Shown here piece after piece: positions 1 through 64,000 of a stretch of DNA of 64,000 nucleotides. Every line of letters starts with the position of its first letter. Positions within the stretch are counted from its first letter, which is position 1. The stretch spans positions 11,764 through 75,763 of the forward strand of contig CALGLP010000013.1 of the NCBI GenBank assembly GCA_937930175.1. Reading direction: 5' to 3'. The translations under genes were made by a program, and so were the position numbers. The notes beneath the pieces were generated by a model, which ran no database searches, had not been told where the DNA came from, and saw only the letters and a list, made by a program, of their open reading frames with translations. The stretch comes from an uncultured bacterium (GTDB lineage Bacteria > Omnitrophota > Gorgyraeia > Zapsychrales > Aceulaceae).

Positions 1-2
1 TT

Positions 3-101
3 TATCGTGTTCGCGTCGGCGAAGTGGGTTCTTTAGACGCTGCGGAAAAACTAAAAGAAAAGCTTTCCGCGCTTGGATATCCTGCTCTCATCTATCCTTA
101 A
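3..101 (+). CDS. 3' end of a SPOR-domain-like protein; partial, gene starts upstream of the window
   Basis: Open frame from the window edge ending in ...RVRVGEVGSLDAAEKLKEKLSALGYPALIYP*, which looks like the end of a SPOR (sporulation-related repeat) domain. Confidence 0.35.
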   Translation, partial: YRVRVGEVGSLDAAEKLKEKLSALGYPALIYP

Positions 102-166
102 GAAAAAGGTATTCTTTTGTCCTTACAGGACATAGAAAGGTATCGCGCATCCAGTTGCGGGGCTTT

Positions 167-1102
167 ATGAAGAAAAAGATTGTCTTTATCGTCGGTCCGA
201 CTGCCACGGGAAAGACTGACATTGCGCTGATCCTCGCAAAGGCTTTGCGTACCGAAATTATTTCTTGCGATGCCATGCAAGTGTACCAAGAGCTCTCCTT
301 GCTGACAGCGAAACCCTCCCCCCAAGTTCTCAAAACCATCAAGCATCATCTTGTGGATATTGTTTCGGTGGAAGAGGACTGTGATGTCTTTCATTTTCGT
401 AAAAAAGTCTTGTCGTCCATCGTCTCTATGGAGCGTAGAAAGAAGATTCCTTTGATCGTAGGGGGGAGCGGCCTCTATATGTCAATTTTATTAGACGGTA
501 TTTTTGAAGAAGAAAGGCGTGGTCGAAACTTAAGTATGCGAAAGAAAATCGAAGATGAGATGAAGACCCAAGGCCCAGGCTTAGTTTATGAACGGCTTAA
601 AATAGTTGACCCTTGCTCCGCAGCCAAGATCCATGCCAATGACACCCGTCGCATTATTCGCGCGTTGGAAGTTTTTGAAGTTTATGGAAAGCCGATCAGC
701 GAGCTCCACCCTAAGCGTGAGGGGCTTTGGGACAGTCATGATGTGCGTATTTTTGCCTTGGCCATGAAACGCGAAGACCTTTATGCGCGCATCAATCGTC
801 GTGTTGATTGCCTCTTTGATCAAGGCGTTGTTGACGAAGTCCGGAGTATTCAAGATAAAAAAATTAGCCAGACCGCGTCAGGGATGATTGGGCTCAAAGA
901 AATCCAGATGTTGCTTAATGGGGATTTGGACGAAGAAGAGGCCAAGGAGCTGATCAAGCGAAATACCCGGCGCTATGCCAAGCGACAGTTGACGTGGTTT
1001 CGTAAGGAGAAGCGGATTACGTGGATCGACGTTTCTCCTGGGGAAGCGCCGCATGCGATAGCAACAAAAATTTTAACATGCTTAGGAGCCTCATATGCCT
1101 GA
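167..1102 (+). CDS. miaA: tRNA dimethylallyltransferase (tRNA isopentenyltransferase)
   Basis: P-loop GPTATGKT at the N-terminus and MiaA-like length and conservation (DAMQVY, RRYAKRQLTWF). The ORF track starts at TTG 155; I place the start at the first ATG (MKKKIVF). Confidence 0.9.
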   Translation: MKKKIVFIVGPTATGKTDIALILAKALRTEIISCDAMQVYQELSLLTAKPSPQVLKTIKHHLVDIVSVEEDCDVFHFRKKVLSSIVSMERRKKIPLIVGGSGLYMSILLDGIFEEERRGRNLSMRKKIEDEMKTQGPGLVYERLKIVDPCSAAKIHANDTRRIIRALEVFEVYGKPISELHPKREGLWDSHDVRIFALAMKREDLYARINRRVDCLFDQGVVDEVRSIQDKKISQTASGMIGLKEIQMLLNGDLDEEEAKELIKRNTRRYAKRQLTWFRKEKRITWIDVSPGEAPHAIATKILTCLGASYA

Positions 1103-2324
1103 AAGAGTTTTATTAGTTGTTATTGATTTTCGCAAAACCCGTGATTGGCCTCTCCAGGATATTGCTGATGAGCTCAATGGCTTGGTTGTCTCCTGTGGCG
1201 GTGAGGTCGTAGATATCGTGCTTTGCAAGAGCCTTGATCCTAATCCTACGTTTCTGATCGGTGAAGGCAAGGTCAAGGAAATCGCGGAGCTGTGTCTTGT
1301 GAAAGATGTGGACACGGTGATTTTTAGTCAAGATCTGAAAGGCAGTCAGCAGCGCAACCTTGAGGAAGTCTTTGATACCAAGACCATTGACCGCACACAG
1401 CTCATTTTAGATATTTTTGCCAAACGGGCGACGTCGCAGGAAGGAAAAATGCAAGTTGAGCTGGCCCAGCTTGCCTATCTGTTGCCACGGTTAAGCGGCA
1501 AGGGCGTTGAGCTTTCTCGGCCCGGAGGCGGGATCGGAACCCTCGGTCCAGGCGAAACCAAACTTGAAACGGATCGTCGAAGAATCAATCAACGCATCAC
1601 CAAACTTCAACAGGAACTTAAAGGTGTTTCAGCGGCGCGTAAAGTCAAGCGCAAGAAACGTCAGGAAAATAAAATCCCGATGATTTCTTTGGTTGGGTAC
1701 ACCAACGCCGGAAAATCAACGTTGTTGAATTGCTTGACCGACGCCCATCAGGAAACCAAGGATGGGCTCTTTACGACGCTCGATCCTTTGTCGCGGCAAT
1801 ATGTTTTACCGAGCCATCAAAAAGTTATTTTTTCCGATACCGTTGGGTTTATGCACCAGCTTCCCCATGGGCTCATTGAAGCTTTTAAGGCAACCCTCGA
1901 AGAAGTGGTTGAATCAGATCTGCTTTTGCATGTGATTGATGTGAGCCATGCCAAATTTCGCGATTATTACGAATCGGTTCTTGAAGTGTTAAGTGAAATT
2001 AAGGCCGAGCACAAGCCGATGATTACTGTTTTTAACAAGATCGATCAGGTTGCCAATCAAGAAAGCTTCAAGGACCTGGGCAGTCATTTTGAGCATGCGG
2101 TTTTTATCTCCGCGAAGACAGGGGCAAATATCGATGTCTTGGTTCGTGAAATTGAAAGGCTTTTAGGAGGTAGTTTTGTGGATATTGACACCACGATTGC
2201 GCTTAATCGTATGGACTTAGTCAACCTTATCCATCAGCATGGGCACATGCATAGCATTGAATATCTTCCTGATGGAATTCACGTTTGTGCTACGATTCCG
2301 CCTCGTATTGCAGATAAATTTTGA
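1095..2324 (+). CDS. hflX: GTPase HflX
   Basis: HflX N-domain followed by G-domain motifs (GYTNAGKST, DTVGF, NKID). AGGAG RBS 6 nt upstream; overlaps the miaA stop by 8 nt. Confidence 0.9.
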   Translation: MPERVLLVVIDFRKTRDWPLQDIADELNGLVVSCGGEVVDIVLCKSLDPNPTFLIGEGKVKEIAELCLVKDVDTVIFSQDLKGSQQRNLEEVFDTKTIDRTQLILDIFAKRATSQEGKMQVELAQLAYLLPRLSGKGVELSRPGGGIGTLGPGETKLETDRRRINQRITKLQQELKGVSAARKVKRKKRQENKIPMISLVGYTNAGKSTLLNCLTDAHQETKDGLFTTLDPLSRQYVLPSHQKVIFSDTVGFMHQLPHGLIEAFKATLEEVVESDLLLHVIDVSHAKFRDYYESVLEVLSEIKAEHKPMITVFNKIDQVANQESFKDLGSHFEHAVFISAKTGANIDVLVREIERLLGGSFVDIDTTIALNRMDLVNLIHQHGHMHSIEYLPDGIHVCATIPPRIADKF

Positions 2325-2413
2325 TAATTTTTGGAGCAAGATAGTTGTAAATTGTTTATTAGCAATGAGTTAAGGCTTCTTGTAAAAGCGATTTCTCGGG
2401 AATGTCTAGGATA

Positions 2414-2443
2414 CTTGTAATATGGCAAAGTATAGGATATACT
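2414..2443 (+). promoter_or_regulatory. Putative sigma70-type promoter (TTGTAA-N17-TATACT) for the surface-fibre locus
   Basis: Hexamers read directly in the 180-nt intergenic region after hflX. The placement argues for the 2503 start rather than the in-frame ATG at 2422, which has no RBS. Confidence 0.3.
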
Positions 2444-2502
2444 CTAAGTACAGACAGGTCTTAACATATCTAAAAAGATTATTTTTAGTAAGGGAGAAAA
2501 CT

Positions 2503-3879
2503 ATGTCAAGGAATAGGAATTTCTTCTCTATCCTTATTTCAGTCCTTCTGCTTTCTTTGGTTCTTTTTTGCCTAGAAAGTGAAGCAACCTTGAGCCTGGA
2601 TGCCAGCCCTGTACGCGGAGGCAGCAGCCTGAGGTTTGGTCGCGTTGATTCCTCTAAGATGGCTAGCCAGGAGGTTCGGATTCGTGCAAGCTCTGATGAG
2701 GGAAATCAATATCAGATTTTTCAAGCCATGATTGAACCTTTTTCGAATGAAAAAGGTGAGTTTTTGCATGCGTCAGCACTTCAGTCGTATGCGATCACAG
2801 GTTCTAATGCTTTTGGGAGCCTTTATAATCAGCAAATCGCCAATATGAAAAATGCAGATGATCTTTTGTATTCTTCGAGCCCAACAGGCCAGAGCGATTC
2901 CGTGACGATGGTCTATACGATTAATCCGGAGAACATTAATTTATCCGGTCGTTTCTCGGGGAAAATTCTTTACACGATGCGTCCGGTTTCAGGAGGCGCT
3001 CAGAAGCAGGCGTATATCGATGTGTTTTTAGAGATCTCTGAAGATTTTAAGATTCAGACACAGGCGTCATCAGGGAAGAGCCTTGTCAGATTAAAAACAA
3101 AAAGCCCGGTTGACGTGGAAGGATACTTGACCATTTCTTTTTCAGGTAATTTTGGGGAACGCGTTAATGTTTATCAAGAGATTGACCGGTTTCCAGCCAG
3201 CGAGCTTAACGAAGATATTGGTAAGGAGGCGATCCGTTTTTCTGTCACGGGATCTAAGGACGCAGATATTAAGTATTCGACGCCTTCAGCTCTTTCTAGG
3301 CGCATGCTGATTTATTCATCAAGCTTATCAAGCGATGAATTGACCGTCCACTATCTCCTTGATGAGCAAGCATTGGCTAAGGAAAAAGCAGCTGTTTACA
3401 AAGGGCAGATCAAATATATTGTGGAAAAACAAGGTAGCTTCCAGACTATTCTTTTGGATGTTGAAGTCGTGGTTGATCCTGTTTTTGAGCTTTTGGTTAG
3501 CTTTCCCCAGGGCGAGCCGCGCTTTGATAATCTGTTGCCTAACAGCCCTCCCCAGGTGCGGGAAGCGGTGGTTGAAGTGAAGACGAATTTAGGAAAGCCA
3601 TATGCGGTGGTTCAGAAAATTTCATCGCCTCTGGCCAATGAAAAAGGATTTGTGTTCAAGAAGGATTTCTTTGATATGAAGGTTGAGGATGCCGATGGGG
3701 TTGGAAAGAACAATTTTGAGCAATTTGAGCCTGTTCCTCAAGAGGAGCAAGTGATCTTTACTTCTGATCTCAAAGGAAATTCTTGTAAGGCCAGAGTGTA
3801 TTATCGTTTAAGGCCTTATCCTCAGATGGATCCAGGGAATTATTTGACATCGATTGTATATTCTTTAGGTGAAATGTAA
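2503..3879 (+). CDS. Secreted two-domain protein with an internal tandem duplication; candidate tip/adhesin-like subunit of an SCPU/Csu-like fibre
   Basis: Strong RBS AAGGGAG 8 nt before the ATG. Signal peptide MSRNRNFFSILISVLLLSLVLFCLESEA. Two repeats share QYQIFQAMIEPFSNEKGEF / PYAVVQKISSPLANEKGFVF, and each ends in an aromatic/Thr-rich beta-strand motif (GKILYTMRPV ; GNYLTSIVYSLGEM) resembling the C-terminal strand of spore-coat-protein-U (SCPU) pilins. Confidence 0.4.
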   Translation: MSRNRNFFSILISVLLLSLVLFCLESEATLSLDASPVRGGSSLRFGRVDSSKMASQEVRIRASSDEGNQYQIFQAMIEPFSNEKGEFLHASALQSYAITGSNAFGSLYNQQIANMKNADDLLYSSSPTGQSDSVTMVYTINPENINLSGRFSGKILYTMRPVSGGAQKQAYIDVFLEISEDFKIQTQASSGKSLVRLKTKSPVDVEGYLTISFSGNFGERVNVYQEIDRFPASELNEDIGKEAIRFSVTGSKDADIKYSTPSALSRRMLIYSSSLSSDELTVHYLLDEQALAKEKAAVYKGQIKYIVEKQGSFQTILLDVEVVVDPVFELLVSFPQGEPRFDNLLPNSPPQVREAVVEVKTNLGKPYAVVQKISSPLANEKGFVFKKDFFDMKVEDADGVGKNNFEQFEPVPQEEQVIFTSDLKGNSCKARVYYRLRPYPQMDPGNYLTSIVYSLGEM

Positions 3880-3968
3880 AGGAGGTGTGTTTCAAACGAG
3901 AAAAGAAGCACAGAAGGTTGTAGGAACAAGTGTTAAACGTATAACAACATTAAAAAAAGGAGGATAAC

Positions 3969-4577
3969 ATGAAAAAAGTAATATTGATTCTAGCTGTTAT
4001 CGCGTTTGTCGCGGTGGCAACAGCGTCACATTGCTTTGCTTTGAAAGAAGAAAAGACTTTTACGCTGTCGGCCTCGATTCCCTTGGCTCAAAGCATTTCC
4101 ATCAATCCCTATAGCGTCGATACAGCGACAGGAGTGGAAACGCCTGTTACAGGGACGGCTTTAGGTTTTGATCCGATGACTTTTGACCCGGAGAATGAAA
4201 TCTGGACACCCGATCATTATTTCTTTGTTGATGTTGTCACGGCCGGTGGAGCTGGGACTCCGACAACAACCCTGACCTTTACACAAGGACAGAATCCGAA
4301 TGGTGCTATGGGCAATGGCCTTGGCCACAAAGGAAACGTTTCTTATACCAAGGTTGTAGACGGCATCCCTGTAGAAATTCCAACGCATCCCAAAGAGCTT
4401 TTTAAGGATGTCTCTGCGGATACGATTTTGCCTTCTGAGCTAACCGGTGGATACTTTAGAGCCTATTTAGGGATCAACACGGGTGATTCAGGAACGCCAA
4501 CAGGCGGAGAGGTCTTTTCGAATGGCGATGCTGCGGGTACGTATGATGGTACGCTTTTAATTTCAGCAACTTTATAA
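3969..4577 (+). CDS. SCPU (spore coat protein U / CsuA/B-like) domain secreted pilin-like subunit
   Basis: Perfect RBS AAAGGAGGATAACATG and an own promoter-like TTGTAG-N16-TATAAC upstream. Signal peptide present. Gly/Thr-rich, about 180 aa mature. C-terminal AGTYDGTLLISATL closely resembles the CsuA/B C-terminus (QGDYKDTLLVTVNF). Confidence 0.5.
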   Translation: MKKVILILAVIAFVAVATASHCFALKEEKTFTLSASIPLAQSISINPYSVDTATGVETPVTGTALGFDPMTFDPENEIWTPDHYFFVDVVTAGGAGTPTTTLTFTQGQNPNGAMGNGLGHKGNVSYTKVVDGIPVEIPTHPKELFKDVSADTILPSELTGGYFRAYLGINTGDSGTPTGGEVFSNGDAAGTYDGTLLISATL

Positions 4578-4607
4578 TAATTCAAACGCGTGTTGATATT
4601 TTAGAAA

Positions 4608-4667
4608 CTTGTGCAAGAATTTTGCTGACAAGGGAGTGGTTTTTCGGAAAACAAAATTCTTGCACAA
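4608..4667 (+). promoter_or_regulatory. Intercistronic long inverted repeat: 16-bp perfect stem (TTGTGCAAGAATTTTG / CAAAATTCTTGCACAA) with a 27-nt loop, between the pilin-like gene and the chaperone-like gene
   Basis: Read directly in the sequence. The position between a putative major-subunit gene and the assembly genes matches the mRNA-stabilising or attenuating hairpins known in pap/fim operons. Confidence 0.5.
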
Positions 4668-4682
4668 AAGAGAGGTTTGTTT

Positions 4683-5495
4683 ATGAAGAAAGCGTTCTTT
4701 CAAATACTTTTAGCAGGTTTCTTTTGCCTATGTTGTTTTTCCTCTTTTGCTTTCGCTCAATTGTTGCTTGAGGAGGGAAAGGTCGTGCGGTCTTTGAAAG
4801 CGGGCGAGACCGTCATGGGGCAGGTCAAGATCAACAATACGTCAGAGCGCGAAATTTCTGTTAAGGCCTACTGGCAGGATTTTAATTATGTTTCTCCTTT
4901 TGATGGGGCTAAGAAATTTCTTCCTGCAGGAGAGACGCCTCATTCGTGTGCAAAATGGGTCAACTTTATGCCTCAAAGTTTTACGTTAAAACCATATGAG
5001 AAAAAAGAGGTTTCGTATACTATTAAATTTCCCCAGGATGCTCAAGGCGGATATTATGGGGTTTTATTCTTCGAGGATACTGTGGGGCAAAAGAATTCTG
5101 CTACAGGACTTAATGTTGTTGCGCGATTAGGATGCCTGTTTTTTCTTGAAACTGCTGGAAGCCTTCGGCAGGGAGCGGTGCTGAAGATCGCAGCCTCGGG
5201 AAATCGGATTTCTGGAGAATTTCAGAATAAAAGCCAAATCATATTGATACCGCGAGGAATCTTCTATATGATTAATAGTGAGGGCATGATTGTTGGCCGA
5301 GGAGAAATTGATCCCCTATATCTTCCGCCAGGTCAAGGGGCCCCCTTTTTTGTTAATGTTTCAGAGAAGGTCGCTACGGGTGCTTATACCGCAGTTGTTA
5401 CTTTCGATCTAGGTGATGGAGAAACGCTTGTTAAAGAAATTGATTTTACGAAAAAACAAAATTCTTCTATTGAGGTCCTCAAAGTTCGGGATTGA
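4683..5495 (+). CDS. Periplasmic PapD/CsuC-like pilus chaperone candidate (two beta-sandwich domains)
   Basis: RBS AGAGAGG 8 nt upstream of ATG 4683 (the ORF track starts at TTG 4677). Signal peptide present. N-domain pattern (ISVKAYWQDF ... GGYYGVLFFEDTV) resembles the PapD-family subunit-binding cleft strands. A second domain contains DPLYLPPGQGAPFFV. Size of 270 aa is typical of CU chaperones. Confidence 0.4.
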   Translation: MKKAFFQILLAGFFCLCCFSSFAFAQLLLEEGKVVRSLKAGETVMGQVKINNTSEREISVKAYWQDFNYVSPFDGAKKFLPAGETPHSCAKWVNFMPQSFTLKPYEKKEVSYTIKFPQDAQGGYYGVLFFEDTVGQKNSATGLNVVARLGCLFFLETAGSLRQGAVLKIAASGNRISGEFQNKSQIILIPRGIFYMINSEGMIVGRGEIDPLYLPPGQGAPFFVNVSEKVATGAYTAVVTFDLGDGETLVKEIDFTKKQNSSIEVLKVRD

Positions 5496-8400
5496 TGAAA
5501 ATTTTTTTTCCAAGAAAACTACATTTTCTATTATCCTGGGAGCCTTTCTCCTAAGCTGTTTTCTTTTTCTTCCTTTTTCTTCTGCTGAAGAATTTGTCTC
5601 CTATTCCTTTTTTGAAAAAAAAGGAATGGAAGCCTTAAAAGATGGTAACTATGCTGATGCCATCGATTTCTTTAAAGAAGCCTTGCTTGTCAACCCTTCC
5701 GCCCAAGATTCTTTAAATTTCCTTAATGCTATTAAAAGACTTCAGCAAGGACGCGTGAGTATCGTTGAGTTTGAGGAGCGAACGCATTCTTTGGAGCGTG
5801 AAGCCTATTATACTCTTATCAAGAGAGAGCAAGATGAAGCGGTGGCCAGGATTGAGAAGCTTGCAGAGATTGAGGGTGGGTCTTTTCAAGAAGAACCTCC
5901 TTTAGTGAAGGCACCTGACAAGGAGGGAGATTTTTCGTCTGCGGAGAATCTCGCGCATCAAAAACAGCAGGAGACGGAAAAAGGTCTGGATTTCTTAGAG
6001 TTGATGGCCGAGCAAAAGTCTCAAGCAATCACAGAAGCAGGACCATCATCTGAAGAATCAAGTCTTTTAGAAAAAAAGAAAAAGCGTGAAGCCTTTATTG
6101 CAGATGCACTTTTGAGTTATGAATCAAGCTTGTCGGTTAAGAAGTCTCTTGCCCAGAAACCTCCCGTTGAGAAACCTCCTATCAAGAAACTTCTTCCTCA
6201 AGAGTCTCTTTCAGGGAAACCGTCTCAAAGCCCGCAAACGAATTTAATGCCGAGCAAGGAGGCAGTAAAAGCCAAGACAAGCGATTCTTTACTAACAAAA
6301 GCGGATACGATTGACCTTGATGATCGTCTTTGGGATGTTGCACAAAAACCAAAGCTCCATATTGATATGGGGACATCGATGGTTCTGCGTGGAAAAGACA
6401 TTGAACGTTATTTGGTGATTTCTCCAGGGTTTATTCGGGTTGACCGCCTGGATCGTGACCATATTGTTTTGACAGCAGAAAAACGAGGAAAGACGGTTCT
6501 CCTTATCTGGGAAACTCATGGGCGATGGTCGTTCAATGTGGAAGCTGTCTTTCCTGTCCAGAAGGCAACGGCCGCAGAGCAAAATGTTTGGTCCCGTGAT
6601 AGCGACCCGTTTCGATTTACATACTCAGCGGATTGGACGAATTATTATTCTAATGAGGGTTCTGATGAATTTGAGCGACGGACATTAACCTTTATGCAGC
6701 GCATGATGCTTGAGGGTGAAAGCCCCTATGGCTATTTTGATACATCAGTTGTTTTTGATAAGCTTGACGATACAACAGAGGCCACGGGATATTCCGTGGG
6801 ATTGACAGATGGCCGTATTGGTCCTTTTTCGGATTTTAGTCTCCGCGGGTTTGATGCCAAGAAAACATTCTCCCCCTTGACGTTATCGTCAAAATATTTC
6901 CGCGGGATCTTGTATGATCAAAATCTCTTTAATAAGAATTTTTCCTATACTTTCTTGACCGGGCGCGATCGCTCCGCTTATGGTTACTTAACCCCAGAGC
7001 TGATGAACAAGCAGGACTTTTTTGTAACGGGTGCTCGTATGCAGCTTTTCCCAGAGGGCAAACATCGTTATGCTTTTAATTATACCGAAGGGAAGGGAAC
7101 TGATCAGCCCTCAAATTTAAAAAGTACAGCAATGTCGGTTGAAACCTTTCAAGAGTTTGGCAACTTAGATCTTTCTGCAGAATTGGCTTACGCCCAAAAA
7201 GACTATGCCAGCATTGCTGCGATGGAGTACGCCATTAGCCCGGAGATGGATGTAGCGGTGAATTTCCGCAATATTGACAAAGATTACACGATGGTGACCT
7301 CGAATGTTTCTGGCCAAGGTGAGGTAGGAAGTATTCTTTCGTTTTCTTGGCGGCCAGAGGACTTTAACGTTGATTCAGCGCTTGATCTTTATCGCAATCG
7401 GCTTATTCCTAACCCTTTTAATGATGATGCCTATAATTATGATTGGTCAACATCGATTAGGAAAATTATCAACGATTCCTCATCGCTGAGCTCTAATATT
7501 TATTATTTGTATACCCCGGGAGTCTTGTCGCCGGCTCGCAACTTTAGAATCTATAATATGTATTCGAAAAGCTTTAGGATCGCTGAATCAAGGATGCTTT
7601 CTGCTTTTATTGGCCAATCCTATCAACGAAGCCGTTATGATTATTCTCCAGCATCTGAATTTGACCGTCTGGGCGCATCAGCTGGGATCCGGATTCCTTT
7701 TTTTGAGAGCCTGGCGTATTATTGCAATTATGAACATTTTTGGGTTGAGGAGATGCTTACCCAGAATCATATTCAGCCCCATGTTGTGACTACGGGATTT
7801 AATTATTCGAAAAGTATTACCGATCATATTACTGGCAATCTTGATCTTTCCTATCGTAGGGAAGAGGGCACCCAGAGTCCGCTTAGCTTTCTGGCTGGAG
7901 AGGATAGCGCAGGTTTTGCGGCGGGGATTACGTACCGACCAAGTTCAGATCTTGATTTTTATCTGGATAGTTCTGGTAGAAGAATTTGGCCTAAAGATGC
8001 ATCGCGTGAAGAATATTTCGAGGCGGATGTCCGTTGCGGCGTGCGTCTTGGCTGGGAATTACCTTTTCACTGGAATCCCCAAGGCTATGTTGCAGGTGTT
8101 GTTTTTAAAGATATGAATGGTAATGGCAAGCAAGACCTGGAGGAAGAAGGGATCGCGGGCGTGACGCTTCAGGTGGGTAAAGAACAGGTGACCACAGGGG
8201 CAAATGGACGGTATTTAGTGCAAGTCAGGGCGAGGAGCGTTCAAGTCGGTCTTGATTTCAACACTCTTCCCCAGGGTTATATTCTGACAACGGCGCTGTA
8301 TCAAAATGTTGAGATCGTTCCTCAGGGCACCGTCAAGGCGAATTTTGGCCTTACAACACAATCAGGTATTTATGGTGTTGTTTATTATGATGCCAATGGG

Positions 8401-8649
8401 AATAAAAAGCCTGATGAAAGGGATGAGTTTTTGCCTGGGGTTAAGATTATCTTAGACGGCAAGGATGAAATCTTTACGGATTTTGAAGGTGCATACTCTT
8501 TCTCAGGCATTGCTCCTGGAAAGCATGAAATCAGTTTTGATGTTAATTCCATCCCTGTGGAGTATATTCCGCTTGTTAAGCTTAAGAATGAGATTGAAGT
8601 CCAAGAAGGCACGACCTATATCTTTCATATCCTAGTGAAGAAGCAATAA
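5416..8649 (+). CDS. Large outer-membrane protein: TPR-like region, K/P/E-rich linker, CpaC/RcpA-type pilus-formation N-terminal-like domain, predicted beta-barrel, and two C-terminal CarboxypepD_reg/Cna-B-like beta-sandwich repeats; candidate atypical usher/export pore
   Basis: Signal peptide KKTTFSIILGAFLLSCFLFLPFSSA. TPR-like MEALKDGNYADAIDFFKEALLVNPS. Low-complexity KPPVEKPPIKKLLPQESLSGKPSQSP. LHIDMGTSMVLRGKDIERYLVISPGFIRVDRLDRDHIVLTAEKRGKTVLLIWETHGRWSFNVEAV matches the T2SS-T3SS_pil_N/CpaC N-domain pattern. An aromatic-rich segment with alternating hydrophobicity for about 550 aa suggests a barrel. C-terminal repeats DMNGNGKQDLEEEGIAGVTLQV...TTGANGRYL and YYDANGNKKPDERDEFLPGVKIILDG...FEGAYSFSGIAPGKHEI. 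Start is uncertain: ATG 5416 overlaps the upstream gene by about 80 nt, and TTG 5470 is an alternative. Confidence 0.5.
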   Translation: MEKRLLKKLILRKNKILLLRSSKFGIDENFFSKKTTFSIILGAFLLSCFLFLPFSSAEEFVSYSFFEKKGMEALKDGNYADAIDFFKEALLVNPSAQDSLNFLNAIKRLQQGRVSIVEFEERTHSLEREAYYTLIKREQDEAVARIEKLAEIEGGSFQEEPPLVKAPDKEGDFSSAENLAHQKQQETEKGLDFLELMAEQKSQAITEAGPSSEESSLLEKKKKREAFIADALLSYESSLSVKKSLAQKPPVEKPPIKKLLPQESLSGKPSQSPQTNLMPSKEAVKAKTSDSLLTKADTIDLDDRLWDVAQKPKLHIDMGTSMVLRGKDIERYLVISPGFIRVDRLDRDHIVLTAEKRGKTVLLIWETHGRWSFNVEAVFPVQKATAAEQNVWSRDSDPFRFTYSADWTNYYSNEGSDEFERRTLTFMQRMMLEGESPYGYFDTSVVFDKLDDTTEATGYSVGLTDGRIGPFSDFSLRGFDAKKTFSPLTLSSKYFRGILYDQNLFNKNFSYTFLTGRDRSAYGYLTPELMNKQDFFVTGARMQLFPEGKHRYAFNYTEGKGTDQPSNLKSTAMSVETFQEFGNLDLSAELAYAQKDYASIAAMEYAISPEMDVAVNFRNIDKDYTMVTSNVSGQGEVGSILSFSWRPEDFNVDSALDLYRNRLIPNPFNDDAYNYDWSTSIRKIINDSSSLSSNIYYLYTPGVLSPARNFRIYNMYSKSFRIAESRMLSAFIGQSYQRSRYDYSPASEFDRLGASAGIRIPFFESLAYYCNYEHFWVEEMLTQNHIQPHVVTTGFNYSKSITDHITGNLDLSYRREEGTQSPLSFLAGEDSAGFAAGITYRPSSDLDFYLDSSGRRIWPKDASREEYFEADVRCGVRLGWELPFHWNPQGYVAGVVFKDMNGNGKQDLEEEGIAGVTLQVGKEQVTTGANGRYLVQVRARSVQVGLDFNTLPQGYILTTALYQNVEIVPQGTVKANFGLTTQSGIYGVVYYDANGNKKPDERDEFLPGVKIILDGKDEIFTDFEGAYSFSGIAPGKHEISFDVNSIPVEYIPLVKLKNEIEVQEGTTYIFHILVKKQ

Positions 8650-8708
8650 TGGATTGATGTTGGCTGGAAGAGATTCTTGAAATCTAAGAGGGCGTGCTGT
8701 CTGTCCTC

Positions 8709-8957
8709 TTATTTTGAAACAACGGTTTTGACCATCACCATTTCGTTATTGCGAATATCCTTTTCCATCGCAATCTGCATTGTTTTCCTCGAGGCCTGGG
8801 ACAATTCTTGTGCTTTAGCCTGGACCTGAAATGTTGCAGGGATGGTCACCGATAACTTGTATGCCTTAGTTGCTCCTGCGCCAGCTTCTGCTATGGAGCA
8901 GAAAGCAAAGACCAAGATGAACAGACCTGCGATACCTTTGAAATAGCTCGTTCTCAT
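8709..8957 (-). CDS. Small secreted protein (82 aa, signal peptide), downstream of a riboswitch-like leader
   Basis: Strong RBS AAAGGAG 7-8 nt before the ATG on the minus strand. Signal peptide MRTSYFKGIAGLFILVFAFCSIAEA. Convergent with the large outer-membrane-protein gene. Directly preceded by a terminator hairpin plus leader, which is riboswitch/attenuator architecture. Confidence 0.55.
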   Translation of the reverse strand: MRTSYFKGIAGLFILVFAFCSIAEAGAGATKAYKLSVTIPATFQVQAKAQELSQASRKTMQIAMEKDIRNNEMVMVKTVVSK

Positions 8958-8975
8958 TTTGATTCTCCTTTCATA

Positions 8976-9012
8976 AAAAAAGCCCTCCGAAAGAAATATT
9001 CGAAGGGCTTTT
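8976..9012 (-). terminator. Intrinsic terminator hairpin (AAGCCCTTCGAA-loop-TTTCGGAGGGCTT plus U7), the expression platform of the leader and immediately upstream of the small-ORF RBS
   Basis: A 10-12 bp GC-rich stem followed by TTTTTTT on the minus strand. On the + strand it also has a T-run, so it is potentially bidirectional. Confidence 0.6.
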
Positions 9013-9046
9013 TTAAATCTACGTAATCAATACTTTTCCTACGTTC

Positions 9047-9148
9047 ATGATTCACGGCAACCAGACAACCTTCTTCCTTTTTAAAGGAAGGTCAGGCTCA
9101 CGGCTTTGTGCCCTACACTTTCGAGTAGTTTACCTTTCAATCCTATGA
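9047..9148 (-). ncRNA. c-di-GMP-I (GEMM) riboswitch-like aptamer
   Basis: The minus-strand RNA CAUAGGAUUGAAAG-GUAAACUACUCGAAAGUGUAGGGCAC-AAAGCC-...-GCCGUGAAUCAUG parallels the Vibrio cholerae Vc2 GEMM core GGCAAACCAUUCGAAAGAGUGGGACGCAAAGCC. It has a P2 hairpin with AAA bulge and GAAA tetraloop, the conserved CAAAGCC junction, a second hairpin, and a closing P1 (CAU..GAUU / AAUC..AUG). It is followed by a terminator and then the RBS of a gene. Confidence 0.5.
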
Positions 9149-9178
9149 AAGAGCGAATCACTAAAATCTACACTTAAA

Positions 9179-9207
9179 ATATAGCATATCGGCAAGCGCT
9201 TTACAAG
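9179..9207 (-). promoter_or_regulatory. Putative promoter (minus strand TTGTAA-N17-TATATT) driving the riboswitch leader
   Basis: Hexamers read on the minus strand about 25 nt upstream of the aptamer 5' end. Confidence 0.3.
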
Positions 9208-9335
9208 GTGACGAGCAAAATAATCCAAGATTTTTTATACAAAAATAAAAACCATTGTTTCTTGCTGAAATAGGGCAATAAATAGTTCTTATTGATTGAT
9301 AATTAGATAAACTAACTAAAATAGTAATTTAGACT

Positions 9336-9364
9336 TGACAAATTAATTAGCATATGATATATTT
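9336..9364 (+). promoter_or_regulatory. Sigma70-type promoter TTGACA-N17-TATATT upstream of hspR
   Basis: Consensus -35 with a good -10 in an AT-rich 400-bp intergenic region, 10 nt before the hspR start. Confidence 0.45.
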
Positions 9365-9374
9365 CTGGTGAGAA

Positions 9375-9686
9375 ATGGAGGTTAGCGTGGATCAGAAGAG
9401 TTTACAAGATTTTGAGTTTAACATTAACCCTGAAGATCCTGTTTTCGTCATAAGCGTTGTTAGCAAGATAGTTCGTATTCCGATTTGGACTTTGAGAAAA
9501 CTTGACGACATGGGTGTTGTTTGTCCAAAAAGAATCGGAACAAAAACGCGTTGTTATTCAAAGGCGCAAGTTGTTAGGTTAAATTATGTTTATCATTTGA
9601 TGAATGAAGAAGGAATAAATATTAGCGGAATTAGATTTATTCTCGAAAAGCAGGAAGGAGGGGATGAGGGGAATAAGAAAATCTAA
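9375..9686 (+). CDS. hspR: MerR-family heat-shock repressor HspR
   Basis: VFVISVVSKIVRIPIWTLRKLDDMGVVCPKRIGTKTRCYSKAQVVRLNYVYHLMNEEGINISGIRFILE aligns with HspR (VYVISVAAEL...[35 protein letters not shown]). It sits upstream of hsp20-clpB. Confidence 0.7.
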   Translation: MEVSVDQKSLQDFEFNINPEDPVFVISVVSKIVRIPIWTLRKLDDMGVVCPKRIGTKTRCYSKAQVVRLNYVYHLMNEEGINISGIRFILEKQEGGDEGNKKI

Positions 9687-9707
9687 ATAAAATTTTTTAT
9701 TTTAATA

Positions 9708-9734
9708 TTGGCACTCTACTTAAGTGAGTGCTAG
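9708..9734. promoter_or_regulatory. CIRCE operator (HrcA binding site) TTGGCACTC-N9-GAGTGCTAG upstream of hsp20-clpB
   Basis: 15/18 match to TTAGCACTC-N9-GAGTGCTAA with correct 9-nt spacing. A TAATAT -10-like hexamer is immediately upstream. The location before chaperone genes is typical. Confidence 0.7.
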
Positions 9735-9778
9735 GGTTAAGATTTGAATGGATCATATAAGTAAAGGAGGGTTGGGAT

Positions 9779-10237
9779 ATGTCATTAACACCATGGAAAA
9801 ACAAGACAGAGGATTTTTTATTAAAAGATTTTTTAGGCATTGATGATATGGTTAAGCGCTTAGCGCTTGTTCCGTCAATGAATAAAACTTTGGCTGAGTT
9901 TGGGAACGTTTGGTACCCATCAATTGATGTTAGCGACGATGAAAAGAATATATATGTGCGGGCAGATCTTCCTGGACTCAAAAAAGAGGATATTCATCTT
10001 TCCATTGATAACGATATTCTTACCATCAAGGGAGAGCGCAAAATCGAAGAAGAAAAAAGGGGAAAGAGCTATCATGTTGTTGAGCGCGGGTATGGTAGCT
10101 TCCAGAGAAGTATCCAGTTGAGTGTGGGTGTGGATAAGGATAAAATAAACGCTAAATATAAAGATGGTGTTTTAGAGGTTATTTTGGTGAAAACAGCCAA
10201 GGAAGAAGGAAGAAGAATTAATATTGATCTTGGGTAA
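9779..10237 (+). CDS. Small heat shock protein, Hsp20/alpha-crystallin family
   Basis: Alpha-crystallin domain (YVRADLPGLKKEDIHLSIDNDILTIKGER...GYGSFQRSIQL...KDGVLEVIL). RBS AAAGGAGGG upstream. Confidence 0.9.
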   Translation: MSLTPWKNKTEDFLLKDFLGIDDMVKRLALVPSMNKTLAEFGNVWYPSIDVSDDEKNIYVRADLPGLKKEDIHLSIDNDILTIKGERKIEEEKRGKSYHVVERGYGSFQRSIQLSVGVDKDKINAKYKDGVLEVILVKTAKEEGRRINIDLG

Positions 10238-10242
10238 TGGAA

Positions 10243-10271
10243 GGGCGCCCGGGCATAAAGCCCGGGCGCCC
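10243..10271 (+). other. Perfect 12-bp all-G/C stem-loop (GGGCGCCCGGGC-ATAAA-GCCCGGGCGCCC) in the hsp20-clpB intergenic spacer, with no U-tract
   Basis: Read directly. The GC content is extreme for this genome. Probably an mRNA processing/stability or partial-termination element that uncouples hsp20 and clpB levels. Confidence 0.5.
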
Positions 10272-10319
10272 AACCCCCCGAGAATTAAAATCGTGGACAG
10301 AGAAGGATGGTTTCATTCG

Positions 10320-12902
10320 ATGATCAATTTTGAGAAATTTACAGTTAAGAATCAGGAAGCGATCCAAAAATCGCTTGCCTTGGCTCAAGAGCTTCAGCAT
10401 CAGCAAATCGAGCCGGAGCATCTATTGGTTTCTTATTTATATGATAACGAAGGAATCTTTTATAAGATGCTTGAGCTCAAAGGTCTTTCCACGGATCAAC
10501 TTTTAAAAGATCTTGAAGAAGAATTGTCCAGGAAATCAAAGATTGAAAGTAGCACAGCGCCTTTCATGTCGCAACGTTTAAACAAAGTCTTAAGCGAAGC
10601 CCAAAAAATAGCGCAGCAAATGAAAGATGATTTCTGTGCTCAGGAACATGTCTTTCTTGCTTTAAATAAGGAAGATAATGTGTTTTCGCGTATGCTTAAG
10701 CAGAGTGGAATAGATAAGGAAACGATCTTAAAAATGATTTATCAAATGCGAGGGAGTCAAAAAGTGACGGATGCCAATGCCGAGGAAAAATATCAAGCTT
10801 TAGAAAAATATACAAGGGATTTAACATTGTTGGCTAGCCAGGGTAAGCTTGATCCTGTGATTGGCCGCGATGATGAAATTCGTCGCGTGATCCAAGTATT
10901 ATCTCGCCGCACAAAAAATAATCCTGTTTTGATTGGCGAGCCGGGTGTGGGGAAGACCGCGATTGTTGAAGGTTTGGCGCAAAGGATTTTTACGGGGGAT
11001 GTTCCGGAAGGATTGAAAAACAAGAAAGTTTTGACTCTTGATATGGGAAGTTTGGTGGCAGGGGCAAAGTTTCGAGGTGAGTTTGAAGACAGGCTCAAGG
11101 CCTTGTTAAAAGAAATTGAAGCAAGAAATGGAGAGATCGTCCTTTTTATTGATGAACTCCATACGATCGTTGGGGCTGGAAAAGCTGAGGGATCTATGGA
11201 TGCCTCCAATATGTTGAAGCCCGCGCTTGCGCGTGGTCAATTGCGGTGCATTGGGGCGACCACCCTTGATGAATATCGTCAATATATTGAAAAAGATTCT
11301 GCGCTCGAGCGTCGTTTTCAGCAGGTGATGGTTTTGGAACCAAGTGTGGAAGACACGATCGCCATTTTGCGTGGACTTAAAGAACGTTATGAAATTCACC
11401 ACGGTGTTCGCATCCAAGATGCCGCTATCATCGCTGCAGCCATGATGTCGGATCGTTACATCACGGAACGTTTTCTGCCGGATAAGGCGATTGATTTGAT
11501 CGATGAGGCGGCCTCGACATTGCGTATTGAAATCGACAGCATGCCCCAGGAGCTGGATGTGAGCGAGCGTAAGATCCGCCAGCTTGAAATTGAGCGCCAG
11601 GCATTAAGAAAAGAAAAAGATGAATCGTCTCTGGAGCATCTGCGCAGGCTGGAATTGGATTTAGAGGCATTGAGAGAGGACAATAAAAAACTTCGTCTTC
11701 ATTGGCAAGGTGAGAAAGCCATTATTGATAAAATCCGCCAGGTGAAGTCGGCTATTGAAAAGAAAAGAGTGGAAGAGCAGAACGCGGAGAAGCAAGGGGA
11801 TTTGGGAAAGGTCGCGGAAATTCGCTATGGCCAAATGGTTCAGCTTAAGAAAGATTTAGAACAATATAATCAAGAGCTTCTCGCCCTTCAGAAAAATGGT
11901 TCGATGCTGAAAGAAGAAGTCGATGATGAAGATATTGCTGAAGTGGTGGCCAAGTGGACCAAGATTCCTATTTCGAAGTTGATGGAAGGAGAAACGGAAA
12001 AACTTGTTCATATGGAAGAGAGCTTGAAGGCCCGCGTGGTTGGCCAGGAAGCGATTATTAACACGATTTCCGCATGTATCCGCCGATCGCGGACCGGATT
12101 GAGCGACCCGCATCGGCCTTTAGGATCGTTCCTTTTTGTTGGCCCCACCGGTGTTGGAAAAACAGAGCTTGCCAAATCGTTAGCCTGGTTTTTGTTTGAT
12201 GATGAGAGTGCCTTGATCCGTATTGATATGAGTGAATATATGGAAAAGCATAGTGTTGCGCGCCTGATCGGCGCGCCTCCGGGCTATGTGGGCTATGAAG
12301 AAGGTGGTCAGTTAACCGAGGCTGTTCGTAGGCGTCCCTATGCAGTGATTCTTTTAGATGAAATTGAGAAAGCGCATCGGGATGTTTTTAATACCTTGCT
12401 TCAAATCTTGGATGATGGCCGATTGACGGATGGCCAAGGTCGGGTTGTGAATTTTAAGAATACCATTGTGATCATGACCTCCAACTTAGGTAGCGACTTG
12501 ATCGCGGAGCTCACTGACTCTAGGGAGATTGAAAAGAAAATTCAAGAAGTTCTTAAAGCGTCTTTTCGTCCAGAATTTTTAAATCGGGTAGATGAGATTG
12601 CTCTCTTTTCGCAATTGAAGCCTGAAGATATTCGCAAAATCGTCGATCTTCAGGTTTCTTATCTGGCCAAGCGTCTTGAGGAGCGGCAGATAACCATTGA
12701 GCTTTCGCATAAGGCCAAGGATGCTTTATCCCAAGCAGGATATGATGTGGTGTATGGAGCAAGGCCATTAAAAAGAGTGATTCAGCGGATGGTTCAAGAT
12801 CCTCTGGCAATAAAGATCCTTGCCGGGGAGATTAAGCCCAAGAGTCATGTTGTCGTTGATGTAAAGAAGGGAAAAGAAGGTCTGTTCTTTGATATCCAAT
12901 GA
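10320..12902 (+). CDS. clpB: ATP-dependent chaperone ClpB
   Basis: Clp N-domain, two AAA+ modules (GEPGVGKT ; GPTGVGKT), and the long middle coiled coil. The ORF track starts at 10224; I trimmed to the ATG at 10320 (MINFEKF...), which matches the ClpB N-terminus. Confidence 0.95.
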
Positions 12903-12968
12903 TTTTTCTGAAACGAAAAAAAGTTTTGTGTTATAATGAGCCCCGATTTTTAGAGCAAAGGAGCCAGC

Positions 12969-13583
12969 ATGATGAAAAAAGAAGAGGTTGTTCATCCAGG
13001 GTCTATGCGCGATGTGGCGCTTGAGGCCTCAAAAAGTTTTAAAAGCTCATGGGTGGAGCTGGGGCGCATTTTGTATTCGATTTGGAAAGATAAACTTTAT
13101 AAGGAGTGGGATTATCAGCAGTTTGATATTTATGTCTCCAAAGAGCTAGGGATCAGGAAGCAGACATCGTTAAAACTTTTGCGTTCGTATTATTTTCTGG
13201 AAAAAGAAGAGCCGATGTATTTGCAAAAAGAGTATGCTGAAGACGCTGACTCTCGGGAAATCCCAAGCTATGAAGCCGTTGATGTCTTGCGCCTTGCCAA
13301 GAGTAAGAATATTGGCGAAGAGGATTATGTTAAGCTTAAAGAAGATTTATTTGTGAAGGGGAAAGATTCCCATGAAATGAAAAAAGATTTAACCGCGATG
13401 ATGCGTCAACGCGAGGAGCTTGACCCGCAAGAAGCCTGGCAGAAAAGAAAAGAAACGAATATCCGGCGCTTCATTGGCACGTTACGATCATTAAAGCGCG
13501 AGATGGATGAAACCAAGATTCTTCCTTCGGCAATGGCTCAAGAAGTAAACGCCCTCATCAAGAAGCTTGAATCTCAGTTGTAG
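12969..13583 (+). CDS. Hypothetical protein (204 aa), own promoter with extended -10 TGTGTTATAAT
   Basis: RBS AAAGGAG. No family recognised by eye. Lies between clpB and the hrcA operon. Confidence 0.5.
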   Translation: MMKKEEVVHPGSMRDVALEASKSFKSSWVELGRILYSIWKDKLYKEWDYQQFDIYVSKELGIRKQTSLKLLRSYYFLEKEEPMYLQKEYAEDADSREIPSYEAVDVLRLAKSKNIGEEDYVKLKEDLFVKGKDSHEMKKDLTAMMRQREELDPQEAWQKRKETNIRRFIGTLRSLKREMDETKILPSAMAQEVNALIKKLESQL

Positions 13584-13598
13584 AGTAGAGGTGACCGA

Positions 13599-13626
13599 TG
13601 TTGACAACAAAAAGTTTTTTGTTATA
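13599..13626 (+). promoter_or_regulatory. Sigma70 promoter TTGACA-N16-TATAAT (extended TG) of the hrcA-grpE-dnaK-dnaJ operon
   Basis: Consensus hexamers immediately followed by CIRCE. Confidence 0.6.
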
Positions 13627-13632
13627 ATCCTG

Positions 13633-13659
13633 TTTTAGCATTCGATTGCTTAGAGTGCT
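13633..13659. promoter_or_regulatory. CIRCE operator TTAGCATTC-N9-GAGTGCTAA
   Basis: 17/18 match to the CIRCE consensus, at the transcription start region of hrcA. Confidence 0.8.
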
Positions 13660-13713
13660 AATTCTTGCAAGATGTTAGTGATATGTAGGTTTTATTTGAA
13701 GGCAAGGTGAATA

Positions 13714-14466
13714 ATGACGGCGAAAAGACTTGATCCACGCTATCGCAAAGAAAAGATCCTGGCGTATGTGATTGAGCAGTATATTCGTAATGTTAATCCT
13801 GTGAGCTCGAACCAAGTTGCCGAAGAGTGTTTTTCCGATTTAAGCTCAGCAACCATTCGTCACGTCTTGGCTGAGCTTGAAGATGAGGGATTTTTAACGC
13901 ATCCTCACACCTCCTCTGGCCGCGTGCCGACCCAGGATGGCTATCGCTACTATGTCAATCATCTGATGCATGAAATTAAACTTTTAGCTGATGAAAAAGA
14001 GCGTATTTTGCACGAGTATCATCAAGGGATTTCAGAGCTCGAGGAGCTTTTGAAGAAAACCTCTGAAGTTTTGTCGCAGGAGGCGAAATATCCAAGCATC
14101 ATTTCAATTGATGGCAATCAGGATAAAGTGTTTTGTCACGGGATGAGCTTTGTTGCAGGATATCCAGAGTTTCATAATATTAAACGCATCCATCATATCT
14201 TGCAGGTTTTAGAAGCCAAAGAGCGGGTCTTAGGGTTGATCAACCGGGATCTTGAGCAGAAGATGAAGATTTATATTGGGGACGAGGTAGGGTGTCAGGA
14301 TATTGAGGGGTGTTCGCTTGTTATTTCAAAATTTGGCAAGAAAAACGGTCGGACAGGTCGCTTAGCGGTATTGGGGCCAACACGCATGGATTATGAAAAA
14401 GTGATTTCAACGCTAGAGTATTTTTCTGAGCTTATTGATCAGATGGTGGAAAGTGAAAGATTATGA
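13714..14466 (+). CDS. hrcA: Heat-inducible transcription repressor HrcA (short form, 250 aa)
   Basis: N-terminal winged helix (ILAYVIEQYIRNVNPVSSNQVAEEC...SSATIRHVLAELEDEGFLTHPHTSSGRVPTQDGYRYYV). Immediately upstream of grpE-dnaK; a CIRCE lies upstream. Confidence 0.8.
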   Translation: MTAKRLDPRYRKEKILAYVIEQYIRNVNPVSSNQVAEECFSDLSSATIRHVLAELEDEGFLTHPHTSSGRVPTQDGYRYYVNHLMHEIKLLADEKERILHEYHQGISELEELLKKTSEVLSQEAKYPSIISIDGNQDKVFCHGMSFVAGYPEFHNIKRIHHILQVLEAKERVLGLINRDLEQKMKIYIGDEVGCQDIEGCSLVISKFGKKNGRTGRLAVLGPTRMDYEKVISTLEYFSELIDQMVESERL

Positions 14467-15050
14467 GCCAAGATAAAGAATTTGACGACATCGTAGGTAA
14501 AGACGAAGGCGAAACGGTGTTGCCCCAAGAGGAGGAGAAGGGCGAAGAGAAAATGATTTCGCTTAAAGAATCTGAGCATCAGAAACTCTTGGCAGATCTT
14601 TGTGAATCAAAGGATAAATATGTTCGACTTTATGCGGAGTTTGATAATGTGCGTAAGCGCATGGAGCGGGAAAAGGGTGAGTTTATCAAGTACGCGAATC
14701 AAGAATTGATTACCGATTTTCTTGATATTTTGGATGATTTGGAGCGATCTGTTGAGGCGGCGAAAGCGAGTCATGAAGATTATGCTGCGTTTTTGAAAGG
14801 GATCGAAATGGTGATGGCGCACGTCTATGATTTGCTCAGGAAAAACGATGTTAAGCCCATTGAGGCTAAGGGAAAAATGTTTGATCCGCATTGTCATGAA
14901 GCCCTGATGCAGGAAGAGCGTGATGATCTGCAAGAGGGAACTGTGATCGATGAATTTCAAAAAGGATATATGTTGGGTAATCGGGTGATTCGGACCAACA
15001 AGGTTAAGGTAGTAAAGAAACCAGAGGCTGGAGAAAAGAAACCAGGGTAA
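14463..15050 (+). CDS. grpE: Nucleotide exchange factor GrpE
   Basis: GrpE motifs (RLYAEFDNVRKRMEREK, long helix, C-terminal beta domain FDPHCHEAL). Start overlaps the hrcA stop (ATGA). Confidence 0.9.
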   Translation: MSQDKEFDDIVGKDEGETVLPQEEEKGEEKMISLKESEHQKLLADLCESKDKYVRLYAEFDNVRKRMEREKGEFIKYANQELITDFLDILDDLERSVEAAKASHEDYAAFLKGIEMVMAHVYDLLRKNDVKPIEAKGKMFDPHCHEALMQEERDDLQEGTVIDEFQKGYMLGNRVIRTNKVKVVKKPEAGEKKPG

Positions 15051-15060
15051 AGCTTAGGAA

Positions 15061-15438
15061 ATGAAAGAGTTTGAATTTGATTCTGAGAAGCTAAAGGTTT
15101 ACCAGAGGTCTTTAGATTTTATTGATGCGCTATTTGAAATTTATAAGAATTTAAATCAGGAATATAAATATTTTATAGGGAATAATCTTGTAAGGGCGGG
15201 ATTGTCTATCGCTAATAATATTGCTGAGGGCAATGGAAAGAAATCTAGAAAAGAAAAATAAAGATATTTTAGTATTTCGTCTGATTCCGCCAGAGAGTGT
15301 GTTTCTGTGTTTAATGTTTTAAAAAGGCAAGGTTTAATGAAGGAAAACGATTATATAAAATTAAAAGTGGATGCCAGAGAAGTTACAAGCATGCTTTATG
15401 GCTTAATTGATTCGCAGAATCTGGTTATGGATAACTAG
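15061..15438 (+). pseudogene. Four-helix-bundle protein (TIGR02436 / 23S rRNA IVS protein family) interrupted by an in-frame TAA after codon 66
   Basis: The 66-aa ORF ends ...EGNGKKSRKEK-TAA. The same frame continues as RYFSISSDSARE...LYGLIDSQNLVMDN*, giving a typical 126-aa family member in which TAA replaces one codon. Confidence 0.55.
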
Positions 15439-15474
15439 TCTCTGGTTTTCTGAAACGACGAAAGGAGTTTTAAT

Positions 15475-17385
15475 ATGGCAAAAGTTATTGGAATCGATTT
15501 AGGAACATCAAATTCAGCCGCTGCAGTTATGGAGGGGGGGCGTCCTGTCATTCTTCCATCCGCCGAAGGGGCAGGCGTTTCTTCGGGCAAGGCCTTTCCG
15601 TCTTTCGTGGCTTTTGACAAGGACGGAAATCGTCTTGTTGGCGAACCAGCACGACGCCAGGCTGCTGTGAATCCACAAGGAACGATTTATGCCGCCAAGC
15701 GAAAAATGGGGACAAGCCATAAATTTCAAGCCTTAGGTAAGGAATTCACACCTCAGCAGATCAGCGCTTTTATTTTGCAAAAGATCAAGGCGGATGCGGA
15801 GAAATATTTAGGAGATACTGTTGAAGAGGTCGTGATCACGGTTCCTGCGTATTTTAACGATAACCAGCGTCAGGCCACCAAGGATGCCGGTGAGATTGCG
15901 GGCCTCAAGGTGTTGCGTATTATCAATGAGCCAACAGCCGCGTGTTTGGCGTACGGTTTAGATAAGGTGGGTAAAGAACTTAAGATTTTGGTTTTTGACT
16001 TAGGCGGTGGTACGCTCGATGTTACGATCATGGAAATGTGGGCGGAAGGCGGTTTTGAGGTCCTTTCCACCAACGGCGATACACAGCTGGGTGGTACGGA
16101 TATGGATAATATTTTGATCGATTATATTTGTAATGAGTTTAAAAAGGAAAGCGGCATTGATCTGAAAAATGACAAAATGGCTTTTCAGCGTCTTCGGGAA
16201 GCAGCAGAAAAGGCCAAGGTTGAGCTTTCCTCGACGGTTTCGACCGATGTCAATCTTCCTTTTATTACGGCGGATGCCTCAGGTCCTAAGCATCTTACAT
16301 TGAAAATTGAGCGTTCAAAGCTTGAAGAGCTTGTGGCTCCCATTGTGGATCGTTGCCGCAAACCTATGGAAGGGGCTTTAGCGGACGCTAAGCTTTCTGC
16401 TAATGATATCGACCGTGTGATCATGGTTGGCGGTCCGACACGCATGCCGGTCATTCAAAAGTTCCTTGAAGATTATGTTGGTAAGAAAATCGAGCGCGGT
16501 GTTGATCCTATGGAATGCGTAGCGTTGGGTGCCGCAGTTCAGGCTTCTATTATCAAAGGGGAAACTAAGGAAGTTCTTCTTTTAGATGTTACACCGTTGA
16601 CATTGGGCATCGAGACCGTGGGTGGCGTGTTCACACATATGATCGATCGTAACACAACGGTTCCTACAAAAAAGAGCCAGATTTTCTCAACCGCGGATGA
16701 TAATCAAACTGCCGTGACGATCCGTGTCTTGCAAGGGGAACGGCAGATGGCTAATGATAACACAGAGCTTGGCCGTTTTGATTTGGTTGGTATTCCGCCT
16801 GCGCATCGCGGGATCCCACAAATTGAAGTGACCTTTGACATTGATTCAAACGGTATTGTTCATGTCTCGGCGAAAGATAAGGCTACGGGTAAAGAACAAT
16901 CGATCAAGATCACTGCACCGACGAAACTTTCGGATGCGGATATTGATAAAATGGTTAAGGAAGCAGAAAAATATGCCGATGAGGATAAGAAAAAACGTGA
17001 ATTGGCTGAAACCATGAACGAAGCCAATAGCTTTGCTTATGCCACGGAAAAGTCGTTAAAAGATTATGGCGATAAGATTTCAGCGCAGGACAAAGAAAGC
17101 GTTGAAAAAGGCTTGGCCAACCTTAAAGAAGTGATCAAGACCGCTGATGTTGCCAAGGTCAAGGAAGCTATGGAAGCCTTGCAAAAGGTTAGCCATAAGC
17201 TTGCTGAGGAAATGTATAAGGCAACAGCTGCTCAGCAAGCCCAAGGCGGCCAAGGGCAGCAGCAGAGCTCTGGCCCGGGACAATCTGATGCAGGAGAGTC
17301 TTCTACTCAGCAAGGGCAGGGATCAACAGAGAAAAAAGAAGATATCATCGACGCGGATTTTAAAGCGGAAGATGAAAAGAAATAA
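15475..17385 (+). CDS. dnaK: Molecular chaperone DnaK (Hsp70)
   Basis: [22 protein letters not shown] and full Hsp70 architecture. RBS AAAGGAG. Confidence 0.97.
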
Positions 17386-17393
17386 AGGGATGA

Positions 17394-17431
17394 TACTTGT
17401 GGGAGCTGCTAAGACGTAGCTCCCACAAGTA
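17394..17431 (+). other. Intercistronic 14-bp perfect hairpin (TACTTGTGGGAGCT-loop-AGCTCCCACAAGTA) between dnaK and dnaJ, with no U-tract
   Basis: Read directly. Such stem-loops are common in dnaK operons, where they act as partial terminators or stabilisers. Confidence 0.5.
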
Positions 17432-17506
17432 TAAATTCGTACAGGCTAACTTGATGTTCGTCCGCCATCGACTTATTTGCGGACTCCATAAGTTAGGTGC
17501 TCATTT

Positions 17507-18646
17507 ATGAAAAAAGATTATTACGACATTCTAGGTCTTAAGAAGGATGCGACGGAAGCCGATATCAAAAAGGCTTATCGTAAACTTGCGCTTTCGCATC
17601 ACCCTGATCGTGTTGCGCCTGAAAAGAAAAAAGACGCCGAGGAAAAGTTTAAAGAGGTCTCCGAGGCCTATGCGGTCTTGTCGGATGCTAAAAAGAGGCA
17701 AACGTATGATCAGTATGGTCACGCGGGGATTGATCAGAACTTTACGCAAGAAGATATCTTTCGTAATGCCGATTTTAGTAGTATTTTTGAGAATATGGGA
17801 TTTGGGGGAGATATTTTTGAGGATATTTTCGGAAGCTTTGGTTCTGATGCGGGCCGTTCTGGACGTTCGCGACGTGCAAGACGTGGTAAAGACATTCAGT
17901 ATGAATTTGATTTAACTTTGGAAGAAGCCTATAGTGGAGTCACCAAGGCGATCAAAGTTCCGCGCCATGATCTTTGTCCATCGTGCGCTGGTTCTGGTGC
18001 TAAGCCTGGTACCCAGCCTAAAACTTGTTCGCGTTGCCAAGGACGAGGACAAGTAATCACGGATAGTGGGTTTTTTCGCATGGCCCAGACCTGCCCGCAG
18101 TGTCGCGGAGAGGGAAAAGTGATCGCAGAATTATGCTCAGGATGCCAGGGCCAGGGCACCATTCGTGTGACACGAAAAATTGATGTTAAGTTTCCAGCTG
18201 GGGTCGACACCGGATCTCAATTACGCGTGCAAGGTGAAGGGGAAATCGGCCAAGCTGGACGTGGTGATTTATATATTTATATTCGTATTCATGATCATGC
18301 GATTTTTCAGCGTCAAGGCTTGGATATTTATATGAATTTACCTGTGAGTTTTGTCAAAGCTGCTCTGGGTGCTCAAGTGAGTGTCCACACGTTAGGTGGC
18401 AATGTCACGATGGATATTCCAGCTGGGACGCAAAGCGGAAAAATGTTTCGTTTAAAGAATCAAGGAATGCCAAGTCTGCAGGGTGGGTCAAGCGGGAATC
18501 AGTATGTGCGCGTGATGATTTCTGTTCCGACAAAGCTTTCCGCTGAGCAAAAGAAACTTTTGGAAGAGTACGCGCGTGTTAGCGGTGAAGAAGTTGGTCA
18601 TAGTACTGGTTCTTTTACGGATAAAATAAAGAAGGTTTTTAAGTAA
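17507..18646 (+). CDS. dnaJ: Co-chaperone DnaJ
   Basis: J-domain with HPD ([12 protein letters not shown]), G/F region, four CxxCxGxG zinc-finger repeats, and a C-terminal domain. Confidence 0.95.
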
Positions 18647-18655
18647 GGATTTTTT

Positions 18656-18958
18656 ATGCCGACATACGATTATGAATGTTCATCTTGCGGACACGTTTTT
18701 GAGTTTTATCAATCGATGCTTGATAAGCATTTAAAGAAATGTCCAAAATGCAAGAAATTCTCTTTGCAGCGCCTCATAGGCTCTGGAAGTGGAGTTATTT
18801 TTAAGGGAAGTGGTTTTTATCAGACCGACTATAAGAATCAATCGAGTTCTTATAAAGAATCTAGCAAGGAAGAGGCAAGCTCTCATCCTTGCTCGGCCGG
18901 ATGCCCACATAAAAGTTGCCCTACCAATCCATCTTCTGGCTCAAAAAAGAAGAAATAA
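18656..18958 (+). CDS. FmdB-family zinc-ribbon protein with Ser/Lys-rich tail
   Basis: N-terminus MPTYDYECSSCGHVFE...CPKCKK matches the FmdB/CxxC_CXXC_SSSS zinc-ribbon family. Confidence 0.6.
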   Translation: MPTYDYECSSCGHVFEFYQSMLDKHLKKCPKCKKFSLQRLIGSGSGVIFKGSGFYQTDYKNQSSSYKESSKEEASSHPCSAGCPHKSCPTNPSSGSKKKK

Positions 18959-19087
18959 GCTCTAAGCCCGTTAAAAGGGCTGTGATGAAATTCTTAAGAT
19001 TTTGGTTTCTTGTCATTTCTTATTCTGCTATGATTTTTGATGTCTTAAGATTGTTGCATCCTCAACCCATGCTTAAGCTGTAAAACT

Positions 19088-20356
19088 ATGGCGCAAATAA
19101 GACCTTTTAAAGCTGTTTATTATAATCCTGCGAAGATCGATAACATGTCTCAGGTGGTTTGTCCGCCCTATGATGTGATCTCTCCCAAGGACCAAGTTGC
19201 CTTTCATCAAGCACATCCGTATAATTATATTCGTATTTTGCTTGGGCTTGAGAAAGCATCTGATAATGGCCATGATAATAAATATACACGCGCCAAGAAG
19301 ACGTTTACAGAGTGGGTTGAGAAGAATATTCTGATTCAGGACGATAAGCCGTGTTTCTATATCTATAAGCAAGAATATAAGGTTTTTGGCGAGAAAAAAG
19401 CACGTGTTGGTTTCTTAGCCCTGATGCGCCTTAACGACAAGGAGCAAGCAAAGATTTTTCCGCATGAAAACACCCACATGGCTGCCAAGGTTGATCGTCT
19501 TCGTCTTTTACGTAATGCTAGGGCGAGTCTGTGCCCAATTTTTGTGTGTTATTCTGATCGCTATAAGAGAATTGATACCATTTTCCAGGATTATATCCAT
19601 CAGCAGAAGCCTTTTGTTGACGTAATGGATCAGGACAGCGTTCATCATCTTCTTTGGCGCATGGAAGATCCTCTGCTTATTGAGCAGGTTGAAAACTTAA
19701 TGGCGGATCAAGCGTTGTTTATCGCCGATGGCCATCATCGCTATGAAGTGGCGGTGGAATACCGTAAGTTGCGACTTCAGGGCAAGAAGCGTTCAACGGG
19801 AAAAGAACCGTTTAATTATTTGATGACTTACTTTACTAATCTTGAGTCCAAGGAGCTTGTGATCCTGCCGATTCATCGCGTTGTCAAAAAGTTACCTAAG
19901 AATCTTGATTTCTTGGAGGAATTTTTTAGGGTTGATCGAGTCAGTAGCATGGATGAGCTTAAGATTCTTTTGGCACGGGCTGGCAAGAACGAGAACGCCT
20001 TTGGGTTATATATGCGTGGGGGGATAAAGCTGCTAAGGCTTAAAAATAAAACACTTATTGATCAGCACATTCAGGAGGGTAGCAAGGATTATCGAAGCCT
20101 TGATGCTACGATTTTAAAATATTTTATTTTTGATCGTATCAAAGTTGCCAGCGAGAATATTATTTATAAAAAAGATTTGAAAGAAGCCGTGGATATGGTT
20201 GAGGCGAGCGAAGCAGCAGCCTGTTTTATTCTTAATCCCATTCATGTTGACCAACTCAAGGCTGTGGCCCTTAATGGCGAACGCATGCCTCCCAAAACAA
20301 CATATTTCTATCCTAAAGTTTTATCTGGTCTCACTGTTTACACAATGGATGAATAG
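19088..20356 (+). CDS. DUF1015-family protein
   Basis: MAQIRPFKAVYYNP... N-terminus and about 420 aa length are typical of the DUF1015 family. Confidence 0.55.
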   Translation: MAQIRPFKAVYYNPAKIDNMSQVVCPPYDVISPKDQVAFHQAHPYNYIRILLGLEKASDNGHDNKYTRAKKTFTEWVEKNILIQDDKPCFYIYKQEYKVFGEKKARVGFLALMRLNDKEQAKIFPHENTHMAAKVDRLRLLRNARASLCPIFVCYSDRYKRIDTIFQDYIHQQKPFVDVMDQDSVHHLLWRMEDPLLIEQVENLMADQALFIADGHHRYEVAVEYRKLRLQGKKRSTGKEPFNYLMTYFTNLESKELVILPIHRVVKKLPKNLDFLEEFFRVDRVSSMDELKILLARAGKNENAFGLYMRGGIKLLRLKNKTLIDQHIQEGSKDYRSLDATILKYFIFDRIKVASENIIYKKDLKEAVDMVEASEAAACFILNPIHVDQLKAVALNGERMPPKTTYFYPKVLSGLTVYTMDE

Positions 20357-20373
20357 AGAGGTAGTTTTTTCCG

Positions 20374-21219
20374 ATGGCCCTTTTTGGAAAAGAAAAATAT
20401 ACGCTTGTTAAAGTACGCAAGAAGCTTATTCCCGATGGCCTATGGGTTCAGTGTCCTGAGTGCCAGGCTCCGCATTATAAAAAGACATTAAAAGATAATC
20501 TCAATGTTTGCCCTAAATGTGCTTATCATCTTCAGCTTACAGCTTGGGAGCGCATTGAGTTGATGATCGATCCAGAAACTTTTCAAGAGCATGATGCTTC
20601 GTTGACTTCCGTTGATCCTTTAAAGTTTGAAGGCCCAAAAACATATCAGGAAAAGCTTGCTGGCGACCAAGAAGCCACAGGATTGAAAGATGCGGTGATC
20701 ACCGGCACAGGAAAGCTCAATGGCCTGGATGTTGCTTTGGCCGTAACAGATTCGCGTTTTATTATGGGATCTATGGGGTCAGTGGTCGGGGAACGGATTA
20801 CGCGTATTATTGAACATGGAACCGCGCATCGCTTGCCGGTTGTTATTATTTCTGGTTCTGGTGGAGGCGCGCGTATGTATGAAGGTATGTTTTCTCTGAT
20901 GCAAATGGCCAAGACTTGTGCGGCTTTGGGACACCATCATCGCGCGGGGTTGCTTCATATTTCTGTTCTGACCAATCCTACTATGGCGGGGATTATGGCA
21001 TCTTTTGCAGGGGTTGGCGATATTATTATGGCAGAACCTAGAGCCTTGATTGGTTTTGCTGGCCCTCGCGTGATTGAACAAACCATTCGTCAGAAACTCC
21101 CCGAGGGTTTCCAAAGATCAGAATTTCTTTTAGATCATGGGCTCATCGACATGATTGTTGATCGCAAGGATCTCAAGGAAACCATTTCTAAGATTATTCG
21201 CTATACGCAGAAAAGCTAA
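20374..21219 (+). CDS. accD: Acetyl-CoA carboxylase carboxyltransferase subunit beta
   Basis: N-terminal Zn ribbon (CPECQAPHYKK...CPKCAYH), followed by a carboxyltransferase domain. Confidence 0.9.
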   Translation: MALFGKEKYTLVKVRKKLIPDGLWVQCPECQAPHYKKTLKDNLNVCPKCAYHLQLTAWERIELMIDPETFQEHDASLTSVDPLKFEGPKTYQEKLAGDQEATGLKDAVITGTGKLNGLDVALAVTDSRFIMGSMGSVVGERITRIIEHGTAHRLPVVIISGSGGGARMYEGMFSLMQMAKTCAALGHHHRAGLLHISVLTNPTMAGIMASFAGVGDIIMAEPRALIGFAGPRVIEQTIRQKLPEGFQRSEFLLDHGLIDMIVDRKDLKETISKIIRYTQKS

Positions 21220-21307
21220 AAACGATTGGCGTAAAAACATTCCATTTCTTGCTCAAAGGTATTTTGTTATAATAAAAACTTATTATTATTAGCAAGGGCA
21301 TTCTTGT

Positions 21308-22411
21308 ATGGCACATATCATACTCAAAGACGTTAACAAGGTTTATCAAGGGAACGTCAAGGCTGTTATTGATGTTAATCTTTCGATCAAGGATAATGAA
21401 TTCTTGGTCCTTGTTGGTCCCTCGGGCTGCGGAAAATCGACAACCCTACGCATGATCGCGGGCTTAGAAGAAATCTCTCAAGGTACGATCCAAATTGATA
21501 ATCGTATTGTCAACGATGTCCCAGCCAAGAATCGGGATATTGCCATGGTTTTTCAAAATTATGCGCTCTATCCCCATATGACGGTTTTTGAAAATATGTC
21601 GTTTGGTCTTCGGCTTCGAAAATATCCTCAGGAAGAAATTCAAAGACGTGTGCATGAGGCTGCTGAAATTTTAAATATTAAGCATCTTCTTGCACGACGT
21701 CCACGTGAGCTTTCCGGTGGTGAGCGTCAGCGCGTTGCTGTGGGGCGCGCGATTGTCAGGAAACCAAAAGTTTTTTTATTTGACGAGCCTTTAAGCAATT
21801 TGGACGCCAAAATGCGGGTGCAAATGCGCACAGAAATTCATAAGTTGCGATTACGTCTGCAAACAACGTTTGTGTACGTTACCCATGATCAAACCGAGGC
21901 CATGACTTTAGGGGATCGCATTGCGGTGATGAAAGATGGTTTGATCCAGCAATGTGCTGATCCGATGACGATTTATGATCATCCTGTGAATAAATTTGTT
22001 GCTGGGTTTATTGGTTTTCCCCCGATCAATGTGATGCAGGGGAAGATTGTTCGACGTGGCGGAAAATTGTATTTTTCTGAGGGCAATTTTCAGGTCAAAT
22101 TGGTGGATAGCATGATTCCTGTCTTAGCTTCCTATGAGGGCAAGGAAGTGACCTTTGGCGTTCGTGCCGAAGATGTTTATGATAAGCTTTTCGTTTCTGA
22201 ATCGTCGCCGGACAACACGATCAATGCGATTTGTGAAGTCATTGAGCCCTTGGGATCAGAAGTGTATTTATATCTAAACACAGGACGGCATAATTTCATT
22301 GCACGCGTTGGTGCGCATAATCGACCAGAGGTTAATCGTGAGATGAGTTTAGTGTTTGATATGAATAAGGTGCATTTCTTTGACCCAACAACAGAACAAA
22401 CTATTATTTAA
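21308..22411 (+). CDS. ABC transporter ATP-binding protein, MalK/UgpC/MsmX-like (orphan; no adjacent permease)
   Basis: Walker A GPSGCGKST, signature LSGGERQRVAVGRA, Walker B FLFDEPLSNLD, and a C-terminal MalK-type regulatory domain. Confidence 0.85.
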   Translation: MAHIILKDVNKVYQGNVKAVIDVNLSIKDNEFLVLVGPSGCGKSTTLRMIAGLEEISQGTIQIDNRIVNDVPAKNRDIAMVFQNYALYPHMTVFENMSFGLRLRKYPQEEIQRRVHEAAEILNIKHLLARRPRELSGGERQRVAVGRAIVRKPKVFLFDEPLSNLDAKMRVQMRTEIHKLRLRLQTTFVYVTHDQTEAMTLGDRIAVMKDGLIQQCADPMTIYDHPVNKFVAGFIGFPPINVMQGKIVRRGGKLYFSEGNFQVKLVDSMIPVLASYEGKEVTFGVRAEDVYDKLFVSESSPDNTINAICEVIEPLGSEVYLYLNTGRHNFIARVGAHNRPEVNREMSLVFDMNKVHFFDPTTEQTII

Positions 22412-23672
22412 TAAGTCGTTTTGGCCCTTAACTATTCTTGTAGTTTTGTTGGTATCTTTTTTTGTCTACGCTGTCAAAATTGACGTACGTTTTTTCCCCC
22501 TCATCGTTATCCTCCAAATCATCACGCTAGGCATTTTGCTTTATTTTCGTTCGTATTTTGAGAATGAAATGACATCAATTAAGCTTAAGAAAGAAGAATA
22601 TCTGGAGCAGATCAATCTTTTCAGTGCGGAGATCGAAAAAGAAAATAATGCCCAGCGTTCTCTCTTTGAACGTGTTGAGGCGTATTCGAAGCTCAAAAGC
22701 TTAGCGGAGAAGTTGAGTCTCTGCGCGACCTGCGCTCAAGCCGCAGAGATTCTTGGCCAGAGGACCGATGAGCTTTTTGGCCAGCATGATACCACGACCC
22801 TTCTTTATCTTTTTCATGTTAAGACTGGCGATTTTGGTCTTGCGTTTGCCATGAAGGCAGGGAGCAAGGTGGAGATTCGGTCAAAAAAAGGCGACACGTT
22901 CGATCATTGGATCATTAAAAATTTAAAACCTTTGTTGGTTGAAAACACAAAGAATGATTTTCGCTTTGATGCCACAAAAAGTTTTTCGCAGAAAGAAGAG
23001 CGATTGTGTTTATCGTTGATCGCGGTTCCGTTGTTCGTGGGTAATAAAGCGCTAGGGATTTTGCGCGTCGATAGCCCTAGTGAACATCATTTTACAACAG
23101 ATGATCTGCGTTTTCTTTCTCGCATTGCCGATCTGGGTGCGGTTGCCATGGAAAGCGCTCAACTTTATGAGCATGTTCAGGATTTAGCGATGAAAGATAG
23201 CTTAACGGGTCTTTATCTTCGGCGGCATCTGATGGATCGTATGAACGAGGAGCTTTCGCGTCAATTGCGGCGCAAGAAAGAGTTGTCTTTTCTAATGATG
23301 GACTTGGATTATTTTAAGAAGTATAACGATCGTTTTGGGCATATTGCTGGTGATCTTGTGTTAAAGAAGTTAAGTGAAATTCTTGTGAAACATTTTCAGC
23401 ATCCGGGGAATATTATTTGCCGCTATGGCGGGGAAGAGTTTGCTTTGATGCTTCCCGATTGTTCGAAGGAGGAGGCGCTTAAGCGCGCCGAAGATTTTCG
23501 TCAAGAAGTTGAAGGGACGGATATTTCTTTACGTCGAGAAAAAACACATATCACTATTTCGATTGGCGTTGCGAGCTTTCCTTCGGATGCTCAAATCAAG
23601 GAAGAGCTTATTCATAAGGCGGATCAGGCTTTGTATCAGGCAAAACGACAAGGAAGAAATCAGGTATGTTGA
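22380..23672 (+). CDS. Membrane-anchored GAF-GGDEF diguanylate cyclase (GGEEF active site; no RxxD I-site)
   Basis: Two N-terminal TM helices, GAF-like middle, and GGDEF domain with RYGGEEFALMLPD. Confidence 0.85.
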   Translation: MTQQQNKLLFNKSFWPLTILVVLLVSFFVYAVKIDVRFFPLIVILQIITLGILLYFRSYFENEMTSIKLKKEEYLEQINLFSAEIEKENNAQRSLFERVEAYSKLKSLAEKLSLCATCAQAAEILGQRTDELFGQHDTTTLLYLFHVKTGDFGLAFAMKAGSKVEIRSKKGDTFDHWIIKNLKPLLVENTKNDFRFDATKSFSQKEERLCLSLIAVPLFVGNKALGILRVDSPSEHHFTTDDLRFLSRIADLGAVAMESAQLYEHVQDLAMKDSLTGLYLRRHLMDRMNEELSRQLRRKKELSFLMMDLDYFKKYNDRFGHIAGDLVLKKLSEILVKHFQHPGNIICRYGGEEFALMLPDCSKEEALKRAEDFRQEVEGTDISLRREKTHITISIGVASFPSDAQIKEELIHKADQALYQAKRQGRNQVC

Positions 23673-24694
23673 CGGTCGTCTTTTTAATAGCAATTTTCTT
23701 TGTTGCCCTTGTTTTTTATTTTGTGCGCACATGGGTGTTTGACATCCGCGAACAAGAGCTTGAGAGGCTTTATCGTCTTCGTAATCATGTTGAAGAGGTG
23801 ATGAACCAAAAGACTAGCGTTGTGATGCAGAGAACCTTAATGGCTAAAAAGGCAGAAGAGATGTTTACTCTTTATGATATGACTAAGGAAATCACCAAGA
23901 AGTCGCATGAGCAAGAGGCCTTTGATGTTTTTCGTTCTACATTAAAAGCAAATGTTTCTTTTGACGATTGTCGATTGATTCAGGCTGAAGGGGACCGCCG
24001 CAAACAAATCATGGATCCCAAGGAATATCTTGTTTTTCCTATCCGCGGACATCAAAGTCTTTTGGGGCATATCGGTATTAAGGGATTATTGGAAAAGGAT
24101 AAGGATAAATTTATTATTTTGGCGCATCAATTTGCTTTGGCCTTACAGCGTGTCAAGCTTTACCAGGAAGTTGAGCAATCAGCGATTACGGATAGCCTGA
24201 CAGGGACCCATACGCGACGTTATTTGATGGATAGGCTTGAAGAAGAGTTAGGGCGCTCAGGGGTGCATAGCATGGCTTTGTCGTTCTTGATGATTGATGT
24301 TGACCATTTTAAAAGTTTTAATGATCAGCATGGGCATTTGGTAGGTGATCAGGTTTTGCGCGCAATTAGTTTGATCATCGAAGAGAATATTCGCGAGATT
24401 GATTATTTGGGACGATATGGCGGCGAGGAATTCTGTGCTGTCTTGCCTGATACGGATTTAGATGGAGCTTTTTTTGTTGCGGAGCGTATTCGTAAAGCGA
24501 TTGAAGAGGCCGGCATCGACGCGTATGATACAAAACTGAAAGTGACGGTCAGCATTGGAATCGCAACCTTTCCCGCAGACGCAAAAAGTTCTCTTGAGCT
24601 CATGGACAAAGCCGACTGTGCTCTTTATCGTTCTAAGAAGCGTGGTCGTAATTGTGTGACCTCTTTTGGAAGCTATCATGAAAAAGCTTCTTAA
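23666..24694 (+). CDS. Membrane-anchored GAF-GGDEF diguanylate cyclase (GGEEF; I-site REID present)
   Basis: N-terminal TM, GAF-like region, IREIDYLGRYGGEEFCAVLPD. Start overlaps the upstream paralogue by 7 nt. Confidence 0.85.
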   Translation: MLTVVFLIAIFFVALVFYFVRTWVFDIREQELERLYRLRNHVEEVMNQKTSVVMQRTLMAKKAEEMFTLYDMTKEITKKSHEQEAFDVFRSTLKANVSFDDCRLIQAEGDRRKQIMDPKEYLVFPIRGHQSLLGHIGIKGLLEKDKDKFIILAHQFALALQRVKLYQEVEQSAITDSLTGTHTRRYLMDRLEEELGRSGVHSMALSFLMIDVDHFKSFNDQHGHLVGDQVLRAISLIIEENIREIDYLGRYGGEEFCAVLPDTDLDGAFFVAERIRKAIEEAGIDAYDTKLKVTVSIGIATFPADAKSSLELMDKADCALYRSKKRGRNCVTSFGSYHEKAS

Positions 24695-24824
24695 TAATAT
24701 TTATTATTATAAATATATATTATACTGTAAGTAGTTTTATGACTTCTTATGATGGGTTTCTGGTCTTGTTAAATCTTTACATTTTCTTGAACGGAATCCT
24801 TTTTTCAGGTAAAATAACGTCTCT

Positions 24825-25757
24825 ATGGATCATTATGTTATCGGTATCGATGTCGGCGGTACAAATATTAAGCTAGGCTTGGTTGATAAAAAAGGCATGA
24901 TCCGGGCTCGAGTGCATTTGTCTACGAAGGATTTTCTTTATAGCAAACAAGGGCTCGTGGATGCGATCATCTTGGGCTGTCAGAAAATCCTGAAGGAAAA
25001 TCAAATAAAGAAATCTGATGTTTCAGGGATTGGCATTGGGTTGCCTGGCCTTGTGAATACAAAAAAAGGCCTGGTGTATTCTTTGACTAACATTCCTGGA
25101 TGGAAGAATGTTCCTCTTAAAAAGATTATCGAGAAAAGATTAAAGATCCCTGCCTTTATTGATAACGATGTCAATGTCATTACTCTTGCAGAGTGGAAAT
25201 ATGGAGCAGCCCGGGGCATGAAGAATATGGTGTGTATCACGATTGGGACGGGTTTAGGCGGTGGATTAATCATTGATGGTCAGCTTTATCGTGGGGAAGG
25301 TTTTGCGGCTGGTGAACTTGGGCATATGCCTATTAATGAAAAAGGACAGCGATGTAATTGTGGGGGGTGGGGGTGCCTGGAAACCTATGCTGGCAATCGT
25401 TATCTTGCTGTGCAGGCGCGAAAGATTTTTCATAAAAACATAACCTTAGAAGAAATAACTGATAAAGCTTATCAAGGTCATCGGCAGGCGATTCTTTTTT
25501 GGAAAGAAGTTGCTGAGCACATTGGTAATGGCTTGACAGGTGCGGTTAATCTTTTAAATCCACGTTGTATTGTGATTGGTGGCGGTATTGCTAACGCGCA
25601 TCAGCATATGTTTAAAACAATCCGGGAGACAATCAAAAAACGAGCCATGCATGTGCAGGGCAAGATGGTTAGAGTTTTTAAATCAAGGCTTGGTAGTGAT
25701 GCCGGGATTATCGGGACATGTGTTTTGGTGAAGGAGATGCTTGGTCAGCATGGATAA
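24825..25757 (+). CDS. glk: ROK-family glucokinase
   Basis: IGIDVGGTNIKLGL, ROK zinc motif CNCGGWGCLE. Confidence 0.8.
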   Translation: MDHYVIGIDVGGTNIKLGLVDKKGMIRARVHLSTKDFLYSKQGLVDAIILGCQKILKENQIKKSDVSGIGIGLPGLVNTKKGLVYSLTNIPGWKNVPLKKIIEKRLKIPAFIDNDVNVITLAEWKYGAARGMKNMVCITIGTGLGGGLIIDGQLYRGEGFAAGELGHMPINEKGQRCNCGGWGCLETYAGNRYLAVQARKIFHKNITLEEITDKAYQGHRQAILFWKEVAEHIGNGLTGAVNLLNPRCIVIGGGIANAHQHMFKTIRETIKKRAMHVQGKMVRVFKSRLGSDAGIIGTCVLVKEMLGQHG

Positions 25758-28113
25758 ACGATTTCTTAAAATTATTTTTTCTGTATTTTTCTTTTGTTTT
25801 GTCGTTTTTGATTTTATCGAAGCGCAAACTTCCATGGATGCTAATGCTACGATTGGCGTTCCAGAGCAGCTTTCCGTAAATCAACAAGCTCCGACCAGCT
25901 TGGAACAGCACACAGTTCATCCTTCAGAAGAGGCAGTGATCTCCGCTGAAGAATCTCTCCAGCCTGCTGTCGCGGAGAATCAACCATCAGAAAGTTTGAA
26001 ACAAGTTGATCCTCTTTTGCCTGTTGCGGATGGCACACAAGGATCACTTGAGCCCGTTGAGATTGATGGGGATAATGTGGAGTTTATGCAGGAGGAAAAT
26101 AAGGTTGTTATTGATGGTCATGTTTCGATTGTCAAAGGAGACACGACTCTGCGAGCTGATCATATGGAGTATTTTCATGCAACGAAGCTCGCGACGGCCA
26201 AAGGACATGTTATCTTGTCTCACGCCCAAGGGGAGATTAGAGGAGATGCTCTGACGTTTAATTTTGGAACCATGACAGGTGATTTTCAGGGCGCCACCAT
26301 CGTGACCAAGCCCTACTATGGAAAAAGCGAGTTCATTTCAAAAGTCGATGAAAAGAGAATTGAGATGACACGTGGTTATATCACAACTTGTGATTTAGAC
26401 AAACCTCATTATAAAATGTATGCGAAAAAGGTCACCATGTACCCTGGCGACAAGGTTAAGATGCAGAGCTTGCGCATGGTCGTTGGGAAACTTCCGTTAT
26501 TTTATCTTCCTGAAATGACGCAGGTCATTAATAGTAAAAAGCCCATGGTGGTGTATACGCCTGGCTATGACAAGGATTGGGGGGCGTTTCTTTTAACGAC
26601 ATGGAGTTATTATTTTAATGACAATTTCAAAGGAAAAATTCATCTTGATTATCGGGAGAAAAAAGATTTTGCCAGTGGGATTGACTTAAATTATAAGATT
26701 CCAGGATATGGGGAAGGTTTGATCAAGACGTATTATATGAATGAGCGTAATCTCGTCGATCGTATTTGGGAGTCGAGGACAACGCCCACGGTAGAGCGTG
26801 AGCGCTTTAAAGCGCAATGGCGTCATCAATGGCAGGTTGATAAAACATCTCAGGTTGTTTTGCAATATTATAAGTTAAGCGATCAAGATTTCTTAAAGGA
26901 TTATTTTGAAAGAGAAAATGATCGTGATCCAGAGCCAGATACATACTTTTTGTTTACCAAAAATCTTGATAAGGGGACCTTTAGCTTTCGCCTGGATAAG
27001 CGGGTTAATCGTTTTTTCTCGAGTGTGGAGCGCTTGCCGGAGCTTGGCTATACCCTTAGTAATCAGCAAATCGCTAATTCGAATTTTTATCTTGAAAGCA
27101 ATACTTTGCTCTCAAGCCTTCAGTATCCTAGCGCTTCTCCTTCAGACGTCAAGCCGCATACGGTACGTCTTGACCTCGTTAATCGCATTTCGTATCCTAC
27201 GAAGGTAGGCTTTGTTGAATTTACGCCATTTGTTGGACAGCGAGAGACATTTTATACAAGGACTAAAGATGGAGATCAATCGGATATCATTCGAAGTATT
27301 TTTGAGACAGGGGCGGTTTTTAGTACTAAGTTTTACAAGACATTTGATGTTGAAGGCGATTTTTGGGGGATGACGATCCATAAGTTGAGGCATATTATTA
27401 ATCCTAAAGTCCAGTATCAATATATTAACGCGCCAACCTTTCCTTCGGATAAGCTTGATATTTATGACAGCACCATTGATAATATTGTGCAAGGACATAA
27501 GGTTAAATTTTCTTTGGAAAATCGATTTCAAACAAAGCGTAACAAGCAAAATGTTGATTTATTGCGCATCATCGCTGAAACAGATTTTCTTTTAAAAGAA
27601 GATCAAACAAATGATGGCACAGGAACGCCTACGACGATCTCCAAGGGTGGTTTTAATACGGTTAAAACCGATGTGGAATTTAGGCCGATGGATTGGCTCA
27701 CTTTTCATAGCGATAGCGACTATAGTGCTCAAGAGGCAGAGTTGACCTCTGCTAATTTTGAGATTTATCTTAATCATGGTAAAAAGTGGGGCGTGAGTCT
27801 TGGGAAGCGTTATCATGTGGATGTCGATGATGAGATCACAGGGCAGCTTTCTTACATGATCAATCCCAAATGGCGATTTTCTGTTTATGAGCGTTTTGAC
27901 GTTGGGGGCGGGGGGCAGAAAGAGCAGGAGTATACAATCACCCGTGACTTGCATTGCTGGGAAGTGGATCTTAGCTTTAATGAGACGATCAACGAGGGAA
28001 GCGAAATATGGATGATTTTTCGTCTTAAGGCTTTTCCTGATGATTCTCTTAAGTTGTTTGGGGCGAACTTTAATCGAAGCAAATCTGGATCGCACGCAGG
28101 CGAGGACAACTAA
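25750..28113 (+). CDS. lptD: LPS-assembly protein LptD (OstA family)
   Basis: Signal peptide. N-terminal OstA/LptA-like jellyroll (VEFMQEENKVVIDGHVSIVKGDTTLRADHMEYFH...ILSHAQGEIRGDALTFNF). Large C-terminal barrel region. Confidence 0.75.
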   Translation: MDKRFLKIIFSVFFFCFVVFDFIEAQTSMDANATIGVPEQLSVNQQAPTSLEQHTVHPSEEAVISAEESLQPAVAENQPSESLKQVDPLLPVADGTQGSLEPVEIDGDNVEFMQEENKVVIDGHVSIVKGDTTLRADHMEYFHATKLATAKGHVILSHAQGEIRGDALTFNFGTMTGDFQGATIVTKPYYGKSEFISKVDEKRIEMTRGYITTCDLDKPHYKMYAKKVTMYPGDKVKMQSLRMVVGKLPLFYLPEMTQVINSKKPMVVYTPGYDKDWGAFLLTTWSYYFNDNFKGKIHLDYREKKDFASGIDLNYKIPGYGEGLIKTYYMNERNLVDRIWESRTTPTVERERFKAQWRHQWQVDKTSQVVLQYYKLSDQDFLKDYFERENDRDPEPDTYFLFTKNLDKGTFSFRLDKRVNRFFSSVERLPELGYTLSNQQIANSNFYLESNTLLSSLQYPSASPSDVKPHTVRLDLVNRISYPTKVGFVEFTPFVGQRETFYTRTKDGDQSDIIRSIFETGAVFSTKFYKTFDVEGDFWGMTIHKLRHIINPKVQYQYINAPTFPSDKLDIYDSTIDNIVQGHKVKFSLENRFQTKRNKQNVDLLRIIAETDFLLKEDQTNDGTGTPTTISKGGFNTVKTDVEFRPMDWLTFHSDSDYSAQEAELTSANFEIYLNHGKKWGVSLGKRYHVDVDDEITGQLSYMINPKWRFSVYERFDVGGGGQKEQEYTITRDLHCWEVDLSFNETINEGSEIWMIFRLKAFPDDSLKLFGANFNRSKSGSHAGEDN

Positions 28114-29447
28114 TGCGTATTGCCATTATTGGTTCAGGATATGTTGGTCTTGTGACCGGTATTTGTTTAGCGGATATAGGGCATAGGGTTGTTTGCGTCG
28201 ACAACGACCTCAAAAAGATCCAAAGCCTTAAGGCTCTCAAACTTCCGATTTATGAGCCAGGCCTTGAAGCCTTATTGAAATTAAATGTTGCCAAAAGACG
28301 TTTATCTTTTGCCATTTCTGTGGTTGAGGCGGCCAAAAAAGCGGAGGTTGTTTTTATTGCTGTGGGTACGCCGTCTAAGAAAAGTGGCGAAGCTGATTTA
28401 ACCTATGTTGAAAAAGCTGCGCGCGAGATTGCTAAGGGCATGAATGCCTATAAAGTCATTGTTGAAAAGTCAACAGTCCCTGCGCAGACTGGGCAGCGTA
28501 TTGAACGGGCGATACGTTTGACGCTCAATGAAAAATACAAAGGGCGCAAAGCTAGCCACATTGAGTTTGATGTTGCGTCTAATCCTGAGTTTTTGCGTGA
28601 GGGTTCTGCGGTTGCTGATTTTATGAATCCCGAGCGCATTGTCCTTGGTGTTCAATCGAAAAAAGCTGAGAATATTTTGCGAGAAGTCTATAAGCCCTTG
28701 AACGCGCGTCTGATCGTGACGGACATGAATTCTGCAGAGTTGATTAAGCACGCGTCGAATTCTTTTTTAGCCACGAAGATCTCTTTTATTAATGCGATCA
28801 GCCAGGTTTGTCATCGTGTCGGTGCGGATGTTATGAAGGTGGCTGAGGGTATGGGCTATGATAAGCGTATCGGCAAAGAATTTCTTTGCGCAGGCGTTGG
28901 CTATGGGGGCAGTTGTTTTCCTAAAGATGTGGATGCCTTTATTCGGTTAAGTGAGAATAGCGGGTATGATTTTGCGCTTTTGAAAGAAGTGCGCAATATC
29001 AATGAGGCGCAGAAGAAATTTTTTGTCAAGATGGTCGAGCATGTTTTGTGGAATGTGAAGGGCAAAACCATTGGGGTTTTAGGGCTTTCGTTTAAGCCTA
29101 ATACTGACGATATGCGAAGCGCTCCATCTTTGGATATTATTAAAGATTTGCAAAAAGAGGGTGCTAAGATCAAGGCCTATGACCCTCAGGCCATGCGTAA
29201 AGCTAAAAGCCTTTTAAAATCCGTACAATTGTGTAGAGATCCTTATGCGGTTGCTAAAGGTGCCGACTGTCTTTTACTTCTTACCGAGTGGGAAGATTTT
29301 CGTAGCCTTAATCTTGTGAAAATGCGGAAGCTCATGAATCATGCTCTGATCTTCGATGGCCGAAACTTTTTTTGCAAAGCAGAACTCGCAAAATTTGGTT
29401 TTGAGTATTTTGGCGTCGGGATTAAAAATGAACAACCCCAGCGATAA
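28113..29447 (+). CDS. ugd: UDP-glucose 6-dehydrogenase
   Basis: MRIAIIGSGYVGLVTG Rossmann N-terminus, catalytic GGSCFPKD. Confidence 0.85.
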   Translation: MRIAIIGSGYVGLVTGICLADIGHRVVCVDNDLKKIQSLKALKLPIYEPGLEALLKLNVAKRRLSFAISVVEAAKKAEVVFIAVGTPSKKSGEADLTYVEKAAREIAKGMNAYKVIVEKSTVPAQTGQRIERAIRLTLNEKYKGRKASHIEFDVASNPEFLREGSAVADFMNPERIVLGVQSKKAENILREVYKPLNARLIVTDMNSAELIKHASNSFLATKISFINAISQVCHRVGADVMKVAEGMGYDKRIGKEFLCAGVGYGGSCFPKDVDAFIRLSENSGYDFALLKEVRNINEAQKKFFVKMVEHVLWNVKGKTIGVLGLSFKPNTDDMRSAPSLDIIKDLQKEGAKIKAYDPQAMRKAKSLLKSVQLCRDPYAVAKGADCLLLLTEWEDFRSLNLVKMRKLMNHALIFDGRNFFCKAELAKFGFEYFGVGIKNEQPQR

Positions 29448-29451
29448 AGCC

Positions 29452-30384
29452 ATGAACATACTTGTGACAGGCGGAGCCGGTTTTATTGGTTCGCATTTTA
29501 TTGAGTATCTTTTAAGAACAAATACTCGCTGCCGCGTAGTGAATGTGGATAAGTTAACATATGCGGGGAATCTTCAAAATCTTAAAAGTATTGCTAAGCA
29601 CAAGCGTTATCATTTTGTGCACGCGGATATTTGTGATCAAAAGAAAATGGATGGTATCGTTAAGGGGTGTGATGCGATCATTCATTTGGCCGCGGAAACG
29701 CATGTTGATCGTTCCATTAAGAATTCAGCGGTGTTTGTCGAAACGAATGTGGTTGGGACACAGGTTCTTCTCGAGGCTGGCTTGCGGCACAAGATCAAGC
29801 GGTTTGTTCATGTGAGCACCGATGAAGTGTATGGTAGCCGGGTGAAAGGCTTTTTTAAAGAAACGGATGCGCTTCATCCAAGCAGTCCCTACTCGGCGAG
29901 TAAGGCGGCATCAGATCTTTTGGTCTTGGCGTATGCAAAAACATATAAGATGCCTGTTGTGATCACGCGTTGTTCCAATAATTTTGGCCCTCGCCAGTAT
30001 CCTGAAAAAGTGATTCCTTTGTTTGTGACCAACTTGCTTCATGATAAGCCAGTTCCGCTTTATGCCAAGGGTAGCAATGTGCGCGACTGGATTTATGTCG
30101 AAGATCATTGCGAGGCCATTGACCTTGTTTTTCGCAAAGGGAAGCAAGGGGAAGTTTATAATATCGCTGCGGGATATTATCTGACAAATCTCGAATTGAC
30201 CAAAGAAATCCTTAAGCTTTTGGGAAAGCCTTTGACAATGATCAAGAACGTAGAAGACCGTCCTGGTCATGATTTTCGTTATGCGATTGATAACACAAAA
30301 CTTTGTAGGCTTGGATTTAGACCAAGGCATTCTTTTCAGCAAGGGTTAAAGTCAACCATCAACTGGTATCGTGAACAATGTTAG
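29452..30384 (+). CDS. rfbB: dTDP-glucose 4,6-dehydratase
   Basis: [47 protein letters not shown]. The ORF track starts at 29356; I placed the start at the ATG right after the ugd stop. Confidence 0.8.
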   Translation: MNILVTGGAGFIGSHFIEYLLRTNTRCRVVNVDKLTYAGNLQNLKSIAKHKRYHFVHADICDQKKMDGIVKGCDAIIHLAAETHVDRSIKNSAVFVETNVVGTQVLLEAGLRHKIKRFVHVSTDEVYGSRVKGFFKETDALHPSSPYSASKAASDLLVLAYAKTYKMPVVITRCSNNFGPRQYPEKVIPLFVTNLLHDKPVPLYAKGSNVRDWIYVEDHCEAIDLVFRKGKQGEVYNIAAGYYLTNLELTKEILKLLGKPLTMIKNVEDRPGHDFRYAIDNTKLCRLGFRPRHSFQQGLKSTINWYREQC

Positions 30385-31682
30385 TGAAGACATTAAAGCA
30401 AAGGATCCAGACAAAGAAAGCCAAAATTGCCGTGATTGGTTTAGGGTACGTTGGCCTTCCGCTTGCAGTGAGTTTTGCGCGCGTTGGGTTTAAGGTGTCT
30501 GGCCTTGATAAAAGCCAGGCGCGTGTTTTGCGTATTGCCAAGGGAAAGAATTATAATGAAGATGTTTCGCTCTTGGAGATCGCGACGCTTCTGAAGCGAA
30601 AAGTTTTTGAGGTTTCAACCAATCTTGCTTTGATGGCGAATGCGGATGTGATTATTATCTGTGTTCCCACACCTCTTAAGACAAAATATACTCCGGATAT
30701 TTCCTATATTGTCGGCGCGGTTAAAGAAATTCGAAAGCATGTCCGCAAGGGGATGCTGATTGTTTTGGAAAGCACGACGTTTCCTGGCACAACCGAGGAG
30801 TTGATCAAGCCATTGCTTGAAGAAAGTGGCCTGAAGGCTGCGGAAGATTTCTTTCTTGTGTTTTCGCCAGAGCGCATTGACCCCGGGAATAAACATTTTT
30901 CTGTCACTAAGATCCCTAAAATTGTTGGGGGGTGCACGCCCCAGGCCGGAGAGCTTGGCAAGGCCTTGTATAGCCAGATCATTAAGAAGGTTCATCTTGT
31001 CTCTTCACCCCGCGCTGCGGAGATGACGAAGCTCTTAGAAAATTCGTTTCGTTTGATCAATATTAGTTGGGTTAATGAGCTTGCCATGATGTGCCATAAG
31101 CTGCATATCGATATCTGGGAAATCATTGAAGCTGCCAAGACCAAGCCTTTTGGTTTTATGCCGTTTTATCCTAGCTTGGGCGTCGGAGGCCACTGTATTC
31201 CCGACGATCCACTGTACCTTTATTGGAAAGCCAAGCATCACGGGATCAGTTCTAAGTTTATTAAGCTCTCTGCTGACACCAATGATCGCGTTCCGGAGTA
31301 TGTTTTGTCTCGTCTCAGGCATCTTCTGCGCCATCAAGGTCAGTGTCAAGCGCGGGCACGTGTTCTCCTGGTCGGCGTGACATACAAAAAAGATGTCAAG
31401 GACCTTCGTCGCTCATCAGTCTTGAAGTTTATGGAGCTTCTTAAAAAAGAAGGCTACGATGTCCAGTATTTTGACCCCTTAGTTCCGTTTTTGAAGATGG
31501 GGCCCCTTGATATGAAATCTGTTAAACTTAATCGTCAGGAGATCTGCAAAGCGGATTGCGTTGTTGTCGCGGTCGCTCATAGCCAAGTCAACTACGGTCT
31601 CATTTTAGCTCACGCGCAATCGATTTTTGACCTTTGCAATGTTTATCAGGGTCAAAAGAAAGCAACGATCGATCGATTATAA
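30378..31682 (+). CDS. Nucleotide-sugar dehydrogenase (WecC/Cap5O-like)
   Basis: [19 protein letters not shown]; UDP-glucose/GDP-mannose dehydrogenase family architecture. Confidence 0.75.
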
Positions 31683-31693
31683 AGGATACAGCC

Positions 31694-32638
31694 ATGGATA
31701 AAAAAATATTCTTGATCACTGGTGGTGCAGGATTTATTGGAAGCCATTTGTGCGATCGTTTTATCAAAGAAGGTCATCGGGTGTTATGTCTTGATAATCT
31801 CATCACAAGCGAGAAACAAAATATTGAACATCTTCTTAAGAATCCGGATTTTAAATTTATTGAGCATGATATTTCAAAAGAAATTGTGATCGATGAAGAT
31901 GTGCATTATGTTCTGCATTTTGCTTCTCCGGCAAGCCCTATTGATTATAGCGAGCTTCCGATCGAGACCTTAAAGGTTGGCTCTTGGGGCACCTACCATG
32001 CCTTAGGCATTGCGAAGGCCAAGAAGGCAAGATTTCTCTTGGCGTCGACCTCTGAAGTTTATGGCGACCCTTTGGTTCATCCACAAAAAGAAGAGTACTG
32101 GGGGCATGTGAATCCCGTTGGTCCGCGGAGTGTTTACGACGAGGCTAAGCGTTTTGCGGAGGCTATGACCATGGCCTATCATCGCAAGCACAAGGTGGAT
32201 ACCGCGATTATTCGCATTTTTAATACGTATGGCCCACGCATGCGCTTGCGTGATGGCCGCGTGATTCCCAATTTTATTTATCAGATTCTCAATAACAAGC
32301 CATTGACGATTTACGGGACAGGTCAGCAGACACGCTCTTTTTGTTATGTGGATGACTTGGTGGAAGGCATTACACGATTACTTTTTTCTCAGGTTGACAC
32401 GCCTGTTAACATGGGCAACCCTAAAGAATTTTCGATTCTTCAGTTAGCGCAGCTTATACAGAAGATTAGCGGCGAGAAAAAGAGGCTTCTGCGCAAGCCG
32501 CTGCCTCAAGATGATCCTCGGCAGAGACGCCCAGATATTTCTTTAGCAAAAAAATATTTTTCGTGGGAACCTAAAGTACAGCTAGAGCGAGGCCTTAAAA
32601 AAACGTTTGATTGGTTTAAGTGTCAAGATTACAAATAA
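31694..32638 (+). CDS. uxs: UDP-glucuronate decarboxylase (UDP-xylose synthase)-like SDR
   Basis: [19 protein letters not shown]...LDNLITS...YDEAKRFAE, matching the UXS/ArnA-decarboxylase subgroup. Confidence 0.7.
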
Positions 32639-32743
32639 TCCCGCCTGTGCTTCAGGGGTGGGATTATTGGCTCCGAGCAAGCGGCAAGGAGTTTGATGAT
32701 TTTGTAGATTGAGCCTATCAGCAGTTGTACGTGAGTATGAAAT

Positions 32744-33688
32744 ATGAACAAAGAATCTAAAATTCTTATTGTTGGACATGGCGATATTATGGAGCAATCC
32801 TTGGTCAAGGCGTTGCGGGCTAAAGGCTTTTTAAAGGTTGTTTCAAGCTCAGACATTGCCTTGGATACAACGATTCAGAGCTCTGTCTACGAGTTTTTTT
32901 CTGAGGAGCGCCCAGAATATGTTTTTTTAACTTCTATCAAGTCCGGTGGGATTGAGGCCAACGAGAAGAATCCAGCAGCATTTTTCTATGCCAATAGTGA
33001 AAGTCAGAATAATATTGTCTACGCGGCGTATAAGTTTGGTGTCAAGAAGCTGATGTATGTTGCAAGCTCCTGTGTTTATCCTAAGGACGCAGCGCAACCC
33101 ATGGTTCCGGAGTGCTTGATGATGGGCGCAATGGAAAAAACAAGCGAGGCCTATGCCATGGCCAAGCTTGCCGGGATCACGCTTTGTCAGGCATTTAGAA
33201 AACAATATGGTTTTCATGCGATCATTGTTATTCCGGCAACAGTTTATGGTCCTCAAAAGAAGGCTGATCTTGCAACGAGCCATGTCGTTGGAGCCTTGAT
33301 TCAGAAATTTTATCAAGCAAAAGCAGCAAGCCGAGGGGAAGTCATCGTCTGGGGGACAGGAAAGCCAAGGCGAGAATTTCTTTTTTCGGATGATTTTGCC
33401 CAAGCGTGTTTATTTTTGATGGATCATTATGAAGGGTCAGACGTTATCAACATTGGCACTGGGGAAGATGTGGCCATTCAAGATTTAGCGCAAATGATCA
33501 AGGACATCGCGCAATTTCCAGGAAAGATTGTCTTTGATCCAGCAAGGCCTGATGGCGCCATGCGTAAGCTTTTAAATAGTGATGCCATAAAACATTTAGG
33601 GTGGAGTCCTAAGGTTTCTTTGCAGGAAGGTGTCCGCCAAGCCTGGGATCATTATGCGCAAGAACAGGGAAAGGAAAAAGGAAAATGA
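32744..33688 (+). CDS. fcl: GDP-L-fucose synthase (GDP-4-keto-6-deoxymannose 3,5-epimerase/4-reductase)
   Basis: ILIVGHGDIM..., YAMAKLAG, and overall Fcl/WcaG-like organisation. Confidence 0.7.
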   Translation: MNKESKILIVGHGDIMEQSLVKALRAKGFLKVVSSSDIALDTTIQSSVYEFFSEERPEYVFLTSIKSGGIEANEKNPAAFFYANSESQNNIVYAAYKFGVKKLMYVASSCVYPKDAAQPMVPECLMMGAMEKTSEAYAMAKLAGITLCQAFRKQYGFHAIIVIPATVYGPQKKADLATSHVVGALIQKFYQAKAASRGEVIVWGTGKPRREFLFSDDFAQACLFLMDHYEGSDVINIGTGEDVAIQDLAQMIKDIAQFPGKIVFDPARPDGAMRKLLNSDAIKHLGWSPKVSLQEGVRQAWDHYAQEQGKEKGK

Positions 33689-34617
33689 AGATCTTTGTCA
33701 CAGGGGGAGCCGGGTATATTGGATCGATTCTTGTTCCTGAACTTTTAAAGGAAAAGCATCAGGTGACGGTTTTGGATAATTTTATGTACAATCAGTCATC
33801 GCTACTTGATTGCTGCGCGGATAAGCATTTGACCATTGTTCGCGGCGATGCTAGGGACAAGGCGATTGTTGCACGGCTCACCCAAGACGCTGATGCGATT
33901 TTTCCTTTGGCCTGCTTGACAGGTGCTCCGTTGTGTTCCAAAGATCCTTTAGCTGCGCAGTCTATTATTGTGGATGGGGTGAAGACGATCCTGGATGCGC
34001 GTAGCCGGGATCAAATGATCATTTATCCAACAACCAATAGTGGTTATGGGGTTGGGCAAAAGGATAAGTTTTGTACAGAAAAAACACCACTGCGTCCCAT
34101 CTCCTTGTATGGAAAGCTAAAGTGTGAGGCTGAAAAGATGATCCTCGATTCAGGCCATGGGATCACCCTGCGCCTGGCCACAGCCTTTGGCGTAAGCCCT
34201 CGCATGCGACTAGATCTTTTAGTCAATGATTTTGTGTATCGCGCGGTGTATGATCGGTATGTAGTTTTATTTGAGGCGCATTTTAAGCGCAATTATATTC
34301 ACGTGCGGGATGTGGCGCGTGCGTTTATCCTGGGGCTTACGCATTTTGACCGCATGAAAAATGAGCCCTATAATGTTGGCATTAGCAGTGCCAATTTAAG
34401 CAAATTGGAATTGTGCGAAGAGATCAAAAAGCACGTGAAAGAATTTTATTTTGTGGAGTCAGCCGTCGGGGAAGACCCGGACAAGCGCGACTACGTTGTC
34501 AGCAACGAAAAGATTGAAAAAGCGGGTTTTAAACCCGAGGTCTCATTGTCGGATGGCATTGAAGAGCTTGTGAAAGGGTATCAGGTCATCAAGCGCAATC
34601 AGTATGCCAATATCTAA
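33685..34617 (+). CDS. NAD-dependent epimerase/dehydratase family protein
   Basis: MKIFVTGGAGYIGS, SLYGKLKCEAEK (YxxxK). Confidence 0.65.
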   Translation: MKIFVTGGAGYIGSILVPELLKEKHQVTVLDNFMYNQSSLLDCCADKHLTIVRGDARDKAIVARLTQDADAIFPLACLTGAPLCSKDPLAAQSIIVDGVKTILDARSRDQMIIYPTTNSGYGVGQKDKFCTEKTPLRPISLYGKLKCEAEKMILDSGHGITLRLATAFGVSPRMRLDLLVNDFVYRAVYDRYVVLFEAHFKRNYIHVRDVARAFILGLTHFDRMKNEPYNVGISSANLSKLELCEEIKKHVKEFYFVESAVGEDPDKRDYVVSNEKIEKAGFKPEVSLSDGIEELVKGYQVIKRNQYANI

Positions 34618-34630
34618 AAAAGGGGAGTGT

Positions 34631-35458
34631 ATGAACGATCAGCTAAAGAAAAAGGCATGGGAGATCCGTAGGCATGTCCTTAAAATGTGCGTTAAGGCTG
34701 GCACGGGCCACGTCACATCGTCGATGTCGTGCGTTGATATTTTAACAGTGCTCTACCGCGGGTGTGTGATGCGCCATGATCCGGCAAATCCCACATGGCC
34801 AGAGCGCGACCGGTTTATTTTAAGCAAGGGTCAGGCCTCGCCTGCGCTTTACGTGGTCTTGGCGGATTGCGGTTATTTTTCGATGAAGGATTTGGATGGA
34901 TTTGCTCAAGAGGATGGCAAGTTTGGCGTGCATCTTCAAAATAGTGTGCCGGGTGTCGAAATTACTTGCGGGTCCTTGGGGCAGGGTTTTGGTTTTGCTG
35001 CCGGGGTTGCCCTGGGTGCTAAAATGAACCGAGATCTTTTTCTTACCTTTACCCTCTTAGGGGATGGGGAGTGCTACGAAGGCTCGATCTGGGAAACCGC
35101 AATGTTCGCGTCACACAATCATCTTAATAATTTAGTGGCTATTGTTGATCGTAATTATTTGTGTGTTACGGATTTTACGGAAAATATTGTTTCTTTGGAG
35201 CCGATGGCTGATCGTTGGCGTTCGTTTGGTTGGGATGTGATTTGTGTCGACGGGCATTCGATCCCTGAGCTTCTAAAAGCGCTGGATCGTGTTCGTTCGC
35301 GTAAATCAACAAAACCCACCGCGATCATCGCCGATACCGTTAAAGGGGAGGGCGTGGAATCATTTTGTTATCAACCTGTTTGCCATGGCATTGCCCCTAA
35401 GGGCGAGCAAGCCAAGAAGGCGCTTGAAGAACTTGAAAGAAGGTGTAGCTATGAATAA
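34631..35458 (+). CDS. Transketolase, N-terminal subunit (split form)
   Basis: TPP-binding motifs (GTGHVTSS, GSLGQG, LGDGECYEGSIWE). Confidence 0.85.
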   Translation: MNDQLKKKAWEIRRHVLKMCVKAGTGHVTSSMSCVDILTVLYRGCVMRHDPANPTWPERDRFILSKGQASPALYVVLADCGYFSMKDLDGFAQEDGKFGVHLQNSVPGVEITCGSLGQGFGFAAGVALGAKMNRDLFLTFTLLGDGECYEGSIWETAMFASHNHLNNLVAIVDRNYLCVTDFTENIVSLEPMADRWRSFGWDVICVDGHSIPELLKALDRVRSRKSTKPTAIIADTVKGEGVESFCYQPVCHGIAPKGEQAKKALEELERRCSYE

Positions 35459-36380
35459 TCTGACACAACGCGATGCTTTTTGGGAGAAAGTGTATAGCCT
35501 AGCCAAAGACAACAAAGATATTGTTGTTGTCTCCGCGGACATGGGCGCGCCGTCTTTGGATCAATTTCGAAGAGATCTTGCCGCGCAGTTTGTTAATGTT
35601 GGCATTGCCGAACAAAATGCCATCTTGGTGGCCTCCGGTATGGCCGCTCTTGGCAAGCGAGTTTTTGTCTACGCGATCGCGCCCTTTATTACCTTGCGCT
35701 GTTTAGAGCAAATCAGGGTCAACAATGCCATGATGAAATTTCCTATCACCATTGTCGGTGTTGGCGCGGGTTTTGGGTACGAAGATTCAGGCCCGACGCA
35801 CCATATTACTGAAGATATTGCGATTATGCGTTCGATGCCGAATATTATTATTAACAGCATTTCGGATAGCGTGATGGCGGAAGCTGTCGCGCTTATGTCA
35901 TGCCAGATGAAGGTCGCCAATTATGTTCGCTTGGATCGTTTGACGCTGCCTTCCCTTTATAAAAAGGGTGAGGACTTTTCTCAAGGTATTGCTGTTTTGA
36001 AAAAAGGTGATAGTTATATTGTTTCGACAGGAAGCATGGTTCATGTGGCGCTTGAGGTTGCAAGGCAATTAAAGAAGAAGGGCTTACATGTCGGCGTTAT
36101 CGATGCCTATACGATCCCGTTGCAGGAGAAGAATTTGATCTCCGCGATCAAGGGAACAAAGAAGCTAATCGCCCTGGAAGAGCATTTTCTCGCCGGAGGT
36201 CTCAGTAGCGCGGTGTGCGAGGCGTTGCAAGACCATGGCGTTGTGATCCCTGTTTTGCGTATTGGCCTTGATCCTCACAAAGGATATTGTTATAAATACG
36301 GCGGGCGCGAGATCATTCGTAAATATTACGGTATCGATGCCGCAAGCGTCACCAAAAAGGTATTAACCTTTTTAAAATAA
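35451..36380 (+). CDS. Transketolase, C-terminal subunit (split form)
   Basis: Pyrimidine-binding and C-terminal TK domains. Start overlaps the upstream stop (ATGAATAA). Confidence 0.85.
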   Translation: MNNLTQRDAFWEKVYSLAKDNKDIVVVSADMGAPSLDQFRRDLAAQFVNVGIAEQNAILVASGMAALGKRVFVYAIAPFITLRCLEQIRVNNAMMKFPITIVGVGAGFGYEDSGPTHHITEDIAIMRSMPNIIINSISDSVMAEAVALMSCQMKVANYVRLDRLTLPSLYKKGEDFSQGIAVLKKGDSYIVSTGSMVHVALEVARQLKKKGLHVGVIDAYTIPLQEKNLISAIKGTKKLIALEEHFLAGGLSSAVCEALQDHGVVIPVLRIGLDPHKGYCYKYGGREIIRKYYGIDAASVTKKVLTFLK

Positions 36381-36390
36381 GGAAGGCCGC

Positions 36391-37887
36391 TTGGCGAAAA
36401 TCGATCTTGTCCTTGTTAATCCCAGCAATAAAAAACAGATGTACGGAAGCCTAAGCGAAGGCCTCGTCGGGATTGAGCCTCCTTTATGGATTGGGCTCTT
36501 AGCGGCGTATGTGCGGGATAAGGGTTTCATCGTCAAGATCATTGATGCCGATGCGGAATCTTTAGGCGCGCAAGAAACGATTGAGCGGATCAAAGAATAT
36601 GATCCCCTGGTTGTTGGCCTTGGTGCGATCGGAGCCAACCCCTCGGCTTCCTCAACACCCAAGATGGTTGGTGTTCGACATATCTTAAATCTCGTCCATG
36701 AGCAGAAACTTTCCTTTCAAACATTTATTTATGGCATCCATCCGTCAGCGCTTCCTGAGCGAACCTTAAGAGAGGAGGGATGCGATTTTGTTGTCAGGGG
36801 CGAGGCGTTTTATCCTGTGGAGAAACTTCTTGCGACTATCAAGGCCAAGCGCGAGGATTTGACTATCAAGGGTCTTTGGTATTTAAAAGACAATAAAGTC
36901 GTTGATCAGGGATGGGCTGATGTTATGGATGATTTGGATGCGCTCCCTTTCGTGGCATGGGATTTATTGCCCATGGAAAAATATCGGGCGCACAACTGGC
37001 ATTGTTTTGGCGACATCCATCATCGCGCACCCTATGCGATTATTTATTCAAGCCTGGGGTGTCCTTTTCATTGTCATTATTGTAATATCCATGCCCTTTA
37101 TGGTGGAAAACCAGGCATTCGCTTTCGCAGCCCAGAGCATGTTATTGCCGAAGTGGATTGGCTTTATCAGAATTATCATGTTCGTCACGTGAAGATCTTA
37201 GATGAGCTTTTTGTTATTAACAAAGAGCGCATGTTTGAAATTTGTGATCTTTTGATCAAACGTCACTATGGCATTAATTTCTGGGCCTATGCGCGTGTGG
37301 ATACAGTTTCTGAGGAGATTTTAAAAAAGCTGAAAAAGGCCGGGGTCAATTGGCTCTGTTTTGGGATCGAGGCTGGCTCGCGGGAGGTGCGCCAAGGTGT
37401 AGATAAAGGGCGATTTGATCAAGAGACTGTTAAAAAGGCTATTGCCATGACGCACGCGGCGGGGATCCATGTGATCGGTAATTTTATGTTTGGCCTGCCT
37501 GATGATACTCTTAAGACGATGCAAGAGACTTTGATGCTTGCCCAAGAGCTTAACTGTGAATATGTTAATTTTTATGCCACCATGGCGTATCCGGGTTCTC
37601 CCCTTTATGAGGATGCTCTGGCGCAGGGCGTGGAGCTTCCAGAAAGCTGGAATGGATTTTCTCAATTTAGTCCTGAGACATTACCGTTGCCAACGAAATA
37701 TTTGAAGGCCGCAGAGGTTTTGAAGTTTAGGGACGAAGCCTTTGATGCGTATTACAAGGATCCTCGGTATCTTGCCATGATCCAGGAAAAATTTGGTCAA
37801 GAAACGGTTGATCATATTTACCAAATGTTGCAAAGTAAGCTTCAGCGCAATATTTTATCCCATAACAAGACAGGAGCTCTGCGATGA
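36391..37887 (+). CDS. B12-binding radical SAM protein
   Basis: N-terminal cobalamin-binding domain, CxxxCxxC (CPFHCHYC), and TIM-barrel rSAM core. Probably starts at TTG. Confidence 0.75.
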   Translation: MAKIDLVLVNPSNKKQMYGSLSEGLVGIEPPLWIGLLAAYVRDKGFIVKIIDADAESLGAQETIERIKEYDPLVVGLGAIGANPSASSTPKMVGVRHILNLVHEQKLSFQTFIYGIHPSALPERTLREEGCDFVVRGEAFYPVEKLLATIKAKREDLTIKGLWYLKDNKVVDQGWADVMDDLDALPFVAWDLLPMEKYRAHNWHCFGDIHHRAPYAIIYSSLGCPFHCHYCNIHALYGGKPGIRFRSPEHVIAEVDWLYQNYHVRHVKILDELFVINKERMFEICDLLIKRHYGINFWAYARVDTVSEEILKKLKKAGVNWLCFGIEAGSREVRQGVDKGRFDQETVKKAIAMTHAAGIHVIGNFMFGLPDDTLKTMQETLMLAQELNCEYVNFYATMAYPGSPLYEDALAQGVELPESWNGFSQFSPETLPLPTKYLKAAEVLKFRDEAFDAYYKDPRYLAMIQEKFGQETVDHIYQMLQSKLQRNILSHNKTGALR

Positions 37888-38882
37888 TCATAAGCCGCAC
37901 ACCATTTCGTATTTCTTTTTTTGGAGGAGGAACGGATTATCCCGCATGGTTTGAAGAGCACGGCGGGGCAACCCTGGCCACGACCATCGATAAGTATTGC
38001 TGGATCACGTGTCGACACCTTCCGCCATTTTTTGAGCATAAATCACGCATTGTTTATTCGAAGATCCAAGATCTTAAAGAGGGCGACGTCATCGAGCATC
38101 CCGCGGTGCGCGAGGTGTTTCGCTTTATGAAGATCAAGGAAGGCATCGAGATTCATCATGATGGTGATTTGCCGGCACGCACAGGGCTTGGGTCCAGCTC
38201 GGCTTTTACGGTGGGCCTTTTGAATGTGCTTTATGCTCTCAAGGGTACGATGGTAAGCAAAGAGCGATTAGCCAAGGAGTCGATCTATATCGAACAAAAA
38301 ATGTGCAAGGAAAATGTTGGCTGCCAGGATCAGGCCTTGGCGGCGCATGGAGGATTTAATTATATTGAGTTTGGCGGTGCGCATCATCTGCGCGCGACTA
38401 AGGTGATCATTCCTGAGGAGAAGATGCATGATTTGCAAAGTCATTTGATGTTATTTTTTACAGGATTTTCTCGCAATGCCTCTGAGATCGCGAAACATCA
38501 GATTATCAACATTCCTCAAAAGAAAAAAGATTTCAAGGGCCTTTATCGTATGGCACAAGAGGGATTGGATATGCTTAAAAGTCATGATCTGATGGCTTTT
38601 GGAAGGCTCCTTGATGATTCTTGGAAGATCAAGCGACAGCTTTCTGACAAAATTACTACTCCGCGCATTGATGAAATTTATTCCGCGGCTAAGAAAGCTG
38701 GGGCTTTAGGTGGAAAACTTTTAGGCGCTGGCGGCGGGGGATTTGTCCTCATTTTTGCCCAGCCGCAAAAACAGGCGCGCATACGTAAAAGCCTTCAAGG
38801 ATTGCTTGAAATTCCTTTTCGTTTCGAACGATTAGGATCGCAGATCATTTTCTATCAACCGGATTCAGAAAAAACAACATGA
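37884..38882 (+). CDS. GHMP-family sugar kinase, D-glycero-D-manno-heptose 7-phosphate kinase (HddA)-like
   Basis: MIISRTPFRISFFGGGTDYP and PARTGLGSSSAF (GHMP motifs). The N-terminus matches HddA-type kinases. Confidence 0.7.
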   Translation: MIISRTPFRISFFGGGTDYPAWFEEHGGATLATTIDKYCWITCRHLPPFFEHKSRIVYSKIQDLKEGDVIEHPAVREVFRFMKIKEGIEIHHDGDLPARTGLGSSSAFTVGLLNVLYALKGTMVSKERLAKESIYIEQKMCKENVGCQDQALAAHGGFNYIEFGGAHHLRATKVIIPEEKMHDLQSHLMLFFTGFSRNASEIAKHQIINIPQKKKDFKGLYRMAQEGLDMLKSHDLMAFGRLLDDSWKIKRQLSDKITTPRIDEIYSAAKKAGALGGKLLGAGGGGFVLIFAQPQKQARIRKSLQGLLEIPFRFERLGSQIIFYQPDSEKTT

Positions 38883-39589
38883 CCGCACGTGATTTAAACA
38901 AGATCGATGTCGTTGTGTTAGCCGGAGGGCTTGGGAAACGCTTGAAGCCTAAAACCGGAGATACCCCTAAGGTTCTTGCTGCTGTGAAGGGTATTCCCTT
39001 TCTTGATCTCTTGTTGAAAAATATTTCTTCTCAAGGGTTCCGACGAGTGATTTTGTGCACAGGCTATAAAGCGGAGGTTATTGAAGCGCATTATCAGAAA
39101 TCCAAGCTTGATCTGGAGATTGTTTTCTCACGCGAAGAAACGCCTTTGGGTACCGGGGGAGCCTTTAAGCTTGCACAAAGCAAGATCCAGAGCCCTCTTT
39201 TTTTAGGTCTTAACGGGGATTGTTTTTGTTCTGTGTTGTTTCGTGATTTTATTTTGTTTCATCAGGAAAAAAAAGCCAGAGGTTCTTTAGTTTTGACAAG
39301 GGCGGAAGAAAAAGGTGACTTTGGATCTGTGGTGATCAACCCGCAAGGGGAGATCATGAGTTTTCAGGAGAAGGCGAATCTTGCGTCTTCGCCTTTTGTG
39401 AGTGTGGGTATTTATTGTTTTGAGAAAACGATTTTTGATTGGATGCCCTCGAAAAATAGTTTTTCCATCGAGCATGATCTTTTCCCAAGTTTGATTGGTA
39501 AGTCTTTTTATGGTTTTGTAACTGAGAAAAAGTTTTTAGACATCGGAACCCCAGATCGCTACGATCGCGCTCAAAACGAACTCTGCTAG
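38879..39589 (+). CDS. Sugar-phosphate nucleotidyltransferase (HddC/mannose-1-P guanylyltransferase-like)
   Basis: VVLAGGLGKRLKP signature. Short single-domain NTP-transferase. Confidence 0.7.
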   Translation: MTARDLNKIDVVVLAGGLGKRLKPKTGDTPKVLAAVKGIPFLDLLLKNISSQGFRRVILCTGYKAEVIEAHYQKSKLDLEIVFSREETPLGTGGAFKLAQSKIQSPLFLGLNGDCFCSVLFRDFILFHQEKKARGSLVLTRAEEKGDFGSVVINPQGEIMSFQEKANLASSPFVSVGIYCFEKTIFDWMPSKNSFSIEHDLFPSLIGKSFYGFVTEKKFLDIGTPDRYDRAQNELC

Positions 39590-39947
39590 CTGTTTTCCGC
39601 AATTTTTTAGGCCTTCGCGTACCTTATAACTGAATCGTCATTTCTTTGATAAAAGAAAGCAAAAGGATTTTTTCGCAAGAAAAGGGCAGTTTGCTGGTAT
39701 GTAAAATAGCTGATAAAGTTATTGAAAAATACCATGCCAAAATTATACTGATAAAGGATGTCTGCGCGTAGGCATTCGACAAGAAAGTTGTTTTAAGGAT
39801 AAAGAAAAGAGTTTCTTTTTATCGACGAGACATCACTCTCCTTGATGGATATCATTGGTGAAAAGTCATCTGGGGTGTGTTGCCTGGTCGTTGGAGACGG
39901 TTGTGTAGCGGCGGTTAAGATGTTGTGAAGAGAAGAGGAGTATTGTG

Positions 39948-41048
39948 ATGAACGTTCCATTTGTTGACCTTTTTCCTCAATACCAAGAGACAAAAAAAGA
40001 GATTGCGCTTGGGCTTCGGGATGTTTTTAAAAAAGCTAATTTTATCCTCGGGCAGCCCGTCAAGGATTTTGAAACAACGTTTTCTCAGTATTGTGACGCG
40101 ACCTATGGTGTTGGGGTCAATTCGGGCACGGATGCGCTTCATTTAGCCTTGCGTGCACTCGGTATTCAAGAAGGCGATGAGGTGATCGTCCCCGCCTATA
40201 CCTTTATCGCGACAGCCTTGGCGGTGAGCTATACAGGCGCAAAGGTTGTCTTTGTGGATATTCAAGACGACATTTATAATATGGATCCCAAGGCCTTAAA
40301 GCGCGCGATTACCTCAAAGACCAAGGCGGTGATCGTTGTTCATCTTTATGGCCAGGCCGCGAACCTGGAAGAGATTATGGCGATCGCCCAAGAAAAGAAT
40401 ATTGCGGTCATTGAGGATTGTGCGCAAGCCCATGGCGCAACATATCGAGGTCAAAAGGTCGGTTCGTTTGGTTTGGCCGGATGCTTTAGTTTTTATCCCA
40501 CCAAGGGGCTTGGGGCTTTTGGTGACGGGGGAATGGTTGTTACCCGCGATGAAGTTTTCTACAAGAAAGTCGTGATGTTGCGAGACTATGGGCGCAGGGA
40601 TCGTTACGAGCACGTGATCAAAGGATACAATTCCCGCTTGGATACCTTGCAGGCCGTTATTTTGTCCGCTAAATTAAAGCGATTTGATCATTGGAATAAA
40701 AGGAGGCAAAAGGTTGCCAAACAATATATTAAGCTTCTTCGTAAGATCGATGGCATTGTGACTCCCATCACGCGTTGTGAGCGGACGCATGTGTATCAAA
40801 CCTTTACGATCCGGGTAAAAAAGCGCGATGAAATTTGTCAAAAGATGCAAAGCCAGGGCATCGGTGTTCTTATCCACTATCCTATCCCGCTTCATCTGCA
40901 GAAAGCGTATGCGGAGCTTGGATACAAAAAAGGAGATTTTCCTGTTGCAGAGCAGGTGGCTCAAGAGATTTTATCGATCCCGATGTTCCCTCACATGACA
41001 GGCAAGCAAATTGAATATGTATGCAAAACTTTAAAGGAGCTTGTCTAG
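39948..41048 (+). CDS. DegT/DnrJ/EryC1/StrS-family sugar aminotransferase (PLP-dependent)
   Basis: Typical family N-terminus and conserved regions (NSGTDALHLAL, GDGGMVVT, YNSRLDTLQAVIL). RBS AGAGGAG. Preceded by a 355-nt intergenic region with TTGAAA-N16-TATACT. Confidence 0.85.
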   Translation: MNVPFVDLFPQYQETKKEIALGLRDVFKKANFILGQPVKDFETTFSQYCDATYGVGVNSGTDALHLALRALGIQEGDEVIVPAYTFIATALAVSYTGAKVVFVDIQDDIYNMDPKALKRAITSKTKAVIVVHLYGQAANLEEIMAIAQEKNIAVIEDCAQAHGATYRGQKVGSFGLAGCFSFYPTKGLGAFGDGGMVVTRDEVFYKKVVMLRDYGRRDRYEHVIKGYNSRLDTLQAVILSAKLKRFDHWNKRRQKVAKQYIKLLRKIDGIVTPITRCERTHVYQTFTIRVKKRDEICQKMQSQGIGVLIHYPIPLHLQKAYAELGYKKGDFPVAEQVAQEILSIPMFPHMTGKQIEYVCKTLKELV

Positions 41049-41066
41049 AATGAAAGCCCAAATAAC

Positions 41067-41666
41067 ATGAAAATTGTTTTCTTTGATCGCGATGGTGTGA
41101 TTAATAAGTTTCCAGGCTTTGGTAATTATGTGACCAAGGTCAAAGAGTTTCAATTCTTGCCTGGGGCTATTCCTTCTATCGTTGAATTGACTCACCGTGG
41201 ATATTCTATTTTTGTTATTTCCAATCAAGCGGGTATTGGGAAGGGACTGTATTCACGTGAGAAACTTAAGGCGATCAATGATTACATGCTGCGTCATGTG
41301 CGTAAGGCCAAGGGGAGGATTCGCAGGACCTTCTATTGCACCCATCGCTCTGATGCTGGGTGCGATTGCCGCAAACCAAACATTGGTTCTGTCCGTCGCG
41401 CGATGAAGATCATGAAGACGCCGTTGGCCAAGGCGCGCTATGCCTATTTTGTCGGGGATGATCGTACGGACATTGAAGCGGGGCATAATGCTAAATGTAA
41501 AACAATCCTAGTCTTGTCAGGGAAGAACAAGAAAAAGGATATTAAAGGTTGGAAGATCCAGCCTGATTTTATCGCTAAAAATATTTCTGCGGCAACCAAA
41601 ATTATTATTCATGAAAATTCTCATCATCCACGCAACAGCCGGCGCCGGACACAGCAAGGCCGCTGA
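41067..41666 (+). CDS. gmhB: D,D-heptose 1,7-bisphosphate phosphatase-like HAD-IIIA phosphatase
   Basis: KIVFFDRDGVIN, VISNQAGIGKG, CDCRKP (GmhB zinc motif), GDDRTD. Confidence 0.75.
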   Translation: MKIVFFDRDGVINKFPGFGNYVTKVKEFQFLPGAIPSIVELTHRGYSIFVISNQAGIGKGLYSREKLKAINDYMLRHVRKAKGRIRRTFYCTHRSDAGCDCRKPNIGSVRRAMKIMKTPLAKARYAYFVGDDRTDIEAGHNAKCKTILVLSGKNKKKDIKGWKIQPDFIAKNISAATKIIIHENSHHPRNSRRRTQQGR

Positions 41667-42696
41667 GGCCATTTTTAACGGCATTAAAAAGCACACCACC
41701 CACGATGTGCGCTGTCTTGATATTCTCGATTACACAAGCCCTTTTTATAAAAATTTTTATCCCAAGATTTATGCGCTTTTGATTTCACGTTTTTCTTGGG
41801 CCTGGGGATTCTTTTTCTGGGTCGCGGATCTTCCATGTTTGTTGCCGCTCGTTCAGCGGGTGCGTCGTTTGTTTAATGGGCAGAGTGCCAAGGCTTTTCA
41901 TCAATTCCTCGAGCAAGAAAATGCCGATTATATTTTTACGACCCATTTTTTCTCTAATGAAGTTGCCTCAGCCCTCAAAGAGCAAAAAAAGATCACGTCA
42001 AAGCTTGTTTGCGTAGTAACGGACTATGATGTCCACAGTATTTGGCTTGCCAAGAACGTGGATTATTATGCGGTTGCCTGTGATTATACCAAGGATAAGC
42101 TTAAAAGTTTTGGCGTGATGGAAGAAAAAATAAAAGTGACGGGGATCCCAACGGATGAAAAGTTTTCAGCCTTACAGGATCGCAAAGGTCTTCGTACGCG
42201 ACTTGACCTTGATCCATCGATGTTTACGGTTTTGATTGCTACGGGTTCTTTTGGCATGGGTCCGATCGAAGAAATCCTCGGCTATCTGCAGGGTATTCAA
42301 ACGGTTGTGATTTGTGGCCGCAATCAAAAGCTTGCCGATAAGATTTCGGCGAAGAAGGGAAGCCATGTTAAGGCGTGTGGTTTTGTGAATAATATGCAAG
42401 ATTACATGATGGCCGCCGATGTCTTGATCACCAAACCTGGCGGGTTGTCGATCTCTGAAGCCCTCGTCGTTGGATTGCCGCTTATTTTCTTTAGCGCTAT
42501 TCCAGGTCAAGAAACAAATAACGTAAAAGTCCTGAAAACCTTTGGTGTTGGGATCAGTGGCTTGAAAACATTTGAAATTGCCCAGGAGATCAAAACGTTA
42601 AGCGCGTCGCAAGAATACCTTCAGGCAGCAAAAGAGAAGGTAAAGAAAATAGCCCGTCCCCATTCTGTTTGTGATATTATCAAGCTAATCGTTTAA
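41611..42696 (+). CDS. Glycosyltransferase family 28 (MGDG synthase/UgtP-like)
   Basis: MKILIIHATAGAGHSKAAEAI N-terminus and a C-terminal GT-B nucleotide-sugar binding half. Confidence 0.7.
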   Translation: MKILIIHATAGAGHSKAAEAIFNGIKKHTTHDVRCLDILDYTSPFYKNFYPKIYALLISRFSWAWGFFFWVADLPCLLPLVQRVRRLFNGQSAKAFHQFLEQENADYIFTTHFFSNEVASALKEQKKITSKLVCVVTDYDVHSIWLAKNVDYYAVACDYTKDKLKSFGVMEEKIKVTGIPTDEKFSALQDRKGLRTRLDLDPSMFTVLIATGSFGMGPIEEILGYLQGIQTVVICGRNQKLADKISAKKGSHVKACGFVNNMQDYMMAADVLITKPGGLSISEALVVGLPLIFFSAIPGQETNNVKVLKTFGVGISGLKTFEIAQEIKTLSASQEYLQAAKEKVKKIARPHSVCDIIKLIV

Positions 42697-42720
42697 TCAT
42701 CGAATCTCGTCTTTCATCCT

Positions 42721-44574
42721 ATGAATAATAAAATTGCTCAGGTTGTCGTTGATCTTCCTGTGGAAGGTCCTTTTGATTATGAAATTCCCTCATCCTTGGC
42801 CTCTGGCGTTGCCCTGGGACACAGGGTCCTTGTTTCTTTTCAGACAAAAACACTCATTGGTTATGTTGTTGGCTTGAAAGCAACAAGCGCTTTTAAGCGT
42901 CTTAAGCCCATCCTTGAAGTCTTGGACAAAAACCCTGCTTTGTCTTCTTCGATGCTTGATCTTGCGAGAGATTTTGCGCACGATTATTGTTGTTCACTCG
43001 GTCAAGCCATTGCGACTTTTTTGCCAGCCTATTTTAAGAAAACAAAAAAAGCTGTAGAGTTTTCTATAAACGACGAGCGTTGCGAGAACAAGCGTCAGAA
43101 CCAAATAGTGGTTGTGCAGGACGCTTTGTTTAAATATTTTTGGCCTCTTGTCGTCGAGCGTATGCACAAAGCGATCGCGGACAACGCAGATGTGATTGTC
43201 CTTGTTCCGGAAAATGATCGCATCGCTTGGGTTGTTGAGCAGCTTAAGAGCGCTGGCCTTGATCAGCCTGTAGCCATTCTTGATAAACAGCTTAAAGAGA
43301 AGGACCAAATCGCAGATTGGGTTCTTGTTAAAGAGGGAAAGGTAAAGATTGTTATTGGAACGCGTTCTGCTATTTTTGCTCCAGTGGTTTCGTTAGGACT
43401 GATCGTTGTTTTGGATGAGAATAATTTTTCCTATAAACAAGACCAGTCTCCTTTTTATCATGCACGGCAAGTCGCGTTGATGCGCGCCAAGCAGAACAAT
43501 GCGGATCTGCTTTTTGTCGTGCGCTCGTTAAGTCTTGAGCTGTATTATTTCTTACAGAAAAAGAAGGCTCAGCTTTTTAGCATTCCTCTGCGTGATCAGG
43601 TGTGCCTGAGTCAGGTGATCGATATGACGAACTATAAGTATGGAAAAAGTCAGCTTATTTCGATCCCTTTGTCCCATGCAATAGAAAAAGTCTTGTCTGC
43701 GCAGGGAAAAATTCTCTTGGTGATGAATAAAAAAGGATTTGGAAGTTTTGGTGTGTGTGCCAAATGTCAGCACATTCTTAAATGTCCTCGCTGCGACGTC
43801 CCGTTGACATTTCTATTTGAAACCAAGGAAGTGGTCTGTCGCTATTGCAATCATCGCGCCCCTTATCCGACGGCATGCCCGCAATGTCACGGCGCCTATC
43901 TTCATTTTTCAGGTATGGGCATTGAAAAGCTTGAAAGCGAGATTGCACGCCGCTTTCCATCGGCCCGCGTGCAGTGTTATGCCAAGGAAAGTGAAACATC
44001 CCCTAAGGATTTTGATATTTTGATTGCTACGCAGGCGGTTGTCCGTCTTGACGCGCAGTTATGCTTTGATTTGACATGCGTTGTTCAAGTTGATTCCGAG
44101 CTTAATCGTCTAGATTTTCAAGCAGGCGAGAGCGCCTTTTCTTTGCTGACTCATCTGCAGGCCATGACGAAAGAAAAGCTTTTGATGCAGACGCATCTAA
44201 GGGATAACTATTGCCTCAAGGCAGTGACGCAGCAGAATCCAACGTTATTTTATAAGAAAGAGCTTGCACTTCGCCGAGAACTTCAATTCCCCCCGTTTAC
44301 GCATATCGTGGAAATTGTCGTGCGTTCTACGGACCAACCATCCGCTCTGGGTCAGGCAGAGTTTCTTTTTACAACTCTGAACGAGAAAAAAATCAAGGGT
44401 ATTGAAATTTTGCCTGTGCAAACTCTTGCGCTTGCGCGATTGCGTGATCAATATCGTTTTGTTATAGTAGTTAAAGGGAAGTCACGCAAGGCCTTGGTAG
44501 GGCTTATTCGTCAAGCCTTAGCCATGATCCCACGAGGAAGCAAAACCATGACGACTGTTAATGTGAGCCCGTAG
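42721..44574 (+). CDS. priA: Primosomal protein N' (PriA) homologue lacking the helicase ATPase motifs
   Basis: N-terminal 3'BD, Cys-rich zinc region (CAKCQ...CPRCD...CRYCN...CPQCHG), and C-terminal domain are all PriA-like. Walker A is absent, DEEH is replaced by DENN, and motif VI Arg residues are absent. Confidence 0.8.
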   Translation: MNNKIAQVVVDLPVEGPFDYEIPSSLASGVALGHRVLVSFQTKTLIGYVVGLKATSAFKRLKPILEVLDKNPALSSSMLDLARDFAHDYCCSLGQAIATFLPAYFKKTKKAVEFSINDERCENKRQNQIVVVQDALFKYFWPLVVERMHKAIADNADVIVLVPENDRIAWVVEQLKSAGLDQPVAILDKQLKEKDQIADWVLVKEGKVKIVIGTRSAIFAPVVSLGLIVVLDENNFSYKQDQSPFYHARQVALMRAKQNNADLLFVVRSLSLELYYFLQKKKAQLFSIPLRDQVCLSQVIDMTNYKYGKSQLISIPLSHAIEKVLSAQGKILLVMNKKGFGSFGVCAKCQHILKCPRCDVPLTFLFETKEVVCRYCNHRAPYPTACPQCHGAYLHFSGMGIEKLESEIARRFPSARVQCYAKESETSPKDFDILIATQAVVRLDAQLCFDLTCVVQVDSELNRLDFQAGESAFSLLTHLQAMTKEKLLMQTHLRDNYCLKAVTQQNPTLFYKKELALRRELQFPPFTHIVEIVVRSTDQPSALGQAEFLFTTLNEKKIKGIEILPVQTLALARLRDQYRFVIVVKGKSRKALVGLIRQALAMIPRGSKTMTTVNVSP

Positions 44575-44580
44575 GACGCT

Positions 44581-45513
44581 ATGAAGATTGTTTTTTTTGG
44601 AAGCGATGATTTGGCCAAAGAAAATCTTGAGGCGCTGATCGCCTCAGGGCAAAGGGTTGTGGCTTGCGTGACACAACCTGATCGTCCTAAAGGAAGAACA
44701 CTTCAGTTGTCGTCGCCTCTTCCCAAGGAGTTTGCGCTTAAAAATAATATTGAGGTTTTTCAGCCCCTAGATTTAAAGGATAAGGTTTTTTTAGAAAGAT
44801 TGCGGTCTTTTGAAGCCGACCTTTTTGTGGTGATCGCCTACGGCCGTATATTGACAGACGAGCTTCTTGCCATTCCCAAGATTTTTTCTATAAATCTGCA
44901 TACATCACTTCTTCCTCAATATCGTGGCGCAGCACCTATCCAATGGGCTATCTTGAACGGGGAGGTGCAAACAGGTGTCTCTATTATCAAAATGAATGCG
45001 CAGCTTGATGAAGGGGATGTGATCGCGCAGAAAATAATGACGATCGATCGCGAAGAAAATGCTGTCAGTCTTAAGGAAAAGATGAAAAATCAAAGTCCGC
45101 CGTTTCTTCTGGATACGATCCAAAATATTGAACGTGGGGAATTTTGTTTCATGAAACAAGATCATGATAAGGCAACCTTTGCGCCTAAGCTCACCAAGGA
45201 GATGGGGCGGATCGATTGGACAAAGGAGGCGCATGTGATTCATAATTGTATCCGCGGCCTTGTTCCTTGGCCTAACGCTTATACGTATGTCGAAAGCAAG
45301 ATGCTTAAAATTTTGCAGGCAAGTGTTGTTGAGATGGAGCAGCTTGGAGGAGTTCCTGGAGAGATTTTAGCGATCCTTAAAGATGGTTTTATTGTGCGCG
45401 CAGGGCGCGGGGCGCTTCTTATTAAGAAAGTCCATCTCGAATCGTCTCGCTTGATGGATGCCAAAAGTTTTATTTCTGGATACAAGATGAAGGTTGGGTT
45501 TCGCTTTCGGTAA
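44581..45513 (+). CDS. fmt: Methionyl-tRNA formyltransferase
   Basis: MKIVFFGS...INLHTSLLPQYRGAAPIQWAILNGE, C-terminal Fmt domain. Confidence 0.9.
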   Translation: MKIVFFGSDDLAKENLEALIASGQRVVACVTQPDRPKGRTLQLSSPLPKEFALKNNIEVFQPLDLKDKVFLERLRSFEADLFVVIAYGRILTDELLAIPKIFSINLHTSLLPQYRGAAPIQWAILNGEVQTGVSIIKMNAQLDEGDVIAQKIMTIDREENAVSLKEKMKNQSPPFLLDTIQNIERGEFCFMKQDHDKATFAPKLTKEMGRIDWTKEAHVIHNCIRGLVPWPNAYTYVESKMLKILQASVVEMEQLGGVPGEILAILKDGFIVRAGRGALLIKKVHLESSRLMDAKSFISGYKMKVGFRFR

Positions 45514-45592
45514 AGTAACTAAAAACTTTCAAGAAACAGTTTCCTCTGAACATCCTTTGATGTTATAATCTCATCCACAAGCAGGAAAACGT

Positions 45593-46633
45593 ATGCAAGA
45601 ACTCCGTAAAGATCCTATCATTGGTCGTTGGGTGATCATGGCCACAGGCAGAGCCAGAAGGCCTGGCACTTTTATTGCTTCTGATAAAAGTAGCGTCGAT
45701 CTCAAGTCTGTTAAAAAATGTCAATTTTGTGAAGAGCATGAAAAAGAAACGCCTAAAGAGATCTTTGCGATCCGCAAGGGTGCGTCTAAGGCCAATACCC
45801 CAGGCTGGCAGATTCGCGTTGTCGCGGATAAGACCCCTATTTTTGAAGCCGATGTGAAGCTAAGCCCGAAAATGAACGGACTTTATGAAGTTTTGCAGAC
45901 GCGAGGGGCCCATGAGATCGTTGATGAAACGCCAGAACATATCGCGAATATGGCGGATTTGGATGTTAAACAAATCAAGCAGGTGATTGAGGTTTATGCC
46001 GAGCGTATTCGTGATTTAGAAAAAGATGCAAGTCTTTGTTACGCATTAGCCCATAAAAATTATAATTGGTCGCGCGATAATCAAAATATTCCGCATGCTC
46101 ATTCGCAAATCATTGCGACCCCTGTCATCCCGATGAGAATTCGTGAGGAGCTCAAGGGTGCTCAAAAGTATTATGATTATCACGAGCGGTGTATTTTCTG
46201 TGACTTGATCAAACAAGAACTCAATGATCGCAGCCGTGTTGTAGTGGAAAGTGATCATTTCTTAGTGATCGTGCCGTTTGCGTCACGCTTTCCTTTTGAG
46301 ATGTGGATTTTGCCTAAAAAACATCATGCTCATTTTTGGAAAGGTGTTGTTGGCCAAGAGCAAGATTTAGCTAAGATCTTAAAAGAAGCTTTGCTGAGAC
46401 TGAAGTTGGGAGTTTCAGATCCCGCGTATCATTATGTGATCCATACGGCACCTTTTATCCGGAAAACGGGTGAGAGAATTGGTTTTACCCGTATTGAGGA
46501 AGATTATCATTGGCACATCGAGATCATTCCTCGCCTCACACACACGGCCGGATTTGAAAAAGGAACGGGTTTTTATATTTGTCCTATTCCGCCAGAAGAG
46601 GCGGCTGGTTATTTAAGAGGAGTGGAAATTTAA
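45593..46633 (+). CDS. galT: Galactose-1-phosphate uridylyltransferase-like (HIT-family class I GalT)
   Basis: Zn-binding CxxC...H region, active site HAHSQIIATP (HxHxQ), two half-domains. Confidence 0.75.
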   Translation: MQELRKDPIIGRWVIMATGRARRPGTFIASDKSSVDLKSVKKCQFCEEHEKETPKEIFAIRKGASKANTPGWQIRVVADKTPIFEADVKLSPKMNGLYEVLQTRGAHEIVDETPEHIANMADLDVKQIKQVIEVYAERIRDLEKDASLCYALAHKNYNWSRDNQNIPHAHSQIIATPVIPMRIREELKGAQKYYDYHERCIFCDLIKQELNDRSRVVVESDHFLVIVPFASRFPFEMWILPKKHHAHFWKGVVGQEQDLAKILKEALLRLKLGVSDPAYHYVIHTAPFIRKTGERIGFTRIEEDYHWHIEIIPRLTHTAGFEKGTGFYICPIPPEEAAGYLRGVEI

Positions 46634-47631
46634 TGGGAGAACTTCGCAGGGATCCTGTTGTTGGCCGCTGGGTCATTGTGAACACGCAAAATTCTTTGAA
46701 GCCAGAGGCCTATGAAAAAGAACAAAGAACCTTTCATCAAAAGGAAGTTTGTCCTTTTTGCCCTGGACGTGAAGGGCGAACCCCGCCGGAAATACAGGCT
46801 GTTCGACTTGACGGAAGCTATCCCAACACCTCCGGCTGGAGCGTGCGTGTTGTGCCTAATCGTTTTCCTGCCCTTGATGTTCGCGGTGAGATCGAGCGTA
46901 AAGCCATTGGGCTTTATGATATGTGCAATGGGATTGGCGCGCATGAAATTATTATTGAAACACCCGACCATCTTAAAGATTTTCCTGAACTCAATGAGCA
47001 CGAAATGTTTCATGTGGTGAACACCTATTGTAGTCGTGCTAGTGATTTAGCGCGCGACAAGCGCTTTGAATATGTGCTGATTTTCAAGAATTATGGCGCT
47101 GATGCAGGGGCAAGTCTTGAGCATGTGCATAGTCAGATCATCGCGCTTCCGATGATCCCGAAGGCTGTCGCGGAATCGATTGAAGGATCGCGGACTTATT
47201 ATGAGCGCGAAAAGCGTTGTGTTTATTGTGACATGATGGCTCAGGAAAAAAAGGACCAGTCTCGGATCATTGCTGAAAATGATGATTTCATGTGTTTTGC
47301 GTCTTTTACGTCGCGATTTTCATTTGAATCTTGGATCATGCCGAAATATCATCAGGCTAATTTTGCGGAGATGAATGATGGCCAAAAGCATAATTTAGGG
47401 AGAATGCTTAAGGATATTTTACGGCGCAATAAGGCGTGCTTAGGCGATCCGTCCTATAATTTTTTTATTCATACGTCGCCGACGAAGTATAAGCATATGG
47501 AAAGTTATCATTGGCATATTGAGATTATTCCTAAGCTTACCAATATGGCTGGTTTTGAGTGGGGTACGGGTTTTTATGTTGTGACCACAGACCCTGCAGA
47601 TGCGGCCAAATATTTAAGACAAGTCGTTTAG
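46633..47631 (+). CDS. Second GalT-like uridylyltransferase paralogue (tandem)
   Basis: Same architecture with HVHSQIIALP. Start overlaps the upstream stop (TAATG). Clearly diverged (about 40-45% identity by eye). Confidence 0.75.
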   Translation: MGELRRDPVVGRWVIVNTQNSLKPEAYEKEQRTFHQKEVCPFCPGREGRTPPEIQAVRLDGSYPNTSGWSVRVVPNRFPALDVRGEIERKAIGLYDMCNGIGAHEIIIETPDHLKDFPELNEHEMFHVVNTYCSRASDLARDKRFEYVLIFKNYGADAGASLEHVHSQIIALPMIPKAVAESIEGSRTYYEREKRCVYCDMMAQEKKDQSRIIAENDDFMCFASFTSRFSFESWIMPKYHQANFAEMNDGQKHNLGRMLKDILRRNKACLGDPSYNFFIHTSPTKYKHMESYHWHIEIIPKLTNMAGFEWGTGFYVVTTDPADAAKYLRQVV

Positions 47632-47673
47632 TCTCGCCTTTTGTTTTTCTGTTGATTCCTTTTGATAAGCGCT

Positions 47674-47701
47674 TGACTTAACATAAACATTGATTATAAT
47701 A
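47674..47701 (+). promoter_or_regulatory. Sigma70 promoter TTGACT-N16-TATAAT upstream of gap, followed by a structured 110-nt leader
   Basis: Near-consensus hexamers read directly. Confidence 0.45.
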
Positions 47702-47753
47702 ATTTTCTTGGAAGAGGGATCTTAATAACATTATCCCGGTTCGTTCCTTTTAA

Positions 47754-48815
<1,062 letters not shown>

Positions 48816-48855
48816 TATGGCTTGTTGAAGGAATGAAGAATAAGTCATGAAGAAG

Positions 48856-48888
48856 GGGCGCGATCGCATGCGATCGCGCCCTTTTTTT
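48856..48888 (+). terminator. Rho-independent terminator after gap (GGGCGCGATCG-CATG-CGATCGCGCCC plus T7)
   Basis: 11-bp GC stem followed by TTTTTTT. Confidence 0.8.
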
Positions 48889-48943
48889 CTTATCATTTTG
48901 ATGTTTTGCATTGAAGAAATAAGATATAATATCTTTTAGCCAG

Positions 48944-49618
48944 ATGAGGAAACTTTTTATGCCTATGATCAAGTTGTTTAAAAATCAAGTCAACACGCTA
49001 CTTTTTGCCCTTCTCTCTCTTTTTTTCTTAGCGCCGGCCTTAGAAGATAGCCGGTTTGTTCTCCTGACTTCTCCTTTTGCCATGCTGGTTGTTGCTATCT
49101 TGTCGCTTCGGGTTATTTCTTTACGCCCAAAAGATTTCTGGACGATGATTCTTTTCGTTGCCCTTGGTTTTGGTTTAGACTTGATCCTGACTTTCACGAC
49201 AGAGCCTATTCTTGAAGGGGTATTGACGATCGCTGTGCGTATGATCTACATTTCGACCCTGGCCCTTGCAGTTGTTTTGTTAATCAAAAGGCTATTGACT
49301 GCAACTACGGATAATCCTGTTGTTTCTTTTAAGCTTGGCCTATGCGGATACTTGTTGATCGGGGTTTTGTGGTCTGTTGTCTATGCACTTATTTATTGGC
49401 TGGATCGCGGAGCCTTATCGGCGCGGGAATCTGCTCAAATACCATTTTTTTATTTTAGCTATGCGGTGCTCACGGGTTTAAAGTTTTCTACGGTTTTTCC
49501 TCTTACGTTATGGTCTATTACCGTATGCTTTCTCGAAACGATTATCGGAAAGGTTTTTCTCGTCGTCTTTGTCGCCCGCATGGCGGTTTCATTTATTAGG
49601 CAGCAGATGTATTCTTAA
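48944..49618 (+). CDS. Polytopic membrane protein, possibly ion-channel-like with a non-canonical pore segment
   Basis: About 6 hydrophobic helices. [20 protein letters not shown] loosely resembles the K+-channel pore helix/filter (LYFSFVTLTTVGYGDIVP) but lacks GYG. Confidence 0.35.
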
Positions 49619-49628
49619 GGATATCCTC

Positions 49629-50381
49629 ATGACCCCTGTGTTAAAACTCGTTTTATTAAGACATGGCGAAAGTATATGGAATAAGGAAAACCGCTTTACA
49701 GGTTGGACCGATGTTGATTTATCTCCCCGGGGTGTTGATGAGGCGCATGCTGCTGGAAGAGCATTAAAGAAACAAGGTTTTATTTTTGATATTGCTTTGA
49801 CGTCCGTTTTGCTGAGAGCTACACGTACTCTTAACATTGTCCTTGAAGAGCTTAACCAGGTGAACATTTTGACTTACAAATCGTGGCGTCTTAATGAGCG
49901 TCATTATGGCGCTTTACAAGGACTTAATAAATCCGAAACAGCTGCAAAATATGGCGAAGCCCAGGTTCAGATTTGGCGTCGTAGCTATGATACTTGTCCA
50001 CCTGCGTTGACTAAGGAGGATGATCGCTATCCTGGGAAAGACTTAAAGTACAAAGACTTAAAAGAGTACGAATTTCCTTTATGTGAAAGTTTAAAAAATA
50101 CGGTTGATCGGTTTCTTCCGTATTGGCAGGATGTGATCGTTCCATTGCTTAAAAGCGGGAAAAGAGCTTTGATCGTTGCTCATGGCAATAGTCTTAGAGC
50201 TTTAGTTAAGCATCTTGATCACGTTTCTGATGAAGACATTTCTAAACTTGATATTCCCACCGGTATCCCGCTTGTTTATGAGCTTGATCAGGATCTTAAG
50301 GCCTTAACGCATTATTATCTTGGAGATCCTCAGGCGATCGAAGAGGCTAGGCAAAAGGTTGCGCGTCAAGGTAAGGCCTAA
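49629..50381 (+). CDS. gpmA: 2,3-bisphosphoglycerate-dependent phosphoglycerate mutase
   Basis: [26 protein letters not shown]; histidine phosphatase fold. Confidence 0.9.
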
Positions 50382-50556
50382 AGAAGTCTTCTGCAAATTA
50401 GCGGCCATTTCAAGAGTTTAATTCCTTGTTAATCAATAGGTTATAGTTTTTTTATCAAATATTCGGCCGAAATTTGGCCTTAAGATTATTATTGATATAT
50501 AAAATGAATATTTGTATAATATAACCCTTGATCAACGGATAAGCAAAGGAGGACTT

Positions 50557-50877
50557 ATGGGATCTCTTCATTTAACTGAATTGGATTTTGACAAAGAAGT
50601 TCTGCAATCGAGCGTGCCTGTTTTGGTTGATTTTTGGGCAGAGTGGTGCGGCCCTTGCCGTATGATGGGTCCTGTTGTTGATGAAGCCGCGAACGAACTT
50701 GCAGGAAAGATCAAAATAGGAAAAGTTAATGTCGATGAGGCTCAAGGCCTTGCGGCTCAGTATGGTATTATGTCAATTCCGGCGTTATTGGTCTTTAAAG
50801 GCGGAAAAGTTGTCGAACAGTTTGCTGGTGCTATGCCTAAAGATCAGCTTTTGCAGCGGCTTAAGAAATATGCTTAA
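50557..50877 (+). CDS. trxA: Thioredoxin
   Basis: WAEWCGPC active site. Perfect RBS AAAGGAGG. Promoter-like TTGATA-N17-TATAAT upstream. Confidence 0.9.
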
Positions 50878-50898
50878 CATTAAAGAGAAGAGGACAAA

Positions 50899-51249
50899 AT
50901 GTTGCTTACATTGTTAAAGGCTAAAATTTCAAATGCGAAGGTTACGCAATCTGAACTTTATTACGAAGGAAGTATCTCTATTGACAAGAAGATCCTTCAA
51001 GCGGCAGATATTTTGCCTTTTGAAAAGGTTGAAGTTTTAAACGTCAATAATGGCTCCCGCATCGAAACCTATGCGATTGAAGCTAAGTCTGGATCAGGGG
51101 TCGTTTGTTTGAACGGTCCGGCGGCAAGGTCAGGTTGCGTTGGAGATCGTCTTATTATTGTGAATTATGGATGTGTTGAAAGAAAAGACATAGGGCAGTA
51201 TCAACCAAGGCTTATTCATTTAGATGATCAAAACAAGATTAAAAATTAG
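50899..51249 (+). CDS. panD: Aspartate 1-decarboxylase
   Basis: MLLTLLKAKI...VTQSELYYEGSISID (pyruvoyl-forming Gly-Ser), 116 aa. Confidence 0.9.
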   Translation: MLLTLLKAKISNAKVTQSELYYEGSISIDKKILQAADILPFEKVEVLNVNNGSRIETYAIEAKSGSGVVCLNGPAARSGCVGDRLIIVNYGCVERKDIGQYQPRLIHLDDQNKIKN

Positions 51250-51748
51250 AACATTTGGTGATCCTTGCCTGCGCAAGAAATCAACGCCTGTGAAGGTTGT
51301 TGGCGCGCCTGAACGCATGCTCATTGAGGCTATGTTTGATACGATTGCGCAGAAAGAGACAGAGATCGGCTTAGCGGCATCTCAAATTGGGATTAATAAG
51401 CAGATTTTCGTTGTTGATCTTCCTGATTTTCCTCATGTTTTTGTAGATCTAAAAGTGATACGCACTCAAGGGCGAGAAGCCATGGAAGAAGGGTGCTTAA
51501 GTTTCCCCGGTATAGTTTTTAAAGTGACGCGCCCTCGAAAGATATGGGTTGAGTATCTGGACGAGGATAACAAAAAATGCCAGCTTACTTGTGAAGGGCT
51601 TCAGGCGCGGGTTATTTTACATGAAAATGATCATGTGCATGGAAAGCTTATTGTTGATTATGCCCACAAAAGCGAGATTGCCAAGCAAAAAGAGGCGCTT
51701 GTTGCCCTTGAGGAATCAACAAAAAAAGCGTTAAAGATCAATAGCTAA
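51224..51748 (+). CDS. def: Peptide deformylase
   Basis: GIGLAASQIG, EGCLSFPG, HENDH metal motifs. Confidence 0.85.
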   Translation: MIKTRLKIRTFGDPCLRKKSTPVKVVGAPERMLIEAMFDTIAQKETEIGLAASQIGINKQIFVVDLPDFPHVFVDLKVIRTQGREAMEEGCLSFPGIVFKVTRPRKIWVEYLDEDNKKCQLTCEGLQARVILHENDHVHGKLIVDYAHKSEIAKQKEALVALEESTKKALKINS

Positions 51749-51755
51749 TTTCTTT

Positions 51756-52640
51756 ATGCCCTCATCGCCACGATTACCTTTGTGGTTTCAGCAGCCTGTG
51801 CCATCGGCTAAACAAGTGAATGTCTTAAAAGATTTCTTTAATGAGCTTCATGTGAATACGGTTTGTCAAAGCTCGCATTGTCCAAATCAAGGTCGTTGCT
51901 GGGAGAGAAATACAGCGACATTTATGATCTTGGGTCATTTTTGCACGCGCGCGTGTCGTTTTTGTGCTGTTTCTTCGGGGATGCCCAAGCCCGTTGATGT
52001 CCAGGAGCCGTTGTCTGTGGCCATGGCCATCAAGAAATTAGGCCTTGATTATGTTGTTGTGACATCCGTGACCAGAGATGATTTAAAAGACCAAGGGGCA
52101 TCTGTCTTTGTTGAGACTATTAAACAGGTACGTGTATTAAATCCTGGAATCAAAATAGAGGTTTTGGTTCCTGATTTCTTAGGCCAGAGAAAGCATGTTG
52201 AGCAAGTGGCTTTAGCGTCGCCAGAAGTTATGGCCCATAATATTGAGACGGTCAGACGCTTAACACCTCTTTTGCGGCCTCAGGCTGATTACAAGAGATC
52301 ATTATCACTTTTAAAGATGATCAAAGAAATTAATTCGGGCATTGTTGTTAAGTCGGGAATGATGGTTGGGCTTGGGGAAACGTTTTCTGAAGTAAAAGAA
52401 GCCATGCAGGATTTGCACCTTGCGGGTTGTGATATTTTAACGATTGGCCAATATCTTGCTCCTTCAAAAACAGCTAGGCATATTCCCGTGGAACGATTTG
52501 TTCTTCCTGAAGAATTTGAAGGCTATCGAGAGAAGGCTTTGGCTATGGGATTTAAGCATGTTGTTAGCGGCCCTTTGGTGCGTAGTTCATATTTGGCCAA
52601 AGAAGCTTATCAAGAGTGCTTAGAAAAGGTTTGTGTATGA
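51756..52640 (+). CDS. lipA: Lipoyl synthase
   Basis: CPNQGRCW...CTRACRFCAV clusters. Confidence 0.9.
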   Translation: MPSSPRLPLWFQQPVPSAKQVNVLKDFFNELHVNTVCQSSHCPNQGRCWERNTATFMILGHFCTRACRFCAVSSGMPKPVDVQEPLSVAMAIKKLGLDYVVVTSVTRDDLKDQGASVFVETIKQVRVLNPGIKIEVLVPDFLGQRKHVEQVALASPEVMAHNIETVRRLTPLLRPQADYKRSLSLLKMIKEINSGIVVKSGMMVGLGETFSEVKEAMQDLHLAGCDILTIGQYLAPSKTARHIPVERFVLPEEFEGYREKALAMGFKHVVSGPLVRSSYLAKEAYQECLEKVCV

Positions 52641-53632
52641 AAGAAAGAGTTAAACAAGGGCTATCGTTTTTGTTGCGCTTTGGCTTAAGTGCCGCACTTC
52701 TTGTGTACCTTTTTCAGAAAGATGATCTGATCGCTGCGGTAGCCGATATTAAGAGTGCGGATTTGATCTATCTTGGGTTGGCCTTGGCGTGCAACTTTCT
52801 TATCTATAGTATTCTTTTGTTGCGGTGGAACATCATTATTAAGGGTTTGCATCTTTCACTTTCTTTGGCCAGCATTGCCAAATGGTTCTGGATTGGCATC
52901 TTTTTTAATTTGACGTTGCCAACCTCCACAGGCGGCGATATCATCAAGGCGATTGGGCTCTGCAAGGGGACTTCTGATCGAGCCAAGGTGATCGCCTCTA
53001 TCTTGCTTGACCGGATCTTTGGTTTTATAGCGATTACACTTATTGCCTTTGTATCCTATTTTTCTGTTCATCAGGTGGCGAATAATTATTTCTTGTTGAT
53101 AACGATTGTTGCTTTGTTTGTTGTTTCTTGGGGAGGGCTGCTGTTTCTATTAAATGAAAAGCTGTATATGTTTGTTTGCGGGATCTTCAATCGATTGCCG
53201 CGCGTGAAAGAGAAGCTTTTGAAGCTTCATCAGGCGATTGCTTTGATTAGGGGTCAGGTTAGCCTGATGGTTGTTGTGATTGCGCTATCCTGTGCATGCC
53301 AAATTCTTTTAGGTTTAGCGTATTTTCTGACAGTGAAAGGGTTGCATCAAGAGATCAGTCTGATTTATTGCATTGCCTTTGCGCCCTTGGTGTGCGTGGC
53401 CTCATCCTTACCGTCGGTGGGGGGATTTGGTTTTCGGGAGTCCGCGTTTGTTTATCTTTTTATGAAGGTAGGATTCCTCGAGGCCAAGGCTAAGAGCATT
53501 GCGTTGTTAAATTCGTTGTATATGATTTTCTTTAGTTTTGTCGGAGCGTGTGTTTATGTCAGTTCAGTATTTACTCGACGGGTACAACGCAATCCATCAG
53601 ATTCCACAGATGGTGGGGCAAAAAACCATTAA
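52637..53632 (+). CDS. Flippase-like (UPF0104/lysylphosphatidylglycerol-synthase TM-domain family) membrane protein
   Basis: About 8 TM helices with an N-terminal pattern typical of the family. Start overlaps the lipA stop (ATGA). Confidence 0.55.
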   Translation: MKERVKQGLSFLLRFGLSAALLVYLFQKDDLIAAVADIKSADLIYLGLALACNFLIYSILLLRWNIIIKGLHLSLSLASIAKWFWIGIFFNLTLPTSTGGDIIKAIGLCKGTSDRAKVIASILLDRIFGFIAITLIAFVSYFSVHQVANNYFLLITIVALFVVSWGGLLFLLNEKLYMFVCGIFNRLPRVKEKLLKLHQAIALIRGQVSLMVVVIALSCACQILLGLAYFLTVKGLHQEISLIYCIAFAPLVCVASSLPSVGGFGFRESAFVYLFMKVGFLEAKAKSIALLNSLYMIFFSFVGACVYVSSVFTRRVQRNPSDSTDGGAKNH

Positions 53633-54044
53633 AGAGGCGCGCGAAAGCCTTTTGCGTTTTCTTGCGAAGGAAAATCTTTGTGGAAGCCCGAGCAACAAGA
53701 TGACGGTTGTTTTTGATGGGCAGCCAGGTATTTGTTATCCTCATAAGACTTTCGCGATCCGCGTGATCTTTTCGTCGCATGGCACTGCGGATGATCTGAT
53801 TAAAAAGATGGTCGAAGAAGCGAAGAATAAAAAAAGTCTTTATGTGATTACTGATGATAAGTCTTTGCAGCAAGGCGTTCGGGGGTTAGGGGCGAAAGTT
53901 TTAAGCATTAAGAGTTTCTTTGGTCGCATGGATCAAAGCCGGCAGCGTTTAACAAGGGTCAAGATGCTATCCCAGGAAAGAACTATTTCAAAAATAGAAG
54001 AATGTAAGATTAATGATGAATTAGAGAAAATTTGGGTAAAGTAG
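53556..54044 (+). CDS. NYN/PIN-like domain protein (YacP/Rae1-like)
   Basis: N-terminus MSVQYLLDGYNAI matches the YacP-family start. Overlaps the 3' end of the upstream gene by about 77 nt. Confidence 0.55.
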   Translation: MSVQYLLDGYNAIHQIPQMVGQKTIKEARESLLRFLAKENLCGSPSNKMTVVFDGQPGICYPHKTFAIRVIFSSHGTADDLIKKMVEEAKNKKSLYVITDDKSLQQGVRGLGAKVLSIKSFFGRMDQSRQRLTRVKMLSQERTISKIEECKINDELEKIWVK

Positions 54045-54048
54045 AGGC

Positions 54049-54846
54049 ATGGATAAAAAACAAATATTTTTATTTTTTCGTCGATTTGCTGCGGAAACCA
54101 TGGGTAAAATTGCTGGGCTTGGAAGAGCTCTTTATTTTTTGGGCGAGGTAATCGCGCTTATCGCGAAAGGAAAAATTCGTTTAGGTGAGGTTGCCAAGCA
54201 AATTTATGAACAAGGGATGCAGTCGGTTGTTGTGATTGCCTTGACATCGGCAGCAACGGGGATTGTTTTGGCCCTTCAAGGATACGTGATGCTTGATCGT
54301 TTTGGGGCGAGGGAAAAGGTCGCGTCGCTTGTTGCTCTTTCGCTGGTGCGCGAGCTTGGCCCTGTTTTTGGTGCACTTATTTTTTCTGGTAAGGCAGGAT
54401 CGAGACTTACTGCTGAGCTAGGTGCCATGAGCGTGAACAATCAAATTGTAGCGACCAAGGCGATGGGCGTTGATCCTATGGAGTTTCTTGTTGTTCCTAG
54501 GATGTTGGGATGCTTTTTGGTGCTCCCTATTCTTATTGTTTTTGCTGAGGTTATTGGAATTATGGGCAGCTATCTCATTGCTGTGTTTGAAGCCAATATC
54601 CCGGGCTCGTATTATATTAATCAGACGTTGGCGTCGCTTAATTATGTTGATTTTTTTAGTGGGTTTATTAAAACAATCTTTTTTGCTGTTTTGATTGGTT
54701 GGATTTGCTGTTATCAGGGGTTTTATGCTCAAGGCGGTTCTTTGGGGGTTGGCCGTTATACGACCAAGGCCGTGGCGCTTGCGTATATCTTTATTGTCGT
54801 TTCGAATACCATTTTAACAAAGATTATTTTAACTTTTTGGGGATAA
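54049..54846 (+). CDS. mlaE: MlaE-family ABC transporter permease
   Basis: Mla/Ttg2B permease pattern (conserved GARE..SLVALSLVRELGPV). Confidence 0.8.
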   Translation: MDKKQIFLFFRRFAAETMGKIAGLGRALYFLGEVIALIAKGKIRLGEVAKQIYEQGMQSVVVIALTSAATGIVLALQGYVMLDRFGAREKVASLVALSLVRELGPVFGALIFSGKAGSRLTAELGAMSVNNQIVATKAMGVDPMEFLVVPRMLGCFLVLPILIVFAEVIGIMGSYLIAVFEANIPGSYYINQTLASLNYVDFFSGFIKTIFFAVLIGWICCYQGFYAQGGSLGVGRYTTKAVALAYIFIVVSNTILTKIILTFWG

Positions 54847-54856
54847 GGAGGTTTCT

Positions 54857-55198
54857 GTGAATGGCATGATAAGAAGGCTTTCAGTCGTTTTTGCGGGGGC
54901 GATGATTTCTTTTCTTGTGGGCTGCAGTGGAGCATTGGTCGGGAGCAGGAATCCGTATGCGATTCCTCAGTCTGAAGCTCAATGGATTCGCGATGGCGAG
55001 CCGATTGTCTTTGAGAATGAGGCTTGGTACCCTAAGGATGATGTTGACGTCTTGACCAATCAGGAAGTTTATTTGCTGGGCGAATACGAGGGTGTTCAGT
55101 TTTTTGTTGAAAAGGCAGATGTTCGTCCCTACAATCGCCTTTACACTAAATTTGGGGAAAATCGTTTCCGTGTTTTTGTCAAACAGCGCCATGATTAA
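54857..55198 (+). CDS. Lipoprotein (lipobox LVGCSG), hypothetical
   Basis: Signal peptide with Cys lipobox. RBS AAGGAGG. Embedded in the mla-like cluster. Confidence 0.45.
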   Translation: MNGMIRRLSVVFAGAMISFLVGCSGALVGSRNPYAIPQSEAQWIRDGEPIVFENEAWYPKDDVDVLTNQEVYLLGEYEGVQFFVEKADVRPYNRLYTKFGENRFRVFVKQRHD

Positions 55199-55907
55199 AA
55201 TTACACATTTGTCTAAGAGCCTTAATCAGCAGGCGGTTTTGAAAGATGTGAGCCTCACGATTCAAGCAGGTGAGATCTGGGTGATTTTAGGTGAGAGCGG
55301 TGCGGGGAAAAGTGTTTTGTTGCAACATATGATTGGGCTCTTCGAGCCTGATGAGGGTACTATTGAAATTGATGCAGTTTCTGTCAATGGCTTTTCGGAT
55401 GCGCAGTGGCTCCTTTTACGCAAGAAAATGGGTTATTTGTTTCAGGAGGGTGCCTTGTATGATTTTATGACAGTCTTTGAGAATGTTGCTTTTCCTTTGC
55501 GTGAGCATACAGCACATACTGAAGAAGAGATTAGAGGGAACGTCAAGAGGATGTTAAAACTCGTTGGGCTTGAGGGCGTGGAGAACAAAACGCCTTCTCA
55601 ACTTAGTGGGGGGATGCGTAAGCGTGCGGCGTTAGCGAGAGCGGTTATTTTAAACTCTAAAATTCTTTTTTGTGATGAACCAACCTCAGGGCTTGATCCG
55701 ATTCGAAGCCGGGATATTATGGATTTGATTAAAGATATTTCGCGTCATTTTCAGACAACAACGGTGATCGCTTCGCACGATATTCAGAATGCGTTTCGAA
55801 TTGCTGATCGGTTGGCGATTATACGCGACGGAGCGATTGTGGTCCAGGGGACGCCCCAAGAGATTCGGGGAACGAAGAATGATTTTATTCAAGCATTTAT
55901 TCATTAA
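55191..55907 (+). CDS. mlaF: MlaF-like ABC transporter ATP-binding protein
   Basis: Walker A GESGAGKS, signature LSGGMRKRAALARA, Walker B LFCDEPTSGLD. Confidence 0.8.
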   Translation: MIKITHLSKSLNQQAVLKDVSLTIQAGEIWVILGESGAGKSVLLQHMIGLFEPDEGTIEIDAVSVNGFSDAQWLLLRKKMGYLFQEGALYDFMTVFENVAFPLREHTAHTEEEIRGNVKRMLKLVGLEGVENKTPSQLSGGMRKRAALARAVILNSKILFCDEPTSGLDPIRSRDIMDLIKDISRHFQTTTVIASHDIQNAFRIADRLAIIRDGAIVVQGTPQEIRGTKNDFIQAFIH

Positions 55908-55920
55908 ACAAAAGAGGTCA

Positions 55921-56526
55921 ATGATGATGGAACAAAAAGAATTTTCGAGGAATCTTTACGCGGGTTTGTTTTTTGTTATTGGTGTTATCTTGATTTGCGT
56001 GGTTGTGTTATCGATTGGCATGGAAAAGGGAATCACCCAGCCTAAATTTAAAATTCAGGTGTTGTTTCGGGAAGTTGGAGGCCTAATGGTTGGGGCGCCG
56101 ATTCGATTTTCAGGGGTGAATGTTGGCAGTGTCGGCAAGATTGATTTTCTTAAAGACGAGGTTGTTGGACGCAATGTTGCTGTGACGCTTAATCTTTTTG
56201 TGCGGTATAAAGATCAAATTGAGCATGGGTATAGCTTTAGGATCAAAACCGAAGGCGTGTTGGGTCAGAAATTTATTGAGATTAGCAAAGATCGGACAGG
56301 ACAAAAAAGAACCATGGATTTTCATGCTCCTATTATTGGGGATGACCCCTTAGACGTGCAAGATTTAGCAGAGACTTTTGGCAGCACAGCGCTTTCTTTG
56401 CAGCAGACGGCCAAATCCACCGATGCGGCGATGATGGAAATGCGAGACCGTTTTCGCACGTTAAAGCGGATTTTTAATCGCGTTGAGCAGCGATTGATCA
56501 ACGGGACATTATTTAAGGTTTTTTAA
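55921..56526 (+). CDS. mlaD: MlaD/MCE-family substrate-binding protein
   Basis: N-terminal TM anchor followed by an MCE domain (FREVGGLMVGAPIRFSGVNVGSVGKI). Confidence 0.7.
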   Translation: MMMEQKEFSRNLYAGLFFVIGVILICVVVLSIGMEKGITQPKFKIQVLFREVGGLMVGAPIRFSGVNVGSVGKIDFLKDEVVGRNVAVTLNLFVRYKDQIEHGYSFRIKTEGVLGQKFIEISKDRTGQKRTMDFHAPIIGDDPLDVQDLAETFGSTALSLQQTAKSTDAAMMEMRDRFRTLKRIFNRVEQRLINGTLFKVF

Positions 56527-56554
56527 TCAATTTTTGAATCTGTCAAATTAATCT

Positions 56555-57625
56555 ATGAATTATACGATTTCGATCTTAGGCTTTGAAGCGTCGACGTGGC
56601 TTTATTTTCCGCTCGCGTATTTGATCTGGGTTTTTTTCTGGCTTTCGATCAAGCGGATCTTTTTTGCTCTGCTTAAGCGCGTGACCGAGCGGACAAAAAC
56701 GCATTTAGATGACATTTTCATAAAAGCTGCAGATGTTCCTTTATTTTTATTGATCTTTTCTAGCGGCGGTATTTTGGTGCAGAAGATTTCCTTGCTCAAA
56801 GCAGAAAGTGAATGGACAAAATATTTCCTGCTTGGATTCAAGGCGGTGACAATTTTAGCGATCATTTTGTTTGTGGATAAATTTGTCCGCTTGCTCATCG
56901 TTGAGTTTACGCCTAGGCATGATGTTTTGAAGGCCTCCTCTGGTATTGCTAAGGTTTTAGCGCGTGTCTTTATTATTGGCATAGGCCTTTTAATTTTACT
57001 CGATAGCTTTGGGGTTTCCATTACGCCTATTTTGGCTTCTTTGGGGGTTGGATCGCTTGCCGTAGCCCTTGCGTTACAGCCAACGCTTGAGAATTTCTTT
57101 TCTGGGGTCCAGATCATTGCGGATAAGCCTATTAAGGTTGGTCATTTTATTAAGCTTGAGTCGGGGCAGGAAGGATATGTTGAGAAAATTGGATGGCGCT
57201 CCACCTGGATCAAATTGTTGCCCAATAATACGGTGATCTTGCCCAACAAAACCGTGCTCAATTCTGTGATCACGAATTATAATTATCCTGATAAAGAAGT
57301 CGTTGTTCTCGTCGATTGCGGTGTTCATTATAAATCGGATTTAGATCATGTAGAGCGGGTTACGCTCGATGTTGCACGTGATGTGATGACCACTGTTGGC
57401 GAAGGCGTCCAAGAGTTTGTTCCCGTAGTTCGTTATCATACGCTTGCGGATTCTTCGATTGAGCTAACTGTGGTGATGCGCGCCAAAGAGTTTGCAGGTC
57501 GATTCGTGATTGTTCACGAATTTATTAAGCGATTGATTCGTCGCTATGCGCAAGAAGGGATCGTGATCCCGTATCCGATTCGGGCTACCAATGTTAACCA
57601 GGAAAAGGCATTTGAAGATTCATAA
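56555..57625 (+). CDS. Mechanosensitive ion channel, MscS family
   Basis: TM3 pore-like helix (LASLGVGSLAVALALQPTLENFFSG), beta domain. Confidence 0.8.
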   Translation: MNYTISILGFEASTWLYFPLAYLIWVFFWLSIKRIFFALLKRVTERTKTHLDDIFIKAADVPLFLLIFSSGGILVQKISLLKAESEWTKYFLLGFKAVTILAIILFVDKFVRLLIVEFTPRHDVLKASSGIAKVLARVFIIGIGLLILLDSFGVSITPILASLGVGSLAVALALQPTLENFFSGVQIIADKPIKVGHFIKLESGQEGYVEKIGWRSTWIKLLPNNTVILPNKTVLNSVITNYNYPDKEVVVLVDCGVHYKSDLDHVERVTLDVARDVMTTVGEGVQEFVPVVRYHTLADSSIELTVVMRAKEFAGRFVIVHEFIKRLIRRYAQEGIVIPYPIRATNVNQEKAFEDS

Positions 57626-57645
57626 GATGCCGAAAGGATGGGTTT

Positions 57646-57939
57646 ATGTTTATTTTGAGTAATTTTATTTTTTCGTTAGCCAAGGTTATTGAAATTTTGT
57701 TAACTATTTTTTATTGGTTGATTTTGATCAGGGCCTTGATCAGTTGGGTCAACCCGGATCCTTCCAATTCGATCGTTCAGCTCTTGTATCGTACGACCGA
57801 ACCAGTCTTGGAACCCATTCGACGGTTTCTTCCTGTGTCGGCGATTGATCTTTCTCCGGTTGTTGTGTTCCTAGCGATTATTTTCTTAAAGTCTTTTCTT
57901 GTGTCAACCTTGTTTGATTTAGGGTACCGCTTACGCTAA
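57646..57939 (+). CDS. YggT-family membrane protein
   Basis: Size and pattern (YWLILIRALISWVNPDPSN) are typical of YggT. Confidence 0.6.
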   Translation: MFILSNFIFSLAKVIEILLTIFYWLILIRALISWVNPDPSNSIVQLLYRTTEPVLEPIRRFLPVSAIDLSPVVVFLAIIFLKSFLVSTLFDLGYRLR

Positions 57940-57963
57940 ACATTGCTATGTAAAGGAGTATTC

Positions 57964-58260
57964 ATGTTTGATCAGATGAAGAAATTGATGGAAATGAAAA
58001 AGCAGGCTGAGAAGATCAAGCGGGAGCTTGAGGCGTCGTTGATCGAGGTTAATGATGTTGCGGGCATGAAAATTGTGATCGATGGATCACAGCAGTTTCA
58101 TTCCATTGAAGTTGACGAGAGTTTTTTGTCGTCTGATAAGAAGCAGTTGCTTCAAAAAGAATTGCTTAAAGGAGTGAACAAAGCGATTGCAAAATCGCAA
58201 ACGCTTGCGGCACAGCAGATGAAGCAAGCCATGGGCCTGGGTGGTTTGCCAGGATTTTAA
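57964..58260 (+). CDS. ybaB: Nucleoid-associated protein YbaB/EbfC
   Basis: MFDQMKKLMEMKKQAEKIKRELE...GMKIVIDG... is the YbaB signature. RBS AAAGGAG. Confidence 0.85.
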   Translation: MFDQMKKLMEMKKQAEKIKRELEASLIEVNDVAGMKIVIDGSQQFHSIEVDESFLSSDKKQLLQKELLKGVNKAIAKSQTLAAQQMKQAMGLGGLPGF

Positions 58261-58307
58261 ACGGAGAACTTGTTAATAACCAAATCATAACATAAAAGGA
58301 GTAGAGT

Positions 58308-58538
58308 ATGCCTTACGATAAGTCAGTTGATATTGATGTTTTTAAAGAAACTAAAGAATTCGAAGATAGTCGCATTACCGTTGGTGTTTTTTCTTATAAT
58401 GGGGGAGAAAAAAAGATTCAGATCTCGCGTGAAAACAGAGCGGCCGAAGAATGGCGTTTTGCGAAATTAGGACGCATGACCAAACAAGAGTTGGTTGAGA
58501 TCTTACCTTTAATGACAAAGGCCTTAGAGAAAATGTAA
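58308..58538 (+). CDS. Small PC4/YdbC-like putative ssDNA-binding protein
   Basis: 76 aa. The ITVGVFSYNGGEKKIQISRE...EWRFAKLGRMTKQE pattern resembles the bacterial PC4-like fold. RBS AAAAGGAG. Confidence 0.3.
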   Translation: MPYDKSVDIDVFKETKEFEDSRITVGVFSYNGGEKKIQISRENRAAEEWRFAKLGRMTKQELVEILPLMTKALEKM

Positions 58539-58612
58539 TTGATCAGATTTGGTTGGTGGTTTTCTAAAGGGATTGTTTATTAACATTATTGATAAAGTGA
58601 GGCAAATATTTT

Positions 58613-59086
58613 ATGGCAGGAGAAGTCTATTTAACAAAAGAGGGTTTTTATAAGCTTCAAGAAGAGCTTGATCGTCTCAAAAGCGTGGAACGCCTTAGGA
58701 TCTCAAAGGCTATTGGTGAGGCAAGGCTTTTAGGGGACTTGTCCGAAAATGCTGAATATGATTCGGCCAAAGACGCCCAAGCGCATTGTGAGGCGAGGAT
58801 CGCTGAGCTTGAGGATAAGTTGGCGCGGGTGAGGATCATTGAGAATGAAAATATTCCTAAAGACAAGGCTTTTATCGGCGCAACCGTGACTTTGATTGAT
58901 CTTGATACCGAAGCGCAAGAGCGTTACATGCTTGTTTCCCACGAGGAGGCCAATTATGAACAAGGGAAGATCTCGATCCAATCGCCGATTGGAAAAGCCT
59001 TGCTTGGTCATCAGGTTGCGGATGTGGTCGATATCAAAGTTCCAGCGGGAAATCTTAAATATAAGATAACGAAGATTGAGCGTTAA
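58613..59086 (+). CDS. greA: Transcription elongation factor GreA
   Basis: LTKEGFYKLQEELDRLK...SENAEYDSAKDAQ...; coiled-coil plus FKBP-like domain. Confidence 0.9.
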   Translation: MAGEVYLTKEGFYKLQEELDRLKSVERLRISKAIGEARLLGDLSENAEYDSAKDAQAHCEARIAELEDKLARVRIIENENIPKDKAFIGATVTLIDLDTEAQERYMLVSHEEANYEQGKISIQSPIGKALLGHQVADVVDIKVPAGNLKYKITKIER

Positions 59087-59102
59087 GATTGAGGAGAAAG
59101 CT

Positions 59103-59828
59103 ATGAAAAAATGTCCACGTTGTAAGGTTGTTTTTAAGGATGATGCGCAGTTTCATTGCTTGTATTGCGAAGGATCCTTGATGAGCGCTCATGATGTGGA
59201 TTTTGTGGAGGACGAGCAGGCCTCGTCGGGAATGGCCAAGGCTATGGCGAGTGCCAAGGAGCTTACGTTCAATGAGAAATTGACCCATGATCGCAAAGAT
59301 TATTTAATGGGAACTTTTTTCCGAGGCTCTACGTTTTTGTCCTCGTTTCGATTTAATCTTAATGATCTCAAGAAAGGGAAAGAGTATAAACGGTTTCTTA
59401 TCCGTCCTATGGACATAAGTTCTGTTATCAAGATTCCATGGATATTTGTTAATGTCATCTATTCTGCTTTTTTTTATTTACTTCCTAAAAAATATTGTCC
59501 AACATGTGGGTGGAAATATATATCCTCACATGGTGAGACTAAGCATGACAAAGATGAATGTTTGTATAATCAAGAATATAATCTCATAGAAGAAGAGGTC
59601 TTTTCTGGCAAGGTTTTTGTGGATCTCGATCCTATTCGCCAGATTTCTGATGCAAGGATTAAGCAGGGCAAGCCAAGCGCGTTGCGCGATTTGCTTAAGC
59701 GTAATTTACGATGGGAAAAAAGTCTTGATTTAGTTGCGATATTAGCTTCGATTATTATTTATGTGTACATTTTGACTCTTTTGGCTATGCCTATTTTAGA
59801 TAATATTTATCAGTTTGATATGGTTTAA
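59103..59828 (+). CDS. Zinc-ribbon-containing membrane protein, hypothetical
   Basis: N-terminal CPRCKV...CLYCEG, a second CPTCGW, and TM segments. Confidence 0.4.
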   Translation: MKKCPRCKVVFKDDAQFHCLYCEGSLMSAHDVDFVEDEQASSGMAKAMASAKELTFNEKLTHDRKDYLMGTFFRGSTFLSSFRFNLNDLKKGKEYKRFLIRPMDISSVIKIPWIFVNVIYSAFFYLLPKKYCPTCGWKYISSHGETKHDKDECLYNQEYNLIEEEVFSGKVFVDLDPIRQISDARIKQGKPSALRDLLKRNLRWEKSLDLVAILASIIIYVYILTLLAMPILDNIYQFDMV

Positions 59829-59833
59829 ATACG

Positions 59834-60556
59834 ATGCGTCTCTACGGAAAAAATCCAGTATTGGAACGACTTAAAGCCAATCCAAAAACAATTTTACGAA
59901 TTTTTGTTCAGGAAGGTCATGTCGATTATGGCTACATTAAAAAGAAGGCTTTGAAATGGGGTATCGCGGTTTGTTCTGTCCCGCAGACAAAAATGCTTAA
60001 GCTCTCGCGCAGTGTTAATAGCCAGGGCGTTATGGCTGAGGTTGAAGACTTTCAATACGCGGATTATCATGAGCTGCTTGGGCTTGCCGAAGAGAGAAAG
60101 ATATCGCTTGTTTTTCTCGACGGCCTGATGGATCCGCAGAATTTAGGGGCCATTATTAGAAGCTTGGCTTGTCTGGGTGAGTTTGCGGTTGTTTTGCCGC
60201 GCAAAGATTCGGTGGATATGACAGAAGCCGTTTTTCGTGTTTCTTCGGGAGCGGATAATTATGTGCCGGTGGCTAAGGTTTCCAATTTAGTCCAGGCGGT
60301 GAGTGAAGCTAAGAAAAGAGGATTGTTGATGGTCGGTGCTGTTGTGGAAAAGGGTGAGGATGTGATGGCCACGCGCTTTACATTTCCTTTGGGGCTCATC
60401 ATTGGTTCTGAGCAGAAGGGGATTCGTGATATTGTCAAAAATCAGCTTGATCTTAAAGTTACAATCCCGATGAAACAAATACGTTTATCTTTTAATGCGG
60501 CTCAAGCAGCAACCATTTTAGGCTATGAAATCACGCGTCAGAAAAAACAACGCTAA
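59834..60556 (+). CDS. rlmB: SpoU-class 23S rRNA 2'-O-methyltransferase (RlmB-like)
   Basis: SpoU_sub_bind N-domain plus SpoU methylase motifs (LDGLMDPQNLGAIIRS, GSEQKGI). Confidence 0.75.
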   Translation: MRLYGKNPVLERLKANPKTILRIFVQEGHVDYGYIKKKALKWGIAVCSVPQTKMLKLSRSVNSQGVMAEVEDFQYADYHELLGLAEERKISLVFLDGLMDPQNLGAIIRSLACLGEFAVVLPRKDSVDMTEAVFRVSSGADNYVPVAKVSNLVQAVSEAKKRGLLMVGAVVEKGEDVMATRFTFPLGLIIGSEQKGIRDIVKNQLDLKVTIPMKQIRLSFNAAQAATILGYEITRQKKQR

Positions 60557-61142
60557 GAAGCGCTTAAGCCCTGAAGCTGTGGCGCTTAATTTTTTTGCAG
60601 AAGCTGGGCTTCTTAAAAAAGTCAAGCGCAGCGGCTGGTGGGTCGCCGGCATCAAGGATCCTGAAAGCGTTGCGGACCATTCTTTTCGTTGCGCGATGAT
60701 TGCTTATTGGATGGCGCACGCGGAGAAGGTTAGTCCGTATCGTTGTCTTGTCATGGCTCTTTTTAATGATATTCATGAAGCCCGTATTAATGATCTGCAC
60801 AAGATGGGGCATTATTATATTGATTTTAAGAAGGCCGAGCAAAAAGTCTTCCAAGATCAGGTGAAAGATTTTGGGCCTAGTTTGAAAAAAGAAATGATTC
60901 AACTGCGTGAAGAGTATGATGCGCAAAAGACAAAAGCGAGCCTGATTGCCCGCGACGCGGATATTTTAGAGTGCCTGATCCAAGCCAAAGAATATGATCA
61001 AGAGGGATATGCTAAGGCCAAGACGTTTTTAAGGCGAGCCCCTTTTTATTTAAAAACTAAAAGCGCGCAAAGGCTCTGGAAACAATTAATCAATTGGGAT
61101 AGTGCTTCGTGGTGGCAACATGTTGTTAAATTTGAGCGTTAA
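60525..61142 (+). CDS. HD-domain phosphohydrolase (YfbR-like)
   Basis: ESVADHSFRCAMIAYWMAH...NDIHEARINDL carries the HD motif. Confidence 0.6.
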   Translation: MKSRVRKNNAKKRLSPEAVALNFFAEAGLLKKVKRSGWWVAGIKDPESVADHSFRCAMIAYWMAHAEKVSPYRCLVMALFNDIHEARINDLHKMGHYYIDFKKAEQKVFQDQVKDFGPSLKKEMIQLREEYDAQKTKASLIARDADILECLIQAKEYDQEGYAKAKTFLRRAPFYLKTKSAQRLWKQLINWDSASWWQHVVKFER

Positions 61143-61145
61143 TCT

Positions 61146-61940
61146 ATGGGTTTGATTTCTTTTTTAAAATGTAGTGTTGTTGTTCCTTTGTGCTTCTTTG
61201 TCATGGGATGTACAACCATTTATAACCCTGCCACAGGTAAGCAGGAGTCCCTTTTTCTTTCCACGGAAACGGAAGTTTCTATGGGGCAAGATCTTAATAA
61301 AAGTCTTGTTCAAGAATACACTTTTTCAACCAATACCAAGAAGGTAAGTCGGCTTAAAGATATAGGATGCCGTCTTTCTGCGGTGTCTGATCGTCAAGAC
61401 TATGGGTATCATTTTTATTTAGTTGAAAAAGAGGATTTGAATGCCTTCACAACTCCTGGTGGATTCGTGTATGTTTATACAGGACTTTTTGACAAGCTTA
61501 AGACGGATGATGCGATTGCTGCCGTTGTCGCGCATGAGCTTGGTCATTGCGCTGCGCGCCATATTGCAAAAAAGTTTCAAGCGTCGTTAACGTATAATAT
61601 CATTGGTGCTATTGTTTTTTCCCAGGTTGATGCTCAGGCGAGGGCCCTTGCCGCACAGTCTGCGGATGTCGCCATGAATCTTGTTTTTACGGCATTTAGC
61701 CGCAAAGATGAATACCAAGCCGATAGCTTAGGGATTAAGTATCTTTTCTTGGCAGGGTATAACCTAGATGGTATGATAGAGGCATTCGAGCTTTTGCAAA
61801 AAGAGGCCAAGGGTGATCAAATGCCTCTTTGGCTAAGAACACATCCTTATATTGAGGATAGGATAAAGCGCGTTAAAGATGAGATTGTTTTGGCGCCTTC
61901 TCGTTATGGTCAAGGTCAAACAAAGTCGCTAACTCCGTAA
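61146..61940 (+). CDS. M48-family zinc metallopeptidase, lipoprotein
   Basis: Lipobox VMGCTT. HELGHCAARH (HExxH) plus a downstream Glu. Confidence 0.75.
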   Translation: MGLISFLKCSVVVPLCFFVMGCTTIYNPATGKQESLFLSTETEVSMGQDLNKSLVQEYTFSTNTKKVSRLKDIGCRLSAVSDRQDYGYHFYLVEKEDLNAFTTPGGFVYVYTGLFDKLKTDDAIAAVVAHELGHCAARHIAKKFQASLTYNIIGAIVFSQVDAQARALAAQSADVAMNLVFTAFSRKDEYQADSLGIKYLFLAGYNLDGMIEAFELLQKEAKGDQMPLWLRTHPYIEDRIKRVKDEIVLAPSRYGQGQTKSLTP

Positions 61941-61945
61941 AATTT

Positions 61946-62233
61946 ATGCGAAGAATTGGAACCGCTGCTAGTCATATCGCCAAAGGAAATCTTGTTCTTT
62001 ATTATTTTTTTGTTGGCTTGATCTCTTTTCTCTTTTCATTGGTTGTTTTTCTAATTTCAGGCTTAGCGATTGCCTTAGGGCTTGTGATCATTGCTTTTTT
62101 GACACGTAATGCGTCGATTATTGATTTGAAACATGGGGTGAGCTCGCCGATCTTGATATGTATGATGTTTTTAGCCGTGGCGATTGGGCTATTTAATCTT
62201 TATGCAATTGGAATGAATATTAAATTAAAATAA
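61946..62233 (+). CDS. Small membrane protein, hypothetical
   Basis: Three hydrophobic helices; no family recognised. Confidence 0.35.
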   Translation: MRRIGTAASHIAKGNLVLYYFFVGLISFLFSLVVFLISGLAIALGLVIIAFLTRNASIIDLKHGVSSPILICMMFLAVAIGLFNLYAIGMNIKLK

Positions 62234-62245
62234 AATAAGACATCC

Positions 62246-63823
62246 ATGGCCGAATCCTTTTTTAAGTTTGAAAATCTCATTAATAATCTTGATATCAGTA
62301 TTTTTCGCTGCTCACTCGATGCCCACGGACATTTTCTTTTTGCCAACCTGGCTTTTGGGCGCATGCTTGGATTTTCTGCTCAAGAGTTATTGTCGATGAA
62401 TCTTAAAGGCGTTCTTGAGCATACAGACGATTTAAATCGCTTAACGACCAAGATTTGTAGCGAAGGCTATGTCAAAAACGAGTGGATCAATTTTAAAAAA
62501 AGCAACGGCCAAATTATTCAGTGCTCGATGAATGCTGTCTTGGTCAAGGACAAGGAAGAAAAGAATTTGATCATTGATGGTGTTGTCGAGGACATTACAG
62601 AGCATAAAAAAGCTCGTGAAGGTCTTTTGCAAGCAAAAATTGCTGCGGAAGAAGCCAATAGCGCCAAGAGTATGTTTTTGGCTAACATGTCCCATGAGGT
62701 TCGAACGCCGATGAACGCTGTTATTGGCATGTTGGATATGACGCTTGAGACGGACTTGACGGAGGATCAAAAAGATAATTTAAATACGGCTAAGGAGGCT
62801 GCGGATAATCTTTTGAATTTGCTTAATGATATTTTGGATATTTCTCGCGTCGAAGCTGGAAAAATTAAGCTTGAGCATATTGAATTTAATTTGTGGAAAG
62901 TCACGGAAAGCGTTACGAAGGGGCTTTCGGTTTTAGCAAACAAAAAAAATATTAAATTATCGTCTTGCATCCATCCTGGTGTTCCTCGTTTTGTGATTGG
63001 GGACTCAACCCGATTGCGTCAGATTATTATTAATCTGGTGAACAATGCCATTAAATTTACCCATGAGGGGAAAGTTGAGATTGGCATGGAGGCTGAGGCC
63101 GTATCCGAAGATGAAGTGAAGATTACGGTTTCCGTTTCTGATACAGGTATCGGTATTCCTAAGGACAAGCAAGCTCTCATTTTTGATGTTTTTACACAGG
63201 CGGATACGTCCATTACGCGTAAATATGGCGGAACTGGCTTAGGACTTGCGATTTGTAAAAAGCTTGTTGAAATGATGGGCGGCCAGATTTGGATTGAAAG
63301 CGAGGAGGGCGTGGGAAGTACCTTTCGTTTCACGGTTCTTATGAGGGTCAGCTTAAAGTCTGAGTCAACGCTTGTTCCTGGCGAAGATATGGTTCCTGCG
63401 CCTTTGAAAAAGGATATTGGGTCCAAGGGGTTGCGCATATTAAATATTTTATTAGCTGAAGATAATCCCTTGAATCAGAAAATCGCTGCGAAGCTTCTAG
63501 GAAAAAAGGGATGGCTCGTTACAGTTGCTCTGAATGGTCAAGAGGCTTTAGATCAGCTATCTGAAAAAAGCTTTGATCTTGTTTTAATGGATGTCCAGAT
63601 GCCAGTTTTGGATGGGTTTGAAACAACAAAGATTATTCGTCTTAAAGAGCAAGAGTCAGGAGGACATATCCCCATTATTGCGATGACGGCTCGGGCTATG
63701 GCAGAAGATGAGAAAAAGTGTCTTGACGCAGGCATGGATGCCTATATTTCTAAGCCTATTGATGCCGCAAAGGTTTATGATACCATTGAGAAGATGATGG
63801 ACAAGACTGAAGGGTCAGGGTGA
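62246..63823 (+). CDS. Hybrid sensor histidine kinase/response regulator with PAS domain
   Basis: PAS; H-box MSHEVRTPMNAV; N, G1, G2 boxes (NAIKFT, DTGIGI, GTGLGL); C-terminal REC domain (DDNPLNQK...LMDVQMP). Confidence 0.85.
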   Translation: MAESFFKFENLINNLDISIFRCSLDAHGHFLFANLAFGRMLGFSAQELLSMNLKGVLEHTDDLNRLTTKICSEGYVKNEWINFKKSNGQIIQCSMNAVLVKDKEEKNLIIDGVVEDITEHKKAREGLLQAKIAAEEANSAKSMFLANMSHEVRTPMNAVIGMLDMTLETDLTEDQKDNLNTAKEAADNLLNLLNDILDISRVEAGKIKLEHIEFNLWKVTESVTKGLSVLANKKNIKLSSCIHPGVPRFVIGDSTRLRQIIINLVNNAIKFTHEGKVEIGMEAEAVSEDEVKITVSVSDTGIGIPKDKQALIFDVFTQADTSITRKYGGTGLGLAICKKLVEMMGGQIWIESEEGVGSTFRFTVLMRVSLKSESTLVPGEDMVPAPLKKDIGSKGLRILNILLAEDNPLNQKIAAKLLGKKGWLVTVALNGQEALDQLSEKSFDLVLMDVQMPVLDGFETTKIIRLKEQESGGHIPIIAMTARAMAEDEKKCLDAGMDAYISKPIDAAKVYDTIEKMMDKTEGSG

Positions 63824-63999
63824 TGGATAGCGAGATTATTGGAATCAAGGATGTTCTTTATCGGCTTCAAGGGGATAAGGAGCTTTTGCTTGAGCTTGTT
63901 CAAATCTTTCTAGAGGATGCCCCACAGAGGTTTAAAGACGTTGCTGCGCTCATTGAAAAGGGTGATTTTCTTGAGCTGGCTGATGCAGCGCACTCGGTT
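63823..63999 (+). CDS. Hpt phosphotransfer domain protein; partial, continues beyond the window
   Basis: ATG overlaps the kinase stop (TGATG). ...LLLELVQIFLEDAPQRFKDVAALIEKGDFLELADAAHS is an Hpt helix pattern. Confidence 0.55.
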   Translation, partial: MDSEIIGIKDVLYRLQGDKELLLELVQIFLEDAPQRFKDVAALIEKGDFLELADAAHSV

Positions 64000-64000
64000 A

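Follow-up and report, generated by a model that had tools for sequence, protein, structure and literature searches.

A c-di-GMP-I riboswitch precedes the gene of a tiny secreted protein in uncultivated Omnitrophota, and comparison of the leaders favours an OFF switch

We detected that a c-di-GMP-I riboswitch consistently precedes the gene of a tiny secreted protein in uncultivated Omnitrophota, a phylum whose members are very small and for the most part uncultivated. The small gene accompanies a four-gene pilus-like operon as its fifth, convergent component and has so far been found only in Omnitrophota-labelled MAGs. The aptamer is a genuine class I c-di-GMP riboswitch, an RNA sensor of an already known kind, for which ligand binding is predicted from sequence. 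The earlier note on this DNA had left open whether the switch is ON or OFF; the comparative analysis now favours OFF, and we suggest with a probability of about 0.6 that the leader is a Cd1-type transcriptional OFF switch, in which ligand binding, direction and the roles of the helper helices are predicted. The following features were annotated in the window (the whole stretch of DNA analysed, 64,000 nt):

2422..8649, plus strand: convergent four-gene operon, which the small gene always accompanies, including a gene for a 485-aa secreted protein
3969-4577, plus strand: 202-aa putative fibre subunit
4677-5495, plus strand: 272-aa PapD-like chaperone
5413-8649, plus strand: 1078-aa protein with TPR, a large central region and SdrD_B
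8709..8957, minus strand: ORF of the 82-aa secreted protein (from the ORF list), with a signal peptide probably cleaved after AEA
8965..8972, minus strand: Shine-Dalgarno (SD) sequence GAAAGGAG, read from the sequence, 7 nt before the ATG and 2 nt past the U-tract, conserved in the clade
8975..9014, minus strand: intrinsic terminator (from folding and conservation) made of A6, stem GCCCUUCGAA (T, 9008-8999), loop UAUUUCU, stem UUCGGAGGGC (H, 8991-8982) and U7 (8981-8975)
9022..9056, minus strand: linker hairpin P4 (from folds), CGUGAAUCA (9056-9048) with UGAUUACG (9029-9022)
9053..9144, minus strand: c-di-GMP-I (GEMM-I) aptamer, RF01051 at 57 bits, with a variable P3 distal stem
9110..9124, minus strand: A strand UCGAAAGUGUAGGGC, the P2 tetraloop and 3' strand, proposed as the antiterminator strand
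9144..9160, minus strand: 5' leader element UGAUUCGCUCUUUCAUA (from MFE folds), with a putative role
9178..9206, minus strand: sigma-70-type promoter (consensus scan), -35 TTGTAA (9206-9201), 17-nt spacer and extended -10 TGCTATATT (9186-9178)
22380-23672 and 23666-24694: tandem GGDEF proteins with intact GGEEF motifs, 13 kb from the riboswitch
62246-63823: PAS-HisKA-HATPase-REC hybrid kinase

The cmscan analysis of the whole window gave a sole Rfam match in 64 kb, to RF01051 (c-di-GMP-I) at 9144..9053 of the minus strand, with 57.0 bits (gathering score 35 bits), E 1.6e-8 and model positions 1-87 of 87 covered. Given this E value and the independent finding of the same family upstream of homologous genes at 11 other loci, the match is beyond chance. 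In the cmscan alignment the equivalents of the ligand-contacting G20, A47 and C92 are the minus-strand positions 9134, 9107 and 9057; they also lined up one-to-one with the Vc2 sequence, and they are unchanged in 11 aligned homologues. The GEMM-I aptamer proposed in the earlier note was confirmed, passing the note's own refuting check by this score and by the alignable G20, A47 and C92, together with its P2 hairpin GUAAACUACUCGAAAGUGUAGGGCAC with GAAA tetraloop (9122-9119) and its CAAAGCC junction, both within 9133-9102. In c-di-GMP-I aptamers, G20 contacts G-alpha by its Hoogsteen edge, A47 intercalates and C92 forms a Watson-Crick pair with G-beta (PMC5888326).

The P3 distal stem showed compensatory changes at five pairs among 11 homologous sequences, and P2 is almost invariant among the homologues and so uninformative on covariation. 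The P1 adjoining the junction is weak and unconserved: an adjacent canonical P1 (GGAUUGAAA with CGUGAAUC) is plausible in the window but unconserved in L008 and L013 (related loci carry L numbers). An outer helix of 8-10 bp, UGAUUCGC (9160-9153) with GUGAAUCA (9055-9048), was preferred; it is present in the window, L008, L013 and L018 and is itself partly conserved. Cd1 is likewise without a detectable P1 (PMC9262584).

The association with the small gene was analysed in the 14 related small-protein loci having sufficient upstream DNA. RF01051 was above threshold before the gene in 12 of them, at 34.8 bits in one and absent in one. Besides the window, the loci at or above the gathering score are L008, L009, L010, L011, L013, L014, L017, L018, L019, L020 and L021, and the homologous leaders score 52-75 bits; no riboswitch was found upstream in L015, a family member. 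L013 and L014 were retrieved via the chaperone gene, independently of the RNA and of the small protein. A genome scan with the chaperone, which used a signal-peptide pattern, returned two loci, a search with a 10-sequence subset of the small proteins returned three, and a two-sequence small-protein alignment searched against genome and metagenome contigs returned none. HMMER matched 21 small proteins of 67-100 aa, and the length and motifs of the ORF are kept down to 26-30% identity. With proteins down to ~30% identity behind the 12 of 14 loci, this is among the most consistent riboswitch-gene pairings one could wish for.

The best explanation of the region is an independent minus-strand transcription unit, leading from the promoter through a leader of ~215 nt to the 82-aa secreted protein, and no other real gene seems to lie on the minus strand of the window. 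The promoter pattern TTGnAAA-17-TG(C/T)TATA(T/C)T is kept at equal distance in the homologous leaders, transcription is predicted to start near 9171, and the ATG lies at 8957. The 82-aa signal-peptide ORF with its SD (8957..8709) and its orientation towards the fibre operon are as the earlier note had described. The strong terminator that it had placed 30 nt past the aptamer also stood, with the U-tract 2 nt before the SD, while its distance had to be corrected, as the hairpin starts ~45 nt after the aptamer.

The terminator stem (-16 kcal/mol) formed in every fold and shows compensatory changes in L013 (UUUGA/UCAAA) and L007 (UUCGAC/GUCGAA). The terminator is present in 11 of the 13 tabulated leaders and in the truncated leader of L007, while L011 and L014 have no terminator and an SD sequestor instead. 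A simple consensus terminator scan returned 0 sites although the hairpin is obvious, and so folding and conservation were used.

The 5' leader element is conserved in the window's clade. A local hairpin can form between its CUUUCA and the UGAAAG at 9139-9134, which contains G20, and its segment GCUCUUUCAUA is complementary to the SD region UAUGAAAGGAG (-17.6 kcal/mol, z -4.1, 0 of 500 shuffles as good). P4 and the outer P1 are mutually exclusive, since both need the same aptamer 3' tail. P4-like hairpins of other sequences were found in L019 (UAACC/GGUUA), L011 (CAUCACA/UGUGAUG), L020 (AAUCAGC/GCUGAUU) and L022 (ACCUUGC/GUAAGGU). Some candidate pairings were rejected: a 5' GUGUAG mimic of the P2 3' strand, which is window-specific, missing in homologues and at or before the predicted start site; complementarity of the post-SD GAAUCA to UGAUU of the 5' region or P4, seen in the window only; and a triple compensatory change (AAA to UUU) in the 5' hairpin of L020, unreliable in an AU-rich region with many alternative pairings.

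The direction of the switch is suggested by the A strand: in each of the six lineages scanned, it alone among the aptamer segments was significantly complementary to the platform (z -2.8 to -4.0). This complementarity reached p <= 0.016 in 8 leaders, and its energy was -15 to -20 kcal/mol in the 13 loci tabulated. In the window the A strand can pair with GCCCU (9008-9004) and CUUUCGG (8993-8987) of the terminator. In 11 loci the A strand is matched by the 5' strand and loop of the terminator. In the terminator-less L011 its partner is the anti-SD (13 bp with one bulge), and in L014 it is a segment directly ahead of the hairpin that sequesters the SD. Covariation is seen in this pairing, which changes from AGGGC:GCCCU to AGGAC:GUCCU in L011, L014 and L020. 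An antiterminator formed from the P4 3' strand was considered and rejected, as blocking of the aptamer 3' tail altered neither terminator nor SD accessibility in 8 homologues.

Every fold has the terminator (9008-8975) alongside P2 and P3, with no overlap between terminator and aptamer. The OFF switch Cd1 lets aptamer and terminator form side by side, in competition with a transient A:T antiterminator, and the ON switch pilM allows only one of the two at a time (PMC9262584). The coexistence seen here is the Cd1-type OFF layout, so that c-di-GMP most likely causes premature termination.

At low c-di-GMP, the A strand (9124-9110) would pair with the terminator 5' strand and loop (GCCCU...CUUUCGG), and helper helices would occupy the junction strands of the aptamer, CUUUCA:UGAAAG holding G20 and P4 holding the 3' tail; the terminator would be blocked, RNA polymerase would read through and the small protein would be made. 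At high c-di-GMP, the ligand would lock P2, P3 and the junction and free the terminator 5' strand for the GCCCUUCGAA/UUCGGAGGGC-U7 hairpin, stopping transcription 2 nt ahead of the SD. Read-through transcripts of the window's clade could in addition have their SD masked by the freed 5' element segment GCUCUUUCAUA. The energies of the antiterminator and aptamer states differ by -8 to +6 kcal/mol. In the window, forcing the antiterminator costs 5.3 kcal/mol relative to the ligand-free aptamer fold, and its pairing has to be split or to bulge by 6-7 nt, which leaves it weaker than its counterparts in L019, L011 and L020. Against the OFF reading, P2 is a local, early-forming tetraloop hairpin, and its invasion by a strand ~100 nt downstream must be kinetically feasible.

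The 5' element and P4 could also be read as parts of a translational ON switch, an explanation that we consider unlikely. There, c-di-GMP would stabilise the outer P1 and expose the SD; in the ligand-free RNA the 3' tail would be held in P4, the 5' element UGAUUCGCUCUUUCAUA would mask the SD (UAUGAAAGGAGAAUC), and the terminator would attenuate transcription constitutively, with some leakage. Two folds of the full leader are consistent with such a switch, namely the unconstrained MFE, with P4 and the 5' element:SD pairing (-71.7 kcal/mol), and the almost isoenergetic alternative with outer P1 and free SD (-70.1 kcal/mol), as is the P4-like hairpin that takes the aptamer 3' tail in nearly every lineage. 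The 5' element:SD pairing, strong in the clade (p 0.01-0.03 in L008, L009 and L018, besides the window values above), is however not significant in L011, L014, L020 and L021, nor in L013 of the window's own clade (p 0.076). The outer P1 is degraded in L009 and L017, with two uncompensated mismatches, and reading of the leader sequences found no equivalent in L011 or L019. Translational ON control also leaves the conserved terminator and its complementarity to the P2 3' strand without a role, and a stem with U7 and no competitor would leave scant mRNA to regulate.

A highly expressed riboswitch RNA has reportedly been observed in Bdellovibrio. Similarly, the main product here might be the terminated RNA of ~195 nt, a stable aptamer-containing small RNA serving as a buffer or store of c-di-GMP or acting in trans, with a constitutive terminator and the small ORF weakly expressed through read-through. 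The near-consensus extended -10 promoter would suit this explanation, as would the terminator found in every predicted state, its 5' strand being mostly unpaired in the partial transcript of the window (pairing probability <= 0.34 per nucleotide), and c-di-GMP-I leaders such as Bc1 are known to bind ligand without regulating the downstream gene (PMC11218506). We regard it as improbable, since the RNA is always accompanied by the same small ORF and SD, with the ORF conserved to 26-30% identity, since the SD sequestor of the terminator-less L011 and L014 implies control of the ORF, and since the A:T complementarity suggests a regulated terminator.

The cGAMP-selective variants of the aptamer carry A at position 20. 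Although GEMM-Ib is structurally very near to GEMM-I and was initially annotated as c-di-GMP-I (PMC5888326; PMC9262584), it is very improbable that the aptamer senses another cyclic dinucleotide (e.g., 3',3'-cGAMP, GEMM-Ib) or is a decayed, non-functional copy, as G at position 20 is invariant in 11 aligned homologues, overlapping same-clan matches were resolved to RF01051 as the best match, two GGDEF cyclases whose GGEEF motifs are intact have their genes 13 kb away, and the aptamer still scores 52-75 bits in hosts with small proteins only ~30% identical.

The earlier note had connected the riboswitch to c-di-GMP genes of the window. Its two tandem diguanylate cyclases are the GGDEF proteins listed above; its hybrid HK/Hpt was found as the PAS-HisKA-HATPase-REC kinase, for which no Hpt match was detected.

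The 82-aa protein consists of a signal peptide, a YKLSVTIPA motif, a variable linker and a C-terminal motif ending in DIRNNEMVMVKTVVSK-COOH, and the mature protein has ~57 aa. It had no match in Pfam or NCBIfam, and searches of Pfam, NCBIfam and PDB sequences gave nothing usable for the small, 485-aa and 202-aa proteins. The small protein and the 202-aa putative subunit have in common the signal peptide and the N-terminal mature motif (hhalign probability 93%, over 49 columns that include the signal peptide); the small protein shares the N-terminal mature segment of the subunit without its remainder. The AF2 monomer was poor (pLDDT 65, pTM 0.29), too poor for a fold search. One apparent relative, P0003 (2893 aa, 37 motif 'repeats'), was rejected as an artefact, since it is the translation of a tandem DNA repeat and matches TIPATF by chance.

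Three of the operon's four large proteins have no Pfam families. The 272-aa protein has a fold like that of the chaperones of chaperone-usher pili, as a periplasmic two-domain PapD-like chaperone, and the top Foldseek matches also include Enterococcus WxLIP. A PapC/FimD-family usher was not detected, with no Pfam Usher match at E <= 0.1. The ~1000-aa outer component matches only TPR, T2SS-T3SS_pil_N, SdrD_B and CarboxypepD_reg, and a profile of 7 of its homologues searched against PDB sequences found TPR and SdrD alone and no usher. Sequence hints of a possible incomplete Ig fold that a neighbour's N-terminal donor strand would complete, as in chaperone-usher subunits, are alternating hydrophobic residues in the N-terminal motif and a G-x-Y-x-G C-terminal strand in the 202-aa family. 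The guess of the earlier note that the small protein is a minor pilin is partially supported, by the N-terminal segment common to the 202-aa subunit and by the PapD-like chaperone in the operon.

Speculatively, the small protein could act as a 'mini-subunit', capping or modulating the assembly of the fibre and repressed at high c-di-GMP, a function proposed from the 49-column profile match, signal peptide included, and the poor monomer model. A wider and doubtful hypothesis is an undescribed Omnitrophota pilus-like system of a PapD-like chaperone, a non-usher ~1000-aa outer-membrane component and two secreted subunits. In it the 57-aa mini-subunit, consisting mostly of the subunit's N-terminal donor-like strand and a C-terminal beta-hairpin, would cap fibre growth, the riboswitch would stop its synthesis at high c-di-GMP, and fibres would elongate only when the cells are sessile. 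If true, fibre length would be under RNA-level second-messenger control via a minimal chain terminator.

The RNA class is textbook and adds little, and the gene context is undescribed. The pilus-like locus, known so far only from Omnitrophota-labelled MAGs, has the small protein as its constant fifth component, and this protein is nominated as a candidate assembly regulator for a new fibre system. The leaders provide a clean comparative case of P/A/T/H OFF logic, with one aptamer strand that opposes a terminator in most of the lineages and an anti-SD in one other, and a direct handle on c-di-GMP targets in a phylum without genetics.

Among known systems, Vc2 of Vibrio cholerae has the same P2 length, GAAA tetraloop, G20/A47/C92 equivalents and 5' UTR location. 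In contrast to Vc2, an upstream CUUU element can here pair locally with the nucleotides just 5' of G20, the host belongs to the Omnitrophota by the labels of related MAGs, and the best P1 candidate lies 18 nt further out, whereas the P1 of Vc2 adjoins the junction (P1a pairs: PMC11705072). The tetraloop-receptor region of the window (CCUGAC...GAAGG) deviates from the c-di-GMP-I consensus. Compared to chaperone-usher pili (Pap, Fim, CFA/I, Csu) and their terminator or inhibitor subunits PapH and FimI, the ~1000-aa outer component has no usher sequence similarity, and the small protein, mature at ~57 aa, is far shorter than the pilins; control of chaperone-usher pili by c-di-GMP riboswitches was not found in the searchable literature.

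Very small proteins behind class I c-di-GMP riboswitches are likewise known from the 58-aa family of C. difficile, in which a riboswitch before each gene represses it via premature termination; those proteins are membrane-associated, related to sporulation and without homologues outside C. difficile (bioRxiv 10.64898/2026.06.10.731418). By description, the present family differs in being secreted, ~80 aa long, single-copy and linked to a pilus-like operon, and it is so far known only from Omnitrophota-labelled MAGs. Bc1 of the Bacillus cereus group likewise has a long platform with an intrinsic terminator and an SD-masking element (PMC11218506), and this likeness suggests two possible control layers, not necessarily in agreement. 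Bc1 has two tandem terminators and no c-di-GMP response in vivo (PMC11218506), whereas here one terminator has a conserved antiterminator partner.

The closest scheme is that of Cd1, the OFF switch in the flgB leader of Clostridioides difficile, with the common P/A/T/H arrangement in which the A strand is complementary to the terminator T and the antiterminator is less stable (PMC9262584). The A strand here is the P2 loop and 3' strand, and the likeness to Cd1 is one of scheme. Unlike Cd1, the present leaders have extra helper helices (the 5' hairpin and P4), and the 5' anti-SD element in the window's clade suggests a second, translational layer of control.

We detected a c-di-GMP-I riboswitch (RF01051), the sole match at or above the gathering score in an Rfam scan of the whole 64-kb window, in the minus-strand leader of a gene for an 82-aa secreted-type protein. 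The leader and its gene consist of the following elements:

9206-9178, minus strand: promoter-like site TTGTAA-17-TGCTATATT, from a consensus scan
9144..9053, minus strand: c-di-GMP-I aptamer, 57.0 bits against a gathering score of 35, E 1.6e-8, 87/87 model positions
Immediately after the aptamer, minus strand: hairpin
9014-8975, minus strand: intrinsic terminator A6-GCCCUUCGAA-UAUUUCU-UUCGGAGGGC-U7, present in every fold, stem alone -16 kcal/mol
8972-8965, minus strand: Shine-Dalgarno sequence (SD), GAAAGGAG
8957..8709, minus strand: 82-aa ORF with a signal peptide (the small gene)

The GEMM hallmarks claimed in the earlier note, the hairpin GUAAACUACUCGAAAGUGUAGGGCAC and the CAAAGCC junction, are present where it placed them, and the Rfam check that it proposed supports the assignment, with alignable contact bases. 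The terminator, SD and signal-peptide ORF that it described downstream are all in the sequence, but the terminator begins about 45 nt after the aptamer and not 30 nt as claimed; it was not picked up by a simple consensus scan, and folding shows it. The whole leader folds far more stably than its shuffles (z -4.8). For base numbering, P2 was matched one-to-one to the Vc2 sequence. The line-up, checked against the Vc2 P1b pairs G21-C46 and C22-G45 (PMC11705072), places the equivalents of G20, A47 and C92, the three ligand-contacting bases of Vc2 (PMC5888326), at G9134, A9107 and C9057. Judged by its sequence, the leader is a c-di-GMP-I member in every feature open to such a test except a clear junction-adjacent P1, which is likewise missing in Cd1.

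The riboswitch is a conserved partner of the small gene. The loci around members of the small-protein family were each scanned with Rfam, and RF01051 was found as follows:

L008: directly upstream of the small gene, 59.9 bits
L009: directly upstream, 52.3 bits
L010: directly upstream, 56.6 bits
L011: directly upstream, 67.9 bits
L017: directly upstream, 54.8 bits
L018: directly upstream, 57.3 bits
L019: directly upstream, 65.9 bits
L020: directly upstream, 62.8 bits
L021: directly upstream, 64.4 bits
L022: directly upstream, 34.8 bits, just under threshold, aptamer with an insertion
L013: at the equivalent place, 57.6 bits
L014: at the equivalent place, 75.1 bits

L013 and L014 came to light via the 272-aa neighbour, so neither the RNA nor the small protein was used to find them. 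Of the 14 loci that extend far enough upstream, 12 exceed the threshold, one is borderline and one has no riboswitch; this last is L015, which holds a 26%-identical member in another gene context and gave no RF01051 match upstream even at E 0.1. L007 begins mid-aptamer; its leader is otherwise the same, and its substitutions in P3 and the terminator are compensatory. Across 11 aptamers the distal stem of P3 carries compensatory changes and the ligand-contact columns are invariant. The L015 member (P0018, 128-454, plus strand, 26% identity) is convergent with a response-regulator gene and not with a fibre operon. In L022 (38-169, plus strand) about 40 nt inserted after P2 extend the aptamer to 132 nt, and the 235-nt leader holds a terminator and then, ahead of the SD, a long stretch of additional structure. 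In L008, an Omnitrophota-like contig, the c-di-GMP riboswitch unit adjoins a fluoride riboswitch (RF01734, 3478-3541, minus strand, 51 bits) upstream of crcB, DUF190 and MFS genes.

As the earlier note proposed, the small gene is convergent with a fibre locus; the surrounding genes are:

2422-8649, plus strand: four-gene operon for proteins of 485, 202, 272 and 1078 aa
9375-18646, plus strand: heat-shock cluster (MerR/HspR-like regulator, Hsp20, ClpB, 204-aa protein, HrcA, GrpE, 66-aa ORF, DnaK, DnaJ)
15061-15261, plus strand: the 66-aa ORF, with a 23S_rRNA_IVP match

The five-gene arrangement of operon and small gene recurs in L011, L013, L014, L018, L019 and L020, with 36-44% identity, gene for gene, between the window and L011. 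The far-side neighbour of the small gene varies (MerR/HspR in the window, Fur in L011, GDT1 in L008, and in L009, L017 and L018 a tRNA 0.4-0.5 kb upstream), and so it is with the operon that the small gene travels. The heat-shock cluster is divergent from the riboswitch promoter, and the AT-rich intergenic region 9210-9375 is common to both promoters. Across the 64 kb, the plus strand holds all sizeable ORFs not nested in a longer plus-strand ORF, and the 82-aa gene is apparently the sole genuine gene on the minus strand. A hairpin resembling a weak terminator in both directions, AAGAGG...CCUCUU with AGAUUU or AUUUUG after it, separates the convergent stop codons of the small gene and the 1078-aa gene (8655-8708). 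The leader terminator (9014-8975), flanked by A6 and U7, could also halt plus-strand read-through antisense to the small gene.

The operon looks to encode a so far undescribed system for assembling pili or adhesins. Pfam assigns a family above its curated cut-off to only one of the four proteins. The 272-aa protein is modelled at pLDDT 94 as two beta-sandwich domains, and its best structural matches over both are the chaperone-usher pilus chaperones EcpB, FimC, YadV, CupB2, PapD and CsuC, and also Enterococcus WxLIP. The 1078-aa protein has Pfam matches to TPR, T2SS-T3SS_pil_N, SdrD_B and CarboxypepD_reg; no usher signature was found in this ~1000-aa protein, and a seven-sequence profile searched against PDB returned TPR and SdrD chains only. 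Where homologues of the 272-aa protein have a named source, the name is Candidatus Omnitrophota, Omnitrophica or Candidatus Aceula meridiana. The four-gene operon is known only from Omnitrophota-labelled MAGs; the L014 record is labelled Candidatus Omnitrophota and the L013 record 'uncultured Planctomycetales'.

Identical copies of the window's small protein are encoded, each behind the same leader, on a 118-kb contig of the NCBI MAG GCA_036722365.1 and on several short contigs from metagenomes. A HMMER search of 1.8 billion representative proteins gave 23 matches: 21 small proteins, 67-100 aa long, and two repeat-sequence artefacts, which were left out. The top match, P0003 (2893 aa), was rejected as a relative, being a translation of tandemly repeated DNA in which TIPATF matches by chance. 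The family matches no Pfam or NCBIfam model and has a common layout: signal peptide, motif [YF][KR]xSVT[IV]PA, variable linker and a C-terminal E..[IV]R[ND]N..[IV].[LV]KT[IV]V.K-COOH.

Profile-profile comparison (hhalign) with the family of the 202-aa putative subunit gave 93% probability and E 2.7e-7 over 49 columns, which cover the signal peptide and the N-terminal mature motif, the signal peptides supplying part of the score. The motif has alternating hydrophobics in both families, YKxSVTIPA in the small protein and FxVSAxIPxA in the 202-aa protein (3969-4577, plus strand), whose family has F-x-V-S-A-x-I-P in an N-terminal segment and G-x-Y-x-G in a C-terminal strand. The AF2 monomer of the small protein is poor (pLDDT 65), with only a C-terminal beta-hairpin visible. 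Since the profile match covers the N-terminal mature motif, the small protein looks like the subunit's N-terminal strand joined to a short C-terminal hairpin, and we hypothesize that it is a cap, terminator or adaptor in fibre assembly.

The window encodes, as claimed, two tandem diguanylate cyclases (22380-23672 and 23666-24694, plus strand; GAF-GGDEF and GGDEF), both with GGEEF. The hybrid kinase reported with them is there (PAS-HisKA-HATPase-REC, 62246-63823), while its Hpt part has no domain match. A simple motif scan of the window showed no EAL or HD-GYP motif in a large ORF beyond chance EAL-like strings.

We compared 13 leaders for alternative pairings. Those of the window's clade (window, L008, L009/L017, L013/L018, L010, L007) share a promoter, a 5' element UGAUUCGCUCUUUCAUA, the aptamer, CCGUGAAUCA, the linker hairpin P4 with 3' strand UUGAUUACGUA, the terminator and AUGAAAGGAG. 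Candidate pairings are outer P1, the distal aptamer-closing helix (UGAUUCGC:GUGAAUCA, 8-10 bp); P4 (CGUGAAUCA:UGAUUACG), exclusive with outer P1; a 5' hairpin tying up G20 (CUUUCA:UGAAAG); and GCUCUUUCAUA:UAUGAAAGGAG, which masks the SD. P4 was ruled out as the antiterminator, because blocking the aptamer 3' tail altered neither terminator nor SD accessibility in 8/8 homologues.

In a 15-nt sliding-window scan of the aptamer for pairing with the downstream leader, controlled by dinucleotide shuffling, the strongest stretch was aptamer nt 21-35 (P2 tetraloop and 3' strand) in 6/6 lineages (z -2.8 to -4.0); L014 had further strong windows at the junction. The complementarity of this P2 strand is significant in eight leaders (p 0.000-0.016), and its duplex reaches -15 to -20 kcal/mol in 13 loci. 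Its partner is the terminator 5' strand and loop, split in the window's clade (GCCCU plus CUUUCGA) and contiguous, of the CCCUCUCUUU type, in L019, L020, L021 and L022; L011 has no terminator, and there the anti-SD strand UGUCCUCCUUUUC takes this place (13 bp, one bulge), while in L014 the partner is UGUCCUUUCUUUC, just upstream of an SD-sequestering hairpin. With P and A as aptamer strands and T and H as the 5' and 3' terminator strands, the A:T pairing covaries (AGGGC:GCCCU to AGGAC:GUCCU in L011, L014 and L020). The antiterminator state lies within -8 to +6 kcal/mol of the aptamer state, is the predicted majority in L008 and L009 partial transcripts, and in the window is disfavoured against the aptamer state by 5.3 kcal/mol.

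In the OFF switch Cd1, aptamer [PA] and terminator [TH] can coexist and are rivalled by a transient [AT] antiterminator, whereas the ON switch pilM can form only one of the two at a time (PMC9262584). The leader has the P/A/T/H arrangement of Cd1 and differs from pilM, as its terminator does not overlap the aptamer at all; by this analysis its expression platform probably works like that of Cd1. On these grounds c-di-GMP-driven OFF attenuation of the small gene is the best model (probability about 0.6). c-di-GMP would lock P2 and the junction, upon which the terminator would form and the gene would be off; without ligand, A:T pairing, aided by the 5' hairpin and P4, would permit read-through.

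A translational ON switch is a possible but doubtful alternative. In the unconstrained MFE of the full leader the 5' element masks the SD, and the two regions pair at -17.6 kcal/mol in the window (z -4.1, 0/500 shuffles as good), with p 0.01-0.03 in L008, L009 and L018. The complementarity is not significant in L011, L014, L020 and L021, nor in the clade member L013, and this helix is therefore a clade-specific addition rather than the core mechanism. Added to OFF attenuation, the 5' element may be freed by ligand as G20 and the A-rich junction are drawn into the binding pocket, reinforcing repression, or it may be locked as outer P1 forms, giving an opposing, incoherent layer as in Bc1 (PMC11218506). 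In L019, L020 and L021 the terminator 5' strand (such as CCCUCUCUUU) has complementarity to three segments, namely the SD region (AAAGAGGAGGG or a close variant), the 3' strand of P2 and its own partner strand in the terminator, and one switching strand could therefore govern both termination and translation. A mainly sRNA or sponge role is unlikely, and a different ligand or a dead aptamer is highly improbable.

The riboswitch class is already known; its gene association is conserved and undescribed, and opens an unknown fibre system of an uncultivated phylum to experiment. Our literature search found no paper tying Omnitrophota to chaperone-usher systems or c-di-GMP riboswitches to chaperone-usher pili, and only incidental mentions of Omnitrophota, c-di-GMP and riboswitch together. 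The operon shares the chaperone with chaperone-usher systems, but we do not file it among them because the sequence test gave no usher. For the regulated target, the nearest conceptual precedent is the 58-aa protein family of C. difficile, reported without homologues outside that species and repressed by class I riboswitches via premature termination (bioRxiv 10.64898/2026.06.10.731418).
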